Positions 1 through 34,085 of a stretch of 34,085 nt of DNA are shown here, piece by piece. Made by a program: the position numbers and the translations under genes. The notes below the pieces were generated by a model that was not told the DNA's origin, did no database searches, and was given only the letters and a program-made list of their open reading frames with translations. The stretch comes from an uncultured bacterium (lineage in GTDB: Bacteria; Hydrogenedentota; Hydrogenedentia; Hydrogenedentales; JAEUWI01): the NCBI GenBank assembly GCA_963977445.1, contig CAXBPH010000045.1, positions 1-34,085 on the forward strand, in the 5' to 3' direction. How positions within the stretch are numbered: position 1 is the first letter of the stretch; each line of letters begins with the position of its first letter.

Positions 1-1324
1 GATTATGAAACGACTCGGTCGCGGTGGCCTTGGTCAGATTGCAACCCGGTATTGTCACGGTTGTCTGTGCTTCCAACTCGGACCGGGACAGGAATCCGTC
101 TTGATTGCTGTCCAGGGTGTCAAACTGAGCCGTGGTCAAGAGCGAAAGGGACGCGGCGACCTCTACGCGAGACAGACGGCCATCGTTATCGGAATCGGTG
201 CTGGTAAAGCTACTCAAGAGAGATTCAGCCGCCCCGTTCAGGGTCAACTCGCCTTCGCCTTCGCCTTCGCCTTCGCCTTCACCTTCACCTTCACCTTCAC
301 CTGCGTTTTCGGGAACGACTCGATATACCGTGCCATTGATGGTCGAGCCGGGGGCGAAGTCACCTACCCGAATGTTGACGGTATCTGTCGCGCTATTAAA
401 TAGTACCGAATAGTAGAGCCCTGTTCCCTCGGCAGGCTGAAGCGTGTCGAGGAGCGGCAGGCTGGTACGTCCATCGGGCTGATTTTGTGTCAGAAGGGCA
501 GACTCACTGAAATCAAAACGTTTGACGCCATCGTTACCCGGATTAAGCAGGGTCAGGTTTGACGTTATGGCAGGAATGCCTCCGGTAAGGCGGGCCTCAT
601 CGGTCATCACTTCGTTGCCTGATTCCCACGATAGCGTCGTGGTATTGGCGTAAGCCGTCAGCAGGTTCTGCAATTCGAAGGCCCGCAATTCGCCCGTATT
701 GCCATCCATCGCAAATACAAGTTCAGGCGTGTCGTGAAGTATCGATACCGTCGAGGAATAGCTACCTTCCGGTTTCTGGATGAGCGTCGCCTTGGTCGTC
801 TTGTCGTAGGCAGGTTTTGTAACTACCGGTACCAATCGGGATTTGCTCGCCGAAAGATCAGTGATAATCAGCTCACTCGGTTCTCCAAAGGTACCCGCAT
901 CAAGGAGCACCAGGTCGTCGTTGAGGAAAATCCCATCAAAATGCCCCACATTGGCCACCAACGCAGTCTCCGAATAATCTACGGGACTTTCAGTGTCAAA
1001 TCGGTACAGATTGCCACTGAATCCAGCACCCAACAGTGCATAGCGACCGTTTGGAGCCAGTGTGAGGAAGGCCGGGTCGCCCGCATAGCCGGTGGCGATC
1101 ACCTCAAAAGAATCTTCGTCTACAGCGACTTGGCGATAGATGGAATTGCCGTCCCAAACGAGGAGGCGTCCATCCGGCAGCCCGGCGCCCACCACCCCAA
1201 AGGCACTGGCATCGGCCTGAGGAAAGTTTTCATACGTAACGAATTCTGCTGCCCGCGAGACGGGGGCAACAAGGGTGATAAGGCCTAAGATAAGTCCTAT
1301 GGTCAATCGAGTGTGTGTAAACAT
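1..1324 (-). CDS. Secreted beta-rich (probable beta-propeller) surface protein with (GE)9 linker, two EF-hands and a Gly-Cys tail; 3' end runs off the window
   Basis: Manual translation: ATG at 1322-1324 (AAAAGGA upstream) opens 441 uninterrupted codons to the window edge. It begins MFTHTRLTIGLILGLITLVAPVSRA-AEF (signal peptide), has beta-strand repeats such as LPDGRLLVWDG and LAPNGRYALLGAG, then (GE)9, DSDNDGRLSRVE, DSNQDGFLSRSE and PGC. It is absent from the ORF track because it has no stop codon in the window. Confidence 0.9.
   Translation of the reverse strand, partial: MFTHTRLTIGLILGLITLVAPVSRAAEFVTYENFPQADASAFGVVGAGLPDGRLLVWDGNSIYRQVAVDEDSFEVIATGYAGDPAFLTLAPNGRYALLGAGFSGNLYRFDTESPVDYSETALVANVGHFDGIFLNDDLVLLDAGTFGEPSELIITDLSASKSRLVPVVTKPAYDKTTKATLIQKPEGSYSSTVSILHDTPELVFAMDGNTGELRAFELQNLLTAYANTTTLSWESGNEVMTDEARLTGGIPAITSNLTLLNPGNDGVKRFDFSESALLTQNQPDGRTSLPLLDTLQPAEGTGLYYSVLFNSATDTVNIRVGDFAPGSTINGTVYRVVPENAGEGEGEGEGEGEGEGEGELTLNGAAESLLSSFTSTDSDNDGRLSRVEVAASLSLLTTAQFDTLDSNQDGFLSRSELEAQTTVTIPGCNLTKATATESFHN
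248..301 (-). repeat. Hexamer tandem repeat encoding a (Gly-Glu)9 linker
   Basis: Plus strand reads ctc (gccttc)x5 (accttc)x3 acc, which is GEGEGEGEGEGEGEGEGE on the minus strand. Confidence 0.95.
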
Positions 1325-1500
1325 AGCGAAACGGTATTCCTTTTGCAGGGAGCCAAGCCAGACGTAAAATAACGCGCAAAGCGTGGCGGCCCTCCCAGTG
1401 ACCACAAAGGTGGTCGTGATTCGAATGGACACAATTCACCTGTGTCCTTGGTGTGGGAGAATATGGAGAGGAGCAGGTTGCTCATGAGGCGTCCCGTCCC

Positions 1501-1677
1501 GCAACAGTTTTCCCGCGAACTGTCGCAAAACCAACCATGCAGAACAGATATTCTGGCTTCCGGATCGACCTACTGACCGCGCCTTCCCTTTCCGCTGGAA
1601 AAGTGGCTATTGCGGTGTTCGTCCCCGGTTACAGCAGCGCGACTGCGACGGATTTGCACCGTCTTTCCCGTATCTGC
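1501..1677 (-). ncRNA. Cobalamin (AdoCbl, class I-like) riboswitch
   Basis: Minus strand: GCAGATAC-GGGAA-AGACGGTGCAAATCCGTC-GCAGTCGCGCTGCTGTAA-CCGGGGAC...GCCACT...GGGAAGGC...CCGGAAGCCAGAATATCTGT. This has the GGGAA, T-loop P4, P5, CTGTAA, GCCACT/GGGAAGG and B12-box elements. The downstream P13 hairpin (1501-1526) has loop CGCGG, complementary to L5 UCGCG. Confidence 0.93.
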
Positions 1678-1713
1678 GTGGGACCGATGGCAGCGAGGCC
1701 ATCGACAGGGTGA

Positions 1714-1743
1714 AGTATACGCAGGCGTTTCAGGTGGTGTCAA
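1714..1743 (-). promoter_or_regulatory. sigma70-type promoter upstream of the riboswitch
   Basis: Minus strand TTGACA-N18-TATACT, about 35 nt before the aptamer. Confidence 0.75.
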
Positions 1744-1871
1744 TCTGAGTCGCCTGCGGGCAGGTTGAATTCGGGCTACAGGGCACCTTTAGGAAACCGG
1801 TGTCGGCTTTACCGGGTCTAAAGATACTGGTGTTAACTATGTGGCCTGTAATGCGGAAAAGGAATCCACCC

Positions 1872-2831
1872 ATGCGTTCTATATTGCTCCTCAGTCTGAC
1901 CTTGTTCGGACTTGTCTCTCTGGCTGCTGCAGAGGAACCCACGTTTGGCGAACGGCTCGGCTGGAAAGCCACCGACCGAATCCTCATTATGCACAATGAC
2001 GATGTGGGCATGTCGCACGAAAGCAATCTGGGGACGATCGAAGGCTTTGAAAAAGGCATCATGACTTCCAGCAGCACCATGATGCCCTGCTCCTGGGTCT
2101 TGGAGTGGCGGGACTATCTGCTGGAGCATCCTGAGATCGACAATGGACTCCACCTTACCCTGACGTCGGAGTGGAAGCATTACCGGTGGCGTCCCGTCGC
2201 TGGTGCTTCGGTCGTGCCGGGCCTGGTGGATGACGAAGGCTACATGCACCGTCAGGTACTGCAGACCATTACCAATGCGTCGGCCGATGAAGTGGAAATA
2301 GAAATTCGTGCACAGATCGCGTTGGCCGAGAAAATGGGCCTGACCGTGACCCATATGGACTCCCACATGGGTACCTTGTTCTACTCCAAAGACTTCCTCG
2401 AGCGATACATCAAAGTGGGCATTGAAAAGCAGATTCCTATCATGATGATGAGTGGACGGGGCGAGCCGGAAAAGGAAATCCAGCGTCAATTGATGCCCCA
2501 GATACAGGCCGCCGCCAAAGTCGTCTGGGAAGGCGGTCTGCCCGTCCTGGATTACCTCATCACGGAGACCAAGGACACGGGAAAGACGGAGGAGATGATT
2601 CCCGCGCTCGTCCAGCGTATTCGTGACCTGAAGCCGGGAATTACCCAGATTATTCACCATGGAACGGACACAGGGTGTAATTTCCATGCCATATCCTCTT
2701 CCGGCGGCAAGCGTACGGCCGAACTCCAGATGACGCTGAGCCCTGAAGTGAAGAAAGCCATCGAAGAAGAAGGAATCATCCTGACGACCTATCGGGAACT
2801 GATGGAACGTCGCAAAGCCGTTAAGGAATAA
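1872..2831 (+). CDS. Secreted ChbG/HpnK/YdjC-family carbohydrate deacetylase
   Basis: Motifs LIMHNDDVG, GLHLTL and THMDSHMG; signal peptide MRSILLLSLTLFGLVSLAAA; AAGGA upstream of ATG 1872. Confidence 0.9.
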   Translation: MRSILLLSLTLFGLVSLAAAEEPTFGERLGWKATDRILIMHNDDVGMSHESNLGTIEGFEKGIMTSSSTMMPCSWVLEWRDYLLEHPEIDNGLHLTLTSEWKHYRWRPVAGASVVPGLVDDEGYMHRQVLQTITNASADEVEIEIRAQIALAEKMGLTVTHMDSHMGTLFYSKDFLERYIKVGIEKQIPIMMMSGRGEPEKEIQRQLMPQIQAAAKVVWEGGLPVLDYLITETKDTGKTEEMIPALVQRIRDLKPGITQIIHHGTDTGCNFHAISSSGGKRTAELQMTLSPEVKKAIEEEGIILTTYRELMERRKAVKE

Positions 2832-2862
2832 GCAACGGCCCACAAGATATGTAACCTGCATT

Positions 2863-2928
2863 GCCCTTCAATTAAAACGGACAGACCCTTCGGGGCCTGT
2901 CCGTTTTTATGATTTTAAATTGAAGGGC
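2863..2928. terminator. Bidirectional intrinsic terminator within an extended inverted repeat
   Basis: AAAACGGACAG-ACCC-TTCG-GGGC-CTGTCCGTTTTT, flanked by GCCCTTCAATT/AATTGAAGGGC, between convergent genes. Confidence 0.8.
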
Positions 2929-2971
2929 GGGCTTGTGCACCGTCGTTTTTCGCGAACGCTCGCCCCGGCAA

Positions 2972-5824
2972 TTATTCCTTTGTTTCGGTAATTAACACGG
3001 GCGTGCCAATGGGGAGTTCTTCAAAAACTTTGACCACATCGTCATTCAACAGACGCACACAGCCGTGGGACGATGGTGTGCCGATGTTTTCCTCGCCATT
3101 GGTGCCATGGATATAGATGCACCGTGTTTTGGAATCAACCAGAACGCCATCGGACCGTGTGCCCTTATTTCTTCCGGGCTCCATACCGTCGAGCCAGAGT
3201 ACCCGTGTCAGGACGAGGTCTTCCTTCACGTCATCGCCGGCCTTCCAGATTTCTTTCGTGGCCTTTCTGGAGCGGAAAACCTGACCCCAGGGGGCATTTT
3301 CGCCAAATTTTTCCGACACGGTGTGCCATCCCAATGGGGTCTGAAGACTGCCTGATACCGAGCCTGTACCCGCGCTGGCGGTAGCGCAGGGAAGGGTCTT
3401 TTGCAGCGCCCCGTTTTCAATGAGATGGAACCGCTGCCGATTGACATCAATCCAGACGCCCAGGCGATCCCCCACCCGGCTTTGCCAGTCGAACTCCTTG
3501 AGGCGTTCCGCGCTTAATTCGTCCACTACGGGACCTCCCTCGCTGACTTTTTCGGTTTCCGTACCGTTGCTGGTAACTGCGATGCCCTTGGGGGCCTGAA
3601 CGTCCACCGCGACGCCATCAGGTACCGTCAGGTGATACCCATTTTTCGGGTCGTAGCTAATAATCATCGTACCTTTGGGATGAGGCACGGTCAAGGTCAT
3701 CGCCGGGAGCTTGGCAATGCCCGGCGGGGCAAAGCGCACGGTGTCCCAACCCGGTGTGCCGGGTGTTACGCCCAGAACATATTCCGCAATCAGATAGATG
3801 GGACTACTGCTCCAGGGATGGCACCAACTTGTGTTCCACTTCTGGTCGGGGCCCCAGGCTTCCAAACACGTGGTAGCACCGGCCCGGAGCATTTCTTTCC
3901 AGCTGTGCTCTGAATCGTTGGTCAGGAGGGCGTATCCCAATTCCGCGTCACCGGCGCGAAAACATGCCTCAATGACATACGAAGCGATATAGACGCCGCA
4001 ACTCAGCCCCTTGTCCTTTATCAAGGCGATCATTTTATCTTTGTCCGCGCCTCGGGTGAGGCCAAAAGCCAGGGGGATGGCGTTGGCATGGAGTGCACTA
4101 TGGGTAGAGCCCGGCGCATCCAGATAGAGGCCCGTTTTCGGGTTTACCAGCTGGCTGGCAAAGGCTTCTGCAACGGTCTCGGCCTTGTTCGAATAGGCCG
4201 AACCGTCACGCCCCAATTCAAGCTCAAGGCGCGCCGCGCACTGGAGTGCACCGTAGTAGAATCCGTTCAGCACGGTGTTCGCTTTGTCTTTGGAGTAGTC
4301 GTAGTCATAGTTGTCGCGCAGATTCTCCGGCCAATCTACGAGGAGCCATTTTTCAGGACGGTCCAGACCAACAATAAGACCGGATTCATCGACGAAACTT
4401 CCGTAGTAATTGAACAAGCCGGGGAAAACGTGATCCACCATGGCCTCGAGGAAGGCCCGATCACCAGTGTGCTGGTAGTAAAATTCCAACATGAGCGGAT
4501 ACTGGAGCGAGTATTCCGCAATCTCCTGCATAAAGTGTCCCGGGGCAACAGCCATCATGCCGGGGTCAATCTGGCAGGAAAGATAAAAATCGTAGAGTGC
4601 TTTCTTGGTCAAGGTGGGATCGGCCGTCAACCAGAGATGGGAGCGGGCCGTGATAACGGCGTCACCGAGATATTGCCCTTTTTCCCGGGTGGGACAATCG
4701 AGGAAGCCCCCCTGTGATCCCATCTGGACGCCACGCTTACAAATGTCGAAAATGCGCATCAGCGATTCGTCTTCCGATGTGAAGGCGCTCGCCTCTGCAT
4801 CGAAGGGATGGTGGCGCACTTCCACCCAGACCTCGGGCTTTTCCGGGGCGTTGAGGACCTCCATATAGCGAAAGGCGCGGTAATCATAGAAGGAAATGAC
4901 ATCCTGTCCCCCCGAAAGTACCGGTTTTTCTTCATACGTCATACTGGCCCGAATCTTGTAGCGCACGCGTCCCGATTCATCGAGCTCTTCGCCATGACGA
5001 ACCGTGAGTACCTGACCGGCCTCGCCCTGGAGCGCCACACGGGTGTGGCCGACGATTTCGGTGCCAAAATCGTAAAACCAGCCTCCATCATCCAGCGGTT
5101 TTACCAGGGTCGGCTCAACCCGATATCGTTGAAGCGGTGCCGTCGCCTGTTGGGTAAACTGATGGTCTTGTCGGCCGATCAGGGGTGCCACCCAGTCTGT
5201 GTCGTCGAAGCCCACATGTGTCCAGCCGACGGGTATGAGGCGCATATCGATATGCTCTAGAAACTGGGTGTCATATCCAATATCTTCGATGCCAGGAAAG
5301 GCCATCAGGGGGTGGATTCGCCAGGATTCATCGGAAACGTAGGTGGCTGACGTGCCATCGACGTAGGTGACCTTAAGTTTGAGGATGAAACCGGACCGAT
5401 TGTCGGCACTCCCCCACACCCTGTTGCGAAGTCCCTGATAGAAGGAATGACTGGCAAGACAATTGGTGCCTTCTACCAGATACTCCGTCACGTCGAGCCA
5501 GTAATAGGGATAGGAAAAGTAATAGCCACCCTCCGGCCCCTGCACGACGGGCTGGCCGTTGATGGAAAACTTATAGTAGTCGTCCCCGGAAATGAAGAGT
5601 TCAGCGCGGGCGGGCTTTCCGGACAAGGTAACTTCTTTCCTCAACAGGGTGTGAATGTTTTGTGGACCCGCCAGTGGCGGTGGGTCAACCTGCTCACGAT
5701 GAAGAAAGTTAACAATCGGCGCGTCGGCCATCCGTGGATCACGGAGCCACTCAGCCTCGTCAAACACGTCAGCCCAAAGGGGACCGGCAATCAATACAGA
5801 CAAGATGAGAATAAGACGGTACAT
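2972..5824 (-). CDS. Secreted GH78 alpha-L-rhamnosidase-family protein fused to a C-terminal L,D-transpeptidase (YkuD) domain
   Basis: GGAGGA RBS, then MYRLILILSVLIAGPLWA (signal peptide). GH78 motifs ISGDDYY, YDFGTEIVG, DCPTREKGQYLGD, ATTCLEAW and SWCHPWSS. The C-terminal ~165 aa carry TPLGWH, LTRVLWLDG and IYIHGT...SHGCVRL. Confidence 0.9.
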   Translation of the reverse strand: MYRLILILSVLIAGPLWADVFDEAEWLRDPRMADAPIVNFLHREQVDPPPLAGPQNIHTLLRKEVTLSGKPARAELFISGDDYYKFSINGQPVVQGPEGGYYFSYPYYWLDVTEYLVEGTNCLASHSFYQGLRNRVWGSADNRSGFILKLKVTYVDGTSATYVSDESWRIHPLMAFPGIEDIGYDTQFLEHIDMRLIPVGWTHVGFDDTDWVAPLIGRQDHQFTQQATAPLQRYRVEPTLVKPLDDGGWFYDFGTEIVGHTRVALQGEAGQVLTVRHGEELDESGRVRYKIRASMTYEEKPVLSGGQDVISFYDYRAFRYMEVLNAPEKPEVWVEVRHHPFDAEASAFTSEDESLMRIFDICKRGVQMGSQGGFLDCPTREKGQYLGDAVITARSHLWLTADPTLTKKALYDFYLSCQIDPGMMAVAPGHFMQEIAEYSLQYPLMLEFYYQHTGDRAFLEAMVDHVFPGLFNYYGSFVDESGLIVGLDRPEKWLLVDWPENLRDNYDYDYSKDKANTVLNGFYYGALQCAARLELELGRDGSAYSNKAETVAEAFASQLVNPKTGLYLDAPGSTHSALHANAIPLAFGLTRGADKDKMIALIKDKGLSCGVYIASYVIEACFRAGDAELGYALLTNDSEHSWKEMLRAGATTCLEAWGPDQKWNTSWCHPWSSSPIYLIAEYVLGVTPGTPGWDTVRFAPPGIAKLPAMTLTVPHPKGTMIISYDPKNGYHLTVPDGVAVDVQAPKGIAVTSNGTETEKVSEGGPVVDELSAERLKEFDWQSRVGDRLGVWIDVNRQRFHLIENGALQKTLPCATASAGTGSVSGSLQTPLGWHTVSEKFGENAPWGQVFRSRKATKEIWKAGDDVKEDLVLTRVLWLDGMEPGRNKGTRSDGVLVDSKTRCIYIHGTNGEENIGTPSSHGCVRLLNDDVVKVFEELPIGTPVLITETKE

Positions 5825-5909
5825 TGGACTCAAAATTCCTCCGGGTTTATCGCCGTAGTGTATCAAGGTTTGCCCGTAGGTTCCCACTTGCCGGGTTCCA
5901 AACGCCGGG

Positions 5910-5938
5910 TTTACAAACAATTACTCATTGGGTATGAT
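5910..5938 (+). promoter_or_regulatory. Putative sigma70 promoter for the 6032 gene
   Basis: TTTACA-N17-TATGAT. Confidence 0.5.
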
Positions 5939-6031
5939 GGCTTCTGAGACAGGGAACGTTTATGCAATCGGCATGACATGATGCTGCCTATGGCTGCATC
6001 GTAGAAAACGACATCGGAGGAGCGCCTCGCT

Positions 6032-7186
6032 ATGGCAACGGTAAAAGGTCCAAGTCGTGTATTTCTTGCGCGATTTAAGAACGACAAGAAGAAGTACATC
6101 CATATTGAACCCTTTAAGGTCGAGACGCAGCACGACTTCGGCAAAATTAAGAAACCCCCTTCTGCCGCTGTAAAGCGGATGGACAAAATAGCCACCGCTG
6201 TCCTCGACCGCTACGAAAATGTCTGCTACAAAACCATCGTCGATATGGACGCCAAGATAACTGGTATCGTTGGTAAAGCAAAAGCGTCAAAGAATGCGGC
6301 CACAGAGCTGCCCAAGGCGGAGGCAGAAGCCCAGAAAATGGCGGATCGCACCATCGCCATGGTGAAGAAGGCGGCGGCGGCGGTTCAGGGAGCGATCGAA
6401 AGCGAAGTTCAAAAGGCCTTGGCGAAAGAGAAAAACTTCGCAGAACTCCTCGTTGAGTATAAGGTTAAGGTCGTCTACAACATCGGCAAAGAGACGGTTT
6501 CCGTTACCATCAATGTGCTTCGACTCGTGGGTACGGGGGGCGCCGATTTGAGTGCCTGGAAGGGGCTGGTTACTTCGGCCGTGGCCATTGGAAAGGTGGT
6601 GAAAGACGCGTCAAAAGGCGAAAAATCGGTGCGTAAGGATATGGATGGTGCCATTGCTGATCACACCAAGAATCTCTGGAAAGAAGACGCCTACAAGAAA
6701 AAAGATAAGAAGACTCTGAAGGACCGGGCAAAACACTACTGGCAGAAGCACAAAAAGACCGGTGAAAAAGCAGCGGCAAAGCTGAAACGCTATGATGTTT
6801 ATATTGGCGGTCTATTTAAGGATATTAACAAGGCCGGCGATGACGTTGATGCGAGCTGGAAGAAACTGGACAAGCAAATCGCTGCGATGCCGGGTGGATT
6901 CAATAATCCGAAAGCCAAAAAGGCCGTTGCGTCTATGGGCCCCGCGATTCTAGGGATGAAAAAGAATTTGAAGGCCATGGGCGTCATGCTGGAAGAGAAG
7001 ATGGCGTATGCGGACGATATGGCCATGTTACTCACCGAACAGGGCGTTGCGGTGGACCGGGACAGCTTTCAGAAAAAATGGCGTGATGGACGGGCGACAA
7101 AAGACCTCCTCGCCATATCGAAGGAAGTCTTTTCGTCGGCAAAGAGTATCAAAACGTTGGCGGAAGAGATTGGCAAGTTAGTGTAA
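6032..7186 (+). CDS. Lys/Ala-rich helical hypothetical protein with a central Gly-rich hydrophobic segment (effector/toxin-like)
   Basis: 384-aa ORF with GGAGGA RBS and its own terminator; no signal peptide; segment TVSVTINVLRLVGTGGADLSAWKGLVTSAVAIGKVV. Confidence 0.85.
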   Translation: MATVKGPSRVFLARFKNDKKKYIHIEPFKVETQHDFGKIKKPPSAAVKRMDKIATAVLDRYENVCYKTIVDMDAKITGIVGKAKASKNAATELPKAEAEAQKMADRTIAMVKKAAAAVQGAIESEVQKALAKEKNFAELLVEYKVKVVYNIGKETVSVTINVLRLVGTGGADLSAWKGLVTSAVAIGKVVKDASKGEKSVRKDMDGAIADHTKNLWKEDAYKKKDKKTLKDRAKHYWQKHKKTGEKAAAKLKRYDVYIGGLFKDINKAGDDVDASWKKLDKQIAAMPGGFNNPKAKKAVASMGPAILGMKKNLKAMGVMLEEKMAYADDMAMLLTEQGVAVDRDSFQKKWRDGRATKDLLAISKEVFSSAKSIKTLAEEIGKLV

Positions 7187-7208
7187 TCGACGAATTGCAT
7201 TCGTACTG

Positions 7209-7241
7209 AAACGGCGCTCCCATGACGGGAACGCCGTTTTT
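7209..7241. terminator. Intrinsic terminator, probably bidirectional
   Basis: AAACGGCG-CTCCC-ATGAC-GGGAA-CGCCGTTTTT between convergent genes. Confidence 0.8.
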
Positions 7242-7280
7242 ATTGTATCAATAGTCAATCTTTACTCAGGAAAGAGCCTA

Positions 7281-8135
7281 CTATTCGCTGCGTTCGATAG
7301 TCGCTTTTTCCTTCAATGCCGCCGTAAATGCGTCGATGGTGGCATTTTCTGATTCGGTATAGAGATAGTCCCGCACTTCTTCAATGACATCGTCAAAATC
7401 TCGGGGCGCGGCGGGGATATGGTCCACTACTTTGGCGATATGCAACCCGAAGGGGGTCTTGAACACGCCACTGACCTCACCGGGCTTCAGGGCAAACACA
7501 ACCTTCTCAAACTCAGGCACCATTTGTCCCCGACCGAAAAAGCCCAAATCGCCGTTGTCGTCGGGACAGTCATTGTGACTGCGGGTGAAGGTCTCGAAGG
7601 GCTCCCCCGCTACGATCTTGGCATGGACTTCTTTCAATTCCGCATGGGCGGCGTGCTCTTCAAGGGCGTTGCCGGTGCAGTGGCGAACTATGTGGGCGGC
7701 GCGGATGTGTTCTTCCGTTTCGAATTGCACGGGATGGGCATCATAATAGGCGCGGCAGGCATCGTCGGCCGGTCGTGGCAATGCAAGACATATACGGTCC
7801 AGCATGGCGTCTATCTTAAGGCGCAGCTCTATATCGGCTTCAATCGCTCCCCGGGTCAATCCCCGCGATTCGAGAAACTCGTTGAAGGCCTCTTCGCTGC
7901 CCGCGTTTTTGATGGCGACCTTCACTTCACGCAATACATCAACACGTCGAATATCCGGCCCACTGGATTGGGCCTCTTGACGCACCAGGGTTCGCTCAAT
8001 CGTAGCGGTCTCCGCCCGGGCACGTCTCGCGGCCTCGTCGAGACCGGCCATTGCGGGGTCCTGGCCCATTAATTCGGTCTCAACCGAGAGGATTTCTGCT
8101 TCTTCTATCGTTTCGCCGTTGACGGTAATAGTCAC
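7281..8135 (-). CDS. Parvulin/PpiC-type peptidyl-prolyl cis-trans isomerase (SurA/PrsA-like architecture, no signal peptide)
   Basis: IRAAHIV, GDLGFFGRGQMVPEFEKVVFAL and KTPFGLHI; N-terminal ITVNGETI. The start is uncertain (GTG 8135 chosen). Confidence 0.88.
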   Translation of the reverse strand: MTITVNGETIEEAEILSVETELMGQDPAMAGLDEAARRARAETATIERTLVRQEAQSSGPDIRRVDVLREVKVAIKNAGSEEAFNEFLESRGLTRGAIEADIELRLKIDAMLDRICLALPRPADDACRAYYDAHPVQFETEEHIRAAHIVRHCTGNALEEHAAHAELKEVHAKIVAGEPFETFTRSHNDCPDDNGDLGFFGRGQMVPEFEKVVFALKPGEVSGVFKTPFGLHIAKVVDHIPAAPRDFDDVIEEVRDYLYTESENATIDAFTAALKEKATIERSE

Positions 8136-8261
8136 AACCTGTGCCTTCTCTGGTTTGAATTCGGAGCCCCCCGGAGTCAAAACGTGAGTGTATCAAACCG
8201 GCGTCGTTCATGTCACTGAGTCGGCGCGACGGCTTGGCGCTCAATAGGGTAAGAGGTCCTG

Positions 8262-8293
8262 TTGATTTTTATTTGAGTCGGGCGTAGACTCAA
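8262..8293 (+). promoter_or_regulatory. sigma70-like promoter of gdhA overlapped by an inverted repeat
   Basis: TTGATT-N17-TAGACT; TTGAGTC-N7-GACTCAA at 8273-8293 overlaps the -10 box. Confidence 0.5.
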
Positions 8294-8421
8294 TATGTTA
8301 CCAATATAGGGATACATTGGGTTTCCTTAGGGGTGACTTGGTGTGGAGAGCGTGGTCGGTGGCAGCAATGTTGCCGATCCCGAGGCTATTGGGTCCAGGA
8401 CCCAGGGAGAGAGGGAACTCG

Positions 8422-9777
8422 ATGAGCGAACAGGCGGAAAAAGATACAGCCAAATTCATGCGCGGACTAAAGCGACGGAACCCCGGTGAGAAGGAATTTC
8501 ACCAAGCGGTTGAAGAGTTCGTTGAGACCGTGATGCCTTACGTACTGGAGCATCCCCAGTATATTAAGGGACAGATTCTCGAGCGTATGACCGAGCCTGA
8601 CCGGACCATTATCTTCCGGGTTACCTGGGAGGACGATAAGGGCAACATGCGCGTTAACCGGGCGTGGCGTGTTCAGTTTAATAATTCTATCGGACCCTAC
8701 AAAGGCGGCCTGCGCTTTCACCCCTCGGTGACCCAGAGTGTATTGAAATTTCTCGGTTTTGAGCAGACCTTCAAGAACAGCCTTACGGGACTCCCCATGG
8801 GCGGTGCCAAAGGTGGAGCCAATTTTAATCCGAAGGGCAAGAGCGATCGGGAGGTAATGCGCTTTTGTCAATCCCTCATGATCGAGTTGCATCGCCATGT
8901 AGGGGAAGATACCGACGTTCCTGCGGGCGATATCGGCGTAGGTGGTCGCGAGATCAGCTATCTCTTCGGTCAGTATAAACGGCTGGAAAATAAGTTCGTT
9001 GGTATCCTGACCGGCAAGGGACTCGCTTTTGGTGGCAGTCTCGTGCGCACGGAAGCCACGGGCTATGGCAGCGTCTATTTCTGCGAAAACATGTTCAACC
9101 ACGCCGGCGACAGCATCAAGGGTAAAGTCTGCACCGTTTCCGGTTCAGGTAATGTGGCGACCTACACGGTGGAAAAGGCGATGGAACTGGGTGCCAAGGT
9201 GGTAACGCTGTCAGATTCCGGCGGCTTCATCCATGACCCCAATGGATTTACCACCGAAAAACTGGACTTTATCAAAGATTTGAAAGAAGTCCGTCGTGGG
9301 CGTATTTCGGAGTATGTAGATAAGTTCAAAGGATCGACATTTCACGCGGATCAGCGCCCGTGGGCGGTGCCCTGCGATGTGGCCTTTCCCTCCGCAACGC
9401 AGAACGAAATTAGTGCCGATGACGCGGCGCTGCTGCTGAAAAATGGGGTCAAGGCGGTCAGTGAAGGGGCCAACATGCCCACCGAGCTCGACGGCGTGCG
9501 CCAATTCGTCAACGCGAAGATTCTCTATGGTCCTTCAAAAGCCGCCAACGCCGGTGGCGTCGCGGTCTCGGGTCTCGAGCAGAGTCAGAATGCCCTCCGC
9601 CTTTCGTGGAGCCGCGAAGAAGTAGACGCCAAGCTGCAGACTATCATGCATGATATTCACAAGCAGTGCGTCACCCATGGCAGCCTTGCCGATGGTCACA
9701 TTAACTATGTTCAAGGGGCAAATATCGCCGGATTCATTAAGGTCGCAAACGCCATGCTGGCGTATGGTTGCGTCTAG
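8422..9777 (+). CDS. gdhA: NADP-specific glutamate dehydrogenase
   Basis: GPYKGGLRFHPSV, LPMGGAKGG, DVPAGDIGVG, GSGNVA and KAANAGGVAVSGLE. Confidence 0.97.
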   Translation: MSEQAEKDTAKFMRGLKRRNPGEKEFHQAVEEFVETVMPYVLEHPQYIKGQILERMTEPDRTIIFRVTWEDDKGNMRVNRAWRVQFNNSIGPYKGGLRFHPSVTQSVLKFLGFEQTFKNSLTGLPMGGAKGGANFNPKGKSDREVMRFCQSLMIELHRHVGEDTDVPAGDIGVGGREISYLFGQYKRLENKFVGILTGKGLAFGGSLVRTEATGYGSVYFCENMFNHAGDSIKGKVCTVSGSGNVATYTVEKAMELGAKVVTLSDSGGFIHDPNGFTTEKLDFIKDLKEVRRGRISEYVDKFKGSTFHADQRPWAVPCDVAFPSATQNEISADDAALLLKNGVKAVSEGANMPTELDGVRQFVNAKILYGPSKAANAGGVAVSGLEQSQNALRLSWSREEVDAKLQTIMHDIHKQCVTHGSLADGHINYVQGANIAGFIKVANAMLAYGCV

Positions 9778-9794
9778 ATTGGTAGGAACATCGA

Positions 9795-10970
9795 ATGCCT
9801 GATTTCTTCGAACGCAGTTTAATTATTCATGAACATCTACGGGGAAAAATTGGAACCGTGGGTAAGATGCCCATTGTCGACCACGATGATCTATCGCTGG
9901 CCTACACCCCCGGCGTGGCCCGGCCCTGTAGTGTCATTGCAGAAAACAAAGAGAAGGCGTGGGATCTGACCATGAAACGCAATACGGTGGCCGTCGTGAG
10001 TGACGGATCTGCCGTGCTGGGTCTGGGTAACATCGGGCCCTACGCGTCCATTCCCGTGATGGAAGGCAAGGCCCTGCTCTTTAAGGATTTTGCCCGAATC
10101 GATGCGTGGCCTATTTGTCTGGATACGCAGGATGTGGATGAAATTGTCAATACCGTGCGAATTATTGCGCCCGTGTTTGGCGGTATCAATCTGGAAGACA
10201 TTTCTGCACCACGTTGCTTCGAGGTGGAGCAGCGATTACAAAATATTGGCATCCCGGTCTTTCACGATGACCAGCACGGCACCGCCATCGTCTTATTTGC
10301 TGCCCTGATCAATGCGAGTAAACTCGTGGGCAAGGAAATGTCGACGTTGCGGGTCGTGGTAAACGGTGCCGGTGCAGCGGGGACTGCGATTGCCAAGCTA
10401 CTTCGCGGTTACGGGCACGACCCCGCAGATGGGGATTCCGTGGCCGATGCGATCGTGTGTGATTCCAAAGGGGCCATATATTCCGGGAGAAGCGACCTCG
10501 CTCCCTATAAAGTTGAAATGCTCGACTACACCAACGTGGAGAATCGCGGGGGAAGTCTCGAAGATGTTCTCGCTGGTGCCGATGTGTTTATTGGTGTGAG
10601 TCAGGGAAACCTGCTCAAGGCAAAGCACATTCGCAGTATGGCGAAAGATGCCATCGTCCTTGCTATGGCCAACCCCATCCCGGAAATAATGCCCGATGAA
10701 GCGCATAAAGGCGGGGCGGCTATCATCGGCACCGGACGCAGTGATTTTCCCAATCAGGTCAACAATGTACTCGCCTTTCCTGGCATTTTTCGCGGGGCCC
10801 TGGATGCCCGGGCCACGACGATAACCGAGAGCATGAAAATGGCAGCCGCGCGAGCGTTGGCGGCCGCTACGGACGATATCTCCGTGAACAAAATACTTCC
10901 AGACCCGCTGGATAGAACGGTTGCCTCCATCGTGGCAAAAGCGGTCGCGGAGGCCGCGCGTAAGGGCTGA
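9795..10970 (+). CDS. NAD(P)-dependent malic enzyme (small type, no PTA domain)
   Basis: LAYTPGVA, GGINLEDISAP, FHDDQHGTA, GAGAAG and NQVNNVLAFPGIFRG. Confidence 0.95.
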   Translation: MPDFFERSLIIHEHLRGKIGTVGKMPIVDHDDLSLAYTPGVARPCSVIAENKEKAWDLTMKRNTVAVVSDGSAVLGLGNIGPYASIPVMEGKALLFKDFARIDAWPICLDTQDVDEIVNTVRIIAPVFGGINLEDISAPRCFEVEQRLQNIGIPVFHDDQHGTAIVLFAALINASKLVGKEMSTLRVVVNGAGAAGTAIAKLLRGYGHDPADGDSVADAIVCDSKGAIYSGRSDLAPYKVEMLDYTNVENRGGSLEDVLAGADVFIGVSQGNLLKAKHIRSMAKDAIVLAMANPIPEIMPDEAHKGGAAIIGTGRSDFPNQVNNVLAFPGIFRGALDARATTITESMKMAAARALAAATDDISVNKILPDPLDRTVASIVAKAVAEAARKG

Positions 10971-11010
10971 CGCGTTCAGGTCACAGCCAGTTTAACTGGA
11001 TATTGCGTTG

Positions 11011-11048
11011 CGGCGCACGCGTTCCTTGAACGCGTGCGCCGTCTTATT
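11011..11048 (+). terminator. Strong hairpin, probable terminator after the gdhA-malic enzyme operon
   Basis: Perfect 14-bp stem CGGCGCACGCGTTC-CTT-GAACGCGTGCGCCG followed by TCTTATT. Confidence 0.65.
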
Positions 11049-11122
11049 GATCGCTCCTCGCCGCCCAATCCTCTGTTCCATATGGCGTTCCGCACATGTT
11101 GACACGTTTCCTCGTCGATTAA

Positions 11123-11138
11123 TGGCATGATATTTGCG
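11123..11138 (+). promoter_or_regulatory. sigma54 (-24/-12) promoter candidate
   Basis: TGGCAT-GATAT-TTGCG (GG-N10-GC), about 125 nt upstream of the Cys-rich gene. Confidence 0.6.
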
Positions 11139-11262
11139 TCAATTCCTGTGGTACTTCATTTATTCTAGGTCGGGTAGATTTAACCCGAGACTTGGAACTG
11201 ATTCACGCTCAACGGCGATGGGGTCACTTCCAGGGTTGCCATAAGAAAAGGAGGTTGGACTT

Positions 11263-11586
11263 ATGCATGTTATCGAAGTCGATCATCGTACTTGTATCGA
11301 AGCGTGTCAAGAGTGCATCGTAGCGTGTGAGTTGTGCATTTCACACATGGTGGCACTCCAGAGCAACAATGACTGCCCCAATTGCTGTCGTCAGTGTGTG
11401 GCCGTATGTAGCCTATGCGTCCGTGCACTCGCGGGAGACTGGCTCCACTCCGAAACCATCTGCAAACTCGCAGCCGACGTCTGCCGGTGGTGCGCCCACA
11501 ATTGTCGGGAGTATAGCCACACCGTCTGCCAGCGTTGTGCTGACTCCTGTGAGCGTACGGCGGCTGCCTGCCGTTCTGCTATCTAA
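11263..11586 (+). CDS. Four-helix-bundle Cys-rich copper storage protein (Csp3/DUF326 family)
   Basis: 107 aa with 19 Cys in CxxxC/CxxC repeats; AAGGAGG RBS; no signal peptide. Confidence 0.9.
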   Translation: MHVIEVDHRTCIEACQECIVACELCISHMVALQSNNDCPNCCRQCVAVCSLCVRALAGDWLHSETICKLAADVCRWCAHNCREYSHTVCQRCADSCERTAAACRSAI

Positions 11587-11627
11587 ACGTTCTAACTGAG
11601 TTGTTTCTACACGTAGCCTATTGAAAA

Positions 11628-11662
11628 GCCCGAAGGCCCAGACGCCTTCGGGCATTCATTTT
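11628..11662 (+). terminator. Hairpin terminator after the Csp3-like gene
   Basis: GCCCGAAGGC-CCAGAC-GCCTTCGGGC followed by ATTCATTTT. Confidence 0.55.
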
Positions 11663-11722
11663 GTTGCCATCGGTCTTTCCGGTGTTCAACTCCCCCACGC
11701 CATTTCAGCGACTGACCAACAG

Positions 11723-11755
11723 AAACGCACCCCCGAAGCGGGGGTGCGTTTTTTT
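11723..11755. terminator. Intrinsic terminator between convergent units
   Basis: AAACGCACCCCCG-AAG-CGGGGGTGCGTTTTTTT. Confidence 0.8.
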
Positions 11756-11790
11756 CGTCAGCATCACAGGCGCTTCCGCTCGCCTGACGC

Positions 11791-12711
11791 CTACGTCGCG
11801 GTTACGACATAGGTGACTTGACGTAAGGATTCCAAGGTGCCTGGCAGCGGCGTATGGGCCCGCAAGGTAACCACATGGCTTCCCTTCCCTTTAAAGTCGT
11901 GGATGAAGTCTTTCTGCTGACTGGCTTTCACGCCATCCACCAGCCAGACATAGTGGGCATATCCTTCTGGGGCGACAAACTTCTGTTTCTTCTCCACGTC
12001 TATCTGCATATATACGGAAGGCTCGGGTACCACCGTAGTCGCAGCAAAGCCTGTCGTTACGATGCGATCGCCTTCTTTTTCCACGTAAACGAAGTCATAG
12101 ACGCCCGGTTCGGTAAAGGTATAGCTCATGGGGGCATCACCGCGACCAAGTTGGACCGTCGTGCCATTGACCGACCAGTTATAGAAGCGTCCATCGACTT
12201 TTTCCATGGGTATGGTCAAGGTCTGGCCGATGTAATATACGGACGGTATCCCCAAATCGACATTCTCGTTTCCGATTTTCTGGGTCAGCCCCAGGCGGAC
12301 CTTTAATTCGTCGACGGTTATGCCCAGACGTTTGGAACGAGACTCCAGACTTGTGGAGAGATTATCAAGTGGGGCCAACATGGTCAGGGTAGCGTTACCC
12401 TCGGTGGTCTCTACAACCAGGTCGTAGGATCCGATCTCCATGTCTTCCGCAGGACGTACAGTGATGGCACCATCGGACTTCTTCACCGTGATCATGTAGT
12501 GGTAGTCATGGCCACCGGCGTAGAGTTTGATATTGCCCATGGCGCTTGCGGGCACGGGTTTGCCGTTATTGGTCAACTGTACGGTCTTTGCTTCTGTCAT
12601 TGTCTGAAATTCAATAACCGAAGGATCGGCCTGGAGGGCCTGTATGGGCAGTGCCGCCACAAGGGCAAGTGCCAGCATGGTCAATGTCAGAGGTTTAGGG
12701 TTGGTAAACAT
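11791..12711 (-). CDS. Secreted beta-sandwich protein with PKD-like domains
   Basis: AAAGGAG RBS; signal peptide MFTNPKPLTLTMLALALVAALPIQALQA; PKD-like YNWSVNG...SYTFTEPGVY and YVWLVDG...HDFKGKGSHVVTL. Confidence 0.8.
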   Translation of the reverse strand: MFTNPKPLTLTMLALALVAALPIQALQADPSVIEFQTMTEAKTVQLTNNGKPVPASAMGNIKLYAGGHDYHYMITVKKSDGAITVRPAEDMEIGSYDLVVETTEGNATLTMLAPLDNLSTSLESRSKRLGITVDELKVRLGLTQKIGNENVDLGIPSVYYIGQTLTIPMEKVDGRFYNWSVNGTTVQLGRGDAPMSYTFTEPGVYDFVYVEKEGDRIVTTGFAATTVVPEPSVYMQIDVEKKQKFVAPEGYAHYVWLVDGVKASQQKDFIHDFKGKGSHVVTLRAHTPLPGTLESLRQVTYVVTAT

Positions 12712-12764
12712 GATGTGTTCTCCTTTCAGTTCAGGTCTGTAATTTGAACGACAGTTTACGGAAA

Positions 12765-12932
12765 TCAAATGCGTCGGGTTCGCAGGCTTGCCACCAGGCT
12801 GAAAAGAAACAGCACGAGAAAGATGACAAACAGAATCTTGGCGATGCCCGCACTCGCTACGGCGACACCACTAAAGCCGAGGAATGCCGCGACCAGGGAT
12901 ACAATCAGGAATACGACGGTCCAGTAAAGCAT
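12765..12932 (-). CDS. DUF1328 (YtjA/UPF0391) small membrane protein
   Basis: [42 protein letters not shown] is the family signature; AAGGAGG RBS. Confidence 0.93.
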
Positions 12933-12987
12933 TGGGGTAACCTCCTTTCGATTGGCTGAGCACCTGCTGTGCCCATGAAAGGTGTAG

Positions 12988-13004
12988 TGCAAGGCGCGTG
13001 CCAA
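12988..13004 (-). promoter_or_regulatory. sigma54 (-24/-12) promoter
   Basis: Minus strand TTGGCAC-GCGCC-TTGCA matches the TGGCAC-N5-TTGCA consensus, 55 nt upstream of DUF1328. Confidence 0.8.
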
Positions 13005-13098
13005 CGCTTTTTCAGTGGAATGGACACCTATTCAGCGAAATGGTGTGTAAGAAGGTTACATGTTGCTGTGTCGAAAGGTTACAAACGGGTCAGGAGAC

Positions 13099-13132
13099 AA
13101 AAAAAATACCGGGGACCGAAGTTCCCGGTATT
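13099..13132 (-). terminator. Intrinsic terminator of the C80-like gene
   Basis: Minus strand AATACCGGGAAC-TTCG-GTCCCCGGTATTTTTTTT. Confidence 0.85.
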
Positions 13133-13145
13133 GACGGCTGAACGG

Positions 13146-14288
13146 TCAGGCACCAAGCTCGCTCTTGATCACGCGGAGACCGAAGGTTCCGATAAGGGAC
13201 TTAATGTCCTTGCCATCTTCATCGCCCGAGGACTTCATGTCCTTCTTTATCTTTTTGATCTCAGCTTTGATGGAATCCAGTGCTTTTTCTTTCGATTTGA
13301 GGTCGTTAAGCGCTTTCTTCACCCCCGAGATCGCCATGAAGCTTTCTTTGGTGCCGTCATACTTTTCCCAGGCCTTCACGATTTTCTTGGTCATCGTGTC
13401 AATCTCTTTACGCAGCTTGTTGGCCATCTTGATCTGCGCTTCCAGCATTTCTTCGCTCTTTGCCCATACGCCCTCGTCGCCCCGTTTCATCTTCTTGCCG
13501 TGACCGTCAGCAAGAGAGCTGTCGCTGGCCGTCCAACTGGGGCCGGGCATACCTTCGACCGACAGCTTTTTGTAGCCCCGCTTCTTCATTTCAGCCCACA
13601 CTTTTTTCGCGTAAGGATCGTCCTGCTTATCTTTTTCCGGGCCGCCGGATGCGGTGAAGCAGCCGCTCAGTGTGATTTTGCCGCTGAAGTCCTTGGACAG
13701 ATTTTTCTTCTTGTCCTTATTTTTCGTGAGGAGGTCACAGAGTTGTGAGGGCTTTTTTCCCGCCAACTCGGTTCCTATAACGCGACCGGGCTTGGTCTTC
13801 GGGGTACCGTGGGCACACAACAGCACATTCCCTGTGATGCCACCAAAATCCGTGTCGTCGTCCTCTTGTACTTTGGTCTTCAGTTTATCGGCTTTCGCAT
13901 CGCTGGCCTTGTCGATGGTCTTGTCACCCCGGTCCATATTTACAACAGCCGAGTTGGACTTCGCGAGCTTCGCCTTGATGCCCACATAGCCCTTCACGAG
14001 GACCGCCATGGCTTCGAATTTGGCATCGCCCTTGTCCTGGACCACGAGTACAAGGTCATTTTTGACCACCCCTGCCATGAGGTAGGGGTCTTTGTGTTTC
14101 TTACTGGCGGATTCATATTTTGTCATACGGAGGGCATCGGACGTTTTGACCACCAACCCCTGCACACCCTTTTCACCGAACTCTTCCAGGTCGTAGGTGA
14201 TGGCCTTCATGACATTGCCGATATTGAATTTACTGAAGTCGATATTCTTCTTTTCGCCATAGATGATGGGACTTAGTTTTGTAGCCAC
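13146..14288 (-). CDS. Lys-rich protein with a clan CD (peptidase C80/MARTX CPD-like) cysteine protease domain and a C-terminal coiled coil
   Basis: GAGGAGGA RBS before GTG 14288 (380 aa). VLLCAHG (His codon 13809-13811) and ITLSGC (Cys codon 13659-13661) are 50 residues apart. No signal peptide. Confidence 0.72.
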   Translation of the reverse strand: MATKLSPIIYGEKKNIDFSKFNIGNVMKAITYDLEEFGEKGVQGLVVKTSDALRMTKYESASKKHKDPYLMAGVVKNDLVLVVQDKGDAKFEAMAVLVKGYVGIKAKLAKSNSAVVNMDRGDKTIDKASDAKADKLKTKVQEDDDTDFGGITGNVLLCAHGTPKTKPGRVIGTELAGKKPSQLCDLLTKNKDKKKNLSKDFSGKITLSGCFTASGGPEKDKQDDPYAKKVWAEMKKRGYKKLSVEGMPGPSWTASDSSLADGHGKKMKRGDEGVWAKSEEMLEAQIKMANKLRKEIDTMTKKIVKAWEKYDGTKESFMAISGVKKALNDLKSKEKALDSIKAEIKKIKKDMKSSGDEDGKDIKSLIGTFGLRVIKSELGA

Positions 14289-14579
14289 GGATGATCCTCC
14301 TCGATAGCCATGAATTATAAACTTCCCAACGAAGCCTGCGGGAGAAATGGTACCACAGTATAGGTGAAAAGTCACATCATAGCCCTGTGCGATTGAGCAG
14401 CCCCTCTGATTGGTTCGTCCATGCTACGGTTGGCCCCCACTCCACTGATCTATACACTAATATCAATCATCTTCGACGCCCCCACGGTATAGATCCAACG
14501 TCGTGATTCTGCGACAATGGTACCCGGTAGTAGTGCATCTCTTTTTTTGTTTTTGTAATTCGACCAGAAAGCGAACTCC

Positions 14580-15323
14580 ATGAATACGTCATTTGATATT
14601 GGGGGTAAAATTGCCCTTATAACGGGAGCAAACCGGGGTATTGGCAGGGCCATCCTGGAGTCTATTTCCCATCACGGTGTTTCAAAGGTCTATGCGGCCG
14701 TGCGTAACGTGGAAACGGCGCAGCCATTGGTCGATAAGTTTGGCCCCATGGTGGTGCCCATAGAATTGGACATGACCAAGCCCGAAACCATCACCGCTGC
14801 TGCCGAAGTAGCGTCTGACGTGAATTTCGTGATTAACAATGCGGGGGTACTAACCCAAACCGGCGCCCTCTCCTCTCGGGTATTTGAGAGTCTGGCGTAT
14901 GAGATGGACGTCAACGTCTACGGACTGCTCCGGGTGGCCCAAGCCTTCGCGCCGGTGCTCAAGGCCAACGGTGGTGGTGCCTTTGTTCAGATCAATTCTG
15001 TCGCGTCCATAAAGTCTTTTCCGGGCATCCGGACCTACTCGGCATCGAAGGCCGCCGCCTACTCCATTACCCAGGGGTTGCGGGAGTCCTTGAAAGAGCA
15101 AGGTACGGTTGTACTGAGTGTTCACCCCGGCCCGATCGAGACGGACATGGCCGCCAACGCAGGTATGGTCGAAGGGCTCGAATCGCCAAAAGTTGTCGCC
15201 GACGGCATCGTGGCGGCGCTGCGTGTGGGTTACCCCCACCTCTTCCCCGATACCCAGGCCCGAAAGTTCTGGCATGCCTATGAAAGTTTTGCAACATCGG
15301 TCATAGAATCGGATAATCAGTGA
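14580..15323 (+). CDS. Short-chain dehydrogenase/reductase (SDR)
   Basis: TGANRGIG, NNAG, YSASK and HPGPIETDM. Confidence 0.95.
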   Translation: MNTSFDIGGKIALITGANRGIGRAILESISHHGVSKVYAAVRNVETAQPLVDKFGPMVVPIELDMTKPETITAAAEVASDVNFVINNAGVLTQTGALSSRVFESLAYEMDVNVYGLLRVAQAFAPVLKANGGGAFVQINSVASIKSFPGIRTYSASKAAAYSITQGLRESLKEQGTVVLSVHPGPIETDMAANAGMVEGLESPKVVADGIVAALRVGYPHLFPDTQARKFWHAYESFATSVIESDNQ

Positions 15324-15435
15324 AAGCAGTTGCGTAATGTTGCATTGAACTATAGGGATGAGGACGACGTTCGGGCGAGCTTACAGGCTCTCGCGATTAC
15401 TGCCCTGCGATTCACATAGCCGAGGGAGAAGTTTT

Positions 15436-16857
15436 ATGTTGGCCTCAAATCCCATATTTTCCGGTGCCTTGTTACTCCTCGGTGCAATCCTTTCCGGGGT
15501 AGCACATGCGGACGCGCCCGACACAACCACGCGCAATGCTATGTGCCTTAAACCGCTCCCGTCCAATCCGTTTTACTGGGAATACAAGGGAATGCCCGTC
15601 GTACTCCTCGGTGGATCCGTAGAAGATAACTTGTTCCAGATTTCCGAGCTGGAAGCCCAGTTGGACCTCCTGCAAGCGTCTGGCGGGAACTACATTCGCA
15701 ATACCCTTTCCTCCCGTGACGAAGGAAATGTGTGGATGTTCCAGCAGGGTAGCGACGGAAAATATGATCTGGAACGGCTCAACGAAGACTACTATACCCG
15801 ACTGAAACTCCTACTCGACCTCTGTCTGCAACGGGATATTATTGTCCAATATGAATTGTGGGACCGTTTCGACTATGCGCGAGAGCAATGGCACGGTAAT
15901 CCCTTTCGACCCATTAATAATGTGAACTATACGGTCGAGACCTCGGGCATGAGAAACGAGTATGCCGAACATCCCGGCACCAATCAGAATTCGTTTTTTC
16001 GCTCCATCCCCAAACGGGATAACAACACCGTCCTGCTTCCCTATCAACAGAAGCATATGGACCGGGTACTCGAAATATCTCTCCCCTACCCCAACGTTAT
16101 TTACTGTATGGACAACGAAACGGGGGCCAATCCAGATTGGGGCGCCTATTGGTCAACCTACGTTAAGGAAAAAGCAGCCGCCCTTGGGGTGATTGTGCAG
16201 ACTACAGAAATGTGGGACGACTGGAACCTGCAAGGAGAGCAACACAAAAAGACCCTCGATCATCCGGAACTGTATTCCTTTGTTGATACCTCTCAGAATA
16301 ATCAGCAGAAAGGTCAGCGCCATTGGGATAATTTACAGTGGGTCCGCGCCTATTTGAAGGACGCGCCCCGCCCTGTCAATCATGTGAAGTGCTATGGAGC
16401 CGATGGCGGGCAGTTTGGGAATAGTCAAGATGGTGTGGAGCGCTTCTGGCGCAGCCTGGTGGGCGGCGCGGCGTCTATACGCTTTCATCGGCCAACGACA
16501 GGGCTTGGCCTCAGTGAGCGTGCCCAGCGGAACATAAAGAGCGCTCGCATGTTTGCCGAGGCCTTCGATCTCATGGCCAGTTCGCCCATGACGCGGAAGG
16601 ATGTGGTCGGAAAATTGCTAAACGATGTTGACGACAACGAAGCCCACGTCAGTCGGGGGGAGAACGTGGTCGCCATCTACATGCCTCGTGGGGGGCAGGT
16701 GACATTGCTCTCCGGGGCCTTCGGAGAGATGCCGAAGTTGCGTTGGCTTGATATTGACCGCAGCGCCTGGGGGGAGCCCGTGCTACTCAACGGCAACGAT
16801 CCGGTCATAGAAACACCCGGGAAGGGTCAGTGGTTGGCCTTGGTAGCGTCCCCCTGA
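15436..16857 (+). CDS. Secreted glycoside-hydrolase-like protein (clan GH-A-like barrel plus small C-terminal beta domain)
   Basis: Signal peptide ending GVAHA; YWEYKGMPVVLLGGS, GGNYIR and YCMDNET (NE acid/base-like); C-terminal LRWLDI...W and WLALV. Exact family not assigned. Confidence 0.7.
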   Translation: MLASNPIFSGALLLLGAILSGVAHADAPDTTTRNAMCLKPLPSNPFYWEYKGMPVVLLGGSVEDNLFQISELEAQLDLLQASGGNYIRNTLSSRDEGNVWMFQQGSDGKYDLERLNEDYYTRLKLLLDLCLQRDIIVQYELWDRFDYAREQWHGNPFRPINNVNYTVETSGMRNEYAEHPGTNQNSFFRSIPKRDNNTVLLPYQQKHMDRVLEISLPYPNVIYCMDNETGANPDWGAYWSTYVKEKAAALGVIVQTTEMWDDWNLQGEQHKKTLDHPELYSFVDTSQNNQQKGQRHWDNLQWVRAYLKDAPRPVNHVKCYGADGGQFGNSQDGVERFWRSLVGGAASIRFHRPTTGLGLSERAQRNIKSARMFAEAFDLMASSPMTRKDVVGKLLNDVDDNEAHVSRGENVVAIYMPRGGQVTLLSGAFGEMPKLRWLDIDRSAWGEPVLLNGNDPVIETPGKGQWLALVASP

Positions 16858-16951
16858 GTAGCTGATGGGTTGTTCATCGGTCCAGACCGTGTGGAGCTTC
16901 ATGCCGTGCCCTTTTCGGGGCGCCAGGTAGAGACGACCCAATCATGGGACC

Positions 16952-17308
16952 TTACTTGAGCGGTGGCCCCCAGTCTTCGAAGGTGGGCTCCGGCTCCAGG
17001 GGTCGAAGGGTTACGTAGATATCGTCCCCCTCGATTTTGATCCCATGGCGCCGGAGGCAGACATCACTGCCCCAAAGGCATTCCCCGGTCATGAGATTAT
17101 ACTTCCACCCATGCCAGGGGCACGTGACCACATCGCCCTGCATCTTGCCTTCTGTGAGGTCCGCATGTTCGTGTTTGCAACCGATTTCGGTGGCGAAGAA
17201 GGTGCCATCCTTCCGCTTAATAATACCCACGGGGCGGGCAAGCAGGCGAAATGACTTAATATTCGTTCGTTTGAAATCGTGTACCGAAGCAAGTTTAACG
17301 TATTCCAC
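16952..17308 (-). CDS. Rieske [2Fe-2S] ferredoxin
   Basis: CKHEH...CPWHGWKY Rieske ligand motifs. Confidence 0.93.
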   Translation of the reverse strand: MEYVKLASVHDFKRTNIKSFRLLARPVGIIKRKDGTFFATEIGCKHEHADLTEGKMQGDVVTCPWHGWKYNLMTGECLWGSDVCLRRHGIKIEGDDIYVTLRPLEPEPTFEDWGPPLK

Positions 17309-17436
17309 AGCAGGGTCTTTCAGAGTAAGAGGAATTTTTCACTGATTATACGTGTTCTATACAGTTAACAGCTACTGCCCCTATTTTTAAGCGCCAGTCC
17401 GTTCTGGCCGTGGCTCCCGGGCGGTCCCTGAGTTTT

Positions 17437-17465
17437 TTGCAGGATTCAACGTAATCCGTTATAAT
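17437..17465 (+). promoter_or_regulatory. sigma70 promoter for the DUF1858-iscA unit
   Basis: TTGCAG-N17-TATAAT. Confidence 0.6.
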
Positions 17466-17534
17466 TCAGGAAGATAGCGTGTGTATCGCCTCCGGGCGGG
17501 CCGCTGAAATGTATTCAATGAATCGAGGTGTCGT

Positions 17535-17834
17535 ATGCTCGAAGCACAAGATCAATATTTTCGTCTGGATATGCCCGTGGCCGAGGCCATGGCGCTCCAC
17601 CCCCGTGTCGCAGAGGTATTTGCGGCATTCCACCTGGGGGGCTGTTCCCACTGTGGCGTCGCCCAGTTTGAAACGATTGAACAGGTTTGTATGGGGTATG
17701 GCGTGGATTCCGAGGTCCTCCTGGAAGTTCTGGAAGGCCTCATGGAAAACGACCCCCAGGAGGGCCTGGCTACCAAAACTGCGCCCGACGATGCGGCCGA
17801 AGCTGCCGTAGCCGAAGGCTCCCCGTCCAACTGA
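17535..17834 (+). CDS. DUF1858-like CxxC redox domain protein with an acidic tail
   Basis: DMPVAEAMALHPRVAEVF...GGCSHC...ETIEQVC..YGVD pattern; GAGGT RBS. Confidence 0.8.
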   Translation: MLEAQDQYFRLDMPVAEAMALHPRVAEVFAAFHLGGCSHCGVAQFETIEQVCMGYGVDSEVLLEVLEGLMENDPQEGLATKTAPDDAAEAAVAEGSPSN

Positions 17835-17892
17835 TAGTGCACCCTCCCGTGCCGTGTTCAGGCACTTGGTATCCGATTTAAGGAGGTCTTCA

Positions 17893-18255
17893 ATGACCAC
17901 GACCGAAAACACGATTGAACTGCCCAAAGCCCTGTTACGCGCCACCGATGATGCTATCGCCGCTTTGGGTGATATGCAACGCGGTGAAGAAGGACAGGGT
18001 AAGACAGGGGTGCGTTTGGGCGTGAAAGGTGGCGGTTGCTCGGGCTTCTCCTATGTCCTGGAATTTGACAACGAACACGACGGGGACAACATCCTCGAGC
18101 AAGATGGCGTCAAATTCTATATGGACCGAAAATCTGCCATTTATTTGAAGGGCATCGTCCTGGACTACCGCGCCGGACTCCAAGGCAAAGGGTTTGTGTT
18201 CCAGAACCCCAATGCGACGACCACCTGTGGTTGTGGCGAGTCCTTTTCCGTCTAA
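17893..18255 (+). CDS. iscA: A-type Fe-S carrier (IscA/SufA/ErpA, HesB family)
   Basis: GVKGGGCSGFSY and NPNATTTCGCGESF; AGGAGG RBS. Confidence 0.93.
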   Translation: MTTTENTIELPKALLRATDDAIAALGDMQRGEEGQGKTGVRLGVKGGGCSGFSYVLEFDNEHDGDNILEQDGVKFYMDRKSAIYLKGIVLDYRAGLQGKGFVFQNPNATTTCGCGESFSV

Positions 18256-18368
18256 TTGGGTTTGCCCCGATCTTTTTCGTTCAGGTCCCCCCTCTTTTCT
18301 TCGGAAGTCTTCCAAGGCCCTCCGTGTCTCTTTTTCACCTTCCTCTTGTGTTTTCAGGGTAAACTTTC

Positions 18369-20099
18369 ATGGCCATATTACGAGAAATAAAGGCCGTACG
18401 CGAAAATGTCGGCCTGTGGATGCGAGACGACTATACGGTCCTCCAATTTTCAGGAAAAGACGCGGGCTCCTGGCTTCATTCCCAGACCACCAACGACGTG
18501 AAGGGCCTTCGCTCCGGTGCGGGCAATCTCCAGGCCATTCTTGATCGACAGGGACGGGTCCAGGCCTTTTTTTCGCTCCATCGCTGGGAAGAGGAATTCT
18601 GGGCGATCATCGAAAAGAAGCAACTGCCTGCCTTACTGGCCCGTGTCGAGTCCCATCTCATCCTCGAAGATGTTACGGTGGAGGAAGTCGGGCGGGATAC
18701 CCCCCAGGTGCTCCTGGAAGGCCCCCGAGCCGTCGTCCTACTGGCAAACCAGCATGGCGATCCCCTCGAGGCGGCTCAGGGTCTGCCGAGCGAAGCCTTC
18801 GCCTTCAGCCCCATACGTATTCTCGACCATGACGTGCTTATTTTTCGAGAGGGCGAATCGGGTGAAGATGGTTTTCTGCTACTCCCTGGTCCGGGCGAAT
18901 CCGAACTGCTTTTCGAGAAACTCGAAGATGTCGGTATCGATTTCGGTATTATCGCCGTAAGTGAAGCGGCCCGCTCGACACTGATCCTGGAATCAGGATT
19001 CCCCCGTTGGCAGGAGGGCATCGACGAAACCCGCATCGTGTCCGAGACACCCCTGGCCCAGCCCGCCGTCAGTTATGAAAAGGGGTGCTACCTCGGCCAG
19101 GAGGTCGTTGCCCGACTAAAGGCCTATGGGAGCCCAAAGCAGCAACTGGTCGCCTTGCTCATTGCAGATGATGGGGCGGTCATGCCGGATAGTGGCTCCA
19201 CCCTGCTGGAAGGGGAAAAGAAAGTGGGCTTGCTGGTCCGTTGCGCCTTCTCCCCCACGTGTGACACCTGGTTGGCCTGGGCCTATATGGACCGGGATCA
19301 TCGGGTATCGGAGGCCACCTATCAACTTGGCGTTGAGGGGCGCACCGAGGTGCTGTCGGCGACTGTGGCCCATTTGCCGGCCTTTCAGGCCCCAACCCGC
19401 CGGGAAAATGCGGTCCGATATTATGACGAAGCCCTGGGCCATTTCGAAGCCGACCACGATGACGAAAACAACACGGCCATAGAAATTCTCATGGAAGCCT
19501 TGCTCTTGGCTCCTGACTTTGAGGATGCCTATGAAGCCCTCGGGGTAATTCTCCATCGTCACCATCGCGTTGACGAAGCGATTCTCTTCATGAAGAAGCT
19601 GGCCAGCCTCAATCCCAATTGCGTCATGGCCCACACCAATTTGTCGGTCTTTTATATGAGTCAGGGGCTCATACAGGAGGCGGAAGACGAAAAGGCGATG
19701 GCCAACCAACTGGAATTTAAGCAGACCCTCGATGCCCGTCAGGCAGAGAAGGCCGCGAAGCAGGAGCGGGAGCGTCTCAAGGCCGAAGCAGAAGGCCGCA
19801 TCGCCATGTTCCTGGAAGTGCTGGAGATTGACCCCGAAGATCCGGTCGCTACTATGGGGCTCGGACAGGCCTACATGCAGTTGGAGCGCCATGGGGATGC
19901 CATCCCGTATCTGGAGACGGCCACCCACGTGCAGAAAGACTTCTCAGCGGCCTTCCTTAATCTCGGCAAGTGCCACGAGTTTCTCGGGAATTCGGAAGCG
20001 GCACGCAGTACCTATAAAAAGGGTATTGAAGTGGCGGGCCGAAAAGGCGATCTGATGCCCATGCGGGAAATGGAACGGCGTCTGAAGCAACTGAAGTAG
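18369..20099 (+). CDS. ygfZ: YgfZ/IBA57-family folate-binding Fe-S maturation protein fused to a C-terminal TPR region
   Basis: SGKDA..WLHSQTTNDV and signature KGCYLGQEVVAR; the last ~230 aa are TPR-like (AYEALGVIL, AHTNLS, AFLNLGKC). Confidence 0.9.
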   Translation: MAILREIKAVRENVGLWMRDDYTVLQFSGKDAGSWLHSQTTNDVKGLRSGAGNLQAILDRQGRVQAFFSLHRWEEEFWAIIEKKQLPALLARVESHLILEDVTVEEVGRDTPQVLLEGPRAVVLLANQHGDPLEAAQGLPSEAFAFSPIRILDHDVLIFREGESGEDGFLLLPGPGESELLFEKLEDVGIDFGIIAVSEAARSTLILESGFPRWQEGIDETRIVSETPLAQPAVSYEKGCYLGQEVVARLKAYGSPKQQLVALLIADDGAVMPDSGSTLLEGEKKVGLLVRCAFSPTCDTWLAWAYMDRDHRVSEATYQLGVEGRTEVLSATVAHLPAFQAPTRRENAVRYYDEALGHFEADHDDENNTAIEILMEALLLAPDFEDAYEALGVILHRHHRVDEAILFMKKLASLNPNCVMAHTNLSVFYMSQGLIQEAEDEKAMANQLEFKQTLDARQAEKAAKQERERLKAEAEGRIAMFLEVLEIDPEDPVATMGLGQAYMQLERHGDAIPYLETATHVQKDFSAAFLNLGKCHEFLGNSEAARSTYKKGIEVAGRKGDLMPMREMERRLKQLK

Positions 20100-20125
20100 C
20101 CCCGCTTCAGACAATGAAAAACCGA

Positions 20126-20233
20126 TTACAGGTCCGTCCGAAATGCGGCCATAATTCGCCGCATGCCCTCACCCAGAATACGCAACGCCATGTCTATCGC
20201 GGATTGGGTTGTATCTGAAATGGCTTCAATCAT
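20126..20233 (-). CDS. Candidate 35-aa small protein
   Basis: GAGGA-AGACC-ATG opens MIEAISDTTQSAIDMALRILGEGMRRIMAAFRTDL*; AT-rich upstream region; below the ORF-track cut-off. Confidence 0.5.
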   Translation of the reverse strand: MIEAISDTTQSAIDMALRILGEGMRRIMAAFRTDL

Positions 20234-20535
20234 GGTCTTCCTCAAGTCCAATGTTGCAACACGCGGCTTCCTATAGCAATACCGGTGTGCTCATTTAATG
20301 TTACACCCTGTTTATACCGATACTATGCACATAGGTTTCATTAATTATTGGACGCGTGGAGGAAGGGTTTATTCACACCGAATACCTCGGTATGAGAATT
20401 GGGGGAAATGAGGCGCGCATTTCGTCCGGCGGGGATGCGCACGGGGTTGCACAATCCGCGTGTTGCGCTCAGCGCGTTGGCCGCGAAAACGTACCCGCTT
20501 CAACCGGGAACGAACGGCAAAACCAGGTTGTGGAC

Positions 20536-21540
20536 CTATTTAAGGACAAAGTCTTCTGGCTTCATGCCCGTCGTATGCTTGCTGAAGCCAAAGGGGGTTG
20601 GTGCGTAGTCGCCGACGACAGTTACGTTTGCCCGCGCCGGAATCTTATCTTCCAGGCCAACGCCCCAATAGGTCGCGTTGACGAGAAGACGCCGGAGCCC
20701 TTCACTGAGAAGGTCTTGGGAGGCCCCCATGGTCGTTGTAAATACACGGCCTGTTTTTCCTGAATCCCCGGTCCAGGTCTTTATCCAGGCAATCGGATGT
20801 TTCTCCGTTTTTTCCTTTTGGGCGGGGTCGTCGTGATTCATGCCCGTCAACACGATACCCCGGACCAGGGGCTGGCTATCGCCCGTCAGTGAATTGATGC
20901 CGTAGACATCCGTTGGTCCCCAGATATCGTCACAGCCCTGAAGTATGGGGTGGTCTTGCATCTCGGGAGCGATTTCCCCCCGCGTGCTCTCTACACCGTG
21001 GTGCCCATAGTGGCTTACCCAGGTTTCTCCGAGGATCTGGCGACCAAAACCGCCCGTGAATGCCGCGTCCGGATTGTTCCAGGTGTGCTTTGCATAAGGG
21101 CTATCGAGGTTCTTGAGGTAATTGAAGGGGTGGGTTGCCGTGCGTAACGCTATCATGGGCTTACCTGCGTTGGCGAAGTCCACAATATGCTTCATCTGTT
21201 CGTCGGGCAGCTCACGAAACCGGGTGAAGAGCACCATGAGATCGGCACCGTCGAGGGCTTCGAGCCCCGGAATGTTGTCGAGAGTTTCCGGGTCGATCTC
21301 CCCTGTTTTCTTGTTGATAGCGAAGAGGACCGTGCAGGTGAACCCGTGGTGTACGGCGAGAATCTTCGCCAACTGGGGCATACCCTCTTCAGACCGGTAC
21401 TCCTCGTCGCCGGTAACGAAAACGATATGTTTCCCCACGCCGGGACCCTCCGTACCGGTATAGGTGACACCAGCGGCCCAAGTGGTGGCCCCGGTAAGCA
21501 ATGAAACAAGCGACAACGCAGCAATACAGATGAATTTCAT
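20536..21540 (-). CDS. Secreted ThuA-like (class I GATase-like) domain protein
   Basis: Signal peptide; HIVFVTGDEEYRSEE, ALRTATHPF, HPILQG and GRVFTTTMGA. Confidence 0.85.
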   Translation of the reverse strand: MKFICIAALSLVSLLTGATTWAAGVTYTGTEGPGVGKHIVFVTGDEEYRSEEGMPQLAKILAVHHGFTCTVLFAINKKTGEIDPETLDNIPGLEALDGADLMVLFTRFRELPDEQMKHIVDFANAGKPMIALRTATHPFNYLKNLDSPYAKHTWNNPDAAFTGGFGRQILGETWVSHYGHHGVESTRGEIAPEMQDHPILQGCDDIWGPTDVYGINSLTGDSQPLVRGIVLTGMNHDDPAQKEKTEKHPIAWIKTWTGDSGKTGRVFTTTMGASQDLLSEGLRRLLVNATYWGVGLEDKIPARANVTVVGDYAPTPFGFSKHTTGMKPEDFVLK

Positions 21541-21594
21541 GGGGTTTGGCTCTCCGTGTATTTCAAAAGTTACCCGGCCGAAATCGGCTATTCT

Positions 21595-21915
21595 CTATTT
21601 ACGTTTGCGCAGCTTTTTTATCCGGCTATAGGCCTCGTTCAGGGCCCGCATGGTATCGCCGTCGCCACCCCGATCGGGATGGTGGACTTTCGCCTTGCTG
21701 CGATAGGCCTTTTCGATTTCTTCCCACGTTGCAGAGGGTGTGATTCCCAGCATGCGGTAACACATGTCCAGTTCGCCGCTACCGCCGGCGGGCCCGTCAT
21801 CAAAGCGCTCGCCCCGTAGTTCCCGCAGTCCCCGCATTATCACGGGCCACAGTCCTGTCGCACTGAGAATGACGATCAGGATAGCGAGTATTATGAATTC
21901 TCTAGGTCCAATCAT
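21595..21915 (-). CDS. Membrane-anchored J-domain (DnaJ-like) protein
   Basis: N-terminal TM helix, then YRMLGI...EIEKAYRSKAKVHHPDRGG...LNEAY with the HPD motif. Confidence 0.9.
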   Translation of the reverse strand: MIGPREFIILAILIVILSATGLWPVIMRGLRELRGERFDDGPAGGSGELDMCYRMLGITPSATWEEIEKAYRSKAKVHHPDRGGDGDTMRALNEAYSRIKKLRKRK

Positions 21916-21982
21916 AAAGGGTCTTCGATGTGTTGGGTGGTTAATTTGGCTAACGTCAAGGAACAAGTCAAGTGAGGCGCAC

Positions 21983-22747
21983 CTATCGCCGCTTGCGATC
22001 GTCAAATTTGAATATATTATCCACGGCTTCGCCCACCTTGGTATCCTTTTTCTTGCCCCGGCTTTCTTTGCGGCGTTCTCGCTGAAAATTGATTACCATG
22101 GGCAGGGCTTTCATATAGAGGAAGCCCATGGCCATACCGCCCAGATGGGTTTCCCCGGAAATGTTGGAGCCACTTCGAATATAGATAACGTTAATAACAA
22201 AAGCGATGATAACGAGGGCACGGGCATTGACGGGAAAGGGCAAGGGAAAGAGGAAGAGTTGTCGCTCTGGCTCTACCATGGCAAAAGCCACCAATACGCC
22301 CATGACGGCACCACTGGCGCCGACGACTATCGGTGCCGGCCCCGTTGAGAGCATGTACGGGAAAAATGCGGCGAGAACCCCTCCCGCCCCGCAGAATAGG
22401 TAAAAACGGAAAAAAGAACGGGTACCTAGCACTCGTTCCACATCAGGCCCGAAAAAGAAGAGCCACATCATGTTAAAAAACAGGTGCATGAGTCCGCTGT
22501 GAATGAACTGGTAGCTGAAGGGCATCCAGAACCAGCCGTGGAGAAAACGGTCGGGCTGAAAGCCCAGCCAGGCATTCAGCCCCCCCCCAGGCAAGGGTGC
22601 CCGAATGCCAATGGCAACCAGAAAGGGATCGGAAGCCAGTTGTAGTGCAAATATGATGATATTAGCCAGAATCAGGCGCTGGACAGCCCAGGTGATCCGG
22701 GGACTCCCGAAACCCGCAGGCTCCGAGTTAAAGCTGTATCGATTCAT
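21983..22747 (-). CDS. Rhomboid intramembrane serine protease
   Basis: HLFFNM, GASG (catalytic Ser) and HLGG (catalytic His); multiple TM segments. Confidence 0.93.
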   Translation of the reverse strand: MNRYSFNSEPAGFGSPRITWAVQRLILANIIIFALQLASDPFLVAIGIRAPLPGGGLNAWLGFQPDRFLHGWFWMPFSYQFIHSGLMHLFFNMMWLFFFGPDVERVLGTRSFFRFYLFCGAGGVLAAFFPYMLSTGPAPIVVGASGAVMGVLVAFAMVEPERQLFLFPLPFPVNARALVIIAFVINVIYIRSGSNISGETHLGGMAMGFLYMKALPMVINFQRERRKESRGKKKDTKVGEAVDNIFKFDDRKRR

Positions 22748-22875
22748 GAAAATCTCTGGTTGTTGCCCGTCTCTTGGGGAATTTCGGAATTTCGGGGGAA
22801 AGAGACGTCCCTGGCACGACCTGGTGCCACCGTGCGACATTGTAACCCATGGGTGGCAATGGTTGCTATGACACC

Positions 22876-23430
22876 CTACTGCCCCAGGCTATTGGTGAGC
22901 GGATAGGTCGCTACGGTCCCAAACCGTTCATAAGGGTAATAGATAAATCGCACGCGCCCCACGATAATGTCGGTGGAAAAGGTCTCCAGGGCATCGTGGC
23001 TATCGGCGCTGTTGTTTCTGTTGTCGCCCAGGACAAACACCTGGCCTTCGGGGACGACAGCGGCCTTGAGAATTTCATACTGCATAGGCTCGGCAAGATA
23101 GGGCTCCGAAGCATACTCCCCATTGAGGAAGAGGGCCCCACGGTGAACCTCAATACGGTCGCCAGCTATGCCCACGATGCGTTTCACGAAGTACTCACCC
23201 GCCGATTTGGGCTCACGGAGGACAACAATGCTGCCACGGGTGTACTTAGATTCCGACATCGTGACGATTTGGTCTACCGGATAGAGCGTCGGTTCCATGG
23301 AGGAAGACGGAATCCGGAAAAAACGCGCCTCACGGTAGGCAAAAAAGTACCCACCTAAGACAACGAGAATCAACAAGGCAACGTTGCCTGCGGTCTTTCC
23401 GAAAAGCATTTCACGTAAATTATTTTTCAT
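22876..23430 (-). CDS. lepB: Signal peptidase I
   Basis: PSSSMEPTL, VKRIVG and LGDNRNNSADS. Confidence 0.95.
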   Translation of the reverse strand: MKNNLREMLFGKTAGNVALLILVVLGGYFFAYREARFFRIPSSSMEPTLYPVDQIVTMSESKYTRGSIVVLREPKSAGEYFVKRIVGIAGDRIEVHRGALFLNGEYASEPYLAEPMQYEILKAAVVPEGQVFVLGDNRNNSADSHDALETFSTDIIVGRVRFIYYPYERFGTVATYPLTNSLGQ

Positions 23431-23494
23431 CAGGAATTCGGATCCCCAGCCTGCTCAATGGCAATGATACGGGTTCAAATGTGACAGGAGGCCG

Positions 23495-24475
23495 TCAGGT
23501 ATCCTTGAGCTCATTAATCAGGCGACGGACGACATCACTGTGTGGCATAATCTTCAGGGCCTCTTCAAAACAGGCAAGGGCCTCTTTCTTTTTGCCCATG
23601 TTTTTCCACATGCGTCCCTCGTTAAGCCAGGTGAAGAAAGTTTTTACATTATCTGGCGCGTGTTCACGCGCTGCCTGCCAGGCCTGGGCGGCATCTTTCC
23701 AATCGGCTTTGACACCGAAATTCTCTGCAGCCATGAAATTTACCGCATAATCTTCCAGCAGCTGGTAATCGTCGGGAGCCGTCTTGATTGCGCGCTTGGA
23801 AAGCTTCATCGCCTCCTTGTAGACCCGTTTTGAGTTCCATCCCCGGTGCTTCTCAATTTGAGGTCCGTAAATAAGATAATTCTGGGCCAAATTGAAGTTA
23901 AAATCCGCGTTGTCCGGCTCCAGCTCGAGGGCCTTATCCATATTCTGGAAGCCCAGGGGATAGCGCCCGCAATGGAAATAATACATGCCCAGATTGTTAA
24001 AGGGCTCGGCAAAGTCGCTGTCAATGGCGGTGGCCATGTGCCACTCTTTCACCGCATCGTCCTGACGACCCAGATTGTCGTAAAAGACATTTCCCCGAAA
24101 GTTGCGCACTCTGGCATTTTCCGCGTAGTGCTGCAGTCCAACGTCACACAACGTCCCGAGCTTGGCCAGGCAATCTCTGAGCTCCGTTTGAAGTTGTGTT
24201 GCCACTTCCGGCGTGAGCCCACCGCCACGCAGGCGGTTGTCCAGATCGTTAAGACGGATTACTTCTTCGTCGCCCAAACTCTCCAGTTTGTTCACGAAGG
24301 CCTCTTCCTCTCCACTTAACGCTTCCAGGGGGGCCACAAAGGCCGCCATAGGGACTGCAACCTCTTGCGGAGGGGCAGCTTCCGTCAGGGCCTGCGCCAA
24401 CGCCTTATTGAAGGGTGAACCCCCAAGGGCGATGAGCGCCACGAGCGCAATGGAGAACGGGATTCTTTTCGACAT
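23495..24475 (-). CDS. Exported tetratricopeptide-repeat protein
   Basis: Signal-like N-terminus; TPR patterns PFNNLGMYY, KALELEPDNA and FEEALKIMP. The start could be GTG 24502. Confidence 0.85.
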   Translation of the reverse strand: MSKRIPFSIALVALIALGGSPFNKALAQALTEAAPPQEVAVPMAAFVAPLEALSGEEEAFVNKLESLGDEEVIRLNDLDNRLRGGGLTPEVATQLQTELRDCLAKLGTLCDVGLQHYAENARVRNFRGNVFYDNLGRQDDAVKEWHMATAIDSDFAEPFNNLGMYYFHCGRYPLGFQNMDKALELEPDNADFNFNLAQNYLIYGPQIEKHRGWNSKRVYKEAMKLSKRAIKTAPDDYQLLEDYAVNFMAAENFGVKADWKDAAQAWQAAREHAPDNVKTFFTWLNEGRMWKNMGKKKEALACFEEALKIMPHSDVVRRLINELKDT

Positions 24476-24566
24476 GCAGGGGTTCCTCTTTTTAGATGCC
24501 ACACGTTACATCCGCATAGTAGCATAAGAACGGTATCAGTGCATTCCGGGAGCGTGGCAGTTGAGG

Positions 24567-25826
24567 TCAGGGGTGGAACGGAAACTCGGGCTTTGTGCGA
24601 AGCGCGACGGGCGGAACGGAAGCCATATCACAGGATTCCACCACAACGACCCCCGATGGCGTGACGCGATATCGGCGGGCGTCCTTTTCCAGGTCATATC
24701 CTATTTCGGCGTGCTCCGGTATACGCACATTCTTTTCCACGATAACTTTTCTCAGCCGTGCATGGCGTCCCACGTCTACCCCGCTGAACAAGACAGACTC
24801 CTCTACATGGGAATAGCTGTTAACACGGACCCGGGGCGAAAGGACAGACCGAATGACCTGCCCTCCACTGATGATGCAGCCGGGGCTGACGATAGAGTCC
24901 GTCGCCACCCCGAAGCGACCATCGGGTTCGGCAAAGACAAACTTGGCCGGTGGATGGGGCGCGAGGGTGAGCTGCAGGGGCCACGACGTGTCGTAGAGGT
25001 TAAACTGGGGGTCCACTTCCACCAAATCGATATTGGCTTCCCAGAAACTGTCCAAGGTGCCCACGTCCCGCCAGTAGGGGGCTGCTTTTTTGTTTTCATC
25101 CTGGAAGGGATAGGCGTAGACGCCGACGGTCTCAATCAGCTTTGGCAGGATATCCTTCCCGAAATCGTGGGCGGTCGTCAGGGCGGAATCCGCCAGTATG
25201 CTCTTCCGCAACACATCCATATTAAATAGGTAAATGCCCATGGACGCCAGCGCAGTGCCTGGTTTGTTGGGCTCGGCCACTGGCACGGCGGGTTTTTCTT
25301 CGAAACCGGTCATGCGATTTTCACTATCCACGCGCACGATGCCGTAACGTGTCGCTTCTTCCAGGGGGACCGGCATGGTGGCCACGGTTACGGCTGCTTC
25401 GGCTTGCCGATGGAACTGCACCATCTTCTGGTAGTCCATTTTGTAGATATGATCACCGGAAAGTATTAAGACTTCACTTGGGTTTTCGTGATCGATGGAA
25501 TAGAGGTTATGGTAGATCGCGTCGGCGGTGCCCCGATACCAGGAATCATTCACCCGCATCTGAGGCGGGATGATCTCAATAAACTCCCCAAGTTCAGGGC
25601 GGGTAATATTCCATGCGTAGCGAATATGGCGTGCCAGCGACTGGGACTTGTATTGGGTGAGTATGTGGATGCGCCGACAGAGCGAATTGATGCAGTTGGC
25701 GATCGTAAAATCGATAATTCGATAGACGCCGCCAAAAGGGACGGCAGGTTTGGCACGATTTCGAGTGAGTGGGTGGAGTCGTTCCCCGGCCCCACCGGCC
25801 AAAATAACGGTTAGGACATTTTTCAA
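24567..25826 (-). CDS. glgC: Glucose-1-phosphate adenylyltransferase
   Basis: LAGGAGERLHPLT..RAKPAVPFGG, YRGTADA, SGDHIYKMDY, FEEKP and YWRDVGT. Confidence 0.97.
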   Translation of the reverse strand: MKNVLTVILAGGAGERLHPLTRNRAKPAVPFGGVYRIIDFTIANCINSLCRRIHILTQYKSQSLARHIRYAWNITRPELGEFIEIIPPQMRVNDSWYRGTADAIYHNLYSIDHENPSEVLILSGDHIYKMDYQKMVQFHRQAEAAVTVATMPVPLEEATRYGIVRVDSENRMTGFEEKPAVPVAEPNKPGTALASMGIYLFNMDVLRKSILADSALTTAHDFGKDILPKLIETVGVYAYPFQDENKKAAPYWRDVGTLDSFWEANIDLVEVDPQFNLYDTSWPLQLTLAPHPPAKFVFAEPDGRFGVATDSIVSPGCIISGGQVIRSVLSPRVRVNSYSHVEESVLFSGVDVGRHARLRKVIVEKNVRIPEHAEIGYDLEKDARRYRVTPSGVVVVESCDMASVPPVALRTKPEFPFHP

Positions 25827-25913
25827 ACCAGTACCCTCAATTCTGAGTGAAACGTTTAGACGCTATAACGCTTCCCCACAATGTCAGGCATGAGCAAGTT
25901 GTATCCCGTTGCG

Positions 25914-26597
25914 TCATGATTTCTGGGCCAGATTAGAGAGCGCCTCCGGGTCCAGTACGGTGACTTTACGATTGGCCATTTCCAGAAGGCCGGCGTTCTT
26001 GAGACCGTGGAGAACGGAAGTTGTTGTCTCCCGTGTGGAGCCGACCAGATTCGCCATCTCCTGATGGGTCACACGAATGGTCCGGTCCTGCTTGGATCCC
26101 TGATGATAGAGTCGCAAGAGGCCCGCCGCAATTCTGCCCCGAACCGAACGAAATACGGTTTCGGAAAGTACAAATTCTGCTTCACGCACCCGGTGGCAAT
26201 TGGCCTGGGCAACCGCCAAGGCTAAATCCACTTCTCGTGCAAGGAGCGTTCTAAAATAATCCGCGTGGAGGGATATCAACTCGGTTGGCTCCAGGGCTTC
26301 GGAGAAGTTGGCGCGCCGCTCCCCTTCAATCATGCACTCTTCGCCAAACATGCCGCCGGTGAAAAAGTGTCGAAAGGTAAGTTCCCGACCATCACCCGAA
26401 ACGCGGGAAATCTTGATGCGCCCCGATTTGACCCAGTAGACGGATTCGGAGTCATCCCCGGGAAAATATACAATATGTCGGGCCGGCACGGAGCGCAGTA
26501 CAACGCGCGCGTCTATCTCCAGCTGCAGGGCTTGATTTAAGCCACTGAAGAAGGGCTCGCTCCTCACCATACACGTTTCCTGATACGTTTCCGTCAC
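25914..26597 (-). CDS. Crp/Fnr-family transcriptional regulator
   Basis: cNMP-domain FGEE...RRA; HTH THQEMANLVGSTRETT; AAGGAG RBS before GTG 26597. Confidence 0.92.
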   Translation of the reverse strand: MTETYQETCMVRSEPFFSGLNQALQLEIDARVVLRSVPARHIVYFPGDDSESVYWVKSGRIKISRVSGDGRELTFRHFFTGGMFGEECMIEGERRANFSEALEPTELISLHADYFRTLLAREVDLALAVAQANCHRVREAEFVLSETVFRSVRGRIAAGLLRLYHQGSKQDRTIRVTHQEMANLVGSTRETTTSVLHGLKNAGLLEMANRKVTVLDPEALSNLAQKS

Positions 26598-26731
26598 CGG
26601 AAATGCTCCTTCGCTCGGATGTGTAAACTGCCCCAACCACACTTCGCTCATGCTTAGAAACAACCATAGTTACTTTAGCATGAAAATGGTTTTTTGTCAC
26701 GTAATATCCTGAGATTGTGTGCGAAAGGCAG

Positions 26732-26911
26732 CTAGAAAGGTGCGAATTCTTTCAGAAAACCTGAAATGGCGTCCCGGTACGTATCATAGAAGATGAAGGT
26801 GAAGCGCAGGAAGAAGAACGTGGCAGTGAGTCCGATCCAGGCAAGAATTCCCACCGAGAGGACGGCCGACGGGGAACGTTCCGTTGGAACGTCCTGCGGG
26901 TCAGGATTCAT
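26732..26911 (-). CDS. Small single-pass membrane protein (59 aa)
   Basis: MNPDPQD...VLSVGILAWIGLTATFFFLRFTFIFY; its start overlaps the end of DUF2304 and has AAGGGG upstream. Confidence 0.65.
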   Translation of the reverse strand: MNPDPQDVPTERSPSAVLSVGILAWIGLTATFFFLRFTFIFYDTYRDAISGFLKEFAPF

Positions 26912-27293
26912 GGTCGCTGTCCCCTTCCAGCCGGGCAATGCGATGGGCAAGGAGGGCCACTTCCTGCGCGAGATCGCGATTTCTCTCCGATAATTTCGAG
27001 ATTATCACGGTGAACACCAGCACGACCAACAGCAGGAATAGGAATGAGGCGACGTAGAAGACCGTGAGGTATTGGAAGCCAAAGGACCGGGAAAACCAGA
27101 CGACGGACTGAGGAAAGAGCCCCAGAAAGAGCCCACCACAGGCGGCCGCCAGCCAGAGCAGGGCATAGCGTTCCTTCAAATGGGCCCGACGTACCAGTTC
27201 CAATACGGTTGCCATAAAGGCCACGCTGACGACGAGTAAGCCAATACGGTGGGACAAATAAAAACCGACCATTTCTCCCGTGGAGTCTTCCAT
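26901..27293 (-). CDS. DUF2304-family membrane protein
   Basis: LVRRAHLKERYALLWL...LFP and C-terminal ISKLSERNRDLAQEVALL; directly follows a DPM1-like GT2. Confidence 0.88.
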   Translation of the reverse strand: MEDSTGEMVGFYLSHRIGLLVVSVAFMATVLELVRRAHLKERYALLWLAAACGGLFLGLFPQSVVWFSRSFGFQYLTVFYVASFLFLLLVVLVFTVIISKLSERNRDLAQEVALLAHRIARLEGDSDHES

Positions 27294-27295
27294 GA

Positions 27296-28024
27296 TCAGC
27301 TTCCCTCGTTTTTCGCGCTCGCCGGGGCATAGCGCCTGAAGATATCGATTAAAATGGCAAGACCAACTTTCACCATATAGTAGGCCGCCCCCTGGGGACG
27401 AATGGAGGTGACTCCCCCCTGTCGTGGCCGCATCTGGACCGGAATTTCCACGACCTTCAGACCGTGTTTGTGCAGGATGACGAGTACCTCGGGCTCGGGA
27501 TAATCTTCGGGGTAATTCCGCGAGACAACGTCGATGGCCGCCCGGTTCATCGCGCGGAACCCACTCGTGGTATCGGTAATACCGCCACCAATGAAGAGAT
27601 TGATCCATCGGGAGAGCAGGGACTTTCCAATACGGCGGATGAAACTGGGTCGATAGTCGGAATGGGCGACATAGCGTGAACCAATGACCACGTCGGCGGT
27701 ACCATCTTCGATGCGGGCGACGAGGGCCATGATTTCTTCGGCGGGGTGCTGCCCATCGGCATCACATTGAATGGCGATGTCGTAGTTATTCCGCGCGGCG
27801 TATTTATAGCCCGTCTGCATGCCGCCGCCAATACCGAGGTTAAAGGGCAGCGCCAAGAGCTCCGCGATACCCTGTTTCCGCACAAGCGCCGCGGTGTTGT
27901 CCCGGGAGCCGTCATCCACCACGACAATGTCACACTCGGGAACGGCCGTGCGAATACTTTTCACGACAGGGACGATTGTTGCTTCTTCGTTGTAGGCGGG
28001 AATTATCACCAGAATGCGTGACAC
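27296..28024 (-). CDS. GT2 polyprenol-phosphate glycosyltransferase (DPM1-like)
   Basis: IIPAYNEE, VVDDGSRD, NLGIGG, DADGQH, IGSRY and DTTSGFRA. Confidence 0.93.
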   Translation of the reverse strand: MSRILVIIPAYNEEATIVPVVKSIRTAVPECDIVVVDDGSRDNTAALVRKQGIAELLALPFNLGIGGGMQTGYKYAARNNYDIAIQCDADGQHPAEEIMALVARIEDGTADVVIGSRYVAHSDYRPSFIRRIGKSLLSRWINLFIGGGITDTTSGFRAMNRAAIDVVSRNYPEDYPEPEVLVILHKHGLKVVEIPVQMRPRQGGVTSIRPQGAAYYMVKVGLAILIDIFRRYAPASAKNEGS

Positions 28025-28027
28025 GTA

Positions 28028-29023
28028 TCAGGCTCCACCACGTTGTACGCCAAAGACCCAGAGGCCCTGCAACAGGCCCAATGCACGGGCCAGATCGCGA
28101 ATACACAGGACCAGCCAGCAGTATAGCAGGTCCCATGGCGAAAGAAGTGCACGCAGGCGGAGTGCTATGGGAATATGGAGTGCACCATAGAGCAAGACCA
28201 GCGCCAGATACGCAACGCTCAGAATCCCCCCCCAAGGGGTTACGAATTGTGCCGCAATGATGATGGGAAGGAGAAAGGCGACAACCAGGGAAAGCGGCGG
28301 TGCAATGAGATCGGGCCAACCCGCATACTGGTCGCCCCCCTGTGCGCGCTTGGGATGATCGGTATAGAGTTTTACACGCCAGCAGCCGTGCCGGGCCTGG
28401 GTGCGCAGATAGGACCACAAACGAGTTGGGTGATAGTGGGCGACGATGGCCTCCTTCGTGAAGCGCATACGCCCCCCCGTGTCCTGAAGCTTGTAGGCAA
28501 GGTCATTGTCTTCTCCCGAGGCCCATCGGTAGCTTTCCTCGAAGCCCCCCACGCTGTCATACGAGGTCTTTCGGTAGGCCATATTGAAGGAGCCCAGGAA
28601 ATCGACCTCATCTTCGAACTGGTTGTGTCGGGCCGTAATTTCTGCCTGTACCACCCGGGCGAGTCGGGCCTCCGGATTGGCAATGGCGTAGGTCCCGCCC
28701 ACGGCAATAACGTCGTCTTCGAAGGGAGCTACGAGGCGGCTTATCCAGTCGGGACGTGGGATACAATCGGCGTCGGTGAAGGCCAGAATTTCGCCTTTGG
28801 CCAGCCGCGCGCCCTGATTGCGGGCAACGGAAGGGCCCTGGTTGGTCTGTCGTGCCGTCGTCACGCCGAGAAAGGCTGCGGCAATGGCCGCCGTATCATC
28901 GGTGGACCCATCATCCACCACAATAACCTCGGTGTCGGGGTAATCCTGGGCCAGCGCGGCCTCCAGGCACAACGTGAGGGTAGCTGCGCTGTTGTAGGCG
29001 GGGATGATGATGGAGACGAGCAA
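28028..29023 (-). CDS. GT2 glycosyltransferase with C-terminal membrane segments
   Basis: IIPAYN, VVDDGSTD, ARNQG, FTDADC and GGFEE...GEDNDL; hydrophobic C-terminus. Confidence 0.92.
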   Translation of the reverse strand: MLVSIIIPAYNSAATLTLCLEAALAQDYPDTEVIVVDDGSTDDTAAIAAAFLGVTTARQTNQGPSVARNQGARLAKGEILAFTDADCIPRPDWISRLVAPFEDDVIAVGGTYAIANPEARLARVVQAEITARHNQFEDEVDFLGSFNMAYRKTSYDSVGGFEESYRWASGEDNDLAYKLQDTGGRMRFTKEAIVAHYHPTRLWSYLRTQARHGCWRVKLYTDHPKRAQGGDQYAGWPDLIAPPLSLVVAFLLPIIIAAQFVTPWGGILSVAYLALVLLYGALHIPIALRLRALLSPWDLLYCWLVLCIRDLARALGLLQGLWVFGVQRGGA

Positions 29024-29129
29024 CGTTTTCCTTTCAATACCGTGTTCTGTGGACCCTGAACCAGAGCGTCACGCCCGATTGTATCGACTGCGATACGCAT
29101 CTTGCGAGTCTATGGTTATTTTGACGAAA

Positions 29130-29618
29130 TTATGGTTCAATTTTCCCCGCAACGCGGTCGACCATGGACTTCACGGCGGCCAACAACGGCGCCTTGTTGG
29201 GTCGGTAGGACGAGGGCACCGGTGGTGGGTTGGCGCACAGGGCGGCGAGCTCCCCCATTTCTTCCACTTTTCGTCCCCACCCCCGGCGTTCTATGGCGTC
29301 CGCAATCTCTCGTTGATGGTCATTCATATGTTCGTTGAAGCGTTTGAGCCGGGGAACGGTGATAAAGGGCCGTCCCACGCTCAGGGCATCGAGGGCGGTG
29401 CCAATGCCGGCGTGGCCCACGATGACGCGGGCGTGGCGTTGAATCTCCAGCACCTCCCCCCGTGGCAGGAACTCAAACCAGGCACAGTGGGCCGGGCGAC
29501 ACACGGAGAGGCCCAACTGGACAATGACCTGCTCCTCCGTATCGCGGGCGATATGATCGACCGCATCGATCAAACGCTCAAAATCGAGGAACATGGTGCC
29601 GAGGGTCACATAGATCAT
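29130..29618 (-). CDS. PssE/Cps14G (Alg13-like, GT28 C-terminal) glycosyltransferase subunit
   Basis: MIYVTLGT..FERL, GHAGIGT and VPR...EHMNDHQ. Confidence 0.9.
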   Translation of the reverse strand: MIYVTLGTMFLDFERLIDAVDHIARDTEEQVIVQLGLSVCRPAHCAWFEFLPRGEVLEIQRHARVIVGHAGIGTALDALSVGRPFITVPRLKRFNEHMNDHQREIADAIERRGWGRKVEEMGELAALCANPPPVPSSYRPNKAPLLAAVKSMVDRVAGKIEP

Positions 29619-30085
29619 GGGGCCGGACTTTCGTCGATAAGGGAGCCCACATAGCGCGCCCGAGGACCATAGGCGGCCAGCAATTCGGGCCATTGGACGT
29701 AGAACTCCTCGGCCATCCAATACATGACCCGTCCGGTCACTGAGGGCCGGACCACCTGGGCACCGCATTCAATATAGAGCGCGGGTACCCGAAAGAGCTT
29801 GCCGATAAGTACCACGGGAATGGCGATTTCTGCGCCGGTGGATACGATAAGTTGGGGACGCTCAATCCGGAAGATACGAAAGACCCGAAACAGATTCTTC
29901 AGGAACTCCACCGGATTCTTCGCCATATTGGGTATGAGATAGCGGTTATCCAGTCGTCGGGTCGTGTCGGCATCGTAGCAGAAGTAAAAGACTTCCTGAC
30001 CTTCAAAGGCTTCCTGAAGTTGAAGCATTTCATTGAGGTGTCCACCATGGGAACAGGTACAGCAGATTTTTATGGGATCAGGCAT
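29615..30085 (-). CDS. PssD/Cps14F (Alg14-like) glycosyltransferase subunit
   Basis: CSHGGHL, IVSTGAEIAIP, YIEC, PSVTGR and VQWPEL; 4-bp overlap with the PssE-like gene. Confidence 0.92.
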   Translation of the reverse strand: MPDPIKICCTCSHGGHLNEMLQLQEAFEGQEVFYFCYDADTTRRLDNRYLIPNMAKNPVEFLKNLFRVFRIFRIERPQLIVSTGAEIAIPVVLIGKLFRVPALYIECGAQVVRPSVTGRVMYWMAEEFYVQWPELLAAYGPRARYVGSLIDESPAP

Positions 30086-30275
30086 GGTGGGTCTCGTTGT
30101 GGTTCGCAGTTCTCTCGGTGGATTTTACGAGGCCCCGTGGGCAGATAGCAACGGCGTGTACATACCGTCATTAGCGGGCGCGCCCTTCGCAGGCCCGATG
30201 AAACTAGATTGGCGACGCTGAGGTCGATACAATGGGCCGACATTGTTGTTTAACCCCCTCGAGTCGGCGACACGG

Positions 30276-31889
30276 ATGCACCTCACAGAACGCCTTTCTG
30301 CTATAACGAAGGACTTCAGCGCCTTTCGTCAATCCCTCGCCCCGACATCGCATCGTTGGTCCGGGTGGGAGTGGCTCCTTCTCAGTGCCACCCTCATCAC
30401 CACGTTGTGCCTTGGCCTCGCCAATCTCTCCGTTCCCAGTTTGTGGCACGACGAGCTGGTCCACATTTATGTTGCGAAAAGCATTGCTGCGACGGGGTGG
30501 CCCACGCTGCCCAGTGGGAATTTTTATCCCAGTTCTACGGCCTACAATGTGCTCCTGGCGGTCTTTGTGGGGCTCTTCGGTGACGATGCCTTCTGGGTGC
30601 GCCTGCCTTCGGTGCTGTTGTCGGTATTGAACGTGGGGCTGCTTTACGGTTTCGTTCGGTCCATGTTGGGCCGTAAGGTGGCCGTCGTGGCCGTGCTCTC
30701 GTTGGCCCTCTCCCCCTGGCATCTGGCTTGGGCGCGGCAGGCTCGCCTATACGAATTGCAGCTACTCGTGTACCTCGTGTTTATGGCGGCCTCGTGGTAC
30801 TGGTTTACCCACCGCGACCGGAAACGTGCCCGCCGTTGGGGTATTACTGCGGTCATCGCGTACACCGTCGGCATTTTAACTTCCTTTCATTCCATCCTTT
30901 TTCTGGGGCCGGTGGGTGCCTACGCTATCTGCAACGTGATGCAGGAACGGCGCTGTAAGTCACGCTACGGGCTCGCCATCGTCACGTGTACGGCCTTGGG
31001 CGTGTTGACCATACTCTGGCTTCGCTACAACCCCAACCCGGTGGACCGCGCGGCCGTATTTGAAACCGGCATTGGCGGTATGTTGCTGGATTACCTGCGG
31101 ACCGATCGTTATTTCTACCTGCGCTTTCTGGCAAATAATCTCAGTCGGGGTATACTCCTGCTGGTGTTTCTGGGCACCGGGCTGCTTCTCGCCACCCGGG
31201 ACCGAAAAAGCTTTTACGTGGTGTTGGCTTTCTGGGTGCCGGTGCTCATTCTGACTTTTCTTGTCGGCTATCGCCGCCCCCGGTTCATGTACTTCGCCTA
31301 TCCCTTTTGCATTCTCTTAAGCAGTGTAGGCTTCGTGGGACTCCTGGAACTTCTACGTCTGCATCGGCGCTCCTGGATGCACGGTGGGTTGGCTCTGCTC
31401 ACGGTACTTTTTTTCGCCCGACTTGGCTGGTCCGGCGTTCAATTGGTTGGGGATAGTCTGGATACGGCCTCGGGTGCCCACATCACCCTGGCCCGTCGCC
31501 ATCCCCAATGGAAGAAGCCCACGGCCTGGATAAAGGCCCACCGCACCGACGAGGCCATCCTTACGACGACCTTTTTGCCGGTGTACCATTACGTAGGACA
31601 TGTGGACAATTGGTTTCCCAACCGATACACCCGTTGGGAATACCAGGAATCAGGAATGGCGGGGTTGGGCTCTCTAGCGGAGCTACGGGCCTTTCTGGCC
31701 GAACATCCCCGGGGCTTTTACATCGCCGAAGATTCCCGCTTCATGATGTGGCGTTGGCACGGTGATCTCATCAATGACCTGGGCCTGGAGGCCTTCTGGG
31801 TGGAAAAGCACATGACCCGCGTGGAGGAAGCCTGTAGCGATGATGTGCAGGTCTGGCAATGGGATTTCACTGGAGGCGTTCCTGAATGA
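30276..31889 (+). CDS. GT-C fold membrane glycosyltransferase (ArnT/PMT-like)
   Basis: SLWHDE in the first periplasmic loop, RLPSV, SPWH...QARLY and many TM helices. Confidence 0.88.
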   Translation: MHLTERLSAITKDFSAFRQSLAPTSHRWSGWEWLLLSATLITTLCLGLANLSVPSLWHDELVHIYVAKSIAATGWPTLPSGNFYPSSTAYNVLLAVFVGLFGDDAFWVRLPSVLLSVLNVGLLYGFVRSMLGRKVAVVAVLSLALSPWHLAWARQARLYELQLLVYLVFMAASWYWFTHRDRKRARRWGITAVIAYTVGILTSFHSILFLGPVGAYAICNVMQERRCKSRYGLAIVTCTALGVLTILWLRYNPNPVDRAAVFETGIGGMLLDYLRTDRYFYLRFLANNLSRGILLLVFLGTGLLLATRDRKSFYVVLAFWVPVLILTFLVGYRRPRFMYFAYPFCILLSSVGFVGLLELLRLHRRSWMHGGLALLTVLFFARLGWSGVQLVGDSLDTASGAHITLARRHPQWKKPTAWIKAHRTDEAILTTTFLPVYHYVGHVDNWFPNRYTRWEYQESGMAGLGSLAELRAFLAEHPRGFYIAEDSRFMMWRWHGDLINDLGLEAFWVEKHMTRVEEACSDDVQVWQWDFTGGVPE

Positions 31890-32842
31890 GTGACGTATCC
31901 ACCGCCCCACCTCGCCGTTCCTGGGGAAAGTATCTTTTTCTGGTGGGCCTGGTCCTTATTTCAATACTTGGCTGGCGATTTGGCTGGACGAATCTCGCCG
32001 GACTCATCCAGGGCGCCGCGCTGGACCAGTTGGCGTTTATGTCGGCCCTGATTCTGGCCGGTTTCTGGATACGTGCCTGGAAATGGCATCGAGCCCTCGG
32101 GCCGGGCCGCCAGGGAGTACGTCTCTTTTTCATTGCCAAGATGGCCGGTAACTTTACCCCCGGTCGCGCAGGTGAATTGGCACCCCTGCTCCTGACCCAG
32201 CACCGCAACGCACGGGTGGCCGCCTGGATCGGCCTTGACCGACTGGTTGAAGTGGTCTGGACCCTGGGCCTCGGCGTGTTGGGGGCGGCCTACATCGGGG
32301 TTCTTCCATGGTGGTCGGTCATCACGATGGTGTGTGGTGGCATTGCCGCCGCTGTACTCGCGTACTATGCCCTCCGTCGTGGCTGGTTTCGCTATCAGGA
32401 AGTCGATCAGGCGGAACGCCCCATGACCTGGTGGGGCCGCGCCGGGCGACTGTTAAACAACCTGCGCGATGAAGTTACCCTCTTCGGCAACAAAATGCCC
32501 CTCATCATGGCGTGCACCGCCCTGGCGAAAGCAACCGACATTTACGCGGTAATCCTTTTGTGTCGTGCCTTCTCCTATGACGCGTCCTTCTTGCTCGTCT
32601 CTGCTGCTCGGTGCGCCCATGCCCTGGTCAGTGCAGTGCCCGTCACGCCCGATGCGACGGGCGTGCCCTTCATTGCCGCGGCCTGGTGCCTGAACACCTA
32701 CGCCCAGATTCCCTATGACACCCTCACGGCGGCCCTGGGATTGGAGGTCATCGTCATAAATGCTATACTCTGGGCATGCTTTTGCGCTGTTTCTGCCCTC
32801 AATTGGCCCGCTGAACCCAACGATAAATCTGCCCGCCCATAG
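31886..32842 (+). CDS. Lysylphosphatidylglycerol-synthase-TM/UPF0104 flippase-like membrane protein
   Basis: RAWKW, GNFTPGRAGE, DRLVE and PVTP..TG; ATGA overlap with the GT-C gene. Confidence 0.85.
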   Translation: MSDVSTAPPRRSWGKYLFLVGLVLISILGWRFGWTNLAGLIQGAALDQLAFMSALILAGFWIRAWKWHRALGPGRQGVRLFFIAKMAGNFTPGRAGELAPLLLTQHRNARVAAWIGLDRLVEVVWTLGLGVLGAAYIGVLPWWSVITMVCGGIAAAVLAYYALRRGWFRYQEVDQAERPMTWWGRAGRLLNNLRDEVTLFGNKMPLIMACTALAKATDIYAVILLCRAFSYDASFLLVSAARCAHALVSAVPVTPDATGVPFIAAAWCLNTYAQIPYDTLTAALGLEVIVINAILWACFCAVSALNWPAEPNDKSARP

Positions 32843-32974
32843 CACCTCGTGGTGCCACGGGACGGCGAGAGCAGTTTAATTAATACGTCGGGATCGCTGA
32901 TACAGCGTGGTTCCCTTCTTCGACAATATACACACCTAGTAAACAACGTTGTAGTTGCAGAAAGTCATGTACCC

Positions 32975-33997
32975 ATGAAAAAACATACCATTGGTGTTCT
33001 ACTTATCAATACGGGCTCCTCTTCCGCGCCCAAGGTGCCAGAGACCCGGGCCTACCTGAAGCAGTTTCTGTCCGATGCGCGAATCATCGATACGGCCGCC
33101 TGGAAGCGCTGGATTATTGTGAACTGCTTCGTTCTGCCCTTTCACCCGAAGTACACGGCCGAGGCCTATGAAGCCATCTGGACCGACCGTGGTTCGCCCC
33201 TTATCACCATCAGTGAGGACTTCGCCGAAGCACTGTCGAAGGAACTGCCCGAAATGGAAATTGAGATTGGGATGGCCTACGGCGATCCTTCTATTGAAGC
33301 GGGCATGGAAAAGCTCATCGCCAAGGGTGTGGACCGTATCATCATTGCCCCCATGTTTCCCCAATATGCTTCCGCCACCACCGGTGCGGTCTTTGAGCGT
33401 TCCTTCACCCATGCGGCGAAGAAGTGGAACGTCCCCTGCCTCACCGCTCTCCCGCCCTACTACGATGATGAGGGCTACCTGGATGCCTGGCAGGCCGTTG
33501 CGGAAGAGAAACTGGCCGTCTTCAAGCCCGACCACGTGCTCCTCAGCTATCACGGGCTGCCCGAGCGCCAGATTAAGAAAGGGGATGCATCCGGGTGCCA
33601 TTGTCTGGTGAAGCAGGATTGTTGTGAGACGGAAAACGACGTCAACAAGAACTGCTATCGTCGTCATTGTATCTTTACGTCCAAAGCCATTATTTCGCGT
33701 CTTAAGCTGGAGGAAGGTCACTATTCCGTTACCTTCCAGTCTCGCCTGGGACGGGACCCCTGGCTGAGTCCTGCCACGGACCAGACGGTGGAAGCGCTGG
33801 CGAAGAATGGGGTGAAGCGTCTGGCCATCCTCTCCCCCGCCTTCACCGCCGACTGTCTTGAAACGCTGGAAGAAATCGGCATGCAGGCGAAAGAAAGTTT
33901 CATCGAGCATGGTGGCGAGGCATTTGAATTGATTCCTTCGCTGAATACCCATCCCCAGTGGGTCGCTGCCTTTGCGGATATCATTAAATCGGTGTAA
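32975..33997 (+). CDS. hemH: Ferrochelatase
   Basis: GVLLINTG, GSPL, MAYGDP, PMFPQYA, SYHGLP, FQSRLG..PWL and FTADCLETLEEI. Confidence 0.96.
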   Translation: MKKHTIGVLLINTGSSSAPKVPETRAYLKQFLSDARIIDTAAWKRWIIVNCFVLPFHPKYTAEAYEAIWTDRGSPLITISEDFAEALSKELPEMEIEIGMAYGDPSIEAGMEKLIAKGVDRIIIAPMFPQYASATTGAVFERSFTHAAKKWNVPCLTALPPYYDDEGYLDAWQAVAEEKLAVFKPDHVLLSYHGLPERQIKKGDASGCHCLVKQDCCETENDVNKNCYRRHCIFTSKAIISRLKLEEGHYSVTFQSRLGRDPWLSPATDQTVEALAKNGVKRLAILSPAFTADCLETLEEIGMQAKESFIEHGGEAFELIPSLNTHPQWVAAFADIIKSV

Positions 33998-34085
33998 AGG
34001 GAACTGCCTTCTCGCGTAGGTTCAACACGCGGACGCGGGGTGCCAGCAGAGTTTCATTGCAACGTTGTGAATGAACGAATCCCTA

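Follow-up and report, generated by a model that had tools for sequence, protein, structure and literature searches.

Gene Organisation at the Locus

The analysed window, a stretch of 34,085 nucleotides (GenBank assembly GCA_963977445.1, contig CAXBPH010000045.1) from an uncultured bacterium of the Hydrogenedentota, carries on its reverse strand a gene (2972..5824) whose product combines a GH78 glycoside hydrolase with a YkuD domain. The gene encodes 950 aa followed by a stop codon (2972–2974), and its full-length relatives are collinear with it. The reading frame is not interrupted and begins with ATG at position 5824; the longest possible frame starts with TTG at position 5920 and comprises 982 aa. 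A Shine–Dalgarno-like GGAGGA (5837..5842, same strand), read from the sequence, is separated from the ATG by a 12-nt spacer. Translation from this ATG yields the N-terminus MYRLILILSVLIAGPLWA followed by DVF; residues 1–19 (5768..5824, reverse strand) resemble a Sec-type signal peptide, as judged by eye and by hydropathy. The single 950-aa ORF with a leader, proposed in the preliminary description, is borne out. A crude Kyte–Doolittle test revealed a hydrophobic N-terminal segment in 85 of the 105 family members, and the protein is probably exported.

Between the fusion gene and a convergent YdjC-like gene, there is a terminator-like hairpin of 15 bp followed by UUUUAAUU (2874..2907, reverse strand). 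Its folding energy is −26.6 kcal/mol (z −7.2; equalled by none of 200 shuffles); the hairpin was not detected by a separate scan.

The GH78 Part of the Protein

The N-terminal part (all features on the reverse strand) matches Bac_rhamnosid_N (PF08531; residues 70–228, 5141..5617; 54.2 bits, cut-off 25), the concanavalin-like Bac_rhamnosid (PF05592; residues 244–330, 4835..5095; 41.3 bits, cut-off 22.2) and the (alpha/alpha)6 catalytic domain Bac_rhamnosid6H (PF17389; residues 344–683, 3776..4795; 136.6 bits against a gathering score of 24.5, E 1.6e-39). The beta-sandwich Bac_rhamnosid_C (PF17390; residues 685–753, 3566..3772) scores 17.5 bits, which is under the cut-off of 22.1; this domain is on record for many relatives of the fusion. 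The best sequence matches among solved structures are RhaB of Bacillus sp. GL1 (2okx, E 6.7e-25) and BT1001 of B. thetaiotaomicron (3cih, E 4.6e-21), which share the domain order with the fusion; unlike them, the fusion represents a divergent GH78 subfamily and has a C-terminal YkuD module.

The intact acidic motifs noted earlier in the GH78 part were confirmed. The motif DCPTREKGQYLGD (residues 376–388, 4661..4699, reverse strand) contains D376, E381 and D388, and the motif TTCLEAW (residues 651–657, 3854..3874, reverse strand) contains E655; in the alignment with RhaB these four residues correspond to D567, E572, D579 and E841, whose roles we take to be those known from the RhaB literature. 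The conservation alignment comprised 105 full-length relatives with 47–75% identity to the query; 104 of them have D376, and all have E381, D388 and E655. Rhamnose specificity is suggested by these conserved residues and their presumed roles in RhaB.

Two NCBIfam rhamnosidase equivalogs match far under their cut-offs (118.5 vs. 1720 and 79.6 vs. 1800 bits), so the GH78 part and those enzymes are not orthologous. With the Pfam 6H model, the fusion scores 140 bits, whereas the genome's four remaining GH78 genes reach 298–393 bits. The nearest relatives without YkuD, proteins of about 750 aa, share 37–50% identity with the fusion and come from Paenibacillus, Cohnella, Clostridia, Lentisphaeria and other groups.

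The YkuD Domain and Its Relationship to ElsL

A poorly conserved linker (residues 754–775, 3500..3565, reverse strand) joins the two parts: in the 105 relatives, the mean column identity of residues 751–775 is 0.27 versus 0.6–0.9 in the domains. The YkuD module follows (2975..3499, reverse strand) and consists of two short N-terminal helices with the invariant W780 and of the YkuD fold itself. Pfam YkuD (PF03734) matches residues 790–945 with 72.6 bits against a gathering score of 23.4 (E 6.5e-20), and this match, at window positions 2990–3457, falls where the domain had been placed in the preliminary description (about 2975–3465).

The catalytic motif H906-G-T...S919-H920-G-C922 (3059..3109, reverse strand) reads IHGT...SSHGCVRL and was also recognised there, as IHGT...SHGCVRL; H906 and C922 are indeed present, but the two histidines are separated by 13 residues, not by 14 as had been stated. 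H906, G907, T908, G921 and C922 are kept in 105 of the 105 relatives and H920 in 94. The His-to-Cys spacing is identical in the fusion and in B. subtilis YkuD, and H906-G907-X14-C922 satisfies the pattern H(S/G/D)X14-19C quoted in the paper on Csd6 (PMC4599014).

The structure model of the module has a pLDDT of 95.3. Its best structural match is B. subtilis YkuD (1y7m; Z 16.4, rmsd 2.1 over 115 residues, 27% identity), and the L,D-carboxypeptidases Csd6, Pgp2 and Bd1075 match with Z 13.6, 12.7 and 12.5 over 131–135 residues at 13–18% identity. Carboxypeptidase and transpeptidase structures thus both lie at Z 12–16, and neither fold nor sequence tells them apart.

The ElsL model NF040925 is matched at positions 8–162 of 164, that is, over its whole length, with 115–120 bits. 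The curated cut-off of 270 bits, which is not exceeded in any of the 135 genomes of the phylum, is well above this score, so the module is not an orthologue of ElsL. Classical Ldt models match the module over only about 45 residues, and the other YkuD proteins of the genome, which are LdtE-like or YafK-like, score 28–33 bits on the ElsL model over about 40 residues. Judged by its sequence, the domain belongs to an ElsL-related subfamily and not to the classical cross-linking transpeptidase type. Relatives with 47–49% identity carry the domain in fusion with a MurC/Mpl-family ligase (P0183, P0210) or with Amidase_3 (P0195), and 52 of the 78 nearest short relatives from outside the clade also look exported in a crude test. 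To our knowledge, ElsL is the sole characterised member of the subfamily, and we know of no characterised exported member.

Distribution of the Fusion in the Phylum

The 135 genomes of the phylum, named Candidatus Hydrogenedentota in the sources, gave 124 matches to the ElsL model, and 56 of these lie in open frames of at least 850 aa. The fusion is present in at least 56 of the 135 genomes, two of which (G069 and G034) are single-contig genomes. The full fusion is spread over at least nine families with 47–78% identity, PF17389 and PF03734 occur together in 109 of the best 120 homologue clusters listed, from five sources, and full-length matches were obtained for 30 of the 79 named loci. A merger of two neighbouring genes by faulty assembly or gene calling is refuted by this recurrence and by the unbroken frame, and we regard it as practically impossible; an observation in its favour is that two genomes of genus g27 (G049 and G057) have the two parts as separate adjacent genes. 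The preliminary description had taken relatives that always have two genes to count against a true fusion; this is not the case, since split forms are rare and were found in these two genomes. The architecture and its conservation are far beyond chance and do not result from an assembly chimera, and its recurrence in independent genomes, which had been named as a check, is observed in many of them. GH78 and YkuD are genuinely joined in one polypeptide, with both catalytic sets intact. The literature search revealed no published description of this architecture, an apparently complete, active-looking GH78 coupled to a putative wall peptidase, in agreement with the earlier remark that no characterised protein is known to have both domains.

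The ElsL-like domain is present in 123 of the 135 genomes, in exactly one copy in 122 of them, and it takes three forms: the full fusion, a short form with a dead GH78 remnant, and the domain alone with its own leader. The stand-alone forms, found in about 50 genomes, have hydrophobic leaders. In the short forms, the signal peptide is kept and YkuD is intact (64% mean identity), while the DCPxRE acid motif is absent and the E655 segment is deleted; their six-hairpin remnants are 28% identical among themselves. In the domain tree (239 tips), full and stand-alone forms are interleaved, with 30 parsimony changes. In G112, a YkuD gene is located directly upstream of another GH78-like gene. The neighbourhood of the fusion gene is not conserved across the phylum. 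On our best reading, the GH78 part is ancestral yet dispensable, and the peptidase is the part kept by every relative. The series from the full fusion through the dead-GH78 form to the lone peptidase represents a natural experiment on the separation of fused enzymes.

RmlC is required for dTDP-rhamnose synthesis. It was found in 124 of the 135 genomes of the phylum and in 11 of the 14 control genomes; in genus g15 it was found in none of the five genomes, though intact fusions are kept there.

Wall-Recycling Genes

Peptidase_S66 (LdcA) was found in only 3 of the 135 genomes, and none was found in the genome of the window. Mpl was detected at E ≤ 1e-90 in 112 of the 135 genomes, 45 of which exceed the curated cut-off; in the same search on the 14 control genomes, only E. 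coli responded. The genome of the window encodes an Mpl-like ligase (376.7 bits) and AnmK (332.8 bits). A permease of the AmpG type (TIGR00901) was not found in this genome, which is 94% complete, and this would fit the trimming of peptides ahead of uptake.

Comparison with Known Enzymes

ElsL (LdtK) of Acinetobacter baumannii resembles the module in being a single catalytic domain without a peptidoglycan-binding domain, and the host lineage of the fusion likewise lacks LdcA and has Mpl. Unlike ElsL, the module sits behind a 770-aa GH78 with a signal-like leader and is predicted to be exported, even the stand-alone relatives in the phylum have leaders, and an N-terminal extension of two helices with the invariant W780 is added. 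The paper on ElsL (PMC8649774) describes the conversion of disaccharide-tetrapeptide to tripeptide without the formation of cross-links, and gives as criteria that the protein is leaderless, cytoplasmic, stand-alone and 105–200 aa long.

Csd6 of H. pylori, Pgp2 of C. jejuni and Bd1075 of Bdellovibrio are periplasmic YkuD-fold tetrapeptide trimmers with an NTF2-like second domain. They are like the module in fold (Z 12.5–13.6) and in export, which is predicted in the fusion. An NTF2-like domain has no Pfam match in the fusion, which ends after YkuD; instead, the partner is a large, apparently complete N-terminal glycoside hydrolase with its catalytic residues intact, and the fusion has no known connection with cell shape. 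In PMC4599014, the second domain of Csd6 is proposed to bind the sugar pseudaminic acid, which makes Csd6 the nearest precedent for a peptidase with a sugar-handling module.

B. subtilis YkuD (LdtBs) and the classical L,D-transpeptidases (LdtMt2, Ldtfm, E. coli LdtA-E) share fold and catalytic residues with the module; however, alignment of their sequences with it is limited to the catalytic segment of about 45 residues. Further, the fusion has no LysM or PG_binding domain, whereas the LdtE-like proteins of the same genome have LysM or TPR. The T6SS effectors Tlde1/Tae5 (DUF2778) are YkuD-related Cys enzymes which, according to the preprint 10.1101/2020.02.18.954545, hydrolyse the mDAP-D-Ala bond and do not form cross-links. 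They belong to another Pfam family, their His-to-Cys spacing is shorter than in the fusion, and they are delivered by T6SS together with immunity proteins, neither of which was seen for the fusion.

Proposed Function and Alternative Explanations

We propose, with about an even chance of being right, that the gene encodes an exported two-enzyme protein in which an active RhaB-type rhamnosidase is joined to a periplasmic L,D-carboxypeptidase serving wall-peptide recycling, the GH78 part being ancestral and dispensable. A single periplasmic polypeptide would then contain two separate, catalytically competent enzymes. The N-terminal four fifths would act as an exo-glycosidase of the RhaB/BT1001 type, most likely an alpha-L-rhamnosidase, on rhamnosides imported from outside the cell; outside substrates are suggested by the YkuD-less relatives elsewhere and by the g15 fusions without detectable RmlC. 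The C-terminal 175 residues would be an ElsL-related cysteine peptidase of the YkuD fold acting as an L,D-carboxypeptidase: Cys922 may attack the mDAP-D-Ala bond in tetrapeptide stems or free tetrapeptides, D-Ala would be released, and the acyl-enzyme would be resolved by water rather than by a second stem, giving a tripeptide. Such a tripeptide would suit the Mpl ligase of the phylum in a lineage without LdcA. The peptidase can be seen as the core single-copy component and GH78 as an ancestral passenger that provides the export signal and has repeatedly decayed or disappeared. Against this proposal, the domain scores far under the ElsL cut-off (115 versus 270 bits) and appears to be exported, unlike ElsL, which is cytoplasmic and has no leader, and a periplasmic recycling L,D-carboxypeptidase would need a tripeptide importer.

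The preliminary description read the YkuD part as a transpeptidase that makes 3-3 cross-links or attaches proteins to peptidoglycan, and a true L,D-transpeptidase that cross-links or fixes itself or another protein there, holding the rhamnosidase at the wall as in the self-tethering suggested there, is an unlikely alternative with several points behind it: the fold with its intact His/Cys, the structural match to the transpeptidase-type B. subtilis YkuD, predicted export as in classical Ldts, and a flexible linker suitable as a tether. An anchoring module is also the easiest account of a fusion to an unrelated enzyme. However, it is the ElsL model that fits the whole domain, separate LdtE-like and YafK-like proteins are already present in the genome, and a near-universal single-copy module that stands alone in about 50 genomes has its own job. 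There is no conserved C-terminal acceptor residue, the consensus ending in variable positions, and a tether is unnecessary for a periplasmic enzyme in a two-membrane cell. It is less probable still that the protein is a secreted tool against the walls of other cells, necromass or prey, in which GH78 would remove linker units or wall polysaccharides rich in rhamnose and YkuD would trim the exposed stems. Such a role is favoured by L,D-carboxypeptidases aimed at other bacteria (Tlde1/Tae5) and by the structural match to Bd1075 of Bdellovibrio, as well as by two apparently active domains behind a shared leader and by the degradation of polysaccharides in mats, described for the phylum in PMC10866078 and PMC12555021. 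Nevertheless, the protein has a Sec-type leader only and lacks a sorting tag or a signal for secretion across the outer membrane, no conserved immunity-like or secretion gene is adjacent, and loss of the terminal D-Ala would leave the wall unbroken. The single-copy core spread together with Mpl and the absence of LdcA points to housekeeping.

The persistence of the fusion over many families would be unexpected if the enzymes were unrelated, and some coupling may exist. In one form, suggested earlier as removal of a rhamnose glycan coupled to wall remodelling, both activities would work within the cell's own envelope on one substrate, a glycan that carries rhamnose and is bound to peptidoglycan or set free together with it, with the six-hairpin domain recognising the sugar and YkuD processing the peptide. 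The split genes that are still adjacent, the gene pair in G112, the dead six-hairpin kept ahead of YkuD in many lineages, the wide occurrence of RmlC and the precedent of Csd6 (an L,D-carboxypeptidase with a putative sugar-binding domain, PMC4599014) agree with this. We nonetheless consider it quite improbable: YkuD alone suffices in about 50 genomes, the dead remnant without sugar-pocket residues drifts much faster than YkuD, the g15 fusions stay intact without detectable RmlC, and RmlC is generally common in bacteria. Similarly small is the chance that the ancestral enzyme of the phylum processes a single composite turnover product of its own envelope, either a peptidoglycan fragment or a wall-linked polymer with alpha-L-rhamnose, the six-hairpin domain handling the sugar and YkuD trimming the peptide at once in the periplasm. 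If so, the wall would be glycosylated and recycled through a step not known from any bacterium, and the six-hairpin kept in the short forms, though catalytically dead, would persist as a targeting module.

Returning to the proposed rhamnosidase–carboxypeptidase, the data widen the range of ElsL-type YkuD enzymes beyond the cytoplasmic recycling enzyme known from Proteobacteria: in an entire uncultured phylum, they form an apparently exported, near-universal, single-copy component. If the domain is an L,D-carboxypeptidase, tetrapeptide trimming in wall recycling is periplasmic in these bacteria, and a large group of exported ElsL-like proteins from other phyla gains a testable function. In current annotation, these proteins go by “family 78 glycoside hydrolase” or by “L,D-transpeptidase”; either name conceals half of the protein, and the latter probably names the wrong reaction.

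Architecture and reality of the fusion

The fusion gene (window 2972–5824, minus strand) is a single open frame of 950 codons from its ATG, and no stop interrupts the frame further upstream as far as a TTG at 5920. GGAGGA (5837–5842, minus strand) stands before the ATG, and the protein that begins there would carry a leader of apparently typical form, MYRLILILSVLIAGPLWA followed by DVF. Pfam assigns to the protein the families Bac_rhamnosid_N (residues 70–228), Bac_rhamnosid (residues 244–330), Bac_rhamnosid6H (residues 344–683, 136.6 bits), and YkuD (residues 790–945, 72.6 bits); a match to Bac_rhamnosid_C (residues 685–753) stays below threshold, with 17.5 bits where 22.1 are required. All GH78 and YkuD motifs quoted in the preliminary description are present in the ORF.

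A search of a collection of 5.8 billion proteins with the fusion protein revealed 528 matches. Among the best 120 of them, 109 proteins of 919–989 aa match the Pfam families of both the GH78 six-hairpin domain and YkuD, and 11 proteins of 744–778 aa lack YkuD; the organism names of these 120 are Candidatus Hydrogenedentes, -ota, -ales, or Hydrogenedens, with the exception of one plain "bacterium". In the genomes of the phylum, the protein was matched in 129 of 135, and the matches run from end to end in one frame in at least 54, including the single-contig genomes G069 and G034. These two counts, the at least 54 one-frame genomes and the 109 two-domain proteins, indicate that the fusion is genuine and recurs in independent genomes. 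Such comparative evidence makes a chimeric origin untenable, and the chance that the fusion is an artefact is negligible.

Named genome contigs were also scanned, yielding 79 loci, 30 of which reach query residue 935 or beyond. Their titles include 22 Hydrogenedent* names (Candidatus Hydrogenedens terephthalaticus among them), seven Nitrospirales or Nitrospiraceae, and one "uncultured bacterium". The seven Nitrospirales/Nitrospiraceae-titled contigs (L039, L042, L043, L047, L052, L061, and L062) carry the full fusion at 49–62% identity; either the submitters' titles are inaccurate or the fusion crossed phyla. Outside these seven contigs, the architecture was found under Hydrogenedentota names only.

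A literature search for a rhamnosidase with YkuD found no paper. Among the publications listed on GH78 with transpeptidase, judged by title and the start of the abstract, none is about the fusion; those on YkuD–glycoside hydrolase fusions do not describe the GH78–YkuD architecture, and matching passages on Hydrogenedentota and rhamnose do not mention the fusion protein. In the literature searched, no description of this architecture was found.

Conservation of the catalytic residues

Conservation was analyzed in an alignment of 105 full-length relatives that are 47–75% identical to the query; of the 120 listed, the 11 clusters that lack YkuD and four incomplete proteins (P0015, P0084, P0102, and P0103) were excluded. 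In the GH78 part, D376 is conserved in 104/105 proteins and E381, D388, and E655 in 105/105 each. In the YkuD part, H906, G907, T908, G921, and C922 are kept in 105/105 and H920 in 94/105. The mean column identity is 0.6–0.9 in both domains, whereas in the linker (residues 751–775) it is 0.27.

The best solved match of the GH78 part is RhaB of Bacillus sp. GL1 (PDB 2okx, E 6.7e-25). In the alignment to this structure, D376, E381, D388, and E655 correspond to RhaB D567, E572, D579, and E841, which we take to be the catalytic and rhamnose-binding residues. By sequence, the GH78 part of the fusion is a divergent subfamily; the six-hairpin model gives it 140 bits, whereas the genome's four other GH78 genes reach 298–393 bits. 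YkuD-less GH78 relatives of about 750 aa, with 37–50% identity, were found in Paenibacillus, Cohnella, Clostridia, Lentisphaeria, Kiritimatiellae, Phycisphaerae, and others. The ESM Atlas search with the whole fusion protein returned, as leads only, nothing but YkuD-less GH78 clusters of Bacteroidota.

The YkuD module is related to ElsL

The preliminary description took the C-terminal domain for an L,D-transpeptidase. The model comparison does not support this type: the NCBIfam model of ElsL (NF040925), the YkuD-family L,D-carboxypeptidase of Acinetobacter baumannii, spans the domain (model positions 8–162 of 164, 115 bits, E 2.5e-33), whereas classical L,D-transpeptidase models align with no more than the catalytic motif and its surroundings, some 45 residues in all. 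The score is far under the ElsL cut-off of 270 bits; the domain is thus a relative of ElsL and not its orthologue. Three other YkuD proteins of the same genome, namely a TPR-LysM-YkuD and a PilZ-YkuD protein (both LdtE-like) and a YafK/DpaA-like protein, reach 28–33 bits on the ElsL model. The PilZ-YkuD protein, P0380 (503 aa, L002:373-1884 on contig C366), starts with a PilZ domain, which a hydrophobic segment separates from an LdtE-like YkuD domain, and could be a c-di-GMP-controlled L,D-transpeptidase. We know of no description of this PilZ and LdtE-like YkuD architecture.

According to excerpts of the study on ElsL of A. baumannii, this enzyme is leaderless and cytoplasmic, converts disaccharide-tetrapeptide to the tripeptide form, does not accept pentapeptide as a substrate, and makes no cross-links (PMC8649774). 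The survey of orthologues described in these excerpts left out by design proteins with a signal peptide and those longer than 200 aa, so exported relatives of ElsL would have been overlooked there (PMC8649774).

A structure model was constructed for residues 760–950, aligned with 101 relatives (pLDDT 95.3, pTM 0.90). In this model, two short N-terminal helices are followed by a beta core. A fold search confirmed the YkuD fold, with B. subtilis YkuD as the best match (Z 16.4, rmsd 2.1 over 115 residues); mycobacterial and enterococcal transpeptidases come next (Z 13–15), and the L,D-carboxypeptidases Csd6, Pgp2, and Bd1075 match with Z 12.5–13.6 over 131–135 residues. The modelled fold therefore matches enzymes of both reaction types and does not separate carboxypeptidase from transpeptidase. 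A sequence search of the PDB revealed no close solved relative of this YkuD subfamily, only the catalytic segment of about 45 residues being aligned, and the ESM Atlas search with the domain gave YkuD clusters of about 175 aa from Pseudomonadota, to be taken as leads only.

An exhaustive HMMER search with the YkuD domain alone retrieved 3169 proteins. In two of the closer ones, P0183 and P0210, an ElsL-like YkuD domain (47% identity over 156 residues) is fused N-terminally to a ligase of the MurC/Mpl family, on which the murC model scores 227–282 bits, below its cut-off. These proteins represent a putative Rosetta-stone link between the YkuD subfamily and the re-use of wall peptides. Other partners of the same subfamily are an N-acetylmuramoyl-L-alanine amidase (Amidase_3, P0195), PGA_cap (P0179), and ankyrin repeats (P0170). 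The PGA_cap fusion protein falls within the Hydrogenedentota clade on the domain tree.

Forms of the protein within the phylum

The ElsL model, searched at E<=1e-15, matched in 123 of the 135 phylum genomes, exactly once in 122 of them and twice in G089; the curated ElsL cut-off was exceeded in none of the 135. The 124 host open frames comprise 56 of at least 850 aa, 17 of 500–750 aa, and 51 shorter than 500 aa. Four of the 17 are full forms that a contig end or a frameshift has truncated. The stand-alone YkuD forms that were inspected (203, 220, and 231 aa) each have their own hydrophobic leader.

Mid-length forms of about 560–600 aa were found in genome G048 (L029:7223-9016, 597 aa) and among cluster representatives (P0142, P0144, P0145, P0148, P0158–P0161, and P0165). 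Each has a leader, followed by what is left of the six-hairpin domain, the beta-sandwich, and a YkuD domain that is intact. In the six-hairpin remnant, the DCPxRE motif is gone, and a 25-residue segment that includes E655 is deleted. The mean identity among these ten proteins is 28% in the remnant versus 64% in the YkuD module. This family, which by its leader would be exported and whose GH78 part appears catalytically dead, seems to be an intermediate stage of a fusion that is breaking up.

In two genomes of genus g27, G049 (L023:8163-11199) and G057 (L024:1979-4824), each half is encoded by a gene of its own, next to the other; in one genome they are split by a frameshift overlap, and in the other all frames between the two genes contain stops. 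The YkuD ORFs split off in this way lack a leader, so their products may be cytoplasmic like ElsL, or the genes may be decaying. Genome G112 has a stand-alone YkuD gene whose immediate downstream neighbour is a different GH78-like gene, and in G065 and G066 a YkuD-less paralogue adjoins the fusion.

A domain phylogeny of 295 tips was built with FastTree, leaving out 60 proteins of unclear completeness and eight mid-length proteins that lack a Met start and leader. Full and stand-alone forms are interleaved on the tree, whose root is ambiguous; parsimony requires 30 changes over the 239 in-group tips. Since it is implausible that the domain was fused to the same partner several times independently, we read the fusion as ancestral and its GH78 part as probably lost or decayed repeatedly.

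Possible function

The reading that we prefer, with moderate confidence, is an exported bifunctional protein that joins an active RhaB-type GH78 to an ElsL-related L,D-carboxypeptidase; the peptidase would be the core wall-recycling enzyme of the phylum, and the glycosidase an old, dispensable part. Of the preliminary description, the observation of the fusion is confirmed and the interpretation is partly supported.

The Mpl ligase model matches in 112 of the 135 genomes at E<=1e-90, 45 of them over the curated cut-off, and in a single copy in all but G035 (two matches on separate contigs); among 14 control genomes, it matches only in E. coli. The genome of the window encodes an Mpl-like protein (376.7 bits) and AnmK (332.8 bits), and in this genome (94% complete) neither Peptidase_S66 (LdcA) nor a TIGR00901 match for an AmpG-type permease was found. 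In the phylum, LdcA is present in only 3 of 135 genomes. Re-use of wall peptides through Mpl requires that tetrapeptides be trimmed to tripeptides, as is also known from E. coli ldcA mutants. This reasoning is found in part in excerpts of the ElsL paper (PMC8649774). The ElsL-like module is the only candidate for this step in these genomes. As the module appears to be exported, it would trim tetrapeptides to tripeptides in the periplasm, before the peptides are imported.

That the YkuD domain is a true transpeptidase or an anchor is compatible with its fold and yet unlikely, given the model comparison. It is more doubtful still that the protein is a tool against foreign walls. Coupled turnover of the cell's own rhamnosylated wall appears quite improbable: YkuD stands alone in many genomes, and the dead GH78 remnant drifts fast. 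RmlC (dTDP-sugar isomerase), present in 124 of the 135 genomes, is near-universal and hence uninformative on own rhamnose, except in genus g15, where it was found in none of the five genomes (G027–G031) and fusions with intact motifs occur in G027, G029, and G030; this, too, argues against such coupling. Some coupling of the halves is nevertheless suggested by the persistence of the fusion over at least nine families and by the adjacency of the halves when split. A precedent is Csd6, a YkuD-fold L,D-carboxypeptidase to which, according to excerpts of its description, a second domain is attached that has a putative pocket for pseudaminic acid (PMC4599014).

Genomic surroundings

The gene neighbourhood gives no clue to a shared function of the halves; no conservation of it was found across the phylum, and the other genes of the window are housekeeping genes unrelated to the fusion. 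A terminator-like 15-bp hairpin with a U-run (2874–2907, minus strand; −26.6 kcal/mol, z −7.2), spotted by eye and folded afterwards, lies between the fusion gene and a convergent YdjC-like gene, and a promoter and terminator scan near the fusion-gene ends gave nothing above the shuffle background. With the convergent gene separated by the hairpin and the upstream neighbour divergent, the fusion gene looks like its own transcription unit.

The divergent gene (6032–7186, plus strand) encodes a 384-aa Lys/Ala-rich protein that matches no Pfam family, and its adjacency to the fusion is not conserved in other genomes. The ORF at 2–1432 (minus strand) continues past the window end and is at least 477 aa long; its product has a leader and contains a (Gly-Glu)n run and, near the C-terminus, EF-hand/dockerin-like DxDxDG motifs, with weak EF-hand Pfam matches below the gathering scores. 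The convergent gene (1800–2831, plus strand) encodes a YdjC-like protein, a putative carbohydrate deacetylase whose N-terminus is hydrophobic, and recurs beside the fusion only in G069 (L011), a genome of the same genus.
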